Shown: positions 1 to 62,844, counted from the whole stretch's first letter. The stretch: DNA of 62,844 nt, filler included, from Stramenopiles sp. TOSAG23-2 (GCA_900128395.1; 17 parts of 17 records of this genome joined end to end with filler, not necessarily neighbours in it), one strand, 5' to 3'. The notes: a model not told the origin generated them from the letters alone. Numbers and translations are program-made.

Positions 1-591
1 GTACTTAAAACTATAGTATGGAGATTTTTTGTTATTTTCTATAGTAATGATAATTCTCCCTATGAAGTTTTTTTAATATATGGAAATAGCATTTAGAAAT
101 TAGCATGGACACAGGCCTTTCAACATTTTACACTTGAAAATTGTGTTTTTCTGCCACATTTTCTGTTTTTCATTTCCTATCATATTTATACTTAATATAG
201 TCCTTTTCATATACTCAGTAGATTTGTAGTGTTTGATATATTTGATAGGCCATATTAGGTATTTTTTGTACTTGAGAGAAGGTCGAAAACAAAAATATAA
301 TTTTTTGGCCCGTTTTTGATAGGAAGAATATATTTTATTTATATACTGTAATAAGTATATTGAGGTCAGATGGCCTCACAACAAATAATAAATAATCATC
401 ATCGAAAAAAAAAAAAAAAAAAAATAAAAAAAAAGGAGGAATAATTAATTGCACAATTCTAACAATTGCTTTCACAAAAAAATAATAATACGAAGGGATG
501 ATAGATATGAAACAAGGGGATATATATATATATATATAATAAAGAAGGAAAGTATACGCGCGAGAATCAATAAAAGCATCATTCAAATAGT

Positions 592-1803
592 ATGCCGCGC
601 CCGACACGTAGTAGTACCCGTAACAACAGAAATGGTACGAATGGTACTACTACTACTACTACATTGCAACAAGCACTTGCTAGAGCAGATGCGGATAAAA
701 GAAGGCATAGCGCTGGTCAATACAACGCTGTAAAAGCAAATAGGGCACGAAAAAGAGCGCTGCAAGTTCTTGAGGGACCAAATTCTTTCTTAGAAGATAT
801 TCGTTATACAGTCTCGCCGCATTTGCTAAATATTTGGAAATTGATTGTCTGTGATGAAGAGAGAGGGTTAATCAGTGTATCTAGAAAATATACTAAAGCA
901 ATGCGACGGGATGAGGCAAAGAGGCAACAACTTGCTGAAGCATGTTTTAAGGCAGCTATTAATTTTCAAAAACGTTCACGTGAACAAACCGTTCCAATTA
1001 TTCCAACGAACTTGGAGAACGAGGCAGCGAAGAAGAATGTTAATGCTAGAATGTTGAGTTTAATGGAAGGCTTACTACCATCGGATGATATTGAAGATGC
1101 ACTAATTGATATGTTAAAGTTGCATCGCAGTAGGAAACATTTGAAAGAAAGAAAAGATGCAAATGGTGCTTCAAAGTCTAAACGTATTAGACAAGATATT
1201 ATGGCACCAATGACATCGAAAAGGCATAGGGATGATGATCAGAAAAGCGATAATTCACGGGAAATCCTAATCTATACAACTGAAGCATATAAAAAAGCAG
1301 AAATAGTGCGTAATGAGATGATGGCTGAGATTATTTTGAAATGGGGATTGTTTGATTACAAGCATATGATAGCTGCAAGAAGAATTGAAGCAAAACATAT
1401 GAAACGTTTACTTGAACCAAAGTTAACATTTGAAAAATTCTGTGGCGGTCGTTTTTTCACAGTTTTATTAGAAAGACAATTTATTCCAAAATTAAGGGAG
1501 CAGAAGAAAAATGACCCTGATTATAAAATCATGCCAATCATTGCACGTGACTTGAAACATTCAAAAGGGCATTTTGCATTTAGTTCAATTGAAAGAAATA
1601 TCAGAGGAAAAGGACCAGGGGATAATTGGACCATTCGTGAATATAAGCCAGTATCAGTACAAATTAAAAAAGGAAAGAAAGTTGATGGACGGTTCGTTAG
1701 CAATGACATTGGTAGTAGTAGCAGTCATAATAATGATGAACTATTATATCAAAATGATAGTGTTCGTATAACTGGTAAACGAGGATTTGCGGAAAGTGTT
1801 TAA
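592..1803 (+). CDS. Hypothetical basic protein, 403 aa
   Basis: Long ATG-initiated ORF with coding-like composition between AT-rich flanks; no family motif recognised. Confidence 0.8.
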   Translation: MPRPTRSSTRNNRNGTNGTTTTTTLQQALARADADKRRHSAGQYNAVKANRARKRALQVLEGPNSFLEDIRYTVSPHLLNIWKLIVCDEERGLISVSRKYTKAMRRDEAKRQQLAEACFKAAINFQKRSREQTVPIIPTNLENEAAKKNVNARMLSLMEGLLPSDDIEDALIDMLKLHRSRKHLKERKDANGASKSKRIRQDIMAPMTSKRHRDDDQKSDNSREILIYTTEAYKKAEIVRNEMMAEIILKWGLFDYKHMIAARRIEAKHMKRLLEPKLTFEKFCGGRFFTVLLERQFIPKLREQKKNDPDYKIMPIIARDLKHSKGHFAFSSIERNIRGKGPGDNWTIREYKPVSVQIKKGKKVDGRFVSNDIGSSSSHNNDELLYQNDSVRITGKRGFAESV

Positions 1804-2301
1804 AAACATTAGAGAGAGAAATGTTTACTCTGTACAGCACTACACAGTATTATCATATATTTTAAAAAAGAAAGAATTTATTTTTTGTTGTCGATAATAT
1901 TGTGCGTATACATATTTTCGTACAGTGCTTACATATATTTTTAAAAATTTTTTTAACAAAAATTTACCGCGCGTGTCTCGTAAAGATGTTTTAAAATTAT
2001 TAATATAATATATGTATAATAATATTATGAAATAAATAGTAGTGCGTGTTTTGTATTTTTATGATCTTTTAGTTACTCGAAAAATATCTTTTATAGCGTG
2101 TTTTCGTAATACGACACTTCGTATTGAAATCAAAAAATCAAAAAATAATTTTGTGGAGAATTTTTTTCTTCTGTGATATGCATATACGTACATATTATAC
2201 ACACACACACACACACAGTACGTACATCATATAATCTGCTTTTAATATATTACACTATACACACGGTCTCCTCTATCATATACCTGCAGTTTTGTTTCTT
2301 T

Positions 2302-2976
2302 TTATTTACCGAAATGATGATGGGCTTGTGAATGTTGAAATAATGCTTGCCTGAATCCTGGATTTGACAAAGTTTTTCCACCTAATTTAACACCTCTACG
2401 AATTAGTAAAGACGGTTCTGGTGGTTGTGGCAAACTTTGAACAATTTGTGTAAAAATATTCTGAAATACTGGGCCAATATTTTGATTTGACAATGCATCA
2501 GTCTCAAAATATTCAATACCCAAACGACCAGTCAATTCTGCGATATCCTCCTCTGTGACTACACGATTAGCACCATTATTTTCACTAACTTTATTTCCTA
2601 CTAACACTTTTAACATGCTTCCAAATTTATCAACTTGTTCACACCATAACTCAATGTTTTCAAATGTTATTCTATTGTTCACATCAAATACTAAAATTGC
2701 ACCAGCAGCACCTGCGCAAAACCTACTATTTAAATTTCTATACCTCCCAGCACCTGGACAATCCCAAAATTGCACGCGATATGTTTGACCTTCTACCTCA
2801 TAAAACTTTATTCTAAAATTAATACCGACGGTATTATCACTGCTACCACCACGAGAATATGCCGATGTTCCTTCACTATCTAAAAGTGTGGTTTTACCTA
2901 CACCACTATCTCCACATATGACTACTTTAAAAGAAAAGTGGTAACCACCAGCTAGATCCTCGACTGAAGTTGACAT
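2302..2976 (-). CDS. Atypical Rab-like small GTPase
   Basis: FKVVICGDSGVGKT (P-loop), TVGINF (effector region), WDCPG (G3), GAILVFDV, LVGNK (G4), YFET; no C-terminal cysteines. Confidence 0.9.
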   Translation of the reverse strand: MSTSVEDLAGGYHFSFKVVICGDSGVGKTTLLDSEGTSAYSRGGSSDNTVGINFRIKFYEVEGQTYRVQFWDCPGAGRYRNLNSRFCAGAAGAILVFDVNNRITFENIELWCEQVDKFGSMLKVLVGNKVSENNGANRVVTEEDIAELTGRLGIEYFETDALSNQNIGPVFQNIFTQIVQSLPQPPEPSLLIRRGVKLGGKTLSNPGFRQALFQHSQAHHHFGK

Positions 2977-3628
2977 TCTTTTCTTCTATATAGTTTTCTA
3001 TTTTGTCTTATTGTATGTTGATATATATGTGTAAATAATATGTATACGTTTGTATGTTTCACATGGCTATATAATATGTGTTTGTTTAGTGGCAAAACAA
3101 AAAAGAAGAAGGAGACAAAAAAATAACTGCTCAAAATAATAGGAAGAAAGCTGTGGAATTGTTGTTGTGCGATAATAAAAGGTATTTAATAGTAGTGTAT
3201 AGGGGTATAATAATTCAATAAGTTTTATTCTAATAATTATAATAAATAAGAATATTCATAAAGTATTAATAGGTTAAATAATAATAAACACAATATTACA
3301 GGAGACAGGAAGTATACTAAAATTATATAAAATAAAGTCTGTTGTCTGTCTGTTTTCATCCGCCCTATCTCTATCCTCGTAGTATTTCCATGCTATAGTT
3401 TCTTGTGTCGTTATTATAAAAAATATTAGGTTGGTTGCCAGGTTGCAATAATGCTGCTGCATGCTGTTGTTGTTGTTGTTATTTTTTATTGCTTCTTTAT
3501 TATTGAGCAAAAAAACCCAAAATTAATAATAAAAATAAAAATAAATTTTAATAGATAGATAGATAGAAGATATGTAACTAAATCAAAACAAAACAGTGTA
3601 AATGAAACAAAGTATTAAATTAAAAATA

Positions 3629-3970
3629 ATGAATGATTCATATTACGATGAAGATGACGATTTTACAGATGAGCGCACCCCATTAACAAGTGCTGCTGGT
3701 GGTATTCATGGATCGTCGTCTTTAAATAGAGACGATCACCATAATAATAATAATTATAAACCAGCACTTAGGGAATATAATTTATGTATAAAAATACGAC
3801 ACTCGAAATGGTATTTTATTTTTAATTTATTTGTACTAGTGTTAACAACATTACTAGTTGTGTGGGTTGTTCGATCAAAAGGTCATAATCCTAGAAGTCG
3901 TTTATTTTTCTTAACAGAAACCATCGTTACGTTTGCAGTGGTTGCAGATGTTGTATTAGAAATAGTTTCT
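3629..3970 (+). CDS. Membrane protein N-terminus, possibly ion-transport S1-S2 helices (3' truncated)
   Basis: Acidic N-terminus with ERTPL, then two hydrophobic helices (WYFIFNLFVLVLTTLLVVWVV; LFFLTETIVTFAVVADVVLEIVS); runs into the linker. An upstream in-frame ATG exists at 3602. Confidence 0.6.
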
Positions 3971-4070
3971 NNNNNNNNNNNNNNNNNNNNNNNNNNNNNN
4001 NNNNNNNNNNNNNNTTAATTAATTAANNNNNNNNNNNNNNNNNNNNNNNNNNNNNNNNNNNNNNNNNNNN
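3971..4070. other. Artificial contig linker (N44-TTAATTAATTAA-N44), first of 16
   Basis: Identical 100-nt six-frame-stop spacer starting at 3971, 8037, 12101, 16150, 20199, 24240, 28276, 32308, 36338, 40363, 44380, 48393, 52401, 56409, 60415 and 61630. Contig lengths fall from 3970 to 3906, then 1115 and 1115. Confidence 0.99.
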
Positions 4071-4072
4071 AA

Positions 4073-7000
4073 GGTAAACTCAAGGTAGCTGAAGAAAAGT
4101 TAAAGGAATTGCAACAATTACGCGAGCAAAATCCTAAAGGAGGATTTTTGAATTGTTTCAAACAATCAAATAAACAACCACAGGGACAAATTACAGCTAA
4201 TACAAATATGGTACAGGCTTTACCCAAACCAATTCCGTGTAAAATATGTCCAGATATAAATGCGAAGCTTCTTGCATTGCAAAATGAACACGATCAATGC
4301 AAAAAAGCAAGGGAAATACAAGGAAACAAAGAAAAAGAATTAGAAGGTAAACTCAAGGTAGCTGAAAAAACTAGTTTAAGGACAGAAAAGGAGAAATTAG
4401 AAATTAAGAAAGCATGCGAGACCGAAAAGCAACTGCAAAAGAAGGGTTTCGAAGAAAAGATAAAAGTACTGGAAGATAAACTTCAAGATTTAAGAACTAA
4501 ATTAACAACACAAGCAGTAGAACAAGCGCAACTAGGAAAAGACAATGTAAATGAGGTAAAAAATACATACCAAGAACAATTATTAAAATTAAAGAAACGC
4601 ATTATTGAATTGGATAGAAAAATGGAAAAAGTTAATCTCGATTTGATTAATGAAAAAACAAAATTCGAATCACTTACCAATAGATTTAATGTAAAATTGA
4701 AAGAAAATAAACAACAAGAACAAGAAATTGCAACAATAAATGAAGAATTAAAGAAGTTAAACGAAACATTATCCAGCTATGATAAAGAAATTAATACTGC
4801 AAAAGCAAAACTATCCAGCTATGAAAAGGAAATTGATACTGCAACTACATTGCAAGCAGAAAACAACAAAAAACTAAAAGAATACAGTAGGACTATTGAA
4901 AAGTGGAGCAAGGAAAACAAAAAATTGAAGGGAAAAATAAAACAATTAGAAAATAAAAACAAACAATTGATGGAGCAAAATCCTAAAGGAGGATTTTTGA
5001 ATTGTTTCAAACAATCAAATGAACAACCGCAGGGACAAATTACAGCTAATACAAATATTGTACAGGCTTTACCCAAACCAGGAAACAAAGAAAAAGAATT
5101 AGAAGGTAAACTCAAGGTAGCTGAAGAAAAGTTAAAGGAATTGCAACAATTACGCGAAACCTGGGAAAAGAAGCCAGAACCTAAAGAATGCCAAAAATGC
5201 AAAGAGTTGCAAGCGATAAAGACTGAGAAAAAAACGTTGACAGATAAACTTACTCATTTCAAAAACAAGCATGAAAATTATAAGCAAAAGACGGTAGATT
5301 TAGTAAAAAAAGTTGAAGCTAAGCACAAAAAACTCAAAGCCGAGTATGAAAATTTTAGAGAACAGCATGATAACTTTAATAATAAATTTAAAGAATTAAT
5401 TATAAATGACCTCGGAGGAAACATTGTTGATCTGACAAATCACATATACATCATGAAAAAAGAACTTCAAGACAGTGAAAGGAAAATTAAAATATTAGAG
5501 ACTGAGAATAACAAGCATCAAGAAGATATGAAGTTATTAGTTGATTCTGTCCATGATATAATGGATCATTTAGATACAGATGACTGGAAATTTAGAGTAC
5601 TAAAAGTTGATGAGTGTGTTAAAATACGACTTCCTAAGTTCACCAGCGAAGGCAGTTTGACAAGATTCGAAAAAACTTTTGAAAATGATGACGAAGAGTT
5701 GAACGAAACTTTAAGAGACATTATTGTTGAATGGGAGAGGAAAAAAGACGAAAAAATTAAATTATTAAAACAGGGGAATGTAGCTATAAAGGAAATTCTA
5801 CAAAAGTATGACAAGGTCTGGGAATCTGGACGGAAGGTAATACAATTGGAAGAACAACTACTAGAAATAAGACTTGATGCAAAATTGAAACCACCAAGAA
5901 TTAAGTTTTTAAAATTTGTTGTCAAATATTTAAACAACTCTAACTATTGGACAGACCACAAATATGATGGCATTATTGAAAAACAATATCTAAAAGACAT
6001 AGATACACCTGTAAAAACGCTTTCATTCGCAAAACAGTTTACACAAGAAGATGAAAAGATGAAAATATGGAAAAATAAAACTGTTGAATTTCTGGAAGAA
6101 TTATACGCTTTACACAAAGAATCCATGATAGTAAATCACGAAGACTTTAGCGACGACTCCAACGAATGGAGGAAATGGGATCACACAAATCATAAAATGG
6201 AGCAATTTATACTTTATCAAGGCCACAAACATCTTGAAGTCAGATTTCACGAGTATAATAAACTTTATCAAAAATTAACTGCTAATCATATGGTTCCGCT
6301 AGAGTTATGCAGAAACGATGACTTTATGAGACGTCTGGTAAATATCAAAGACTTTGTTGTGAAAAGGACCAAGAAAAATTTCTCTTTACCACCAGGCTAC
6401 AAATTGCACGAGCAAGTTGATTTTGATGTCCGTGTAAGTTCAACCATAGCAATCGTTTTCGGCCTTCTTATAATTCCATATCCACAAGATTATGTAGAAC
6501 TATGTGAAAAAGAGGATGCGACAGAGTTAAGTAGAAGGTTCTCTTTTAATGAGCGAGATTTGCATAATGACAAATGGCGAAATCGTCAAAAAGAAAAGCA
6601 TTTTAACTGTGGTGCAAAAAAAGATTGCAATAAGCACCCTCAACTATATCCCGGGAAAGACCATATGAATGATACCACTACATGGTACGAGAAAATTAAA
6701 AATACCAATGTCAATAAAGAAAATGGTAAACTTGAAGGTAAAGATGGCTTGAAAGATTACATTCAATGGTATAATGTATCAGATGAAGTGACTTTAGAGG
6801 AACAACCACCAACCGGAAGCCCAAAGAAACAAAATTTGGAAATGAAAATAAAACATTTGTGGGGACCATTTTACAATATGTATAATAACCACCAGTTTTC
6901 AAAATGGTGCCATCGAAAATTTGATCAAATTCGCAAAAATATACGGTCTAATTTGGAGAAGGGCGATATTCTCAAACCAAAGGAAGACTATGAAGAAGCT

Positions 7001-7528
7001 AGAAACAATGTTAAAATGCATAAAAAGGAAGGAGATCATGAGTATCTGAAGACTTTAAATCTCCGAGAGTTTGATATCAAAGTGGAGAAAAAGCGAGTAG
7101 AACATATGAGCAAATTTGGTTTTTTTTATGATGACTTGGAGTTGTCAAAGGAAGAACAAAGATTTGCAGAACATATTCGTGAAATAGTATTAGCCGAACT
7201 TCAAGAACTTTCAAAGTATGTAAAACAAGCCATTGAACAAGATGAAACAATTATGGAAGTATTTTGTACAAAATATCTAGAGCTAGATTCAATTCTTCGA
7301 TTCATTATGAAACTACCATTTGTCATGGAAAAAAATTTAAAACTTCCTGGTCAAGATGGTGTAAAACCAATGCATGAAGTTATTCTAGATACACAATTTA
7401 GACAAAACCTTGTAAATTTATTAGCGTTATGCGACAAGACAAAATATGATCTTGAAAGTGATAGAAGTGCTCCTTGGAATGGCAAATTTGGAGCCTCTGA
7501 TGAAGGAAAGTACCCCACTGAAAACTAA
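4073..7528 (+). CDS. Large coiled-coil protein with internal repeats and unknown C-terminal region (5' truncated)
   Basis: Open frame of >1150 codons from the contig start; K/E-rich heptad N-half; repeated blocks EQNPKGGFLNCFKQSN...QALPKP and GNKEKELEGKLKVAE. Confidence 0.85.
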   Translation, partial: GKLKVAEEKLKELQQLREQNPKGGFLNCFKQSNKQPQGQITANTNMVQALPKPIPCKICPDINAKLLALQNEHDQCKKAREIQGNKEKELEGKLKVAEKTSLRTEKEKLEIKKACETEKQLQKKGFEEKIKVLEDKLQDLRTKLTTQAVEQAQLGKDNVNEVKNTYQEQLLKLKKRIIELDRKMEKVNLDLINEKTKFESLTNRFNVKLKENKQQEQEIATINEELKKLNETLSSYDKEINTAKAKLSSYEKEIDTATTLQAENNKKLKEYSRTIEKWSKENKKLKGKIKQLENKNKQLMEQNPKGGFLNCFKQSNEQPQGQITANTNIVQALPKPGNKEKELEGKLKVAEEKLKELQQLRETWEKKPEPKECQKCKELQAIKTEKKTLTDKLTHFKNKHENYKQKTVDLVKKVEAKHKKLKAEYENFREQHDNFNNKFKELIINDLGGNIVDLTNHIYIMKKELQDSERKIKILETENNKHQEDMKLLVDSVHDIMDHLDTDDWKFRVLKVDECVKIRLPKFTSEGSLTRFEKTFENDDEELNETLRDIIVEWERKKDEKIKLLKQGNVAIKEILQKYDKVWESGRKVIQLEEQLLEIRLDAKLKPPRIKFLKFVVKYLNNSNYWTDHKYDGIIEKQYLKDIDTPVKTLSFAKQFTQEDEKMKIWKNKTVEFLEELYALHKESMIVNHEDFSDDSNEWRKWDHTNHKMEQFILYQGHKHLEVRFHEYNKLYQKLTANHMVPLELCRNDDFMRRLVNIKDFVVKRTKKNFSLPPGYKLHEQVDFDVRVSSTIAIVFGLLIIPYPQDYVELCEKEDATELSRRFSFNERDLHNDKWRNRQKEKHFNCGAKKDCNKHPQLYPGKDHMNDTTTWYEKIKNTNVNKENGKLEGKDGLKDYIQWYNVSDEVTLEEQPPTGSPKKQNLEMKIKHLWGPFYNMYNNHQFSKWCHRKFDQIRKNIRSNLEKGDILKPKEDYEEARNNVKMHKKEGDHEYLKTLNLREFDIKVEKKRVEHMSKFGFFYDDLELSKEEQRFAEHIREIVLAELQELSKYVKQAIEQDETIMEVFCTKYLELDSILRFIMKLPFVMEKNLKLPGQDGVKPMHEVILDTQFRQNLVNLLALCDKTKYDLESDRSAPWNGKFGASDEGKYPTEN

Positions 7529-8172
7529 AAAAAATACTAGTATTAACTACGCAACCAACCTCTCTGTTTCGTATTCATTGTTTATCATACAATGTTATCT
7601 ATCAAACCAATTCTATACTTACTTGTATTTTTAGCCTAACCTGTATCCATAGTAAAGTATAGTGGAAAATCCCATATCCGGGATATCATCGATTTTTTAC
7701 ATCGCTTCTTTTTATTCACTTCATACCGATTACACTATGTTATATTACCTATCAAGATACAAAGGGCTTATCAGCTTATCAGTGTCATCTTCTGCAAAAT
7801 ACGTTATAAAAAAAACAGCAAAAAATAATAATAAAAAAATTGTTGTTTATAATAAGAAAATAAGCAACAGTGTGTATATGTTCATGCAGAAAGTTGGAAA
7901 AATCATTTCCTACCATCCGATTTACTACCTCCCTCCTGGCCCTCCCTTGCCTTTCCTTTCCCCTGGCATGCTTTCAACATATAAATATGGCATATTATAT
8001 TCAACCGGTAAAGAGACTGGCAGAAGAATTAGATGANNNNNNNNNNNNNNNNNNNNNNNNNNNNNNNNNNNNNNNNNNNNTTAATTAATTAANNNNNNNN
8101 NNNNNNNNNNNNNNNNNNNNNNNNNNNNNNNNNNNNTATTAATTATTTGGAAACTTAATTAGGTGGAGAATC

Positions 8173-10847
8173 ATGGCCTTTAATAATAATAATAATAATA
8201 GTAATAGATATGCGAATAATCAACCACCTATTACTACTACTAATAATAATAATAATAATAATACCAAAACCACAACAGGGAAAAAGAAGACATTTCAAAG
8301 TAATAGCATAAACAAAAATAGAAAGAGAAAAGGGAAAAAGAACAGAAATCAAAATATAAATCGTGAACATATGTATTTTCATTGGGTAGAATCACATTTA
8401 GATAAACACGATGCACTTAATGCATATGCAAATAATGCTATACATTGGAAAGGGGAGTATAGGAGTCGTCATATGTTTAATGAATTTGTTCGAGCATCTG
8501 TTAGTGTGAAATTTATGGATGATGTTATACGTCTATATGTTGAAAAGAAAATAGAAATGCCAGAGAATGTATGCAAACGCTTTGTAACGCATAGAAAATC
8601 TATTATGGTCATATTACGTAGTGAACCGTTTTTATTAAGAACTGTTCTTTCATTTTTAATGCATATTCCAAATGCATTGGCATTAGGTGCTAAAGTGGAA
8701 GCAATTATTTCGTCTTTACGGATAAAAGTACGCATTTACGATGAGGATGAGCATCAATGGACCGTTCGATACAATCGAATGCTTGACATGGTACATATGG
8801 ATAATATTAATTCCAGCACCTCTGCATTAGCTGCAGTTGCAAATCAAATTGTATCAGCAGAGAAAGAAAGTATGCTAGGCCATTTGAATGTTGAATTTAT
8901 CGGAGAGCAAGGTGTGGGAGATGGTTTGACGCGAGAATTTTTTGATGTAATATCGAAAGATTTATTTTTTAAACCAGTTGGCAAATTTAATATTCCATTG
9001 TTTGAGACAATTGAAAATAATAGCAATGAAATTTTTGTAAAACGATCCAAATATTTTGAAGATTTAGCACTCCCTGTATGTGGCCATTTGCCTTATAAAA
9101 GCAGTAAACGGTTAAAAAATTGTGTTGAAACATGGTTATCCTCTGATCCACTTAATATTACTTGCCCAGTACATCCAATTCCATATTCGCTTACATTGCA
9201 ATATATGTATCGAAAAATTGGAGTGTATGTTGATAAAACGTTCCTTGATAAAAATGATTATTCATCTGATATGGTATGTGTTGAGAGGTCTGGTCGAATT
9301 GTTCGTGAGGAAACGGAGAAATTAATTCAATTTATACAAGAACGAAGGATGTTTTATAAGTGTGTAGGAAGACTCATTGGATTATCTATTATCAATAGAC
9401 AACCATTATCAATATCGTTTCCATTGTTATTTTTTAAACAATTATTGGAAATTCCTTTTGAATTTGATGATTTGAAAGATATCGATTTACAAGTATATAA
9501 AAGNNNNNNNNNNNNNNNNNNNNNNNNNNNNNNNNNNNNNNNNNNNNNNNNNNNNNNNNNNNNNNNNNNNNNNNNNNNNNNNNNNNNNNNNNNNNNNNNN
9601 NNNNNNNNNNNNNNNNNNNNNNNNNNNNNNNNNNNNNNNNNNNNNNNNNNNNNNNNNNNNNNNNNNNNNNNNNNNNNNNNNNNNNNNNNNNNNNNNNNNN
9701 NNNNNNNNNNNNNNNNNNNNNNNNNNNNNNNNNNNNNNNNNNNNNNNNNNNNNNNNNNNNNNNNNNNNNNNNNNNNNNNNNNNNNNNNNNNNNNNNNNNN
9801 NNNNNNNNNNNNNNNNNNNNNNNNNNNNNNNNNNNNNNNNNNNNNNNNNNNNNNNNNNNNNNNNNNNNNNNNNNNNNNNNNNNNNNNNNNNNNNNNNNNN
9901 NNNNNNNNNNNNNNNNNNNNNNNNNNNNNNNNNNNNNNNNNNNNNNNNNNNNNNNNNNNNNNNNNNNNNNNNNNNNNNNNNNNNNNNNNNNNNNNNNNNN
10001 NNNNNNNNNNNNNNNNNNNNNNNNNNNNNNNNNNNNNNNNNNNNNNNNNNNNNNNNNNNNNNGATTATCTATTATCAATAGACAACCATTATCAACATCG
10101 TTTCCATTGTTATTTTTTAAACAATTATTGGAAATTCCTTTTGAATTTGATGATTTGAAAGATATTGATTTACAAGTATATAAAAGTTTGATCAGGTTAA
10201 AACAGCAAGATAAAGATGAATTTGTGACAAATGAAAAAAGTGTAAATGTAATACCATGTGCACCAATTCCATTTAAAGGATTAGAATCAATGGAAGGTGC
10301 GAAAGATGTTTATAAAAAAGTTGTTGATGATGAAGTGTTTCAACCAATTGTACATGATAATTATGATTCTTTAACATCTGTGGATCCACCACGATTAAAA
10401 TTAGCAAAGAAAAAACAGAAAAATAATAACAACAAGAACAGCAAAAAGAATGTAGTTACTTATAAAAATGTGAAATCATATGTAAAAAGTGCTGCATTAG
10501 AATTTGCGCTTGGTCATCGAAGTGATGCAATTTCCACTATACGTTTGGGCTTACATGATATTATACCACGTAAAGTTTTAAGTAAATTTACTGCAGAGGA
10601 GTTGAAATTATTAGTTTGTGATCATGCACGTGAAATCGATCTGCAGCAATTAAAAGAAAATGTTGAATACCGTAGTGGACTTGATGAATCTCATGTAATT
10701 GTGCGTTGGTTTTGGAAATGGGCTTTGCAATTAGATGCAGAAATGCAACGAAACTTATTATTATTTTGGTCTGGTTCAAGCACACCACCATTACATGGTT
10801 TCTTGCCAATAAGTGACAATGTCTGCTTTGCAATGTTCAATACGTAA
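8173..10847 (+). CDS. HECT-domain E3 ubiquitin ligase (interrupted by scaffold gap; C-lobe truncated)
   Basis: LNVEFIGEQGVGDGLTREFF, VGRLIGLSI, DLKDIDLQVYKSL, FTAEELKLLVC, IVRWFW, LLLFWSGS. 9380-9503 is repeated at 10063-10186, so merging the overlap gives one ORF. The catalytic HTCF motif is absent. Confidence 0.88.
9504..10062. other. Scaffold gap whose flanks overlap (negative gap)
   Basis: 124 nt before the gap recur after it with 2 substitutions. Confidence 0.9.
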
Positions 10848-12089
10848 TTTAGTGTATGCGATCATCATCGTTTTAAAATCTTCTGCTTTTTCTTGTTTAA
10901 AACGATCAAATTCTTTAAACAATGTTTGCTGAACTTCATGAAATTCACGTTTTTTCTTCTCTTCAGTACTTTGTGCCTCAACAACAGCATCCATCGCTTG
11001 TTGTGCTTTATCTTCTTTACCTGGCACGCCTACCAAACGTTGATGTGCATCGACACGTGATTCATGGTTTGATTTTGCAAGTAAATATGCATTTAATGCC
11101 TCGTTGCGTTGTCCAATTGCTACTTTCACGCTCATTACAACACGTATGTAATCTTTCAATTGTTCTTCAAAACTTTCACATTCCTTATCAGCAGTTTCTT
11201 TTGCTAATACGGACAAACTATCTGCAGTATGTCCCATTTTGGTCAATGCGGCACGTAAAGTTACGCCATTATCAGCTTGTCCCATCAATGTGAATGATAA
11301 TCCAAAGTCAAAAAGTGATGTGCCTAAATCTAATTCGCGTTTGATAACACCAGTAGTTTGACGATGTACGGATTGTAATTGTGGCTCTAACGTTGCGATG
11401 TACTGTGCAATCTCATCGAATTTCACATCATCTTGAGTTCGCTCCAATTTAACACTACCACGTACATTGTTCAAAGTCGATGTTGCCGTATCGGTTAACC
11501 ATCCAAAAAATCCTTTTGATTTAGAATTTGCTTCTTGTTTTGCTGCTGTTTTTTGTATAAGAAGGCCATCATCTTTTGCTTCTAAAAATGCTTTAAAATG
11601 ATCGCTTTTTCTTAAAACGGAGTGATTTGCAATTCTGTTCAAACAATGTTCCAATGCACGTCGCCTCGTTTCGATGAAGGATGGCGTGAACCTACCAACC
11701 ACACTTTTCTCTGGCAAAGGTGGTATGATATATCCTTTAAAATCTCTGGTTAATTGGGATATTAACCATACAAAATCAGAATAACGACGAATAACACTAA
11801 ATTGACTCATATCAAACTCGGGTAAATCCGTTTTCGTATTGATCTTATACGATATAAATGCTTTTAATCCATCGCCTTGTTTCACCGGATCACTGACAGA
11901 GATACTCAAAATTTTCCCTTGTTCCGTTTTTGCTGGTACTTTCCTTGCTTGCACTACTGGTGCACTATTTGTATTATTATTTTCCATATTCACCTCTGAC
12001 ATATTATTATTATTATCGTCATTTGCTGTGGTAATAGGTACCGATGTTGTCGATGCATATGGATTATTATCCGTTGCTAATGTCGCCAT
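10791..12089 (-). CDS. SNX1: PX-BAR sorting nexin (SNX1/2/Vps5-like)
   Basis: PX motifs ISVSDP, VIRRYSDFVWL, IIPPLPEKS, FIETRRRALE, followed by a helical BAR region ending EFDRFKQEKAEDFK; last residues may be chimeric. Confidence 0.9.
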   Translation of the reverse strand: MATLATDNNPYASTTSVPITTANDDNNNNMSEVNMENNNTNSAPVVQARKVPAKTEQGKILSISVSDPVKQGDGLKAFISYKINTKTDLPEFDMSQFSVIRRYSDFVWLISQLTRDFKGYIIPPLPEKSVVGRFTPSFIETRRRALEHCLNRIANHSVLRKSDHFKAFLEAKDDGLLIQKTAAKQEANSKSKGFFGWLTDTATSTLNNVRGSVKLERTQDDVKFDEIAQYIATLEPQLQSVHRQTTGVIKRELDLGTSLFDFGLSFTLMGQADNGVTLRAALTKMGHTADSLSVLAKETADKECESFEEQLKDYIRVVMSVKVAIGQRNEALNAYLLAKSNHESRVDAHQRLVGVPGKEDKAQQAMDAVVEAQSTEEKKKREFHEVQQTLFKEFDRFKQEKAEDFKTMMIAYTKLRIEHCKADIVTYWQETM

Positions 12090-12751
12090 GAGTGTTTTGA
12101 NNNNNNNNNNNNNNNNNNNNNNNNNNNNNNNNNNNNNNNNNNNNTTAATTAATTAANNNNNNNNNNNNNNNNNNNNNNNNNNNNNNNNNNNNNNNNNNNN
12201 TCGGTATTGTACGCTGTACGTAAATCATAATGAATTAATAATAGAGAAAGAGTCTGACGACGCAGACTAGAATACAAAGTTAAAATAAATATCCCTTAAA
12301 TGAAAATGCACAAATATAGAATGCTGTATTTTTCTTCTCTCTCTCCGAACGCACGAACCAGACGACAGTTCAAAAGCCAAGCAAAAAGCAAAAGCCACAT
12401 CCTATCATTAATTGAATTAATAGTATACCATTTTATAGTCTAGACGATATTCAGAATCTGTTATTCTTAATGCGTTTTATGGTTTTTGCAGCCTCCGGGG
12501 CACATCTAACTGTATTAAAAATACGATAGAAATAGTATTAGCTTGTTTCCACATCAAATATTATCTCTATCTCAAAAGCCCTAAACTTGTATAGGCAAGC
12601 AAATATAATTAATAAAATTAATAGATAGATAGATAAACAGATGAAGATAGATCAATAAATATATATATATATATATATAACAAATCAAATATTCATTTAG
12701 AAATCAAACAACGAAGTTATAAATAACAAACAATATTATAGTTAAAACAAA

Positions 12752-13235
12752 ATGGCAGCACAAGGGGCAACATTACAAAATTACAATAACCAATTGGTTA
12801 AATGTAAGTAGAACTTATACATATTTTTGGATAATTTCATATTATATTTGCTTCACTTTTCCTATTTTATTTCTCTCACACACATATATATATATGTATA
12901 TATATACACACATTTCTAACCATTAATCTTTCATACACACACACACATTAGGCATTGAGGATTTGCGTGAAAAACGTGAGGAAGTCAACAGGCAAATCTT
13001 AAAAGAAGAAGAAGAAAAAGCTAAAATTCAGAAAGACTTAAGTATTCTTACAGACAGATTATCAAAAATAAACGAAAGTTTATCACGCAAAAATCAAGCT
13101 CGTAATGAATATGACAAGACCATCCAAGAAACAGAAGCTGCATACATGAAAATTTTGGAAAGTTCACAAACATTATTACATGTACTTAAACGCGAAAGTG
13201 TCAATCTTACAAAAAAGCAGTCGTCCTCTCAATAA
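12752..13235 (+). CDS. SSNA1: SSNA1/NA14/DIP13 centriolar-flagellar coiled-coil protein, 2 exons (12752-12803, 12952-13235)
   Basis: Spliced product [28 protein letters not shown]...[29 protein letters not shown]...TAG intron 12804-12951 with CTAAC at 12916. Confidence 0.95.
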
Positions 13236-13780
13236 AGTAAATTGTATTTTGGCAATATAAAAATATCTTAGAATCACAAAGAAAAAAAAATATATATATA
13301 TATATTATACATGGTGGAGGATAATACAACACAATATATATATATAAACATATACAAAAAGCTGAAGAAGAAAGGGTGGCGTGTGAATTTAAAACAAATT
13401 TTATATTATTTATATAATATATATATATATATATATATTATATGTGTTCAAATTTAAATGATGTGTCTTCGCATATATTAATTTTCAAGATATACACATT
13501 ATTTTACGTCATACATATGTATATGTCATATTTGTATTTCTATGATATATCATAATGGTATGCATATGATAGTATGATAAAATTTATGATATTTAATACA
13601 GATATCATATGATATGCATAAAAAAATTATGATATTATCAAAAGACATATATATAATAATATTAAATATGATATATGTGCCATATATCAAATATATATAT
13701 TTTTAAAATATTAAAAAATACGAAGTATTTACTTCGTAATATATATATATAAATGCAAATATGTCCGTACTCTCTTCGTA

Positions 13781-15412
13781 TTACATAAATGGAGACCTTC
13801 TTCTGCCTCTACCACCCATACCACCCATTCCACCACCACCACCACCAAACATTTGAAAAATAATATTTGGGTCTATTCCACCCATACCACCATGTCCATG
13901 TCCAAAACCACCACTTCTACCACCTTGATTGATCTCCTCTAGATCCATTCCTTGATCATACATTCGACGTTTACTTGGATCGCTCAAAATTTCTAATCCC
14001 TCTGCACAATCTTTAAACATTTGTGTAGCAATTGCTTTTTCTTCCTCTGTTTTCCTAGCTTGTCGATCTGGGTGATATTTTAATGCTGCTTTTTTATAGG
14101 CTTTTTTAATTTGTTCCTCCGTAGCTCGCTCTGATACACCTAAAAGTTTATAATAATCTTTTCTTTTCGCTTTTTTCAATTGCAATTTGGTATCTCGTAT
14201 CGACCGTTCGCAATCCCTACCTGCACTGGACTCCTCACCTAACATTTGCTGTGCTTGTTGATAATCTCGTAATGCCTCTTCCAAAGATTCGACTGTACCA
14301 ATAGATTTGTAACATTGCGCTCGTCGCATATACGCCTTTACATAATCTTTTTGATAATCAATAGCTTGCGTACAATCTTTGATTGCATCTTGGTATTTTT
14401 TTAAATATGTTAAACATGCTGCTCGATTGCATAATAATTTTGCATTGAACAATTTATTTTGTGGGTCGATATTTAAACAATCTGAATACGTAGTGATTGC
14501 ATCTGCCCACTTTCGTTTCTTGAAACAGTCATTGCCTTCCGTTTTCATATTTTCCAATTTCCTCATTTTACGTATCTCAATCATACATTCCTTATTATCA
14601 GGATCCATTCTCATAATATTTTTCATAACTTGAATAGCTTTTTCAAATTCTCCACGGTAATATTGCGCTTTTGCACGCCAAAACAAAGCTTTTGCGTCTT
14701 TACTGTCGTTACGCAATAATGATGTAGTCAGTGCATACGCTTCGTCATATTTACCAGTGCCAACTAATGCCTCTGCTTTCATTTGTTTCAAATCTTTCGA
14801 TGCTGCACAATGCTCTTGTGCACTATGTAAATAAGACAGTGCATGGGCATATTTACCTTCATTTAAATTGGAACGTGCTTTTTCAAGTCTAGCTTTGGAT
14901 AATTTAATTTTCGTTCTTTCATTTGGCACATCGGTACTACGTACATCCCGTAAGTACAATTGGGTCAAATTTTCCTCCGCTTTGTCGAAATTGCCTAAGG
15001 ATAAATGTGCTTTTGCTAAACGCAAATATGCTTTAAGAAAATCTTTATTAAGCTCAATAGCAATTTCACAGTCTTTCACTACACGTTCATATAAACCTAA
15101 CATTAAAGATGCAGCAGCACGATTTCCATAATATTTATGTTCTTTCGGCATCAATTTGATTGCTTCATCATACTTCTTAATTGCTGCAAAATAATCTTTC
15201 TTCTTATAAAATTCATTCCCTTCACTTTTAAACATATCGGCTTGTTCCTCTATAGGTATTTCTTCTTCTTCCTCCTCTTCTGAATCTTCTTCATCTTCCC
15301 ACTCTTCCTCTTCATTATTGATATCTTCGTAGTTACCTAAATCTTCAAATTCTTCATCTTCATCATCGGAATTATATACATCTTTCCTCGTATTGTCTGC
15401 AACATCTACCAT
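13781..15412 (-). CDS. DNAJC7: TPR + J-domain co-chaperone, DNAJC7-like
   Basis: Multiple TPRs (KSEGNEFYK, NRAA), KRKDYYKLLGV...KYHPD J-domain, G/F-rich tail; likely start MVDVAD at 15412. Confidence 0.95.
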   Translation of the reverse strand: MVDVADNTRKDVYNSDDEDEEFEDLGNYEDINNEEEEWEDEEDSEEEEEEEIPIEEQADMFKSEGNEFYKKKDYFAAIKKYDEAIKLMPKEHKYYGNRAAASLMLGLYERVVKDCEIAIELNKDFLKAYLRLAKAHLSLGNFDKAEENLTQLYLRDVRSTDVPNERTKIKLSKARLEKARSNLNEGKYAHALSYLHSAQEHCAASKDLKQMKAEALVGTGKYDEAYALTTSLLRNDSKDAKALFWRAKAQYYRGEFEKAIQVMKNIMRMDPDNKECMIEIRKMRKLENMKTEGNDCFKKRKWADAITTYSDCLNIDPQNKLFNAKLLCNRAACLTYLKKYQDAIKDCTQAIDYQKDYVKAYMRRAQCYKSIGTVESLEEALRDYQQAQQMLGEESSAGRDCERSIRDTKLQLKKAKRKDYYKLLGVSERATEEQIKKAYKKAALKYHPDRQARKTEEEKAIATQMFKDCAEGLEILSDPSKRRMYDQGMDLEEINQGGRSGGFGHGHGGMGGIDPNIIFQMFGGGGGGMGGMGGRGRRRSPFM

Positions 15413-16251
15413 ATTGTTTGTTATTATACTAGAACCTATATATTTAGTTGCTGTTTGTGTATAAACATACAATATAATATTGTAATACGTCTATTATTCT
15501 CCAATTCAATATATTTCTTAGTTTTATTATTATTCATACATCACGCAAACAAAAGCTATATTTATAAAAATGTTGGTGCACCACCACCACGTACGATACC
15601 GTACAGTATTAATGCTATTTACATCTTAATCCCGAAACACATATTATAGCTAGCGAATGGTTTTGGTGATCGAGGAGGCCGGTGCTTTGCGGATTGCCAG
15701 ATTGCCTGGATTGATTTATTGATTGCCAGGATTGCACGACTGCCACAGACCACCAGGCTGGAAGGCCATCAGAAGGCGGCTGGAAGGCCAGAAGGAACTG
15801 CACAGCCTATTATACCTGGTGATAATTCTAATAATTGAAATAATACAAATAAGTAATTTAAAATACGAAACGCCGTGGAAGGCGAGGACCCCTGCCCCAA
15901 GAAGAAAGGGGTTTGTAGCAGTGTTGGGATTGGATGAAAATTTAAGGGTGGAAATGTCGTTAAAGTGGTATGGGAAAATAGTGGATTGGTGAATTATATT
16001 AGTATGTATATAGCATTGGTGTTCGACCTTAATTAGAAGAAGAGGATTGAGAGTGAGTAATGAAAAATTATTTTAAAATAAAAGTAATACTGTTTTCATT
16101 TATAGTGGAGTAATAAAAAATAATTTAAAAAAACGAAATGGTTTATTGANNNNNNNNNNNNNNNNNNNNNNNNNNNNNNNNNNNNNNNNNNNNTTAATTA
16201 ATTAANNNNNNNNNNNNNNNNNNNNNNNNNNNNNNNNNNNNNNNNNNNNAT

Positions 16252-17265
16252 AATTTATATGTTGAAGTGACAGATACCATTAAATACGAAGGTTATTTAC
16301 ATAATGGTATGCTTAAATTATTAAAGTCATTGAAACATATTCGTTCAAGCAAAAAACAATTAGCAACAAATTTAGTCAATACATTTTTCAAAAGCGTTTC
16401 AACATGTGGTCCACGCATTATGGATGCCCCGGGTGCAAAAGATAAAAAGAAATTATGTGAATTGTTTATTCCGTACCAACATTCCATGGCACAATTTTAC
16501 AATTTAATTGAAAGCTTGTATACACAAACGCTGCCGATTCAAACATCGTTTTTAGAAACCATGGAGGTATTGCGCAAACGTTCGACAGCAGCACGGGTTG
16601 GCAAAAATAATATACAAAACGTGATGCAAATGAAACCTAAAGCTACTGCACAAGCGACATGTACTGGTGGTTCGGAGTGGGTTTCGTCAAAGCTGAAAGA
16701 GAAGAAGAAATTCTTTTGTAGAGGATACAACCATTTGGATTTAAGCAAGGATACCAACATCAGAAATGTGGCCGTACAGTATTTGAAACAGGATATCAAT
16801 ATAATGGATACAGAAATGTTGCGGTTGTCCAAGCAATTGCGCTATTGGGTGACCGATGACTCATGCCCATCCCCATTGTTTGAAGCCAAAGATATTTCAA
16901 TACAACGGGTTGCAATGGATGCCTTGGGCACTAAAAAAGAATGGGTTGCCGTGGTGAATCTAAACACCGAAGATAAAAATGGGTATTTGCAAAGCGAGTT
17001 GCCGCGTTGTGAAAGTGAAAAACGCTATTTGATTGGTGCTAAGCTGAAAGTCAAAGCCTACGTGGATAATGAGAATTGTTGCCTAGGTGAAGTAAGCTAC
17101 AAAAAATGTATTGATGGCTGTGAAAATAAGTTAAAGAAATTGAAAGACAAAGACCACAAACATTATTCCAAAGATGTGAAGTTGACGGGAACGCAATACA
17201 GGGTGGACGATTCACATGGGGGTAGGAGGAGGCGGTTGTTACAACAAGGAAATGATGGATGCTAA
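16252..17265 (+). CDS. Cys-containing protein, C-terminal part, ending RRRRLLQQGNDGC (5' truncated)
   Basis: Frame open from the contig start for >330 codons; no family recognised; C-terminal motif shared with the 28523-30755 protein. Confidence 0.8.
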   Translation, partial: NLYVEVTDTIKYEGYLHNGMLKLLKSLKHIRSSKKQLATNLVNTFFKSVSTCGPRIMDAPGAKDKKKLCELFIPYQHSMAQFYNLIESLYTQTLPIQTSFLETMEVLRKRSTAARVGKNNIQNVMQMKPKATAQATCTGGSEWVSSKLKEKKKFFCRGYNHLDLSKDTNIRNVAVQYLKQDINIMDTEMLRLSKQLRYWVTDDSCPSPLFEAKDISIQRVAMDALGTKKEWVAVVNLNTEDKNGYLQSELPRCESEKRYLIGAKLKVKAYVDNENCCLGEVSYKKCIDGCENKLKKLKDKDHKHYSKDVKLTGTQYRVDDSHGGRRRRLLQQGNDGC

Positions 17266-17731
17266 AAAATGTTCTGCGCTTGTTTTTATAACTTCTTCTT
17301 CTTTATTTTAAGACCCGGTTTATCTGAGCTGAGAGAGAGAGGACTTCCAGTGTTGTCCAAATAAAATTTTATATTTTTTACTTTATAAATAAATGTACAA
17401 AATTACAAATACTATTTTACTATCAAACCTCGTCGTGCACTATAATTCCTACATAGATCTGGCATTAGTCGAGCAAAATCAATCATTTTTGGAAAGTTTA
17501 ATTATAATGGTATGTCTATGTTATATTCAATGTTCTTCCTAAATAACCAAATAACCATGGACCATCCAACTGGTATGTATTATTTATGGTGAGAAAAGAT
17601 AAAGATGTACAGTCGGGTGGGATATAAAGAGATATACATAAAGGAACGGATTCGTGTGCCAGTATTGGGTAGTAATTTATTTATATAATTTGTTATTGTT
17701 ATATTGTGTCACTATAGATTTGATTTAAAAG

Positions 17732-18616
17732 ATGGTTTTTTTTATATGTGATGTATGCCAAGAAACGTTGAAAAAAAGTGCAGTTGATAAACATTGCATG
17801 CGGTGTAGGGATTGTTGGTATTTAAGTTGTGTTGATTGTGGAAAAGTATTTGCTGGGGAAGAATATCGTAGTCATACCAGTTGTATAAGCGAGGCGGAAA
17901 AATACCAAGGTGCTTTGTACAGGGGCAATAAGAAAAAAAATGGCAAAGTAGATCCACAAGAAAAATGGATGAATAGTGTTAGAAAAGCTGCAACTTCTTC
18001 GAAAGGATCAAGAACCATTGTTGATATGTTGCGTTATTTAAATAATCAAGATAACATACCAAGGAAAGAGAAAAAATTTATGAATTATTTAAAAAATAGT
18101 TATCGTCAACCAGGTGCACAAAGTGAATTTAAAAAAGTATGGGATATTATTTATAAAATTCATAATGAAGATAATCCAAAAACAAATAATAATAATAATT
18201 CAAATGTTAAAAAAACAGAAGATGATGATAAAAAGATCAACAACAACAATAAAAGAACGATTGATAATATTATTAATAATAATAATGATGAAGCAGAGAA
18301 TAATAATAATAAAAAGAAACAAAAAAAAGTTGTTGAAGAAGATGGAATAGTTGAAAAAAACAATGATAAGAAAGAAATTACTGAATGGAAATCATGGAAA
18401 AGTACAATACGTACTACGTTACGTAATCAAGAAGATCGCCAAGGCGATTTTAAAAGCATACGAAAACTGGTGTTAAAATTATATAAAAAATTCAATAAAG
18501 AAGATGCAACAACTAAATCAAAAAAAGAATTGAAAAATATATTTATGGACAAGTTAAAGAAAGACAATAAACGTATTCAAATAAACGATGAAGTGACTGT
18601 GTTAAAATTGATATAA
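17732..18616 (+). CDS. LYAR: LYAR-type C2HC zinc-finger nucleolar protein
   Basis: MVFFICDVCQETLKK...HC..C....LSCVDCGKVF...YRSHTSCISEAEKYQG; NIPRKEKKFMNY. Confidence 0.93.
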   Translation: MVFFICDVCQETLKKSAVDKHCMRCRDCWYLSCVDCGKVFAGEEYRSHTSCISEAEKYQGALYRGNKKKNGKVDPQEKWMNSVRKAATSSKGSRTIVDMLRYLNNQDNIPRKEKKFMNYLKNSYRQPGAQSEFKKVWDIIYKIHNEDNPKTNNNNNSNVKKTEDDDKKINNNNKRTIDNIINNNNDEAENNNNKKKQKKVVEEDGIVEKNNDKKEITEWKSWKSTIRTTLRNQEDRQGDFKSIRKLVLKLYKKFNKEDATTKSKKELKNIFMDKLKKDNKRIQINDEVTVLKLI

Positions 18617-18765
18617 AAAAAACATATGGCGTGGAAACGTGTTCGTAAAATTAAGCGACGATTTTTATGATTTTATACATGCGCATCACACGTAACTCTC
18701 AGTTTGTGTGTGAGTAATTTTATATAATTATATATATTTTTATAAAAATATACGCGTCGTTCGTA

Positions 18766-19371
18766 TTATTTTTCACCACCACCACCACCTTCCAATGCAT
18801 CTGCATCATTTACTATTTCTTCTTCCATATTTTCTCTTCTTTCTTTTTCTCGTTTTAATTTTCTTTGCTCTAATAACCATTTACGTTGACGATATTCCAA
18901 CAACGCACGTTCTTTCTCTGCTTCTTCTTTTTTCTTTGCATCTATAATCCATTGATATTTGGATTGATTCAAACCAAAAAAATTAGCTGCAATTTCACCT
19001 GCAAATTCCATACCTTTAAACGTACTATATCCCATAGAATGAATATTATGCCATACTTTTTCTTTTGCGTCCAGTTCATCCGAGTTACCTTCAAAATCAT
19101 CATCCCAATAATATACAGGTTCCTCCTCTGGTGCTTCATCACGCCTTTTTGCATCTTCAAATATTTGTGCCAACGCTTGCCCAGTTGGTCGTAACCTTTT
19201 ATATGTTTCTAGTTTTATCCCACCAATGGTTTCCTGCCCTTCAAGTAATTCAGTTTCAATTTTATTATTATTATTGTTATCACTTTTTTTATTATTTACT
19301 ATAGTATTATTATCCTCATCATTTTTATCTTTTCCACCATCATTTTGTGATGGAGATACAATGGACGTCAT
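18766..19371 (-). CDS. FAM177-family protein
   Basis: MEFAGEIAANFFGLNQSKYQWIID followed by a charged helix resembles the FAM177 core (DFLGEKIASxLGIxxPKYQYAID); likely start MTSIVS. Confidence 0.7.
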   Translation of the reverse strand: MTSIVSPSQNDGGKDKNDEDNNTIVNNKKSDNNNNNKIETELLEGQETIGGIKLETYKRLRPTGQALAQIFEDAKRRDEAPEEEPVYYWDDDFEGNSDELDAKEKVWHNIHSMGYSTFKGMEFAGEIAANFFGLNQSKYQWIIDAKKKEEAEKERALLEYRQRKWLLEQRKLKREKERRENMEEEIVNDADALEGGGGGEK

Positions 19372-19874
19372 TTTCTTCCAAACACACAATCACACACACA
19401 CACACACAAATTTTCTCACACACGTAAGTATTTATTTGTTGAAATAAATATATATATATATACCAACTCGCTTGGCTATTATATATAATATAAATAGATA
19501 TACCAGAAAAAAAAAATGCAGAAGACACACACACATCTATTTATCTATTTTCAATATTTTAACATAATTTCGGCATTCAAAACCGGCTGTTTTACAACAA
19601 AAAAGAAGAAGTGAAATTTTCACAACATTTAATTGGAAAAATGATACGTAGTTTTTACCTAATTTCCATTCATATTTATGCATAAATACATTTTTATGGA
19701 AGAAATATATCCATACTGTACAATTACAAAATAGGGACGACTAGATAGAATATATATATAATATACTAAAATATCAAAAATGGATATTTATTCATCATCA
19801 CATCAATGCTATTTATGTACTATTACAATGTAAAAAATTTAGAAAATCACGTAAATTTTTTCTAAAGGTGGTCC

Positions 19875-20035
19875 ATCGTATTCACCTGCTATACGGTGGT
19901 AGTATACACTACATAGCATTGTAATTTGTAATTGGTATTTATGATATTATTTGCCGGTGGTCCAACTTCGTACTTATTATATACTAAATACTGTAATATC
20001 CGCACAATGATCGTACAATAGCAGGTGAATACGAT
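19875..20035. repeat. 18-bp perfect inverted repeat ATCGTATTCACCTGCTAT
   Basis: Arms at 19875-19892 and 20018-20035. Confidence 0.9.
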
Positions 20036-20557
20036 ACACCAGGTTTTTGAACAACATGCACACATAGGCGCACAGAGCGATTTATCATCTCACAACTCAC
20101 CACCCATCACATTTATTATATATGAATAAACATATCTTTATTTATTGGCTTTGTTGAACAAACGATTATCAAGAATAACAACGATTACAGTAATTTTTNN
20201 NNNNNNNNNNNNNNNNNNNNNNNNNNNNNNNNNNNNNNNNNNTTAATTAATTAANNNNNNNNNNNNNNNNNNNNNNNNNNNNNNNNNNNNNNNNNNNNAC
20301 ATTTGCTTAGTTTAGTGTTAAGTGAAACTTAAAAAAAGGTGTAATATGTTTGTGTCGAAGAGAATTACTTTTAAAAAATATACTCGTATTCTCGTATAAT
20401 ATACTTACTAAAAATATATACGTAAATAAAATATATTTTATCACGAGAGCGTATTAAAAAATATTTATAAAATACGAGTACAAATATATGTTTATTTATA
20501 GAGTACGAACAAAAAGAATATGGATTTTTATATAACGATCTCACTAGTGTCACCTTT

Positions 20558-23500
20558 TTAAAAATGAACACAATCATTTGCATTGTTACATTTATGCGCA
20601 CCATCTTCATTGACAATAATAGGTGGATAATATGGTGGATCTTCTCTTAAAGATGTAAATTCCCATTCCAAAATATCATGTACTTGCCACATATTTTCTC
20701 CCGTTGCAGCTGTGAAGCCGACATATGCTCTACCACTTTGTAGTTCCAGAGTATCAGGTAAATTCATTGGTACAGTTAAAATTGGTGCTTTTAAATCATC
20801 TACGTACACTGCCAAGGAACCCATTCCCGTGGACCAATCCCCTTGACCACCACTTTTCCAATCCCCATTTTCTAAAAATTCTACTACATGCGGCGCATCG
20901 GGTATAAATGCATTATCAGCAGAGAACAATAAATCCTCATCAAAAGTAGGTGTATATCTAACCCGAGCAAAATGTTCCCCATCTGAAAGATCAGGAACAG
21001 CAGTAGTTGATCCAAACTCATATGAATGATTCGCACTATTTCTAAACCGGAACCCCCTACTATGCACACTAACGTGATTTTCACCAGGATCGTAAAATTC
21101 ATAATTATAATATGTGTCAAATTCGATAGCCATAGAATTCATTATTCCACCGTATCCCATCTCCATCCCTGCTTTACCAAGTGCCAATGGATCAAAATTT
21201 TGGATGACAAACGCAAATCCATCTGCACCTCTAGATCTACAATGTGTATATACATCGTCCATTGTCCCGCAGACCATAGACGGGTTACTTAAACGAAATT
21301 TAAACGTAGTATCAAATCCTTCTCTAACATTCATTACTCTTGGATACCACGCAGCACCAGATTTACGAGCAAAAGATGGGGTTAAACGTAATGCGCCACC
21401 ACATCTCGCCGTTGCATTGTGAGATGTTAATTCAGATACATCACCAATTATAATACCATCCCCAAGTGCATTTGTCGATACATTTCGATTTCGAAAATTG
21501 GCAACATACCTTTCTGGAATTTTAGCAGTGCCAATAGCACTGCATACCAAGGTGCAACCAATAGTACTACGTGTACCTTTTTCGAAATCTACAGAAGTTG
21601 TTTGAAATCCGTCACAACATGCAAATGATGAATTACAATTTTCAAGATTTGCATCACCTACTAAATTTATACCATAATGGCCTTCCCCATGATGATTACC
21701 AGTTGGACCTTGCATTGTCCTTGTGTCCACTGCACCACCTGTTTTTGGCAACAAAGTGGAATTTGCATCAAATTCATCAAATCTAAAATCTACTTTTCGT
21801 GTCCATACAGGTTCTGTCCATGGAGAATATGCACCAAATAATGCACCGTTGACAGCTGGTCGCCTGCCATATAAATCTAATTGCTGCCATTGCCTACCAG
21901 TACGCGTATTTGGGTTTTCACCAGCTGTACGGCAATGTTTGTCGCCATATTCCAGGTTACAGGCTGTAACATCTTGATCTTCTGTTAAACCAGATACGGA
22001 TACACGATACATTGAATCACTTTGAAGACCTACTAAGGTTGTTTTCGTTACATTTCCAACAGTGACTTCATGAACGGCACCTTTTTGCAAAGTTGTTGGA
22101 TGTTGCAGACGCTCAACCCTGATGTTATACCCCGTAACAGTCAATGCATCCCAATAATCAACTGGTGGTAACCAACTAAGATCAAAACTTCTTGCTGCTA
22201 CATTAGAAATATTTGGTTGCGGGCATTCTGGTGGAGGCCGTGCATATGAAAAATACTTTTGTGTCCCAGATAAACCAGGCAATTTACCGTTTGTTACCGT
22301 CACTTCTTGGTCATGGCCACTTCCAACAGGAGATAGGCATGTAAATTGTCTTTCTGGTATGGTCATTTTAACATTTGTGCATGGATTACCACCAATTGTA
22401 ATTGTTGGCAATTGAGAATTCCATGAAGGATCAAATACACCAAAATTACGCCCAGTAATGGTGATTAACTCACCACCGGATTGTAAACAATTATAGGTTT
22501 TCCCATACCACCATTCACTAAATTGCGTGTCTTTCGTCTGCACATATGATAAACTAGGTTTACCTTCGTGCATATGGACAATATGCGTTTCCACTGTCGT
22601 ATTATGGGCGCCGTAAACCATTGCTGGGTTCGTAGTTGAATTGACATAACGTTTATTAATACAACCTTCTACGGTCATAATTGTAGGTGCTTTAGCAATT
22701 TTAATCCAATCAATTGCAAATGTTTCTCCAATATTTGGTACTTCCCTATATGAAAAAGTGATCAACGTGCCAGTAGCACCGCTTGTTGCCATTGGTTGGC
22801 ATCTTGAATACATTATACACCGTCCATTATCATGCAATGCAGCGACGCATTGACTTGTTTTTTCACATAATTTATTGCATTCATTGATTGTTGGTATGGC
22901 GGTATTTGATATTAAAATTTCATTTCGCTCTGTATTGCCGGTATTAGCATTTAAACAACGATATTCCGTCCGTTCTAAACTTTCTTTACTATCAGGTATA
23001 ACAGGATGAAAGCGTATCTGCGATATTAGACCTTTGTAATGATTAAATAATGGTACGTAATAATTATGCCAATCACCATCATTGTTAACAACAAAGTCAG
23101 CAAAAAAACTGGTTTGATCTGCACTTAATGTGGATGGATCGCTCGTATTTCCACCAGTTTCACTGAGATATGAGATGGGAGTCGACCATGCAGGATGTTG
23201 TATCACATCCATCTGCCCATCATATGGAAATCTATCCCCCGCGAGGCGTACATACAAACGCCCGGTACTGCAGCTACCACGATATGCCATACGAAAACTT
23301 ACATAGTGTCTAGCGTCGACTTGGTCAGGTAAATTATTAGCGTTAACAATAAAAGTTGGTGAGTCAAAATGTGGATATGGCCCTCTAATACGACCTCTCA
23401 ACTCTCCACCCCTGACATATAGTTCAGTATGTAATTCCTCCGTAGTTGAATTCCCCCAACCATTCGTGTCCCCTTCAAATTCCCAACTTGCTTCCTCTGA

Positions 23501-23632
23501 ATGTATAGTTTCATATTGGTGCGTACTTTGTACAAAAATATTATTTTGAATATTTAAATGTATACATAATATTAATAATATTACAACTATTGATAAAGAT
23601 GACGGTTGTATATGAAATAAATGTACCAACAT
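20558..23632 (-). CDS. Secreted multidomain protein: PAN/apple-like, IPT/TIG, FN3, legume (L-type) lectin
   Basis: Hydrophobic N-terminus; ECNKLCEKTSQCVA; GGELITITGRNFG...ITIGGNPC (TIG); SFDLSWLPP...GLQSDSMYRVSV (FN3); GADGFAFVIQ, AIEFDTY, AYVGFTAATG (legume lectin). Confidence 0.9.
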   Translation of the reverse strand: MLVHLFHIQPSSLSIVVILLILCIHLNIQNNIFVQSTHQYETIHSEEASWEFEGDTNGWGNSTTEELHTELYVRGGELRGRIRGPYPHFDSPTFIVNANNLPDQVDARHYVSFRMAYRGSCSTGRLYVRLAGDRFPYDGQMDVIQHPAWSTPISYLSETGGNTSDPSTLSADQTSFFADFVVNNDGDWHNYYVPLFNHYKGLISQIRFHPVIPDSKESLERTEYRCLNANTGNTERNEILISNTAIPTINECNKLCEKTSQCVAALHDNGRCIMYSRCQPMATSGATGTLITFSYREVPNIGETFAIDWIKIAKAPTIMTVEGCINKRYVNSTTNPAMVYGAHNTTVETHIVHMHEGKPSLSYVQTKDTQFSEWWYGKTYNCLQSGGELITITGRNFGVFDPSWNSQLPTITIGGNPCTNVKMTIPERQFTCLSPVGSGHDQEVTVTNGKLPGLSGTQKYFSYARPPPECPQPNISNVAARSFDLSWLPPVDYWDALTVTGYNIRVERLQHPTTLQKGAVHEVTVGNVTKTTLVGLQSDSMYRVSVSGLTEDQDVTACNLEYGDKHCRTAGENPNTRTGRQWQQLDLYGRRPAVNGALFGAYSPWTEPVWTRKVDFRFDEFDANSTLLPKTGGAVDTRTMQGPTGNHHGEGHYGINLVGDANLENCNSSFACCDGFQTTSVDFEKGTRSTIGCTLVCSAIGTAKIPERYVANFRNRNVSTNALGDGIIIGDVSELTSHNATARCGGALRLTPSFARKSGAAWYPRVMNVREGFDTTFKFRLSNPSMVCGTMDDVYTHCRSRGADGFAFVIQNFDPLALGKAGMEMGYGGIMNSMAIEFDTYYNYEFYDPGENHVSVHSRGFRFRNSANHSYEFGSTTAVPDLSDGEHFARVRYTPTFDEDLLFSADNAFIPDAPHVVEFLENGDWKSGGQGDWSTGMGSLAVYVDDLKAPILTVPMNLPDTLELQSGRAYVGFTAATGENMWQVHDILEWEFTSLREDPPYYPPIIVNEDGAHKCNNANDCVHF

Positions 23633-24339
23633 ATTTTCACACACACACACACACACACACGGACAAATACGTAAACCTCCCCCAAATTGATATAATATAC
23701 AGTACTAAATACTACTATATGTAGAAATATAGTTGGATGGATAATTATGAGATATGCTACAGTAAATCCGTATAACAACTTCTCGAATAATATATATATA
23801 AATATTTTGTATTTATTATTATTATGTGGCAAAACGATACTGTGTGCTTGTAGTCGTCATCAGTGTTTTTAATTAGTATTTTTTGAATTATTATTATTAT
23901 TTTTAGACCAATTGCATTCGATTCTAAAGTGAAACAATGCTATGTGGATGCTATAAATACACCTTAAACTAATTTTCGAAGTGTCTCGTTGTCGTCTCTT
24001 TTATAAAATGGCTACTACAAAATATAGAATTATTACGGGATTGGTGTATGTATAAAATAGGTGAAAGACAAAAGTTGGTAAGATTGTTTATTGTTGTATT
24101 TATTTACTGTTTTGTTTTTTTGTTGATTTATTGTTGTTATTATTATTATTAAGATACTTTTGTTTGGTAAATACAAAAGTAACAGAATAGGAAATTGACA
24201 TCCTGGAAAGATGTCATCACTTGCAGCTGCACGTGCGGANNNNNNNNNNNNNNNNNNNNNNNNNNNNNNNNNNNNNNNNNNNNTTAATTAATTAANNNNN
24301 NNNNNNNNNNNNNNNNNNNNNNNNNNNNNNNNNNNNNNN

Positions 24340-25250
24340 ATTTAGCTTTTGCACTTTTCTTTGATTTATCTGATTTAGCTTTTGCACTTTTCTTCGATTT
24401 ATCTGATGCAGCTTTTGCACTTTTCTTTGATTTATCAGACGATTTCTTTGCTGATTTTGCAGCTTTATCAGATGATTTCTTTGCTGATTTTGCAGCTTTA
24501 TCAGATGATTTCTTTGCAGATTTAGCTGCACTTTCAGAACTTTTTTTAGCTGATTTTGCTGCTTTCTCTGAACTTTTTTTTGCTTGAGCAGAACTTTTCT
24601 TAGCTGATTTAGCCGCATTAGCTGAGCTTTTTTTAGCATTACTTGCACTTTTCTTTGCACTACCACTTTTACTCGATCCTTTACTTGCACTGGCACTACC
24701 ACTTGCACCACCTTTACTCGATCCTTTACTTGCACTTGCACTACCACTTGCACTTGCACCACTTTTACTCGATCCTTTACTAGCACTGGCACTACCACTT
24801 GCACTTGCACCACCACTACCACTTTTACTCGATCCTTTACTAGCACTAGCACTACCTTTCACACTAGTACTTTGACTTGCACTGGCACTGCCACCTTTAC
24901 CTCCTTTTTTAGATGTCGTTGTTTCTAAGAAACTTTGTTTCGTTGTACTAGTTTTTGACTCCTCCGATTCGTCTTCCTCTTCTCTATCATGCAGCCCATC
25001 GCCATTTGCATAATCATAATTCCAAATTACTTTGTCGATACCTAAATATTTTGGTGCAACGTCAGACGTAGGACGAAAATCAGCTGGACATAAGTTACAA
25101 CAAGGGATTTTTTTACTAGTACCTGGCAATCTAAATTTTGGATGTGGTGCAAGAACTTTGACCCAATCATCAGGCGGACATGGTGTTAGTTTTGGTGGGT
25201 CTGGTTTATATTCGGCTTTTTTCATCGGGCTTTGAGATAGTATAGCTGCT
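24340..25250 (-). CDS. Fragment of a low-complexity Ser/Ala/Lys repeat protein (both ends uncertain)
   Basis: CCNLCP and SFLE motifs, then GSASASKGSSK repeats and 11-residue KSAKKSSDKAA repeats running into the linker. Confidence 0.75.
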
Positions 25251-25254
25251 ACTG

Positions 25255-25494
25255 ATGGCAGGCTGCAATGAATATACATGTATACAAAAAGGTTATGGCG
25301 CAGATATTAGTAGTGGCGGCATGGCATTAAGGCCTATGAATACTAAAAATAAATGCCCAGATTATAGTGCAGTTAGTTCTTTAGAAACATTGATGAAACA
25401 TGGTATCACTACGGATATATTACGTTGGTATGGTACATTATGTGAAAAAGTGGATGGCTGTATGTATATTAAAGCTACAAATACGTGTGTGTAA
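25255..25494 (+). CDS. 3' fragment of a Cys-containing protein
   Basis: Coding-like sequence ending in TAA followed by (GA)n and an AT-rich 3' region; abuts the opposite-strand ORF with no promoter space. Confidence 0.5.
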   Translation: MAGCNEYTCIQKGYGADISSGGMALRPMNTKNKCPDYSAVSSLETLMKHGITTDILRWYGTLCEKVDGCMYIKATNTCV

Positions 25495-25712
25495 ATTCAA
25501 GAGCGAGAGAGAGAGAGAGAGAGCGAGAGAGGAAGAGACATACTTGTGTGTGTGTGGGAAGCTCTCTGTATATTTTATCGTATCACCTAGATATTATTTT
25601 TTACGACTCGTATATATTTTTACTTCGTACACCTTTTTATATTTTATTATGCATTTTCATTTAATATTCATAAAAAATTTTATATATATATCATATTTTT
25701 TAATTTACCCCT

Positions 25713-25799
25713 TCAGTATTCTCTGGACACCAGAGGCATTTCCTGGCCCAAATCTCAGTATTCTCTGGACACCAGCAGAGGCATTTCCTGGTAAAAATC
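25713..25799. repeat. Diverged tandem dimer of about 42-45 bp
   Basis: TCAGTATTCTCTGGACACCAG(CAG)AGGCATTTCCTGG occurs twice. Confidence 0.85.
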
Positions 25800-25865
25800 T
25801 ACGTTTACCTTCACAGTACACGGCACACATTTTATCTGGTTTTATACTCGTATTTAAATATAAAA

Positions 25866-27899
25866 CTATGAACAATCTTCAACGTTATTCGATATAAAAC
25901 TGTGCCAAGCATTTATTGTAGCGTCATTTTGATCAATGAAGACGACAGAAGGTGGCGATTTCTTATGGCAGTATCGATTGTCCTCAATAATGTTTCCAAG
26001 CGGTACACATGGAAAGTCATCATAAATATTTACAATATTAGGATAATTTGTTGAATATGGTGGTAATTTATAGTTAACACTATCCAATTCATTTTTGAAG
26101 CAAATGGTGCCAGTGCAATTTTCAAGGCAAGCAGCATGTTGCCATTTCATACCACGATTATCAAATGCAATATCTTTATCATTATTTAAGAAGTAATTAT
26201 CGTGTATGTGATTTCTTCTACCACCCCCAAGTAAAATACCTGTAGTACTGTTTTGAATAAAATTACCATAAAACTCCCAACCAGACATTTGATCGTCCAA
26301 ATAAAAAGCGTTTTGTGAACACGATTTTTGTGCTAACCTTTCTAACGGGCGTACTTTATCAAATGTGTTAAAACGAACTACATTTCCACGTTGTGACCAC
26401 GATCGGCCGATATAGAAACTTCCAGTATCTGTACATTCATAACTAGCTTCCACAATTGAATTGTACTCAAACAGATTGTTGTTTCCACCACCTTGTATTG
26501 CAGTATGTGGTGCACGAGATAACGAATTGTTTGCAATATACATACCTACGCCATTAAAACCAATTGCTGGCCGATAAGTGCGTATTAATCTGGAAAAATT
26601 AGAAACCGTATTTCCAATGGCACGCAGGCCACTGCTAGTTAAATTTTTGATACTCCCTCCCTGTAATTGAACACCAAATGTACCACAGCCATAAATAATT
26701 GATCTAGTGACATTGGAATCTTGTCCTTGTAAATCCACACATGAACCTACTGTATTCGATATTGTGCAATTATCAATCGCAATATTATCTGCATTTTTTA
26801 ATTGTATACCATTTCCCTGTGAAATGCTAAATACTAGATTTTGAAAAGATACATATTTTAGCGTATCTATTACATTTGAAGATGATACAATTGTGTCATG
26901 TGTCGACAATATCAAATCTATTGATTTTATATTGTTATCCGTGGAAGGCAAAATAACGTATAAAGTGCCATTGTTTCGATTTATAAAATATTCTCCAGGG
27001 CTATCAACAAATGCCAATGAATTCAACATATAAAATCGAAATCCTAATGTGGGTGGGTATTGAGGAGGAGTTTTTTTATCCATGAATACTCTGAAAGTCT
27101 TGTTATTTATTTTTTCCACATGATCAATCAAAACATAAGTATCACGCCAATCGAATTTAAAATATCCATGGATCCACGTGTCGCATTTTTTGTTGCCCTG
27201 GCAACTTTTCAGTAAAAGATTCCCACTAATAGTGTCATTAATATCAAAATAGGATTCATTATTATTTACATTTACAATGTCTTCATATCCTATCCAATTC
27301 CATGGCTCAAAAATATTATCATTTGGTACATTGGGAAACCGTCCATTTACCATTGTCTGATAAGTTTTACTTGTCTCTTGTTTAAAAAATAATTCAGCTA
27401 ATTTAGTTGGATATGGATTTTTGAAATTGCCAAGTATTGATTGATTTAAATCTAAGCCTGCATCAAAAAGATCAATTGCATAGAGGTCCAGATTATGTTC
27501 CCCAACATATTGGTTTACTAATCGAAATTTTTCATTTGGCAATTTAATGCCACCAATCAATTCTGCATTTGTTTCCAGACTTGTATATATAATTTGGGAA
27601 TCACTACTCCCGGAATCAAGAGATGGATTCAAGTTAAATGCTTTCTTTAAATAATGCTGCCCACCTTCTAATTTCACAAAGGTAGTACCAGAAGAATGTA
27701 TTTTTTGTTGCTGACGTAATAAATCTCTTGCTTCGTGAATTGTATCTACAATTATTCCATCATAAATATTAAATTGTTTTGATAAATATTGCTGTGTGAG
27801 TTTTGAATCTTTACTTTTACGAACGTAAATGTCTTTTGCATTAACTGAATGCAGACAACAAATGAATAATAAAAAAATGATAGACGGTAACAATAACAT
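25866..27899 (-). CDS. Secreted right-handed parallel beta-helix (pectin lyase fold) protein, putative glycan-active enzyme
   Basis: Signal peptide; WIHGYFKFDWRD, DSPGEYFIN, GNNNLFEYN, DTGSFY.GRSW..RGNVVRFN, YLDDQMSG, LLGGGRRN; intronless. Confidence 0.85.
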   Translation of the reverse strand: MLLLPSIIFLLFICCLHSVNAKDIYVRKSKDSKLTQQYLSKQFNIYDGIIVDTIHEARDLLRQQQKIHSSGTTFVKLEGGQHYLKKAFNLNPSLDSGSSDSQIIYTSLETNAELIGGIKLPNEKFRLVNQYVGEHNLDLYAIDLFDAGLDLNQSILGNFKNPYPTKLAELFFKQETSKTYQTMVNGRFPNVPNDNIFEPWNWIGYEDIVNVNNNESYFDINDTISGNLLLKSCQGNKKCDTWIHGYFKFDWRDTYVLIDHVEKINNKTFRVFMDKKTPPQYPPTLGFRFYMLNSLAFVDSPGEYFINRNNGTLYVILPSTDNNIKSIDLILSTHDTIVSSSNVIDTLKYVSFQNLVFSISQGNGIQLKNADNIAIDNCTISNTVGSCVDLQGQDSNVTRSIIYGCGTFGVQLQGGSIKNLTSSGLRAIGNTVSNFSRLIRTYRPAIGFNGVGMYIANNSLSRAPHTAIQGGGNNNLFEYNSIVEASYECTDTGSFYIGRSWSQRGNVVRFNTFDKVRPLERLAQKSCSQNAFYLDDQMSGWEFYGNFIQNSTTGILLGGGRRNHIHDNYFLNNDKDIAFDNRGMKWQHAACLENCTGTICFKNELDSVNYKLPPYSTNYPNIVNIYDDFPCVPLGNIIEDNRYCHKKSPPSVVFIDQNDATINAWHSFISNNVEDCS

Positions 27900-28522
27900 T
27901 TTGATTTGCTTCGTTATTTTGGTAAAACAAATACAGGAATCTACACATATTATGCACTTATAGGTTTATATATTTTATATATAATATATATATATCTGAT
28001 ATTTATTTAGATATTTAGATGATTTTTTAGCAGCAGCAGTAGTACCTTAACCTGGTATAATATATATATATATGTATGCCTATCATACCAACATAATAAT
28101 TTGTACTTGAAGGGTAAATTAGAATACTAAAAAAGATTTTTGATAGCACAATACATTTTTATTCCTTCTAAGATCGATTCTTGATTCTTCTCTTTGTCCA
28201 ATCATCCAATCAACCAAAGGTCAATTTGTAGATAGACATTTGTCACTTGCAAAACACAGAAGAAGACAGAATTAANNNNNNNNNNNNNNNNNNNNNNNNN
28301 NNNNNNNNNNNNNNNNNNNTTAATTAATTAANNNNNNNNNNNNNNNNNNNNNNNNNNNNNNNNNNNNNNNNNNNNTAATACACCGAAGTGTTTCAAAATA
28401 CGAGAGGAGAAATATGGTAAAGTTGATTGTACATAAGTAATTTGACATTTGAGATGTAATACTGACAAATTAAAAAAATATACAGGGGTGCGGGGTAAAA
28501 AAAATATCTTTTTGCTTTTATT

Positions 28523-30755
28523 TTATGAATCGCCACCAGTGTTTTGCAATAACCTCCTCCTTCTACTACCATTATCTTCACAAGCAATACCATATTTCAC
28601 ACCTTTCACCCATACCGTACATGTACTCATCAATGCACCATTCTCATCCATGACTTCCACTTGATTTTCTGATCGTTCATTTTTACATTGTGGTGGATGT
28701 AATGATGCTTGACATCGATCATATGCAACACCACCATCTTTTGTACAATCATAAATAATATTTACAAGATCGTTCTTACTATTGTATTTCATATTTTTTT
28801 CTGTTAAAAATTTATCTTCCTCTTTACCTAATACTTTAAATTGTAAATCTTTTGCAGTTGTATCAATATGTATATCAACAGCATTTTCTTTTAATAAATT
28901 CATATGTTCCGATACTGGACATGTTGTCTTTGAATTACTAAATGTTTTTCCTTTTAAAAAATCGGAAATACGTTTTGCAATACCATTTTTTGGATCTGCA
29001 ATGTTCATTAAACGTTTGCATAAATGTTTTTCTTCAGTTTTGTAAAATTTAAATCTACCAAGACTAAATAAACGTTTATGAAAACGCATTTTTTTCGTCA
29101 TTTCTTTGAATGCACATTTTTTCATATCAAGACGACAATCTTTTGAACAAGTTGTTTTTGAATTGATGCGTTTGCCTGCATTACTACCACCATAACAATC
29201 TCTAGCATATATAGGCCAATCCGTATATATTGGTTTTACAGTACATGTAAATGTTTGTTCACAATCATCATATACTTTTGTACCTTTTGCAGCAACTTTC
29301 AATGCATGTATTAAATGATGTTGTGTTTCTCGTTCTTTTGTTGTTTTAACATGAACATGTGATAGTTTTTGTTCTATTGCACAATTCAAACAATTAAGAT
29401 AATTTCCATTTGTAAATGTGTTAAATTTATTTGAACATGTATCATAATAATTGTTGGATTTTGTTGGTCTTGTTGGGAGTTTGACGGTTTTTTGCCGATT
29501 TGCTAGATCGTTCTTCCAAGATAAAGTATGTCCTCTTTCAACAGTATAAGGTTCTCTAAATTTATTTGTTGCTTTGTATATATATGGACATTGATTAGCA
29601 AGTTCATCGTAAAATCCATTGTCACGAATTAAACGAATTATTGGGCCATGTCCTTCCTCAAAATTACTTTCAACACACACTCTTGCATATGCCTCCTCTT
29701 CCGAAACAAAATCATACACATGTCTACGCAAGTTCATCTTATATGGAAACGACCTTACAACGAACGGCCTTTTATCCGCATAATAATCATGATATTCATA
29801 CACATCCGTTGTTCTCGTTTTATAACTATTAATTCCAAAGGTATGTTTACTTTTTTCACTTGTACTTCCTTTTGACGATGTTGTTGTTTCACTTGTTGTT
29901 GTTGTTGTCTTTGTTGTTCCTTTCGAAGACGAATCATCTTTTTTTGCTTCATCTGTTCCTGCTGCTGCTGCGTCTTCTTCTTTTTCTTCTTTTTTCACTT
30001 GTACTTCCTTTTGACGATGTTGTTGTTTCACTTGTTGTTGTTGTTGTTTTTGTTGTTCCTTTCGAAGACGACTCATCTTTTTTTCCTTCATCTGTTCCTG
30101 CTGCTGCTGCTTCTTCTTCTTTTTCTTCTTTTTTATTATCATCATCATCATCACTTTGACTGGATGTTCCTTTCGTTGGTACTTGACTACATTCACCTTT
30201 TCCACTTAATTTATCACAATCTTCTTTATAACAAATAGGTTCATTTTTACATGTTGTAGGACAACATTGATAAAAATCTTTCTTATACGAAGTACAATAT
30301 TTTGCCATTGATGCACATTTCCAACTACGAGCACCAAATCTAACAAGTGCTTTTGATAAACAAGCATCATTATCAACACGGTTGCATTTCGAGTTACTGT
30401 TGGTGGTGGTCGTGGTGCTGGTACTGCTACCACTACTACCATCTGGAAGTGAGTCACACGTACCTTTACCACTAAGTTTCTTACATTCTGATTTTGTACA
30501 TATTGGTTCAACACCACAAGTACTTGGACAACAACGGTGCATGTTTTTATTATAACTTGTACAATATTTTTTCACTTGCGAACATTTGGATACACCATAT
30601 TTCGACCATTCGTTTGTAATACAACTATTTGAATCAGCTTTATGACATTTCCCAACTTGTATTTGTTCTTTGATTTGACTTAAACCGTCAAGGCGTAACA
30701 TATGGCTATGTGCAATTGCTAGCACAACACATAATAATAGTATGGTGAACTTCAT
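28523..30755 (-). CDS. Secreted Cys-rich protein: two ShK-like repeats, S/T/E/K linker, Cys-rich C-half ending RRRRLLQNTGGDS; frameshift near 29990
   Basis: Signal peptide MKFTILLLCVVLAIAHS; two C...KYCTSY...CCP[ST]TC..EPIC repeats; ORFs 29949-30755 and 28523-30205 switch frame inside a 139-bp tandem duplication. Confidence 0.8.
29851..30134. repeat. 139-bp tandem duplication causing the frameshift
   Basis: Two copies encoding KEEKEE.AAAAGTDE.KKD.SSSKGTTKTTTTTSETTTSSKGSTSEK with about 4 substitutions; period not divisible by 3. Confidence 0.9.
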
Positions 30756-31399
30756 TGTTTTAATTACAACAATTTATGAAAACTTAATACTTTAACTATT
30801 TTTTGAAAACGTCACTTACTATGCGGATGAAAGCTTTTCGTGCGTGTACGTTGATAATATTTGCTATTTATTGTTATCTGTTGTTATGTCTATGTCTCTT
30901 TGTTATTTGCGTTGTGTATTGTGTGTTTGCGTATATCTATATCTATTATATGTTGTTGTGTTTGTGTATTTTGTGTATTTTGTGTAAAGAGAACCTGTCT
31001 ACCTGCTATAAAAAAAAATTAATCTATTTGGTCTGCCAGTCTGCCTCCCCTCACTTTTTTTCAAGCCCTTTTTGTTAATGCATCACTTCGTGTCGTTGAA
31101 TATTGACTTACAATAGCGAGGTTAAAAAAAATAGCAGGAAATAGCACTAAAAAAAAATTTAAGTATTTTTATAAAACTTTAAGGATTTCGGCCTAAATTC
31201 ATCATTTTTTTTTCTAGGGGTACCTTTCTCTACATCCTCTTGGTCTACATTTTTTGTTGCTATGTCGTTGTATATGTACTTACCTTACATTGTCAATATG
31301 AAATCAAAAAATTTCACGATAACTTAAAAAAAATTCGTGTTTAAAGTGTTTTATAAAATAAACACAAGTGTTACAGACTTTGAATATTGCAACAAGAAC

Positions 31400-31772
31400 A
31401 TGCCACGTAATACCAAAAGCAAAAAACAAACAAAACGGTTGAAGCAAAAAGAGAAAAGACGCACGAAAAGGCAAAAATGCGTCATTTGCTTGACGCGGCC
31501 GTTGCGGAGATTGCCCGAGGATAGCTCAACTTGATCGCATATTGGAGCTGTACCCAGACTTAGTTCGACTAAAGGTAGGAGGCAATAATACATTAATGCA
31601 TCTAACTGCTTTTGATGAGAGCATAGCAGGCATGAAGGTGATTAGTAAACATGGTGGCTCGTGTTTTGAATTGAATGACGAAAACCACACGCCTCTCGAC
31701 ATTCTCAGCTATAGCAGCTTTAAAGCTGGAAGAGAATCGGTGTACGAGCCTGAAGACGAGACGTTGTTGTGA
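31400..31772 (+). pseudogene. Frameshifted ankyrin-repeat-like gene remnant
   Basis: Pieces in three frames: MPRNTKSKKQ...; MRHLLDAAV; GDCPRIAQLDRILELYPDLV...NNTLMHLTA...NDENHTPLDI (ankyrin-like). Confidence 0.45.
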
Positions 31773-32407
31773 AGCTCTATGTATCCGTACAGTGTGGCCT
31801 TTTACAGGTTTACCTTCAATAATCAAAATCTTTTTTTTTGTGCTGTGGCGAGCTGCATAATGGTATTCATGATTGTGAAGTTGAAGCATTAGTAAAACTG
31901 TTAGATGGTTATGATAGCGAAGGCACAGCATTAGAAAAACCGCGTTGCCCTAGCATGGGAATAGCAAGTAGGAAAATGCACGAAATGAATATAGAGGATG
32001 TGTTGTAAGTTGAATAAACAGCGACAATGGAACTTTTTTAAAACATGTACCCCCCCCCTTGTTTCTTACCAGGTTACTTTTTTTTAAAAAAAATTAAGGA
32101 AACCAGCATAAAAATTACAATAAACACAACATGTTGTATTTTAAAAAAATTAAGGAGTTTAGACAAATAGCAGGTCACAGCACCAAAACAGGAATTTTTA
32201 AAAAAGTTTAAGGGAAAGACCCTAAAAATATAATATGTAAATAGCAGGGGACCAAATGCTTTGAATTTAAGGAGTTTATACATTTTTTTACACTATCTAT
32301 TCCACTTNNNNNNNNNNNNNNNNNNNNNNNNNNNNNNNNNNNNNNNNNNNNTTAATTAATTAANNNNNNNNNNNNNNNNNNNNNNNNNNNNNNNNNNNNN
32401 NNNNNNN

Positions 32408-32777
32408 GAACGAATTTGTCCATCAACATGTAATATATGTGTTGGTTGTATTACACCCATTCCTACATAACCTTTTCGATCGATGACAATTTTTCCATTA
32501 TATAAGTTCAATGATGATTCTTCACCCATTTGTAAAACGCGTATTGTGTTAGAGTTACTCCCGGTGTCGCTACTACTTGCTTCTGCTTCTTTCACTTGAA
32601 AATCAATAAATGCATCACGTGTATGTGAAAATAATTGTAAACCGCCAGATGGCAGGAAACTCACGCCGCTAAATCCGTTTTTGTCTTGCACTTGTAATAC
32701 ATTGTTAAATAGCGCATTTCCCGATATTTTGATATTACCATTGATTTCTAATAAAGCTTTTTCGTCATGTGATGTAA
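32408..32777 (-). CDS. Internal fragment of a beta-rich protein with a tail-fibre-like G.VG.G...P...LHV.G.I repeat
   Basis: Open frame to the contig edge ending IVIDRKGYVGMGVIQPTHILHVDGQIR. Confidence 0.55.
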
Positions 32778-32790
32778 CTATATTACTTAC

Positions 32791-33079
32791 CACCACAATT
32801 ACTGACAAGAATATCACATCTTCCCCATTTAGCTATCATGGCATCGTAGACTTTATCAATCCCTTCTTGTTCTGTGATATCAGCACTTAAAGCTAATATA
32901 TTTTCTGGTTTTCCAGTTTTCTCTGCAATCATCTTTGCAGCTGCTTGTATGTCTTTTTCAGTTCGTGAGGAAATGCACACGCACGCACCGTTCATGGCCA
33001 ATGCCAATGCGGATGCTCGTCCTAAACCTTTTGAAGCGGCAGTGACCATGCATACTTTGTCAGTTAATCCTAAATCCAT
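32791..33079 (-). CDS. Short-chain dehydrogenase/reductase, first exon only
   Basis: MDLGLTDKVCMVTAASKGLGRA Rossmann motif and DILVSNCGG, followed by a GTAAGT donor at 32790; rest of the gene absent. Confidence 0.85.
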
Positions 33080-33628
33080 TTTATTGTTAAATTTATTATC
33101 GTTATTTTGTACATGTTCTGGTTCTTGTTCTCTTCATCTTTTGCAGTTTTCTAATTTATCTGTGGTTTGCTGTATCTTTCGTTTTTGATGAGATGATAGA
33201 TGATGTGGAGATGATGTTACATGATGTGATGTTTGGAGTAATACTTGGAAAACCAGCACACAATGCAGGTATACGTATAACCTTACCACATACATACAAC
33301 TGGTGTTAGTTATAGTAGACTATAAAATTAATACATGTAATGCTGTGTCCATACAAAATCAGATCAAAAAAGGCAAAAATAGAAAAATAGAAATAAAACT
33401 TCAAAGCGTAAACCAGTAAAAGCGTATATTGATATTAATGGAATTAATATATCATTAATATACATAAATTCATAAATCTTCTTGTTTTGAGAGGAGTGTG
33501 GTAGCAATTTTGTTCCCTAGAGATAAATTTTAATATAATGTTTGAGAGATGAAAGGTGTGTTTGAGTATGGCTCGTAGTTTTAAAATTTTTAAAACACAC
33601 ATGGCACCCATGCATTTTCCCTTTTCTA

Positions 33629-35689
33629 CTACAACCCATCAATCTCATCAAATTCTTTTTCTAAATCTGCAAAATCCGTATCATCAAATGCACTATCATC
33701 AAACTCATCATCATCACCGAGTAACGCTAATTCGGCATCTAAATCTTTCAATTCATCTTCTAACGTACCAATGCCATTGCTTGTATTAACACTAATATCT
33801 GGTGATTCTATATTAGCACTTGGCGTTGTTTTGTTCAATGATGATGATTTTTCTGTATTTTTATTTGTAGGTGTTCCACTATTCATTTTTATATCATCAT
33901 CAAGTTGTCTTATTTCATCACTAAATGATTCCAAACCAAGTTCTTGTTCTAATTCAGCCAATTCATCTAATGATTGATTTGATTCTTTTTCTAATTTCTT
34001 TTTTTTGAAATCGTCTTCATGCGTTTCTTTAATTATTTCTGTTGTCTTTGACTTGTTGTTTGATGACGTATTTACTTTTGAATCATTATTTTTTGATAAC
34101 GCTTTCGAAATTACTGATGATGCTTTTATTGGTTTGGACTTGACATAATTATTTGATAAAGGTTTCACAGGTGATGATGATTTCTCTGGTGAAATATTTG
34201 AAATATCATCGCTTTCATCTAACATACTAAATGCATCTTTTTTACTTTTTTTCGAATCAACATTTTTATTCCTATTGTTTCTAATATTGTTGTTGCTATC
34301 GTTGATTGGCCGTTTATCTACAATGGAACGCCATCCTTTTGCCTTTGCCTGTCTTATCTTTTCTTTTCGTTTTGATATTTCCGTCCAAAATTGTGAATTG
34401 GCTCGCATCACTTCATCATAATCACCTGTCAACACTGGTGAATCAAAATCCATTCCTAAAATATTATTTGAATCTGTTTTAGCCCGACGTCTTCTTGCGG
34501 GTTCAAAAATTAAATCAACAAAGAAATCTACATCAAATCTTCGATCATTTGCCGCACCATCGCATTGATTTTTAGGAAGGCGTTGAATACCTTGTGGTAT
34601 GTATCCTGTATGGAATGCCGCACGAAACATTGATAATCGTTTTCCATTTTCATTAACATGGCGACATCTTACAAGTATATCTCCATCTAATACACAATCA
34701 ATATTAAATGCAAATGATCCATCACTTTGAAAATATTTTGGTATCTCTTCAACTTGGTTGGAATCACTCCAAGTGCTACTATATAATAATTTACCATTTT
34801 TAAATACTTGCAAGTAAGGTCGACATCCATCGCATTGTGGTCCTTCGATGGTATTCCCATTATTGTTATTGTTATTGCCATTATTGGAGCCTCCTCCTTC
34901 TGAATTATTATTGCTTTTTCTCTTTTTATTATTATTTTTAAAAAAACGCGGGATGGTATTTATAATAACACGTTTTAATTTAACAGGCTCAGAACGCGGC
35001 TTTACGCCATCCATTACACTAGTGAAATATTGCACATATCGCCTTTGTGATGGTATCACCAATCTTTCCAAATTAGTACGTCTTTTATTTGCAACATGTT
35101 GCAACGCATCGATAGGTGATTCTATTTCGCCTATCCAGGATAATACGCAAGCAATCACACTTGCAGTACGACCACGTCCAGTCATACAATGGATGACAGC
35201 AACATTAGCTGTATCTTGTGATAGCCAGCTCTCCACCGATGTACATATTTGAAACATCAATCCTAATGGTGGCGCCGGGTGGCCAGGAAATTTGTATTCT
35301 TGAACTTGATTATTAAATAACTCATAATTATATTCTTCCTCACTTAAGTTCCAAATCATATAACGGTCTTTATGACTTGTATTTAATAAATCTGAAACTT
35401 CAGTTATTGGATTTCGTCTGCCACGTCTCGTAGCCTCGTCTGATTCTTGTGGAAATCCCATGGCAATAATTCGTGGAGTAACATATGTAACATCTAATCC
35501 ATTTACTAAATGATCGCCATTAGATCCATCTGGAATACCACTAACCATTGACTCTTCTAAACTATTCATTTGTTTTTGTAAGTTATCTAAATTAAACTGC
35601 GAAGTATCAACATTTTCCACAACTGTTTTAATTTTTTCCGCAGCAGTATTTGCAGCTTGTGTTATATTCGTTTTCAAATAATTAAACAT
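33629..35689 (-). CDS. PTEN/tensin-type phosphatase-like + C2 domain protein with acidic disordered tail
   Basis: LDVTYVTPRIIAMGFP, YMIWNLSE, HCMTGRGRT, IPSQRRYVQYF, CRPYLQVF, GDILVRCRH, MFRAAFHTGYI. Confidence 0.92.
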   Translation of the reverse strand: MFNYLKTNITQAANTAAEKIKTVVENVDTSQFNLDNLQKQMNSLEESMVSGIPDGSNGDHLVNGLDVTYVTPRIIAMGFPQESDEATRRGRRNPITEVSDLLNTSHKDRYMIWNLSEEEYNYELFNNQVQEYKFPGHPAPPLGLMFQICTSVESWLSQDTANVAVIHCMTGRGRTASVIACVLSWIGEIESPIDALQHVANKRRTNLERLVIPSQRRYVQYFTSVMDGVKPRSEPVKLKRVIINTIPRFFKNNNKKRKSNNNSEGGGSNNGNNNNNNGNTIEGPQCDGCRPYLQVFKNGKLLYSSTWSDSNQVEEIPKYFQSDGSFAFNIDCVLDGDILVRCRHVNENGKRLSMFRAAFHTGYIPQGIQRLPKNQCDGAANDRRFDVDFFVDLIFEPARRRRAKTDSNNILGMDFDSPVLTGDYDEVMRANSQFWTEISKRKEKIRQAKAKGWRSIVDKRPINDSNNNIRNNRNKNVDSKKSKKDAFSMLDESDDISNISPEKSSSPVKPLSNNYVKSKPIKASSVISKALSKNNDSKVNTSSNNKSKTTEIIKETHEDDFKKKKLEKESNQSLDELAELEQELGLESFSDEIRQLDDDIKMNSGTPTNKNTEKSSSLNKTTPSANIESPDISVNTSNGIGTLEDELKDLDAELALLGDDDEFDDSAFDDTDFADLEKEFDEIDGL

Positions 35690-36203
35690 TTTGTATATAT
35701 TAAAATTTTAATGGTAGATATTATTTGATGATAATGATATGGAATTGGATGTTGTACGTATTATATATATATGTACACACACACACACACACGCACATAG
35801 TATTATTACTTTTTCTTTCATCAATTTACAGTCGTAAATAATATAATTACAGTATTTTAATGATGATGTGATGCATCTTGAAAAAAATTGGGAGAGTTAT
35901 TAAGGATCTCACCTGAGCACATTTTGCACCATCACAATGATGTATGCCTGCTGGGCCTGCTCCGGATAGCTGGCCTTGGCTGGATAGCTGTTATATCATA
36001 GCTAACATTTTTTTTTTTATTCGTCGTCTTCATTCTTCTTTCTTCATGTGTTGTTGTTTATTACAGTATTGATTTAATTTTCGTTTGCCCAAAATACATA
36101 TTATAAATACTATCGGATATATCGGACAATAGAATAAGATCAAGAATATCAACCTATAATCATCTGTACAAAACCATCAACATTAAAATCATAATCAATC
36201 GAA

Positions 36204-36337
36204 ATGTCTCAAGATAATGACTATTTAAAAAAGCAAACCCAACGCTTTAATAGAAATACGAAAAAAATGAAGAGGAAAATGAAAGAAAGGCATGAAAAAC
36301 AATTAAGAATATTCTTACAAAGACAATTAGGAGATGC
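36204..36337 (+). CDS. N-terminal fragment of a hypothetical protein (3' truncated)
   Basis: ATG in A-rich context, open to the contig end, divergent from the PTEN-like gene. Confidence 0.45.
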
Positions 36338-36438
36338 NNNNNNNNNNNNNNNNNNNNNNNNNNNNNNNNNNNNNNNNNNNNTTAATTAATTAANNNNNNN
36401 NNNNNNNNNNNNNNNNNNNNNNNNNNNNNNNNNNNNNA

Positions 36439-37740
36439 AAAAGTGGTGGTTCAAAAAAGAAAAAAGCTACTAAATCAAGCAGAAGTTCAAATAAACCAAC
36501 ACCAAGACCACCTATTCCATCTAATAAAGTATTAAGAAAGAAAAAGAAAAGTAAAAAAAGCAAGAAAAGCAACAACAATAGTAATAATAATAACAACAAC
36601 AATGCAGTTAAATCCGCTGATGTACTTATTGAAGGGAACGATGGTGGTGGATCGATGGAGAACAATAACAATAATAATCAAGAGGATGAATCGCCAGAAA
36701 CAAATGATGTTCCAGAGGAGGAAGATATTAGTAATGAAAACAATAATAACGAGGGAGAAGATGATGCACGTTTGGAAAATGATGAACGTGCGAATTCACC
36801 AGATTTAACAAATTTAATCTCCAATGTTGATGAAGTGAAAGCTGGGCAACCATTGTGGGATTTATTATGGAAAACAAGAGCTACTGCAGATACAAAAGCA
36901 TCCATTTCACCACGAAGAGCAAGAAGGGAAGAAAGTCAAAAGCGGCATAGAATGTACAAAAAATTGTTACGGGAACAATTACGTGCAGTTGAAAAACAAG
37001 TTGCGACACGAAAAGAAGCGGAAGGCTCACGTTCACGCGCAGAAGCACATAAACGTCGTGTAGAGACTATTCAACAACAACGCTTGCATCAGGATTTAAG
37101 ACGTGCTGCACTTGCAAGAATGGCAAGGAGAAGAAGAGAAGAGGAACGTACGGTTGATCGTTTGTTTAAAGCTGCATTGAAAGTTGAACGTAGACGTTTA
37201 GCAGAGCAAAGAGCGGAAACAAGACGTGCGGCAAAATTAGCAGAAATTGAGAAAAAAATGCGCTTAAATAATATTGAAATGACATATGCAGATAGAAGAA
37301 AGATGATTGCTGAGCAAGTTAAGCGAGAGCAGAAAGATCGTGAAATTGCACAATATGCACAAAAAATGGAAATAGAAAAAATGGCGCGTGATTTAAGAAA
37401 AGCAGAGAAACAACGTATACAAGAATTAATTGTACAATTAGAAGCACAAGATGCACAGGATAAAGATTCAGATTGGACGGGATTGGATGCATTAGCATTA
37501 GAAGGGCCACAAGCAGCTGGAAAATTACGTCAAATGTTAGTTAAATATTTAGGTGGAAATGCAAAAGATGCTTGGGCAAAAAAAGCAGCAAAAAAAGCTG
37601 CTCAAATGGCAATGCAAACGGCTGGGCCAAGTTTAATGGATAGTGTTAGAAGCAGCGCAAGCTCAAAAAGGCAACGAAAGAAGTTTCAACGCAAAAAGAA
37701 GCAAGAGAAAGTTGCCAAGTTATTAGAAGCTTATTGTTAA
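36439..37740 (+). CDS. Coiled-coil protein, CEP95-like C-terminus (5' truncated)
   Basis: REEERTVDRLFKAALKVERRRL...LNNIEMTYADRRKMIAEQV...AQKMEIEKMARDLR recalls the CEP95 C-terminal coiled coil; frame open from the contig start. Confidence 0.65.
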   Translation, partial: KSGGSKKKKATKSSRSSNKPTPRPPIPSNKVLRKKKKSKKSKKSNNNSNNNNNNNAVKSADVLIEGNDGGGSMENNNNNNQEDESPETNDVPEEEDISNENNNNEGEDDARLENDERANSPDLTNLISNVDEVKAGQPLWDLLWKTRATADTKASISPRRARREESQKRHRMYKKLLREQLRAVEKQVATRKEAEGSRSRAEAHKRRVETIQQQRLHQDLRRAALARMARRRREEERTVDRLFKAALKVERRRLAEQRAETRRAAKLAEIEKKMRLNNIEMTYADRRKMIAEQVKREQKDREIAQYAQKMEIEKMARDLRKAEKQRIQELIVQLEAQDAQDKDSDWTGLDALALEGPQAAGKLRQMLVKYLGGNAKDAWAKKAAKKAAQMAMQTAGPSLMDSVRSSASSKRQRKKFQRKKKQEKVAKLLEAYC

Positions 37741-37890
37741 AAAAAAATTTTATTAAATTATTACGAGTAAAAATATTAAAAGAAAATATCGTATGCATAT
37801 TTTTTATTTTTATTACTCGTGCACTCGTATCATTAATCATAAGTGTAGTATCATATGATATACGTACGAACGGTTCGTACATATTTTCTT

Positions 37891-40014
37891 TTATTGAACA
37901 TTCATGACACCATTGCTACGTATATCGCTGCTACTAGATCCAACTGAAATATCAGCTTTACCAACTTTCAATGACCATGATTTTGAATCAACATTCCAAT
38001 ATGATAAATCACGATCTGTTAACGTAAATGTTGCAGTAATAGATTCGCCTGGGCTTAAATAATACTTTTCAAATCCTTTCAATTGTTTAACAGGCTCCTC
38101 GCGTTGATCTGGGCCAAATTTTTGATCACCAAAACCTACATATAATTGCACAACTTCAGCTCCATCCACTTTTCCCGTGTTTGTAAGATCAACTGATACT
38201 GTTCTTCCATCGATTGATAATTTACTATATGAAAATGTCGTGTAAGATAACCCATGCCCAAACGAAAATTTTGGTGTTACTTTATGTTTGTCATACCACC
38301 TATAGCCAAAGAAAAATCCTTCCGAGTATGTAGCGTTCTCCCCATTCTGTAAGCCTGGATATTGTGCTACGGTCATTTCCTGTTCATTTTCTTTATTTGG
38401 AAAGGTTAATGGTAATTTGCCACTTGGATTTACTTCACCAAACAAAACATTCGTAATTGCATCACCCATTGCTTGCCCAGGCATAAAATTCAATAATATT
38501 GAATCCATACCGTCAGCCCAAGGTGTTAATACTGCCCCTGGAGTGGACATGACAAGTACTTTTCTAAAGCTATTGCCTTCCACTTGTCCCCAATTTGTTG
38601 TATATTGATCCTGGCCATTCGCAAATGATAAATTTGGACGGTCACTTCCTTCGGAACTTGAAGTCTGGATGAATAATATTGCAACATTATAATCTTTTGA
38701 TGCTGTTGCTGGTGGGTTTTCCGAACCATCGTTATAAGTAACGCAATTACCATTATCACTACTACATTTTGATAATGTTCCAGTACTAGGGTCAATACGA
38801 TCCACACCCAGCATATCACAGATGGACCACAATGGTGGTTTAACCCAAGCTGGTACAACTTGACCACTTCCACCACCATGTACAACTGGTTGCCAACTCT
38901 GCACACCTACTACAACGACTTTTAAATTCGCTTTTTGCAATGGCAATGCCTCATTAACATTTTTCAGCAAGATGGTACTGTTTTCAGATATTTTTTGTGC
39001 AATATCATTCTGTTCGATAGATGTAACATTGCTACTAATTTGATTTGTATTTGGTTTATCCATAACACCAACTGCGAAGAATCCTGTTAAAATGCGAACA
39101 ACACTATCATCAATTGCATGTTGTGGTTTTGAATCTAAGCTTGTTTGATTGAAAAAATTATTGGAAGGCATTTCTTGATCTAATCCTTGTTCAATCGATA
39201 ATGAATGTGTAGCACCCCAATCCGACATAACATATCCATCAAATCCCATGCGTACTTTAAGATCAGTCATTAATGTACCATTGTTCTCACAACTGTATAC
39301 GTGATTGATTTTATTATAACTGCACATCATTGAACCAACATTTGCTTCAATTGCTCCAACAAATGGTGGATAATACATTTCAAACCTTGTACGTTCATCC
39401 ACATTTTCACTTACACTACCACGATTTGTTTCTTGATTGTTATTGACGTAATGTTTTGCATTTGCAACAACCTGTTGGGATTGTATGCCATTAATAGCAT
39501 CTTGTACCAATACATAACCAAGGAAAGGATCTTCGCCTGATAAATATTCAAAATTACGTCCGTTTTTCGGAATACGAGCAACACACACTCCCGGTCCAAG
39601 TTGAACATTAGCACCTTTTAAATAGAATTCTTTTCCCATACCTTCACCCCAAGCTTGAAGCGTTTCCCTTTGCCAAGAAGCTGCAGCGGTTAGCCCCGAG
39701 GGCCATGCTGTTGTTGATCCTGGAATAGCATCATCTCTGAAACCTTGTGGACCATCGTTGTATTTTAACGAAGGGATGTTTAATCGTGGAATCGCTGCAA
39801 CATTGCCAACATATGGCCATTCCTTGCTTTGACACCCATATCCATATAACATACCTTTTTTCTCCTCTGCCGTCATTTGATTCATAAGCGCACGTGCACG
39901 GTTTTTTGGGTCTAAATTTTTATTCATCCATGGTTGTTGTTTTGAATTGCTTTCTGCAATGACAGTGGCAATGACTAAGCATACTGCCACCGATAAAAGT
40001 ATAATAGTTTTCAT
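37891..40014 (-). CDS. Secreted glycoside hydrolase family 3 beta-glucosidase
   Basis: Signal peptide; DGPQG, GRNFEYLSGEDP, KHYVNNNQET, MCSYNK, VMSDWGA (nucleophile), NPSGKLPLTF, FGHGLSYT, GAEVVQLY, LKGFEK. Confidence 0.96.
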   Translation of the reverse strand: MKTIILLSVAVCLVIATVIAESNSKQQPWMNKNLDPKNRARALMNQMTAEEKKGMLYGYGCQSKEWPYVGNVAAIPRLNIPSLKYNDGPQGFRDDAIPGSTTAWPSGLTAAASWQRETLQAWGEGMGKEFYLKGANVQLGPGVCVARIPKNGRNFEYLSGEDPFLGYVLVQDAINGIQSQQVVANAKHYVNNNQETNRGSVSENVDERTRFEMYYPPFVGAIEANVGSMMCSYNKINHVYSCENNGTLMTDLKVRMGFDGYVMSDWGATHSLSIEQGLDQEMPSNNFFNQTSLDSKPQHAIDDSVVRILTGFFAVGVMDKPNTNQISSNVTSIEQNDIAQKISENSTILLKNVNEALPLQKANLKVVVVGVQSWQPVVHGGGSGQVVPAWVKPPLWSICDMLGVDRIDPSTGTLSKCSSDNGNCVTYNDGSENPPATASKDYNVAILFIQTSSSEGSDRPNLSFANGQDQYTTNWGQVEGNSFRKVLVMSTPGAVLTPWADGMDSILLNFMPGQAMGDAITNVLFGEVNPSGKLPLTFPNKENEQEMTVAQYPGLQNGENATYSEGFFFGYRWYDKHKVTPKFSFGHGLSYTTFSYSKLSIDGRTVSVDLTNTGKVDGAEVVQLYVGFGDQKFGPDQREEPVKQLKGFEKYYLSPGESITATFTLTDRDLSYWNVDSKSWSLKVGKADISVGSSSSDIRSNGVMNVQ

Positions 40015-40462
40015 TGTTATTATAGTACTTATTGTATTTGTTCTTCGTTCTCTTTTTTAATTATTATTATTATTGTTAGTATTGTTTCTTTCTTTTAAAA
40101 TTCAGAATATCTCTTGGTTTTTCTAAATATATATATATTTTGGATTGTGAAAAATAATATCTTAATAATCTTTGGTATATGACACTGTAATAGTACATTA
40201 TTATTTAGGCTTCTTCTTATAGTGCTTTGTGTCTTGTGTCTTCTTCTGCTGGTGTGGGTTTATCCTCCTATAGCAGGTAAATAGTGTTGTTTCAACAAAA
40301 ACGCGGTCTTTGAAATAGGTGCATAGGTGGTCAGACGAAATTATGGTTGAAAAATGAAAAAANNNNNNNNNNNNNNNNNNNNNNNNNNNNNNNNNNNNNN
40401 NNNNNNTTAATTAATTAANNNNNNNNNNNNNNNNNNNNNNNNNNNNNNNNNNNNNNNNNNNN

Positions 40463-42233
40463 CGAAAGAAATCAGCAGATGGAGAAGTGCTTATTGATAA
40501 GTTAAAAAGTGAATTACGCATTCAACTCGATAAACGAAAATTGCAAAATGAACAGTTTACAGTTATGCGTGAATTGCTTGCGCAAGCACAATCTGAATTG
40601 AAAACACGTGCAGCTGAAGTTTCAGAAATAAAAACAAAGATGAAAACAGATCGTGAAACATTTGAAAAAAATATGGATTTGGCAGAGAAAGAAAAAGCTG
40701 CGGAGATGGAAAAAATTATACAGACACGATTACTTGCTGCGCGCAAAGTTGCTGATGCAGAAATTGACGGTGTAAGAGATGAATTGAAACGGCCGGCAGA
40801 AAGGCTTGTAGAGGAAATGAAACAACGTCGAAAATTACATAATGAAATCATGGAATTGAAAGGGAATATTCGTGTATATTGTCGTTCTCGCCCTGTAAAT
40901 AAAACAGAAATAGCAGCTGGTGAGGAAAATGCCCGCCAAGTAGTTGGAATGCCACATGCTGAAGAGGGAATCATAATAGTAAATGCATTGCTTGAGAATC
41001 GGCAAATACGTAGTAATTTTGAATTTGATGCTAGTTTTGGTGGCCAATCAACACAACAAAATGTATTTAAAAAGGTACAACCTTTTGTAATAAGTAAGTA
41101 TATAACTGTGTATCATATATTGATGCATTAGACGGACTATATATCGAGAAACAAAATAAATCATTATTAACAAGTAAATTTACTTTATATTTTCGGATCC
41201 AATCCGTTGCTATTAAATGAAAAATATAAGGCGCCATGGATGGCTTTAATTGTTGTATATTTGCATATGGTCAAACAGGTAGTGGGAAAACATTTACCAT
41301 GGAAGGACCACCAAAGAATCGAGGAGTCAATGTGAGAGCATTAGATGCGATGTTTACGGAAGCTCACGCTCGAAAAAAAAGCCTTGGTATGGATTATCTC
41401 TTCTCCGTGACCATGTGTGAAATATATAGGGAAGAAGTATATGATTTATTACCAGAAACGCAAAATGAAAGTGGTTTTCGCCAAAAAATTAATTTGCGTC
41501 AAGGAAAAAAAGGTGTTTATGCAGAAGGGTTAAATTTAGTATCTGTGGAAAATGCTGCAGACGTTGAAAATTTAGTGAAGCGTGGAAATAAAAATCGCAG
41601 TGTTGGATCCCATAATTTCAATGAACATAGTAGTCGTAGTCATTTAGTAGTTACAGTGCAAATAACACGGCAACATGAAGTCGACGGCAATATGCGTATG
41701 TTAAATTTCTCTTTCCTTTCATCTCTTTTATATATTATAAAAACGAAACTAACACAAAGTTAAATGTATACTGTGCATATACAACTATATATATATATAT
41801 ATATAATACGGACTGTGAATTAAACATATATATATGGAAAATAGGTACCAGAATTTCATCATTAAATTTGATTGATCTGGCAGGTAGCGAACGCATTAGC
41901 AAAACTGATGCTAGTGGAGAAAGATTGAAAGAAGCTCAAAGTATTAATAAAAGTTTATCTGCACTTGGTGATGTAATTGGCTCATTAGGAGGTAGTAGCA
42001 AACATGTACCATACCGTAATTCAAAATTAACATGGTTATTAAGTTCATCATTGAGTGGAAATTCCAAAGTATTAATGTTTGTCTGTGTGTCACCTTCACG
42101 TATGTGCGTTTCTGAAACGATGTGCTCTTTAAATTTTGCACAAAGATGCCATGCAACTGAATTAGGAAAGGCAAAAAAAGTAGGAGAACGGAGCAGTAGT
42201 AGTGGCTTAAAACGTGGCTCTGGTAGGAGATGA
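40463..42233 (+). CDS. Kinesin-14 (C-terminal motor, KIFC3-like), 5' truncated; exons <40463-41093, 41231-41695, 41845-42233
   Basis: Neck [49 protein letters not shown]; two GT-AG introns restore the frame. Confidence 0.95.
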
Positions 42234-42792
42234 TCGCAGGAGATCGTATTTTTATATTTTGAGGGAAATTTCGTGTATTATGATATTCGTATATTATATT
42301 ATTTTTACGTACGCATTTTTGATATATATGGTACGATTGTACACTGGATGGAGGATGCAGGGGATCTCGTAATGATAAAATGATGTTTTATACGAAGTAA
42401 ATATAAAATCTAAAGTTGTAATATTCAAATAATAATGATATCATAATTATTTTTTAAATATGTAAAAATATAGGATACGAATACATACCTACTTTCGTAA
42501 AAAAATTTACGAAGTCGTAATAAAAAAATACTCGTATATGATGCGTACACAATAATCTAAATCATACAAGCTGTTCATAATATTATTTTTATACATGTAA
42601 TAAATAGTGTTTAAATACGCGCTCGTAATAATTTATATACACACTCTCCTACACGCTCTCGGGCGAAAATATTACCCAGAATCATTAATTGATGTTCTTG
42701 AATCCTTGTTGAAAATATTATCTGTACTGATTTGATATGATATTATCAGAGATGACTATAAAACATGTTTATAGAGATATCAATATAGATGC

Positions 42793-43461
42793 TCAACTTT
42801 GAAACATATTTTTATACAATTTCTTTTGCTTTTTATTTTCACGTTTGTACAATTTATCCAAACGTATCATTGTTTTATGAATGTACTTTTCGGTACCTCC
42901 TTGTAATTCATTTGCTCGATTTAGATATGCCTTTGCTTGATCCAAGTCGGCAACTAACATATATGCTTCAGCTAATCGTAGGTTTGCTTTCCAATATTGC
43001 GGTTTAGAGTTTAATGCTTTTTTTGCGTACTGAATTGCATTTCGGCCATCTTTCAGTTTAAGATAGCAGAAGCAAATATTTAAATTCGTAGTAGCATGCA
43101 ATTCCGCACAAGCTAGGCTTTGTTCCTCTGTTATGTTATTTACGTCGTCATTTGAACTTTTTATCATACTACTCATTTGACCAGCTTCACCCTCCGCTTT
43201 TTGTCCAGGTAACCCGGTTGTATATGCAAACACATAGTGGTATTTGCTTATGGCACTTTTGTATTTGCCTTTTTTAAATTTCTTATTTGCTAATTCTTTG
43301 TAAGTAATTGCTTTCGCTATTTTCTCGTCAATACTTACAGGAACACGTTCAGTTTTTATTTCAGATTCACCATTTTTATTTTCATCATCATCATTATTCC
43401 TATTTTGTACATTTGCTTTCTCAACATTATTATTATTATTATCCGTAGCTAATGCAGACAT
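42793..43461 (-). CDS. TTC9-like TPR protein
   Basis: Three TPRs (YKELANKKFKKGKYKSAISKYH; NLNICFCYLK; KANLRLAEAY) and a KQKKLYKNMF tail. Confidence 0.8.
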   Translation of the reverse strand: MSALATDNNNNNVEKANVQNRNNDDDENKNGESEIKTERVPVSIDEKIAKAITYKELANKKFKKGKYKSAISKYHYVFAYTTGLPGQKAEGEAGQMSSMIKSSNDDVNNITEEQSLACAELHATTNLNICFCYLKLKDGRNAIQYAKKALNSKPQYWKANLRLAEAYMLVADLDQAKAYLNRANELQGGTEKYIHKTMIRLDKLYKRENKKQKKLYKNMFQS

Positions 43462-43895
43462 TATTATTATTATTAAATTCGTTTTTTATTTACAAAAACA
43501 AAAAAACGACAAGAATTTGAAATTCAGACAATGTTAAAACGGTCGTACTAATTTAAATATATGTATATATAATATATAAATATATAATTTTGTTTCTCTT
43601 GTCTACATATACATCTATATGACCTCCGAGAGTATATAAAATTTTGATTCTATTTTTAAAATTCAATTATTAATAATGATAATAATAAAAAAAAATGATG
43701 ACTACTTCTTGTTGTTGTTTTTTAGTACTATTTTTATTATTTCAATTATTAATTAGTATATAGATTTTTTTCCATTCTTATTTCTTATTTATTTTAATAA
43801 TATACCATAGTCCTGCGTGTTAAAGTTTTTTTGATACGTATGTGACTTAGACTTTACGACTTTACTCCTCCTATATAATGCCTTATTCCTCGCTT

Positions 43896-43973
43896 TGTTT
43901 ATGCTGTGTACCTGCTATTTGACCCTCAGCAGGGAAATAACAGGAACGAAATAGCAGGTACACAGCATAAACA
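43896..43973. repeat. 25-bp perfect inverted repeat with 28-nt spacer
   Basis: TGTTTATGCTGTGTACCTGCTATTT at 43896-43920 and its exact reverse complement at 43949-43973. Confidence 0.95.
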
Positions 43974-44189
43974 GTTAGCATTGGGGCTAAATTTTGATAA
44001 TTCTTCCATGAATATTTATTAGTAACAATACTTGATATATATCGCAAAAATAAAAAGATGTTTTCTAAAAAGTTTAATGATAACTTTTAATTACTTTTAT
44101 ATATGTGCCACACATCCAGATTATAATTTAAAACAAATGTATGCACACACATACAAGAAATATCACTTCGTTGTACATCTACAATTTTC

Positions 44190-44379
44190 TTAATCTTCAT
44201 CTGTATTACTCTCATTCTGTTTGGCACGTTCCCTTGCCGCTTTTCTCTGTCTTTGCTTCGCAACGCGTGAAATTAAACCTCCCTTATCTTCATCTGCACT
44301 TTCATCCATCGATTCATTGTCTTCTCTGCGTCTTCTCCTTGTTTTCCTATTACCATCGTCCTCCTCATCATCCATAGTT
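44190..44379 (-). CDS. C-terminal fragment of a charged protein (5' truncated)
   Basis: Open from the contig edge to TAA; D/E/R-rich. Confidence 0.55.
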
Positions 44380-45948
44380 NNNNNNNNNNNNNNNNNNNNN
44401 NNNNNNNNNNNNNNNNNNNNNNNTTAATTAATTAANNNNNNNNNNNNNNNNNNNNNNNNNNNNNNNNNNNNNNNNNNNNTTAACATATACACAAACTTTA
44501 CCATCTTAGTATATGCAAAAACACACCTATCAATCTGTGGGATTTATAACAAAAAAAAAAACGATCAAAAATATAGAAAAATAATTTTTTTCGATATGTA
44601 GATTATTTTTTTATTATTAATAAATCCATTAGTCGATGTTAAAAAATATTTATTATTAATGGTATTAGTATGTGAATATCATAGATATTAAAATCTCAAA
44701 ATATCAATAATAGCATTGTAAATAGTATGATATATCCGATATTAGTTATTTTATCGTGCAGAAGTTGGCGGTGGTAATTGAGTAAGGGTGATGATATACT
44801 GTCATTAAAAGGGTTGTTTATTAATAGTTGTAGTTGTTACTCTACGATAATGATGTTTAATAGTATTATATACTTGATAATGTACAATATTGGATGGGAA
44901 AATATGCGCTATCTAGACAGAATATTGTACTTTATAGTACATATACGTATAATAATAAAAATGGGAATGAATTTTACAAAGTTACATAGTAAATAGTATT
45001 ATTCGGTATTTGATAGGGGAATATATTTGAAAATGATGATATAATTATTGACATATTTTATTACACCTAACTCTATTTAGTAGGATTTGGTCGAAATGGC
45101 TGGCTCAGGATGAAGGAAGAAGAAAAAAAATCTAATATTTTAGCAGGTACATAGCACCAATTAAATTAGCATATATATAGCATTATTACTCCACAATATT
45201 TTTACATTTATTGAATAGCATCGAATAGCATTGTATTTGCTATTAGCATTGTAGCAGCAGCATTGTGTAGCATTGTACAGCATTGTATATTGTATACAGC
45301 ATTACTCACGGAAAAATTTCTGGAATCGGTTCATACTTTTTTTAAAAATATATTAAGTATATATATTTGTATACTGATAGTTAATAGTTCTATCAAATCA
45401 AATAGGAATCGATTTCAGAAATTTTTCCTTGTGCTGTGTTTATGATAAAATTTTGGTGGATATTTAATTTATTATGATATTTTTTCAAATATGATGAATA
45501 GTGTTATTATTACAAATTTAATATAAATTTATATAAAATCCATAGTATAGTGTGTTATAAATGTGTACATCAAATCGTATATATATATATACATTATAGA
45601 TGGTGAATGATAAGATGGTATACCAGTTGATAGATAGATGTACATTGTAGAGAGAGAGAGAGAGGTACAGTAGAAAGACGAAAGAGAAGTGTAAAAGAGA
45701 GAGGTTAGAGAAGTTGCTAACAAGAACTACAAACAAGAGAACAGAACCAAGTTAGGATATTTAAGAAATAATCGACGAACAACACGATAAAGTGGTTTTT
45801 GGCATTTGGTATAGATATATTACGTTTGAATCAAATCAATCAATAACAAAAGTAGTTTTGACATTGAAGAAGTAATAATCAATACAATCAACAACAGCAA
45901 CAATAACAACGGATAAAGTGTTTGGCATTTGGTATTTGACAACAGGAC

Positions 45949-48392
45949 ATGGCAACGATTAATAACAATAATACGGAGACGGACGACAAAAAATTACAAA
46001 AAATACGTACAAAATTATTACCAGCAGATAATAAAATTGCAACAACGGCATCATCATCATCTTCTGAGAATAATAATAATAACATGAATAACGACGAACA
46101 ATCACAACAATCAAAAATCGAAACAACAACAACACCACCAACACAAATCGAAACAACAACAACAACAACGACAAACGAAGAAATGAATAAAAAAGAAATG
46201 GATGATGTGGTGATTGAAATGGCAACTGTATTTCATAATTTATCACCAGAAAAACAACAAAATGAATTACATCCAGCACATAATAATAATAATAATAATA
46301 TATTATTAACAGAAAACGAAAAAAAATATTTAAATAATTTGGGTAAAGATCCAAAAATTGTGAATGAAATTGTCATGTTACAAAATTATTATCGTGCCAA
46401 AAAAGCAAAACAATTAGCAGATGCAATCCGTGAAAATAAAATGTTAATATTTGAAAATGAAATTAAAAAACATTCACCATTACGTCAAACATTATTTTAT
46501 GCAATCTTCTTATTTATTTATTCATTAGCTGTTTTTTTAAGAGTCGATGGGGAAGCAATGTATTTTTCAAGAGCAGTACATGAACATGTAGTTGAAGAAG
46601 AATTTCTAATGGAAGATGCAAGTGTATTAAAAACATTTGATGATGTAGCAAATGAAGAAGAATTCTGGCAATATTTATCAGGTCCATTCGCAGCAAATGT
46701 AGGTGTACTAATAACATCATATATATATATATCCTCTTTTTCTTATAATAATAATAATATATAAACAACTAACCATCATAATATAATTTTTATACATGTA
46801 TATGTCACAGATGTTTCCAGAAACACGTCCAGAAATATTTCCTGGTAGTGCATTGATTAATACGGTACGTATGCGACAAATTCGCGTAAAAGATTTTGGT
46901 CTTCAAGAATGTTTCATACCACCAATGTTACGGAAATCATTTAAAGATCCAACATGTTATCCAGAATGGAAGACGAGTTCCATGGATACAAGAACACAAA
47001 TGAAATCGATTAATATGACAAATACATTAGGTAATGACGTTGTTAACTCGATGAATCCATACTTTAAACAAAATTTAGAAAAAGCATTTCAATACGATGA
47101 AGAATCATATCGTATAGTAACGACATACGAAGCATGGAAAAATTCATATCCAGGTAGTGGTGGATATATTATGGATTTTAATTCAACTACATCGCAAACC
47201 GATGTCGTTGCAATGGTAAAACATTTGCAAAAATTACAATGGATTGATGGTGGTACACGTGGTATTTTCATTGAATTTGCATTGTATAATAAACAAAGTT
47301 CCATCTTTGTCAATGTACGTTTATTATTTGAATTTTATGCAACTGGTGGTTGTGGTACGTATCCAACGATTGAAGTGGCAAAAATCAATCAATTCGGTAC
47401 ACCAGAACAACAAAGTAAGTTGAATACATTTCTGTATATATATATATATATATATATACTTTTTTTATATCCACATGTATGGTATATATCTTTATCTAAC
47501 AATATACATCATATCTTTCATCATAATAATACACAATGCATATATATATATATATATATATATCAACAGGTTTCATTATAGCATCGGTAACATGTCGTAT
47601 CCTATCTTATTTGTTCGTCTTTTTTTTCATTTATGAAGAAATAAATGATGTAATGCGTGAAGGATATCATGTTTATTTTAGTAATCAATGGAATTATATT
47701 GATATGGCAAATTATGGATTTTTTATCATACAAATGTATTATTTTTTTCATTTCTTATCTTTTCAAGAAGTAATTGGGCGTGAAATGAAAATACCACAAA
47801 ATACACACTTTCTTGACATTCCATATTTAGCCAGTTTATATCAATATGTTGATTGGATATCATGTTTTAATGTATTTTTAATATTTTTAAAATTATTTGA
47901 ATATTTAATTGCAAGTAAAAATATTGCACGTATATTCAATACAATAACAAATGCTATACGAAGAATTGCACCATTAATTGTAGTTATTATTATTATGAAT
48001 ATGATGTTTGCATTAACATTTTTCGTTGGATTCAATCATGTTGATAAGAATTTAAGATCGTTAACACAAAGTTTTCGTAAGTAAAAATTATATATATATT
48101 ATTTTTTCCATTACTACACTGTCGCAACAACAACATCAACAACAACAACAACAATAATAGTGATGATAATAATTACAACATTATTTCTAACATGATATAC
48201 ATACATGCATACATACATACATACATGCATACATACATATACCATGATTAGGAACATGTTTTTTAACTATGTTTGGCGCAAATGTTGCATTGGAATGGGA
48301 AACAAATGTCTACATAGCAAATCGATATTTAGGTACCATATTGATCTTTTTTTATAGATTAATTGGTGGCTTTATCATTGTATCCTTAGGCG
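45949..48392 (+). CDS. Polycystin-2 (PKD2/TRPP)-like cation channel, 3' truncated; exons 45949-46698, 46811-47414, 47570-48076, 48252->48392
   Basis: TFDDVANEEEFWQYL.GPF, RMRQIRV, YPGSGGYI, LQKLQWIDGGTRGIFIEFALYN, YFSNQWNYID, NRYLG; three GT-AG introns give a continuous frame. Confidence 0.92.
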
Positions 48393-48494
48393 NNNNNNNN
48401 NNNNNNNNNNNNNNNNNNNNNNNNNNNNNNNNNNNNTTAATTAATTAANNNNNNNNNNNNNNNNNNNNNNNNNNNNNNNNNNNNNNNNNNNNGA

Positions 48495-48590
48495 TGGGAT
48501 GGAACAAGACCATTAAATGAAGTCGTTGTATTGGAATTTCCACCACCGGATGATAACCCAGAAGATGAAGTTGTGTACAATGATCAGTAA
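48495..48590 (+). CDS. C-terminal fragment WDGTRPLNEVVVLEFPPPDDNPEDEVVYNDQ
   Basis: Coding-like frame from the contig start to TAA, then an AT-rich 3' region. Confidence 0.5.
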   Translation, partial: WDGTRPLNEVVVLEFPPPDDNPEDEVVYNDQ

Positions 48591-48666
48591 ATTGATATTA
48601 GTTATATATATATAAAAATATACAGGATATATATTCATTATATATATATTGGTTAAAATCTAAGTT

Positions 48667-48740
48667 ATATCATATCATATCATACGAACGTAAGAAAGTA
48701 TTACATATCATATCATATCATACGAACGTAAGAAAGTATT
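48667..48740. repeat. 38-bp period tandem duplication
   Basis: ATATCATATCATATCATACGAACGTAAGAAAGTATT occurs twice. Confidence 0.85.
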
Positions 48741-49144
48741 TTGGAAAAAAAAGGTGGCGGCATATTTATTATTAAGATGAAAGGTGCTATGCACGTCAAC
48801 AGAGAGTACGTTCGTAATAAAAAGAAGATTTCACGCGTGTGTGTAAATTTAAAATATGAAAAAAATAGTGTCTGCTGTGTGTTACGAGGAAGTATATTAT
48901 ACTGGTATATTTAAAAATATATTTATTTTATAATATTTTGTTATTTACGAATCGTATGATACATGATTTATATTTTACTAATTTTTTATTGATGTACGAG
49001 CTATCATATGCATATGACGTAACAAGAAGTGTACATATCTCTTTTTAGTTAAAGTTTTTACGAACGTATGATGTAATTACGGACAATAAGGGCAACATGA
49101 TATGTATCCGGTACTTCACTTGCGGTTACATCATGTACAGATAT

Positions 49145-51841
49145 TTATAACAATAGAAAATTTTCCGGTGTATCCATTGGTACAAGATCATCTATAACAT
49201 CCTCTGAACTAAACTCATGTGGAAAATCCATTACAAATGCATTGTTGTTGGTACTGTTAGCAGTACTGCTGCCATTTATTTCAAAAAAACCGTCTTTGTC
49301 ATCACCGCTTTCGAACACCTCTGTTAAATTGAACATGCCATTATTATTATTATTACTGCTTTCGTTTATATTAGTAGTAGTATTGTTGTTATTATCATAT
49401 GTAACATTATTACTATTGTAATTCTTGTTGTTGCCGTTGTTGCTACTACTTTTCATATTATCACCATTACTATTCGCATGGTTGTTTCCAAGAAGCTTTT
49501 TGTATTCTTGTTGCTGAATATCTTCTAAAATCTGTTGTTGTTGTTTAATATCGGCTTCGCTAAAACCCAGACTTTTCAAGTTATCAAAACTGTTATCATT
49601 GTTGCTGTTGCTACTACTATTAATACTACTACTACTACTATTAGTATTAGTATTATTACTACTAATTTTCTCGTCTTCTACATTACCTAACAATGACATG
49701 TTTTTCTCACAACGGTTTTTTAACATTGCTTCACTTGTTTTATGAAATTGACGTAGTAAATCCGTTTTATTTAGACGAACAACTTGACCTTTACCAGTTC
49801 CTGTAGAGGATCTAACATTTTGATATATTAATGTTTCTGGCATTAGCCTGGAATTGGAACCCCATTTGCTTAATTGTTCCTTAATCGCATCTTGCTTAAG
49901 TATAAAATGCTTTGTAATCACATCTTTGAAACACGATGTATCCACTTGGCGAATTTGTTCCAACATTGCCCAACGTACATTATTCCATCGTATATTTCGA
50001 TTATATTGATCTGATTTTGCTGTTCCATTTGAAGTATTTTTGGTTCTTTCATATCCAGGTTCATTAAAATATGGATTATTAACAAAAATTAATGATTGAA
50101 TCGACATTAATACTTGCAATAAAGTAGATTCTCCAGGTATCCAACCTGGGCCATTCCACGTTCCAAGCAATGATAAACATACTTTACCATCCTTGTATAA
50201 ATTTGGATTGAAACGAACGCTTCCTTGACCAGTTGTAATTAGTTTTACTGACGGAGAAACATTTGGGTATGATGGTGGCAAATAAATGTCAAATTCATAA
50301 CATCCATTTTCATATGGAGTTCCTTCTGGACCTATAATCAGTGCTTTTATCAAATTTATTGATTCGTCGCTAACCCTGACAAAGATGCTACTTGCCCAAT
50401 GTACTGGTAAACTACTTCCTAAGGATACAAGTTCACTCATGATTTTTTTCGTATTTTGATTTGTATGCCCAGCTTTCGGCTGTTGCTTTTGAAACATATG
50501 TTTTTGGGTAAACGTTGCTTCAAATTGCAATTTCAATTTCCCCAATTTATTTTCATATTTTTTTCTTGCTATATGATCAGAATTACTATTATTATTATTT
50601 GTATTACTACGACTATTCGTTGCAGTGGTAGTGGTACTTGTTGATGTGACTAATGATGATGATGATGAACTTTTTTTACGTGGTGATGGATTCGTTTCAT
50701 CCAAGCTGCTACCATTTAATACTCTTTTCTTTTCCTTCTTACTTTTTTGTTTTGTTAGTTTCGTCGGTAACACTTGTATCATTTTTGCATTTGCAATACA
50801 TCGTTTCACATTATCAAAGACAGCATCTATATCACATGCTATCATTTGTTCCGTCTCAACTACTGTAGAATTGAAAGAAGAACCATTACTAGCATTTACT
50901 TTGGAATATATCTTTGCTTGCTCATTTACTTTACGTAATAAATTTGATATATTGACCATAGTATTTTCATAATCATCTTCGTCGTCATCATCATCTTCTT
51001 CTTCTTCCTCCTCATTAGTATTATTATTGTTGTTGTTGTCGATAATACTAATAAGCAATCCTGCTTTCATCGGATCTTCGGCTATACGTCGTACAACATT
51101 TAATGCTGTTTTGTATAATTCTTGATTTTTTACCCATTCTGAAAATGCCTCGTTTCTAAATAATTTTATTAACGCAGGCACTAAATTTTGTTTACAATTT
51201 ATTAAAAATAAATCTTGTTCTTGTGGATTCTTACTATCAAAAGAATAGAAATATTGTTCAATCGTTTCTAATGCACTTTTTACTAGATCATCTTGTTTTT
51301 TTATATCTATCCCAGCTTTTTTACGAGCTTTTCGTAGAACAGTGGCATCATTTTGATCTCCTGCATAATGAAAGCCATTGTTATTTAAAGTTTTTTTTGG
51401 TTGTTGTGTATAGGAAGGAAAAAAAGTCTGCTGTGTGGAAAAACCACCAGGTTGCGATGGCTTTTTAATGTATCCAGGTTGGCCATTTTCGTTATATCCC
51501 CAATTATAATATCCTGGTTTTGGACCTGTATCTTTTACCGATGGAATAAAACCTGGTGTTGCTTGCGGAGGCGTTTTTTTATTATAATTATTAGTATTGT
51601 TATTTGCTTTTTTTTTTCCAACCGGTGTTGCTTTTGTTTTTTGTAGTGACTTTTTTTTAGTGGGGCTAACAAACTCACGTAAAGTTTGAAATGATTCTTC
51701 TACACGCATAACATTACTAGTTTCTCCTAGTAAGAATAAATTTGAAGTGTTATCCTCCCTTGTCGCCGTCAAATCAATAGAATTTGACGAAGATGCACCT
51801 AAAAGTGATGCTTCAGATGACGCGTATGAATTCATTGACAT
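49145..51841 (-). CDS. BIRC6/BRUCE-type ubiquitin-conjugating (UBC) domain protein
   Basis: SSIFVRV, ALIIGPEGTPYENGCYEFD, TTGQGSVRFNPNLYKDGKVCLSLLGTW (catalytic Cys), LLQVLMSIQSLI, PYFNEPGYE. Confidence 0.92.
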   Translation of the reverse strand: MSMNSYASSEASLLGASSSNSIDLTATREDNTSNLFLLGETSNVMRVEESFQTLREFVSPTKKKSLQKTKATPVGKKKANNNTNNYNKKTPPQATPGFIPSVKDTGPKPGYYNWGYNENGQPGYIKKPSQPGGFSTQQTFFPSYTQQPKKTLNNNGFHYAGDQNDATVLRKARKKAGIDIKKQDDLVKSALETIEQYFYSFDSKNPQEQDLFLINCKQNLVPALIKLFRNEAFSEWVKNQELYKTALNVVRRIAEDPMKAGLLISIIDNNNNNNTNEEEEEEDDDDDEDDYENTMVNISNLLRKVNEQAKIYSKVNASNGSSFNSTVVETEQMIACDIDAVFDNVKRCIANAKMIQVLPTKLTKQKSKKEKKRVLNGSSLDETNPSPRKKSSSSSSLVTSTSTTTTATNSRSNTNNNNSNSDHIARKKYENKLGKLKLQFEATFTQKHMFQKQQPKAGHTNQNTKKIMSELVSLGSSLPVHWASSIFVRVSDESINLIKALIIGPEGTPYENGCYEFDIYLPPSYPNVSPSVKLITTGQGSVRFNPNLYKDGKVCLSLLGTWNGPGWIPGESTLLQVLMSIQSLIFVNNPYFNEPGYERTKNTSNGTAKSDQYNRNIRWNNVRWAMLEQIRQVDTSCFKDVITKHFILKQDAIKEQLSKWGSNSRLMPETLIYQNVRSSTGTGKGQVVRLNKTDLLRQFHKTSEAMLKNRCEKNMSLLGNVEDEKISSNNTNTNSSSSSINSSSNSNNDNSFDNLKSLGFSEADIKQQQQILEDIQQQEYKKLLGNNHANSNGDNMKSSSNNGNNKNYNSNNVTYDNNNNTTTNINESSNNNNNGMFNLTEVFESGDDKDGFFEINGSSTANSTNNNAFVMDFPHEFSSEDVIDDLVPMDTPENFLLL

Positions 51842-52500
51842 TTTTCAATTAAAAGTATACAAGTTTTGTTTTGTAAATCAATGTATGAAAATATTGATGG
51901 TTTAATCAGAGAATAATTCTTTCTTTTCTTTTTAATATATATATATATATATATATATCGTATATAATTTTTATTTCTCCACCGAAGTAATTGATTAATC
52001 GTATATTTATTTATATGTATATAACTATACACAGTTTTGTGAGATATCTATATAGATAATTTTATAAATATTTTGGCTTGTGGTTTAAGTTATTTCTTTT
52101 GAGAGTACAGGAATTATCACGAGTAGAGAAATAAAAAATTAAAATACGCGTACTTTATTATTATGCGATCATATACATACATGCAAGTGATTATAAAATT
52201 TTACGAGAAATTAAAAATATCATAAAAGAAAGAGAGAATTTATTGACGAACCGGTATTATTTTACACGATATATTACTTTCGGTAATATCATATATGATA
52301 CGGTAATAATCAAATATTTTAAAAAATATGAAAATTTCGTGTATATTAAACTACACCATTACGAAACAAATTTTTACTCATTTCCTCTTCAGAAACAACC
52401 NNNNNNNNNNNNNNNNNNNNNNNNNNNNNNNNNNNNNNNNNNNNTTAATTAATTAANNNNNNNNNNNNNNNNNNNNNNNNNNNNNNNNNNNNNNNNNNNN

Positions 52501-52583
52501 AAAAAAAAAGAGCGGCGTCAACAGCGTTGTCCCACGGAGGGCACAAACATCTGTAATCCGGGACAACCAGACTACAACCAGTA
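52501..52583 (-). ncRNA. Candidate small structured RNA (unassigned)
   Basis: GC-rich island with GTTGTCCC/GGGACAAC stem and inner pairing; T9 run 3' and AT-rich TATA-like tract 5' on the minus strand. Confidence 0.3.
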
Positions 52584-52762
52584 TCTTTTAATTATTTTTA
52601 TTATAATAACCTTCTGTTCGACCACACCACCAAATTAGAATGAGTGCAAATCAGTCATCAAATAATCAAAAATTTAAAACCAGGTCAAACAAAAGAAATA
52701 TATAATAAAAACCAACATACCACAATCTTTAATTTATATATAAACTGAAAAATAATTAAACA

Positions 52763-53566
52763 ATGAGTCGTGTACATCATACAAATGGTGCGAGTGAAAA
52801 AGTTGTCTTAACAAGTATATCAGGGCGTGTATATATCATCACGTTGAACCGTCCAAAAGCATTAAATGCTATTAATGATCAACTAACAAGTGAATTAAAA
52901 CAAGCGTTACTTGCTGCAGAAGCTGATATAAATTGTGGTTGTGTTGTTATTACTGGAGAAGGACGTGCATTTGCTGCAGGTGCTGATATTAAGGAAATGA
53001 AAGAAAAAAGTTTAGGAGATATTGTAATTGATGAATTTCCTGGAAAAAATTGGAATGCTATTGATGATTGTAAAGTTCCCATCATAGCAGCTGTGAATGG
53101 GTTAGCGTTAGGTGGAGGATGTGAATTTGCTATGATGTGTGATATTATTATAGCATCTGAAAAAGCAAAATTTGGTCAACCGGAAATAAATTTAGGTGTG
53201 ATTCCAGGCGCTGGTGGTACACAAAGACTAACAAAAGCAATTGGAAAATCAAAATCAATGGAATTAACCCTAACAGGGGGCATGCTAGATGCTGTAACAG
53301 CTGAAAAATATAATTTAGTCTCACGTGTTGTAAAACATGAAGAGCTGATGGATGAAGCAATGAAAATTGCAAATCAAATCGCATCAAAATCACGTGCTAC
53401 TGCAATGTTAGCAAAAGAATCTGTCAATACTGCATTTGAAACTAATTTAAAAGCTGGAATAAGAGTTGAACGTCAAATTTTTCGAACAACATTTGGATTA
53501 AATGATAGAGCAGAAGGCATGCAAGCTTTTGTTGATAAACGTGATCCAAAATGGTCTCATTCTTGA
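52763..53566 (+). CDS. ECHS1: Enoyl-CoA hydratase (crotonase), ECHS1-like
   Basis: LNRPKALNA, AFAAGADIKEM, PIIAAVNGLALGGGCEFAMMCDII, FGQPEINLGVIPGAGGTQRL. Confidence 0.95.
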   Translation: MSRVHHTNGASEKVVLTSISGRVYIITLNRPKALNAINDQLTSELKQALLAAEADINCGCVVITGEGRAFAAGADIKEMKEKSLGDIVIDEFPGKNWNAIDDCKVPIIAAVNGLALGGGCEFAMMCDIIIASEKAKFGQPEINLGVIPGAGGTQRLTKAIGKSKSMELTLTGGMLDAVTAEKYNLVSRVVKHEELMDEAMKIANQIASKSRATAMLAKESVNTAFETNLKAGIRVERQIFRTTFGLNDRAEGMQAFVDKRDPKWSHS

Positions 53567-53925
53567 TATGACATATGAATTCAAAATATTATAAAATATG
53601 ACACACTACGAAAAAATGATTATTGTGCATAATAAATAAATGCGTATTATGGTACGTACGTAAACGTACTCTCGTAAATGATAAGCTACACTTAGAGAGA
53701 GCCACTAGAGCAAAATGTTACATTTTTTATAATAAAAATATTTACTATACTTCGTACACAGCAGTGTGTACCAAAAATATTTTTTTTTTCAAAAAGATGA
53801 TACGAACCGTACAAATATTTTTTTACGAATATTTTAAAATTTAACCCCTCTCTCTCTTTCCCGTTACTGTGTGTAATTTACGCGCGTATGATAATTATTC
53901 TCTCTTTTTATATAAAATATTTTTA

Positions 53926-56368
53926 TTAAATACGTGCAGGAAATGACCATTTCACTGTCCAATTCAGACCATCTTTTTTATCTTGTGTAATATATGGTAA
54001 TACTTCCTCATCGTAAATTGGAGATTTATATTGATCTTTCATCAATGCAGCTAATGCCATCCAACCAGGAACTGTACCTGTTGTATCAACATATGCTTCT
54101 GTCATACTTCTTTCATTTTGTAAACGGGTTTTATTAATTCTTTCCGACACACGAAATTTCCTTCCAGCTGTAATAACATGATTCTTATAAAACATTGCAT
54201 GGAATATTAAACCATAATATTGCCAATAATTTTCACCCTGATGATGTGATGAATGTCGTCTAAAAGCTTTTGCCTCATCCCCATTTTCATCATTTCTATA
54301 TTTTCTTAAATTTGATAAATATGTACCATATCCATATAGATAATCATCTTTTGAATCTTGTTGACCAAAACATTTTTCTTGTATTGCTTCAAATGAAGTG
54401 GAAACATTTCTATTTAATATTACTTTTAAATAATCTTCCTTTTTTGTACAATTTAATAAAAATAAATCCATTAAAAGACCTAGCTCAAAATATGATGGGC
54501 ACATTTTACGCAATAATTTTATTTTCTTGAACCACATTGTTTCAAATTTTAATAAAAGGGTCCATCGTAATCGTAGAAAAATTAATTCAAACGCTTCCTT
54601 TTCCGCTTCAAAATGTAATGGAGTCTTATCATGAGTAAAACTATTTAAACAAGCTTGACTTAATATCGACATATTCATTTTAGCCTCACCTGCTTCTTTT
54701 TTCCATGATCCATTTTGTGTGCGCCTAGAAACTAAACACTTTTTAATTTGTTTTGTAGCATTGAAGAAAGAAGATAAAGCTTGTCCTTTTTTATATTTTC
54801 TACCATTAAACTTGTTAAATGTCATTGTCAATGTGTCTTCCCACATATCTGCCTTTTGCTCATCCGATGATGTATCCATTCCATGAACAATATTACTATA
54901 TGAGTTATATAAAACTTTCCCTAGCCATGTTTCATTGCGCATTATACAAGAATCAATGTGAAAATAATCAGGTGATCTACTCAACCATGATTTCATTTTT
55001 GATCTTATATATTCCAAATCAACTGATACATTCTCCTTTTTCGCCGCTGGCTTTTCCACAACTATGCCATCATCATCATATCCAACTTTCTCAGAATGTA
55101 CATGAACAAAACGCCTTTTCCAATACTTTCGCTTTGTCAATGATTTTCCTAAATCATCACTTTTCAATAAATTTCGCGCTATTGGTGTATAACTTGAATG
55201 ATTATACTTTTTATTCTTGTCCCATGCACGTGTTATATTACCTTCTTTAATTGTACAAGGTTCAAGTGCTACTAATACTATTTGCAATTGTAATTTCGTC
55301 TCTCTTTCTCTTTCGGAACATAACGTTTTGAAAGGATCTTCTTTAAAAAAAGTTCTAATCATCTGTGGGTAACATTTTGGATCCAACATACGCAATAATA
55401 ATCTTTCCATTGCCGTTGTTTTTGTAAAACGATATGGTATTCTACACGATGCAGAATGTGTTAAATTAGCACAACTAACAACATCATATCCTAGACCTTC
55501 GTACAATAATTGATGATCTAATCGTGGATGATGCGGTGCAACAAATTTAGGCATAGATGTTTCCTTTGATGCAGCATATTTATACTCATAATCGATCCAT
55601 GTTGCTCCATTGTTTACACTCCCAATAACCACTGGTACCCAACGAATTGTTGGCCCTGGTCGTGTTTCAAACACACCATAACTATGACATATTCGAAAAG
55701 GGGCCATGAATCGTATAAATTTGGCATAGTTGCGTAATAAAGTAATTTTCATTGCTTTTGGAGATAATGCTGGCCACCATATCCACGTTTGCGAAACCCA
55801 TGAATTGAATGGCAACATTGATATTGATAACGGAAAAACAAAACATATGGCATAGATGTACAATATTATATACCGATAATCATTATCATATAACGATAAT
55901 GAGAAAGATGGAAGCAACAATGATGATGATGATAATGATGATGATGTTTCTGTTACATTGCCAATTGTTATTGTTGTTGTTTCAAATAAAAATGGTATCG
56001 ATAAACCTATTGTTAAAACGTTGAAATGTCCAAAATTACCACAAATTTGTATACCAATCATTAATGCAATAAATGATCCTGCAGCAATTGGTCGAAATGG
56101 AAAGGTATTGGATATTGGAAAACATAATAATAAGAATGGTGCAATAATTTCAATAAACAACATTCCCATCAAAGCAAATTTATGAAACAGTATTGGCAAT
56201 TTCTCTCCTAACCAACCAAAAATAGATGGAATTGGTTGATATATTAAAAAACCTTTAATATACCCATTATCTCTGCTTGTATGACCAACGAATTTCAACT
56301 TCCCAAACCCAAACATTACACGAAATAATAACCAACGAAATAAAAATGATAGCAACAAAGAAGGTAAT
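53926..56368 (-). CDS. Lipase maturation factor (LMF) family membrane protein with long C-terminal extension (5' truncated)
   Basis: FRWLLFRVMFGFGKLK, QPIP, IQICGNFGHFNVLT, SYGVF, YEYKY, FVAPHHPRLDHQL; the ORF's first residues come from a fold-back duplicate. Confidence 0.9.
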
Positions 56369-56408
56369 ATAACACGTGCATGGGACAAGAATAAAAAGTA
56401 TAATCATT
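56357..56408. repeat. 52-bp inverted duplicate of 55197-55248 at the contig end
   Basis: AAAGAAGGTAATATAACACGTGCATGGGACAAGAATAAAAAGTATAATCATT is the exact reverse complement of 55197-55248. Confidence 0.95.
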
Positions 56409-56914
56409 NNNNNNNNNNNNNNNNNNNNNNNNNNNNNNNNNNNNNNNNNNNNTTAATTAATTAANNNNNNNNNNNNNNNNNNNNNNNNNNNNNNNNNNNN
56501 NNNNNNNNACCCACCCTAAGAGTGTATCATACCACTAGACCACATGGACTTTGTGCGTTAAAAATACATTTATATATATATGACTTTCGTCATAATGTTG
56601 TCTTATGTGTTGAAACTTTTTACTAAAATTAGTATTTATATACACTTATTTAAATTAGCATGGGAATATCATATAGCATAAACACAGCATTCTCTGCCTA
56701 TTATTATTCTCGTACTTTTTTTTTTATATATAGTAGTACATTATATTTGACATGTATGTGCATGCACACATATTAATTAAAATAACCACCATCAAACAGA
56801 AATAAATACATATCTTTCTCCAATTCAACATTCATCTCTTCTAGATTTTTTAAAACCATCCACCCCATCCAACTATATATACATACATACATACATACAA
56901 ACACATAGATTACA

Positions 56915-58916
56915 ATGAATTCATTAAATATATTCAATGAAGAATCCAATGAACCAATTGATTTGATGGATTCATTACATGTTATGCTATCTTCGGATCA
57001 TAAAGAATTAGATGGTACAACAATAAAAAAAATTAGTGGCAAGAATATCAATGAAGTTGAGATTATATTAAGTGGAATAGAACAATTTGCAGGGGAAAGG
57101 CAAACAGTTAATGATATTGTAAATATTCGTTTCAAGCAAATTAAAGAGGAAGGTTTGTATATTGGGTTTAAAGACGACGTAGAAGTGCTTTTATTTTGTA
57201 TAAATTCGAAAGCGAAAAAGATAAGATTACTCGCTTTAAGTATTATCAAGCAATTTTTCCAGTTAGAGGTTGGTTGGAATGCAGATGATTTAGATGAACA
57301 ACGATATCATGCATTGTGCATGGGTTTTGCTACGAAAGGACCAAGAATCATTACGGACTTGTTAGTGCAAAATTATGCTGATGAAACCGACTTATTGTTA
57401 GAAATTGTTGTATTTTCCTCTGCACATTTATATATAAGACGACAATACATTGATTTGATTTTAAAGCCTTTAATGTTGTATGTAGTGCCTGCAAATGTAT
57501 TGCATCATCGTATACTAGCTTTAACGGCATTGAAACATTGCATGTTGCAAATAGAACAACCATGCACTGCATTTACTGTTCAAGGACCTCATGTTCAAGA
57601 TATTTGGGAAATCGTAGATAGCTCTTCTGGTTCCCATTCGCCTTTTTTCTGTTGCAGAATAAATTGTTAATGTCCTCACACAAGCTTTTAATAGGTCACC
57701 ATCTGCCCTACCTCGCCGTGACCGAGTATGATTTTCAGAGTATAGACATCGCGCTTCAATCAAGATATAACGTATAACTCCATGACTTACAACATATTTT
57801 AATATATCATCATATGCACAGAGTCCAATGAAGCCAAATGCTGTTATTATGTCTTTTCTAACAACGCCAATTGGGGTCTGTTGTAATATTGAAAGCATTG
57901 GGCGTGTCATTAAATGTACATATGCTCTTAAAATATCATTACTGCGGTATAACAGAGCACTCGTTGTGCGAAGAAACATTTGCGAAACATGTCTTTGCGA
58001 TGATCTTCCCATATCCTCTTCAATTTTTGTCAACATTGGTGTAATAGTTCCAGCACCAAATTCCCTGCTCAAACCACTTGTTGCTTCATCAATCGTATGA
58101 TCCTCTCCATCTTCTTTTGTTGCTAATGATTTCGCAGACGGAATTGCATGTGAGGCATATCTTGAAGGAAACAATAGTGATAATGATGAGGAAGAGTTAA
58201 AAACACGTTCCAATAAAGGCAATGATAAAACGGTGGAGGGGGAAGATATAGAACATAAATTTCACAATGATAGAATCTTATTGAATTATCGGGAGAAGCT
58301 GGAATATGTACGCTCAAAAGTTTTATCGAATAACTGCATACCAAATATCATACCTTTACTATCTAGTCCTAGCGTTAAAACTCGTATATTGGCATGCGAG
58401 GCTATCTCAAACATTGCGTTGTATGCCCCAGGAAGATCTTTGTTGATTGCACAATGGGTATACAAAACAGAAGAAAGAAATAAAATAAACGCATACGAAA
58501 TGGAACGTGCAAATTTACAAGAAAAAATAATGAATTACAATGGAATAATTGAAACATTGCAATTACAAGTATTAAGTAAGAGCGATAAAAATAAAATAAA
58601 CGCATACGAAATGGAACGTGCAAATTTACAAGAAAAAATAATGAATTACAATGGAATAATTGAAACATTGCAATTACAAGTATTAAGTAAGAGCGATAAC
58701 AAGAAAGAAATGGCACATGATATGGATTTATTGAAAGAATATCAAAAAACTATGTCAGTGTTACAAAAACGTGTCGCACAATTGAAAAATAATCAAGAAT
58801 TTGAAAAAATGATGAGTAGAAAAAGATTGATTGATTCATTGTTTTATACTTCATCATTTGATACTTCAAAGGAAGTTAGACGTTGGGCTAGTTCTGCTAT
58901 ATTGAATATGTATTAA
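56915..58916 (+). CDS. Armadillo/HEAT-like helical repeat protein with the central segment (about 57620-58125) inverted
   Basis: Plus ORF 56915-57620, minus ORF 58122-57622, plus ORF 58122-58916 (CIPNIIPLLSSPSVKTRILACEAISNIA; KEVRRWASSAILNM); the inverted piece joins the last piece in frame at GCTA. Confidence 0.7.
58478..58699. repeat. Exact 111-bp in-frame tandem duplication (37 aa)
   Basis: NKINAYEMERANLQEKIMNYNGIIETLQLQVLSKSD occurs twice. Confidence 0.95.
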
Positions 58917-59030
58917 TTTGGGTGTGTTAAAAATATTTTTTATTTTATTGTACAGACACACGCATATGTTTTATTTTTATTGAAAAAATAAATTTTAAGA
59001 AGAGAGACATATGATAGGACGTTTATCATA

Positions 59031-59238
59031 TACTGATGATTGAGTAAAGTTACCGACTTCGTAAAAGAGAAAGAAATATTTTTGTGTGTCGTGGCACACA
59101 CACACACACACACTAAAATTAGTTTTTTAGAAATTACTGATGATTGAGTAAAGTTACCGACTTCGTAAAAGAGAAAGAAATATTTTTGTGTGTCGTGGCA
59201 CACACACACACACACACTAAAATTAGTTTTTTAGAAAT
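59031..59238. repeat. 104-bp tandem duplication
   Basis: TACTGATGATTGAGTAAAG...TTTTTTAGAAAT at 59031 and 59135. Confidence 0.95.
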
Positions 59239-59407
59239 TTACGAACCGTAAAAAATACGAGTGTCAAGCAGAGAAAGATTTATGTACGGGGATGCACCGC
59301 TTACTTTACTATCTTAAATTTTTACATAGTATATACTCGTGTATATTTATTTTAATTTTACTCGTAATTTAAGATTAAAATATTATATAAATAAAAAATA
59401 TATTTTA

Positions 59408-59765
59408 TATTATATTTTTAAAATTTTAACACATTTAAGGATATCATATTTTGCAAAACATTTCTATACCATATGTACGTATTATATTATGATGTATGCA
59501 TTTCTTTTTTTTTTTACTTTTCCGGGGAATCAACAATATACATATTTAATCTTCAATCAAATATATAAATCCTCCCTAAATATTATTATTATATTTTTAA
59601 AATTTTAACACATTTAAGGATATCATATTTTGCAAAACATTTCTATACCATATGTACGTATTATATTATGATGTATGCATTTCTTTTTTTTTTTACTTTT
59701 CCGGGGAATCAACAATATACATATTTAATCTTCAATCAAATATATAAATCCTCCCTAAATATTAT
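59408..59765. repeat. 179-bp tandem duplication
   Basis: TATATTTTTAAAATTTTAACAC...CCTCCCTAAATATTAT occurs twice. Confidence 0.95.
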
Positions 59766-59943
59766 GGAAAAAAACAAGATCATCGGCTAGGTGAGCTTTT
59801 ACCTCACCTACTACCTACTCTATTGGATTTACAGTCAAGCATTTGCATATTTTTACACAAAAAATAATATATTACGTCTTTCATTTCTTCAAGTATTACA
59901 AAATAATTCTACATAACCTATGTCTTTAACTTTAACAATATTA

Positions 59944-60414
59944 TTAGAAAGTACGGAACGTCTTTTTTGCACTAGTGGTTGATCTTCCTGATGAAGCTTC
60001 AACTTTAAGAACATTGAAACGAACAGTTTTTGACAAAGGTCTACATTGTCCTACTGTTACTACGTCACCTTCTTTAATATCTTTAAATGCTGGTGAGCAA
60101 TGTGCTGCTACATTTTTGTGTCTTTTCTCATAACGACGGTATTTAGGTTGGAAGTGTAAGTAATTACGACGTACAATAACAGTTCTCTTCATTTTGGTGG
60201 AAATAACAATACCTTTAAGGATACGGCCACGGATGGAAACGTTACCAGTGAATGGACATTTTTTGTCAACATAGGTACCTTCAATAGCTGCTTTTGGTGT
60301 TTTAAATCCAAGACCAATGTTACGGTAATAACGTGTACCTGCTTTGGATTTTTTAATCAAAGATGCTTTTTTACCAACGAAGACTGCGTCTTGCTTTTGG
60401 AATGCTTTTTCTGT
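59944..60414 (-). CDS. RPS11: 40S ribosomal protein S11 (uS17), missing first residues
   Basis: TEKAFQKQ...[32 protein letters not shown]...RYEKRHKN...[17 protein letters not shown]. Confidence 0.98.
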
Positions 60415-60725
60415 NNNNNNNNNNNNNNNNNNNNNNNNNNNNNNNNNNNNNNNNNNNNTTAATTAATTAANNNNNNNNNNNNNNNNNNNNNNNNNNNNNN
60501 NNNNNNNNNNNNNNCACATAAAAAATTTGAATAAGAATACGAATTTTAATTATTATTATTATTATTAAAGAAATCGATTCAAGTAATTGCTTTTTGTAAT
60601 CGTGTAGAAAATATTATTATTATATATTTGTGGAATACCGGAGCACTATCAATTATTATTATTATTTACGAACCTTGTGGGGGTAAGACGACGAACAAAC
60701 ATTTTGTATATATAATAACGATAAT

Positions 60726-61629
60726 ATGGCAAGTGTAAAAGATGTGGAATTGCATACATTAACACCAAAATCATCGGTGAAATCATTAGCAGTACCGAAA
60801 CATTTAGTCGATATACCGCCTACACCAGTACGACCAGATAAGCCAACAACCATCACGTCTTCGGATAATAATAATAATAAGGATAACAACCAACATGAAC
60901 ATATTCATAAAAAAGGATGTGAAGATAAATTACGTTGTGAATTTTTTGGTCATGAATGGCATTGGTCGGAAATATTTATATTCTTATGTCTTGTAGGCAC
61001 CATCATATTAGGTTGTTTAAAGCAATTGACTGGTAGTAACGATATTGATAATTCAATATTTTGGTTATTAGTCATGATTGCATGTGGTTTTGGTAATATT
61101 TTTTTATGGAACATTGGTTGGGTACAAACTGATGCAGAATATTCCAGACGAATAGATTGGGCATGTAAAGATATTGAAAAAGAAAATGAGACAATGCTAC
61201 AATCAGTGAATGAGTTAAAAAGAAATTTAAAGGAACAAGAAAAATTGGCAACCGATGCAGCTAGACAAACTGCAGCGATGGGTAAGAAAGTTGGCCTAGT
61301 TGATGAGCATGGTAAAGTTATTAAAGAAGGTGTTAAAAAATTTGAAAATTTAATGAATAGTCCACACTTCACAAGTTATAATATCAGGTTAGGTCGAACG
61401 CAAAAGATACAAAATGAAACTAATAATAGTTATAAACGGGACAATATGTATAATGATTGTATACGTAATTTTAAAACAAGTGCAAGTGGTGGTGTCAATG
61501 CTAAAATTAAAATAAAAGATGAAAGAGTAAAGAAGCGATTGGCACGTACCTTTAATGAATTTAATAAAAAATGTGTGGAAGTTGGCAGTTTACCAATTGA
61601 TATTAACAAACTGGATCAAATGGATAAAC
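60726..61629 (+). CDS. Hypothetical membrane protein: two TM helices plus coiled coil (3' truncated)
   Basis: Hydrophobic segments IFIFLCLVGTIILGCL and IFWLLVMIACGFGNIFLW, then a heptad region; open to the linker. Confidence 0.75.
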
Positions 61630-61970
61630 NNNNNNNNNNNNNNNNNNNNNNNNNNNNNNNNNNNNNNNNNNNNTTAATTAATTAANNNNNNNNNNNNNNN
61701 NNNNNNNNNNNNNNNNNNNNNNNNNNNNNTATCCCCTGCATTAGAGTGCATTGGGGCTGTCCAGAGAGGAAGAGAAAAAGAGCATAAAAGTCGTTAAAAA
61801 AAGTAAATAAGGAATTTAAATTATTATTTTTAGTTGTAGTACGAAAGAGTAGTATAGTTAAGTTGGAAATAGTACTAAGGGGGTGGTATTGGGGTACTCT
61901 AATTGGGAATCTGTTATTTTTATTACATTTCACCTTAATATTAGCATAAGCACAGTACTAAGTATTTTAT

Positions 61971-62359
61971 GCTTTTCCGTTTTTTTAATATGAACACAGC
62001 AGGGGCCTTTTCCGTTTTTTTAATATCAACACAGCAGGGGCCATTTCGTCTTTTTAATATGAACACAGCAGGGGCTTTTTTCACTTTTTAATATGAACAC
62101 AGCAGGGGCTTTTTTCACTTTTTGGTTATGAACACAGCAGGGGCTTTTTTCACTTTTTGGTTATGAACACAGCAGGGGCTACATCCGTCGCCTGTTTCAT
62201 ATGAACACAGCAGGGGCCATTTCGTCACCTGTTGCATATCAACACAGCAGGGGCTAAATCCGTTCCTGTTATATGAACACAGCAGGGCCTACATCCGTTT
62301 CCTGTTATATCAACATAGCAGGGGCCTTTTCGTCCTGTCGCATATGAACATAGCAGGGC
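61971..62359 (+). repeat. Tandem array of 11 units (34-38 bp) with conserved core TAT[GC]AACA[CT]AGCAGGG
   Basis: Eleven cores counted; the pyrimidine-rich linkers are related to each other and drift along the array. Confidence 0.95.
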
Positions 62360-62504
62360 AACACTAGAGATAGTTGCCATGCTGCATCATGCTGCCATGA
62401 TTTTAGCAATAGTGCACTATACTCAACCACGCCCCTCCAAGCCGCGGGACACAAAAGAATACCTTTTTTAAGTACGACATACATTTAATTACATAGGCAA
62501 AAAA

Positions 62505-62617
62505 ATTGTGGAGAGTTCAAACTCTCCACAATGTCTTGATAGGATTGTGGAGAGTTGTTAGAATATAAAAACTGTAGGTGGAGAGTGTGGAGAGTTTGTG
62601 GAGAGTTCAACTCTCCA
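62505..62617. repeat. Cluster of GTGGAGAG direct and inverted repeats with two palindromes
   Basis: ATTGTGGAGAGTT-CA-AACTCTCCACAAT (62505-62532), TGGAGAGTT-C-AACTCTCCA (62599-62617) and three more direct copies. Confidence 0.9.
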
Positions 62618-62844
62618 TTTTTGTACCTCCCGGGACACAAAATTAAGTATGACTTAAACAATAGGAAAAGTAAAAACCCTATCAAGATAATAAAAATTAA
62701 CACAAATCCAATGCTGAGTAATTTATTTCTAAAATTTCATATATGGCGAAAAATGTGTAAATTATCTAAAATACTTTATGATAGGAATATCAAATATATG
62801 AAACACTCTCAGCTGCTTGATGTTGTTATTCATACTTGTTATGC

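What the first reader, a model, noticed from the sequence alone, without database searches (positions are those of the whole stretch)
17176..17265. Shared C-terminal tag VxxxGxxY...RRRRLLQ-x6-stop, copy 1: candidate undescribed sorting or processing signal
Seen: this protein ends VKLTGTQYRVDDSHGG-RRRRLLQ-QGNDGC*. A different protein on another contig (28523-28615) ends VWVKGVKYGIACEDNGS-RRRRLLQ-NTGGDS*. Both have V-x3-G-x2-Y, a G/S/D linker, four Arg, LLQ, and exactly six small or polar residues before the stop. The DNA differs at synonymous sites, and I see no similarity in the rest of the proteins. Known: RRLL/RxxL is the site-1 protease (S1P/SBT6.1) motif and polybasic RxRR is cut by kexin/furin. 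Inference: two hits among roughly 30 random genes imply a large class of Cys-rich secreted proteins carrying a portable C-terminal tag, which could direct cleavage, cross-linking or delivery to a dedicated structure (extrusome, scale, coat).
Basis: partly seen in the sequence, partly recalled or inferred. Interest (0 to 1): 0.8.

Follow-up and report, generated by a model that had tools for sequence, protein, structure and literature searches.

The report
Portable RRRRLL tail on secreted proteins
Unrelated secreted proteins of an uncultured marine protist, probably a stramenopile, end in the same short element (a small beta-hairpin, four arginines, two leucines and about seven more residues), which most likely marks a protease cutting site and has not been described before.

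Summary
Both ORFs end in hairpin, linker, RRRRLLQ, six residues, stop. They share nothing else. The expected number of long ORFs in the window with this 7-mer at that offset is about 4.5e-8.

In public protein data the tail is present on 146 of 216 retrieved proteins, and most of the rest are fragments. It sits on three unrelated terminal contexts (domain A, domain B, a ~110-aa module T) and at least four unrelated bodies, many with signal peptides. It is kept down to 30-40% identity.

AlphaFold2 places it as a low-confidence extension after the last hairpin in both families. Poly-A seawater metatranscriptome contigs cross the stop colinearly.

The conserved core is R-R-x-[LMVI]-[LFM], which matches the published S1P/SKI-1 rule (R-X-aliphatic-Z, RRLL optimal). 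The same motif also recurs internally, at linkers and in a floppy loop: 21 observed against 0.25 expected.

Best reading (about 0.45): a lineage-specific proprotein-processing site carried in a portable C-terminal element. Neither cleavage nor the protease is shown. The fixed 7-8-residue cap ending in Cys or Ser is unexplained, so a sorting or docking role stays open.

Verdict: new variant of a known kind, moderate interest.

The parts
17176..17262 (+). Tail element, copy 1: two-strand hairpin (VKLTGTQYRV), linker DDSHGG, RRRRLL, Q plus six residues ending in Cys. The stop TAA is at 17263-17265.
   Evidence: In the AlphaFold2 model the hairpin is strands 306-312 and 315-320 and is confident; residues 321-337 fall to pLDDT 62 then 45.
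17224..17241 (+). Conserved core RRRRLL of copy 1 (AGG AGG AGG CGG TTG TTA).
16252..17262 (+). Family A C-terminal domain (P0001, 337 aa), cut at its 5' end by the contig end. The full-length form is P0178 (803 aa) with a signal peptide and Cys-rich ephrin-receptor-like repeats.
   Evidence: Poly-A RNA contigs cover 16250-17305.
28526..28615 (-). Tail element, copy 2: hairpin (VWVKGVKYGI), linker ACEDNGS, RRRRLL, Q plus six residues ending in Ser. The stop TAA is at 28523-28525.
   Evidence: In the AlphaFold2 model the strands are 390-399 and 402-409, followed by coil at pLDDT 47 then 29.
28547..28564 (-). Conserved core RRRRLL of copy 2 (AGA AGG AGG AGG TTA TTG).
28526..29800 (-). Family B C-terminal domain (P0002, 425 aa).
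29952..30755 (-). N-terminal part of the family B gene (P0003): signal peptide MKFTILLLCVVLAIAHS, two Cys-rich modules and a T/K/E-rich linker.
   Evidence: Homologues P0012 and P0006 join this part to the B domain in one frame.
29850..30134 (-). 139-bp tandem duplication (2.1 copies, 97% matches) that shifts the frame between P0003 and P0002 in this assembly.

Best explanation
The shared tail is a lineage-specific proprotein-processing site packaged in a portable C-terminal element. The proteins enter the secretory pathway through a signal peptide (shown by sequence). The tail protrudes as a disordered extension (predicted). A Golgi/ER endoprotease with S1P/SKI-1-like specificity (R-X-aliphatic-Leu, cutting after the second hydrophobic residue) then removes the short C-terminal cap (inferred). 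The same site, placed in inter-domain linkers and in an exposed loop of domain A, would separate or open domains in the larger relatives (inferred). The host is an uncultured marine protist, probably a deep-branching stramenopile of the MAST type.
For: (1) Deep conservation. All 8 family B homologues that reach the C-terminus keep RRRRL[LF], including two at 39-40% identity in which the linker before it varies by up to 8 residues. In family A, 79 of the 150 listed hits have a run of 3 or more basic residues plus a hydrophobic pair in the last 30 aa. Most of the 71 others are fragments that stop short of the C-terminus, and several that do reach it keep degenerate forms such as RRTLL, RRHLL, RRQLL and GRKLL.
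(2) Position-specific pattern in 97 non-redundant tails: R 92/97 at -3, R 94 plus K 3 at -2, a variable -1 (R 73), L90/V3/M3/I1 at 0, and L85/F9/M3 at +1. Positions -2, 0 and +1 were partly enforced by my selection pattern. This matches the published S1P rule 'R-X-Aliphatic-Z, Z best Leu', with RRLL called optimal (PMC8310232, passages read).
(3) Exposure. In both AlphaFold2 models the tail is coil and confidence collapses right after the last hairpin.
(4) The motif is not tied to the C-terminus. RRR[LMIV][LFM] occurs 21 times internally in 207 proteins (last 25 aa excluded), against 0.245 in shuffles (maximum 2 in 200). Eight of these fall in the domain A loop region, which is modelled at pLDDT 51-56 in P0001. 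Nine fall in the linker before terminal module T. One lies 60 residues from an N-terminus.
(5) Secretory context: signal-peptide-like N-termini.
(6) The stops are real. A poly-A metatranscriptome contig (X4, record 22) spans 17188-17339 colinearly across the TAA, and no joint is reported at or after the tail.
(7) Precedent in stramenopiles. Diatom RXL/RRL motifs are removed 'by a yet unknown protease' and also occur near C-termini of TpSAP1 and TpSAP3 (PMC5525289 and PMC5647440, passages read).
Against: No cleavage product and no protease were observed. No genome is held for the window, and I had no permitted S1P query sequence, so the presence of an S1P-like subtilase in these organisms is untested. 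Cleavage alone does not explain several features. The cap has a near-fixed length: 7 or 8 residues after LL in 85 of 111 A tails, 12 of 14 B tails and 13 of 13 T tails. It prefers Q right after LL, is G-rich, and ends in Cys or Ser. It also does not explain why a hairpin with G-x-x-Y always precedes the tail at C-termini. The basic run (mostly 4 Arg) is longer than S1P requires. The 21 internal sites fall into only a few homologous positions, so they are not 21 independent events. Part of the protein set was collected with a tail profile, which could inflate that count; 12 of the 21 come from the set found with whole P0001.
Confidence: 0.45

Rival explanations
1. The tail is not cut, or cutting is secondary. 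It acts as a docking, sorting or anchoring tag. The polybasic-hydrophobic patch plus a free C-terminus at a fixed distance would be read by a receptor, or would bind an anionic surface such as a glycan coat, matrix or prey surface. The terminal Cys could form an intermolecular disulfide.
For: The cap length is nearly fixed and the last residue is Cys or Ser in 65 of 79 family A tails. Q follows LL in 52 of 97 tails. A conserved hairpin precedes the tail in all three terminal contexts; 32-39 aligned columns (66 for A against B) exceed the bare motif, except module T against B, where only 15 columns align. Carriers include collagen-like, Kelch, RCC1/tectonin and Cys-repeat extracellular architectures that would suit a surface coat. 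Recalled analogies, not tested here: plant C-terminal vacuolar propeptides, and the polybasic, Cys-containing C-terminal heparin-binding region of extracellular superoxide dismutase.
Against: The same RRRRLL occurs internally, far from any C-terminus and without a preceding hairpin. A carboxylate-dependent tag would not predict that. Family B tails have no Cys in 13 of 14. No receptor or target is known.
Confidence: 0.25
2. It is a cleavage site, but for a different protease: a PEXEL/TEXEL-type aspartic protease cutting R-x-L|x-Q or RRL|, or a kexin/furin-type convertase cutting after the Arg run.
For: RRLLQ fits RxLxE/Q/D, and RRL fits the TEXEL core. [quoted passage not shown] The run of 3-7 basic residues fits dibasic or furin-like sites.
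Against: After LL the residue is Q 52/97 with almost no E or D, and internal sites are followed by G, T, S or N rather than Q. The first hydrophobic position tolerates V, M or I in 7 of 97 tails, and the second hydrophobic position is conserved, which a cut after the first Leu does not need. The residue before LL is non-basic in 16 of 97 tails, which would break a kexin site at that place. A cut after Arg does not explain the invariant LL.
Confidence: 0.15
3. The similarity is ordinary distant paralogy. A, B and T share an ancestral C-terminal subdomain, and the tail is simply its conserved end with no tag or processing role.
For: The A against B alignment extends to 66 columns and includes a similar Cys pattern upstream of the hairpin, so a small shared subdomain is possible.
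Against: The rest of the proteins are unrelated (E 0.4; E 0.07 or worse). The most conserved residues lie in a predicted disordered stretch, not in the fold. The motif also occurs internally in other contexts.
Confidence: 0.08
4. Chance, or low-complexity coincidence.
For: None beyond the shortness of the motif.
Against: Expected 4.5e-8 ORFs in the window against 2 observed. Conserved across 146 retrieved proteins.
Confidence: 0.01

Closest known systems
S1P/SKI-1 (MBTPS1; plant SBT6.1) recognition sites, for example the RRLL of the enzyme's own prodomain site C and of arenavirus and nairovirus glycoproteins
   Same: The core R-R-L-L is identical. The tolerance pattern is also the same: invariant R at P4, free P3, aliphatic P2, Leu-like P1. 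The substrates are lumenal and the site lies in an exposed segment.
   Different: Here the site lies 7-8 residues from the C-terminus, behind a conserved hairpin and in front of a cap ending in Cys or Ser. The Arg run is longer. Neither the enzyme nor cleavage is shown in this lineage.
Diatom RXL (RRL/RRIL) propeptide motif of silaffins, cingulins, silicanin and SAPs
   Same: A stramenopile secretory-pathway motif with an RRL core, removed by a protease that is still unknown. It also occurs near the C-terminus in TpSAP1 and TpSAP3.
   Different: The diatom motif usually ends a propeptide of about 30 aa just after the signal peptide of biosilica proteins. Here the motif is terminal or inter-domain, on non-silica proteins of a heterotroph-like lineage, and it has a defined hairpin and cap.
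Plant pro-pectin-methylesterase and RALF processing motifs (RRLL, RKLL, RKLK)
   Same: The same tetrapeptides separate a pro-region from a mature secreted domain, sometimes as two sites in one protein (bioRxiv 10.1101/2022.07.28.501549, passages read).
   Different: The plant pro-region is N-terminal and large, with no C-terminal cap.
Apicomplexan PEXEL/TEXEL sites cut by plasmepsin V or ASP5
   Same: An R-x-L / RRL core in secreted proteins of another SAR lineage. ASP5 acts at both N- and C-terminal ends (abstract text seen).
   Different: E and D are absent after the motif. The second hydrophobic residue is conserved, and the first tolerates V, M or I. These sites belong to an export pathway of intracellular parasites.
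Bacterial C-terminal sorting tags (LPXTG/sortase, PEP-CTERM/exosortase, T9SS C-terminal domain). This comparison is recalled, not tested.
   Same: The concept is the same: one C-terminal element on many unrelated exported proteins, removed on delivery.
   Different: The bacterial tags carry a transmembrane helix plus basic tail, or a 70-100-aa beta-sandwich. This tail has no hydrophobic segment and its core is a eukaryotic convertase-type motif.

Membership tests
S1P/SKI-1-type cleavage site | Basic residue (Arg) at P4 | tested here: met
   R 94 plus K 3 of 97 non-redundant tails at position -2. This position was partly enforced by my selection pattern. The rule comes from PMC8310232.
S1P/SKI-1-type cleavage site | Any residue at P3, aliphatic residue at P2 | tested here: met
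   Position -1 is R 73, K 8 and 16 others. Position 0 is L90 V3 M3 I1.
S1P/SKI-1-type cleavage site | P1 preferably Leu | tested here: met
   Position +1 is L85 F9 M3.
S1P/SKI-1-type cleavage site | Substrate lies in the secretory lumen and the site is accessible | tested here: met
   Signal-peptide-like N-termini. The tail is coil with low pLDDT in both models. Both lines of evidence are predictions.
S1P/SKI-1-type cleavage site | Cleavage actually occurs after P1 | not testable with these tools
   Needs proteomics or a reporter assay.
S1P/SKI-1-type cleavage site | An S1P-like subtilase is encoded by the organism | not tested
   No genome is held. No subtilase-like ORF stood out in my reading of the window's long-ORF translations, which were not scanned against Pfam. 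No permitted query sequence was available.
Diatom RXL propeptide | RXL/RRL tripeptide ending a short propeptide right after the signal peptide | tested here: not met
   In both window genes the motif is at the extreme C-terminus. Only two relatives show an RRLL-type motif near the N-terminus: P0053 by inspection, and P0088 at residue 60.
Diatom RXL propeptide | Stramenopile host | tested here: inconclusive
   One relative's cluster contains a member labelled Stramenopile-MAST_4. The best named relatives of a housekeeping gene from the window are stramenopiles at 36-45% identity. This is best-hit evidence only.
PEXEL/TEXEL site | RxLxE/Q/D, with E, Q or D at the fifth position | tested here: inconclusive
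   Q in 52 of 97 tails; E and D are not among the nine most frequent residues at that position.
PEXEL/TEXEL site | PEXEL lies a short distance after the signal peptide (recalled) | tested here: not met
   The location here is C-terminal or inter-domain.
GPI-anchor attachment signal | Hydrophobic C-terminal stretch after a small omega residue (recalled) | tested here: not met
   The tails end 7-8 polar or basic residues after LL, with no hydrophobic segment. RNA contigs cross the stop colinearly.
KDEL-type ER retrieval signal | C-terminal [KH]DEL-like tetrapeptide (recalled) | tested here: not met
   The last residues are mostly G-G-C or G-D-S.

The most novel reading that the evidence does not exclude
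The hairpin, RRRRLL and 7-residue cap together form an undescribed eukaryotic C-terminal addressing system of uncultured marine stramenopiles. A receptor or assembly machine would read the exposed tail, including its free end. It would deliver hundreds of unrelated secreted proteins (collagen-like, propeller and Cys-repeat architectures) to one common surface structure or compartment. The cap would then be clipped off at RRLL on arrival. This would be a eukaryotic counterpart of bacterial sortase- or T9SS-type C-terminal tags.
Probability: 0.2. Interest if true: 0.8.

Novelty: new variant of a known kind. Interest (0 to 1): 0.55.

Why it matters
MAST-type flagellates are among the most abundant bacterial grazers in the sea, cannot be cultured, and their cell biology is almost unknown. 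A single conserved tail on a large, expressed set of secreted and surface proteins gives a handle on them. It predicts a specific maturation step and a specific class of protease. It offers a simple sequence rule for picking out this part of the secretome from metagenomes. It also links to the unidentified protease behind the RXL motif of diatom biosilica proteins, which the two diatom papers read here (both from 2017) still described as unknown. If the tail proves to be an address label rather than only a cutting site, it would be a new eukaryotic sorting signal.

Tried and rejected
- Whole-genome motif scan: not possible, because no genome is held for the window.
- Earlier notes of this scan: nothing on this genome or on this sequence. 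The word search returned only unrelated bacterial and phage tags.
- Pfam on the two proteins and on the N-terminal part: no hit reached a curated cut-off. There was also none for P0187, P0181, P0006 or P0012.
Nearly all matches are short out-of-frame or bacterial ORFs. Among the five matches with 100 or more upstream codons (L024, L038, L063, L089, L101), only L024 shows the C-terminal arrangement, and it belongs to family B. The test was too noisy to measure C-terminal enrichment and found no new family.
- Foldseek against the PDB gave no match at E 0.001 or better. VIA-align wide gave a best Z of 6.9, covering only the N-terminal helices, which is in the generic range. This shows neither a known nor a new fold for domain A.
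- The protein atlas gave no usable hit.
- Literature: 'RRRRLL' anywhere in the text gave 14 papers, none about a protist motif. 'RRLL' with C-terminal, secreted and cleavage motif gave only virus papers. In the one MAST single-cell genomics paper, passages found for 'secreted' and 'motif' do not mention such a tail.
- Considered and set aside: a ubiquitin-like GG end (G at the two positions before the last residue in only 37 and 39 of 97 tails; the proteins are extracellular); a transglutaminase Gln tag of the LLQG kind (recalled; Q present in only 52 of 97); a prenylation or PTS1 reading of the minority endings CANRL, GERL and CARL (the proteins carry signal peptides).
- Complex prediction was not used, because no candidate partner sequence was available.

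Full report
THE WINDOW. The window is 17 separate contigs of 1.1-4.0 kb, joined by N spacers and listed by decreasing length, with 27-37% G+C. Long, mostly uninterrupted ORFs with poly-N and poly-T runs read under the standard code, which points to an AT-rich, intron-poor eukaryote. No whole genome is held for it.

THE OBSERVATION. Window 17176-17265 (+) reads VKLTGTQYRVDDSHGGRRRRLLQQGNDGC-stop, and 28523-28615 (-) reads VWVKGVKYGIACEDNGSRRRRLLQNTGGDS-stop. In a six-frame scan these are the only two R{3,}LL matches. Each lies 7 residues before the stop of a long ORF, with 342 and 547 upstream residues. Four of the seven RRRRLLQ codons differ synonymously between the genes, so this is not a recent DNA copy. 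By composition, the expected number of the window's 29 long ORFs with this 7-mer at that offset is 4.5e-8. BLASTP finds no similarity apart from the tail. Pfam finds no significant family for either protein.

THE TWO GENES. Gene A (P0001, 16252-17262) is cut at its 5' end by the contig end. A database protein that is 100% identical over the 44-aa query (the gene's C-terminal end), P0178 (803 aa), supplies the missing part. It has a signal-peptide-like N-terminus, Cys-rich ephrin-receptor-like repeats, then the ~340-aa domain A and the tail.

Gene B consists of a signal peptide, two Cys-rich modules and a T/K/E-rich linker (P0003), followed by the ~420-aa domain B (P0002) and the tail. In this assembly a 139-bp tandem duplication (2.1 copies, 97% matches) shifts the frame between the two parts. 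Homologues P0012 and P0006 have one copy and read through.

CONSERVATION. Family B has 9 relatives in the word-indexed database. All 8 that reach the C-terminus keep RRRRL[LF] followed by 6-8 small residues. This includes two at only 39-40% identity, in which the linker before the Arg run varies by up to 8 residues.

Family A is large, with 177 clusters at 50% identity at E 0.001 or better. Of the 150 listed, 79 carry a run of 3 or more basic residues plus a hydrophobic pair in the last 30 residues. Most of the other 71 are fragments that stop short of the C-terminus, and several that reach it show degenerate forms (RRTLL, RRHLL, RRQLL, GRKLL).

Over all 216 stored proteins the tail is present as follows:
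- A bodies: 111 of 176.
- A plus T: 4 of 5.
- B bodies: 14 of 14.
- Module T alone: 13 of 13.
- Unclassified short fragments: 4 of 8.

PORTABILITY. Profile-profile comparison of family A (33 sequences) with family B (9 sequences) aligns only the last 66 columns (Prob 92.6, E 4.6e-7). With hairpin and tail removed it gives E 0.4, and the tail region alone gives E 2.2e-7 over 24 columns.

A search with a tail-only profile returned 64 proteins, 41 of them new. One of the new ones, a kinase (P0211), lacks the tail. The new proteins include bodies that match neither A nor B:
- P0187: 924 aa, signal peptide, K-rich body with a hydrophobic segment.
- P0216: 445 aa, signal peptide.

In both, the layout is body, RRRRLL, a terminal module of ~110 aa (T), then RRRRLLQ, six residues and the stop. 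The T modules of the two are homologous (108 columns, Prob 98.5, E 2.9e-15). Against A they share only the last 38-39 columns, and against B 15-32 columns. So the element common to all contexts is about 35 residues: two strands with G-x-x-Y, a linker, RRRRLL and a cap.

The N-terminal parts of family A members are also diverse. Of the 10 long members scanned, one has RCC1/tectonin repeats, one Kelch, three collagen triple helix and three ephrin-receptor-like or TNFR-like repeats; three have no Pfam hit at all.

ANATOMY OF THE TAIL. In 97 non-redundant tails, numbering the first hydrophobic residue as 0:
- -4: R 65.
- -3: R 92.
- -2: R 94, K 3.
- -1: R 73, otherwise variable.
- 0: L 90, V 3, M 3, I 1.
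- +1: L 85, F 9, M 3.
- +2: Q 52.
- +6 and +7: mostly G.
- +8: C 40, S 17.
- +9: stop in 50.

My selection pattern partly enforced positions -2, 0 and +1. The number of residues after LL is 7 or 8 in 85 of 111 A tails, 12 of 14 B tails and 13 of 13 T tails. A minority (11 of 79) extends past the Cys or Ser by a few residues ending in RL.

STRUCTURE. AlphaFold2 with a 60-sequence alignment gives a confident model of domain A (mean pLDDT 86.6, pTM 0.80). The V-x-L-T-G-T-x-Y-x-V part forms the last hairpin (strands 306-312 and 315-320), after which confidence falls to 62 and then 45 over residues 321-337.

The B model is only moderate (mean pLDDT 68.4, 14 sequences) but shows the same arrangement: strands 390-399 and 402-409, then coil at 47 and then 29. 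The tail is therefore predicted to be a flexible extension rather than part of the fold. Neither Foldseek nor VIA-align gave an informative PDB match for domain A.

THE MOTIF IS NOT ONLY C-TERMINAL. Excluding the last 25 residues, RRR[LMIV][LFM] occurs 21 times in 207 proteins (73,535 residues), against 0.245 in shuffles (maximum 2 in 200). The 21 occurrences fall into a few homologous positions:
- Eight are in the domain A loop region after the helix at 75-90, which is modelled at pLDDT 51-56 in P0001.
- Nine are in the linker before module T.
- Four lie elsewhere, one of them 60 residues from an N-terminus.

Twelve of the 21 come from the set found with whole P0001. A metagenome contig (L063) encodes an ORF of 1,894 aa or more, Cys-rich, with one internal RRRRLLQ between a Cys-poor region and further Cys repeats.

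EXPRESSION AND REALITY OF THE STOP. Seawater RNA libraries from 9 studies, most of them poly-A-selected or oligo-dT-primed (five rows are of uncertain kind and may be DNA), hold parts of the contig. Contigs of four runs from four studies cover 16250-17305, and coverage is close to zero from 17306 onwards. One contig (X4, record 22) spans 17188-17339 colinearly across the TAA, and no joint is listed at or after the tail. Contigs cannot define transcript ends, so this shows colinearity and presence in RNA libraries, not the poly-A site.

HOST. One member (P0168) of the 90% cluster of relative P0070 (36% identical to P0001) is labelled 'Stramenopile-MAST_4' by its source. For a housekeeping TPR-DnaJ gene of the window, unlabelled environmental sequences reach 68-99% identity. 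The best named relatives, at 36-45%, are stramenopiles: Aphanomyces, Ectocarpus species, Pylaiella, Tribonema and Scytosiphon. Animals follow at similar scores. An uncultured, deep-branching marine stramenopile is likely but not proven.

MECHANISM. The conserved core and its tolerated variation match the published S1P/SKI-1 rule. That rule is 'R-X-Aliphatic-Z', with Z best as Leu, and RRLL described as the optimal motif found in the enzyme's own prodomain and in Lassa and CCHF virus glycoproteins (PMC8310232, passages read).

Plants use RRLL, RKLL and RKLK between the pro-region and the mature pectin methylesterase (bioRxiv 10.1101/2022.07.28.501549, passages read). In diatoms an RRL/RXL motif ends a propeptide removed 'by a yet unknown protease', and also occurs near the C-terminus of two SAP proteins (PMC5525289 and PMC5647440, passages read).

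Taken together, the exposure, the secretory context and the recurrence at linkers make a proprotein-processing site the best-supported reading. The shown parts are the motif, its conservation, its position and the signal peptides. The predicted part is its flexibility. The inferred parts are cleavage, the enzyme and the compartment.

WHAT THIS DOES NOT EXPLAIN. Cleavage alone does not explain the near-constant cap length, the Q after LL, the G-rich end, the terminal Cys or Ser, or the hairpin that always precedes the tail. These features keep open a docking or sorting function that reads the free end, possibly followed by clipping. Alternative proteases (PEXEL/TEXEL-type aspartic, kexin/furin) fit the data less well, for the reasons given under rivals. 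ASP5 is nevertheless a precedent for processing at C-terminal ends (abstract text seen).

NOVELTY. Searches for the motif in the paper library found nothing relevant. Passages of one MAST single-cell genomics paper do not mention it. Supplements could not be read. The chemistry of the site is known, but its packaging as a portable C-terminal element on many unrelated secreted proteins of uncultured marine protists appears undescribed. I rate it a new variant of a known kind, with interest 0.55.

Noticed in passing
window 29850-30134 (-): A 139-bp tandem duplication (2.1 copies, 97% matches; 139 is not a multiple of 3) breaks the frame of the family B gene between its N-terminal part and domain B. 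Homologues have a single copy. It could be an assembly artefact, an allele or a pseudogene.
   Followed up: partly
window 9504-10062 and flanks (8143-9501, 10065-10844, +): A 559-N gap interrupts a HECT-type ubiquitin-ligase-like ORF. About 40 residues (…INRQPLS.SFPLLFFKQLLEIPFEFDDLKDIDLQVYK) are encoded on both sides of the gap, so the two sides overlap and were not merged.
   Followed up: no
window 16252-17262 (+) and relatives P0013-P0162: Domain A (~340 aa) gives a confident AlphaFold2 model but no informative PDB match and no Pfam family. In relatives it sits C-terminal to collagen triple helices, Kelch or RCC1 propellers and ephrin-receptor-like repeats. It may be an undescribed extracellular domain of marine protists.
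   Followed up: partly
window 29952-30755 (-): The N-terminal part of the B gene has two ~50-aa modules, each with eight Cys and ending in CCPxTC…C. From memory they resemble ShK-type toxin-like domains, but Pfam reports nothing, even at E up to 1.
   Followed up: no
L063 (metagenome contig, 9213 bases, - strand): An ORF of 1,894 aa or more, made of Cys-rich repeats, with one internal RRRRLLQ at residue 1421 between a Cys-poor region and further repeats. It shows the motif at a domain boundary in another, probably related, organism.
   Followed up: partly
relatives P0036, P0040, P0060, P0069, P0072, P0075, P0081, P0105, P0127, P0201 (C-termini): A subgroup of tails continues past the usual terminal Cys or Ser by 2-5 residues ending in RL (CANRL, GERL, CARL, GDRL). 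The meaning is unknown.
   Followed up: no
relatives P0053 (N-terminus) and P0088 (residue 60): An RRLL-type motif lies shortly after the signal peptide, in the position of the diatom RXL propeptide motif.
   Followed up: no
window 24341-25306 (-): An ORF cut by the contig end encodes a long low-complexity run of S/A/K/G repeats (…SASASKGSSKSG…, …AKKSS…) after a Cys- and Pro-containing N-terminal part. It may be another surface or matrix protein, and it has no RRRRLL tail in the part present.
   Followed up: no
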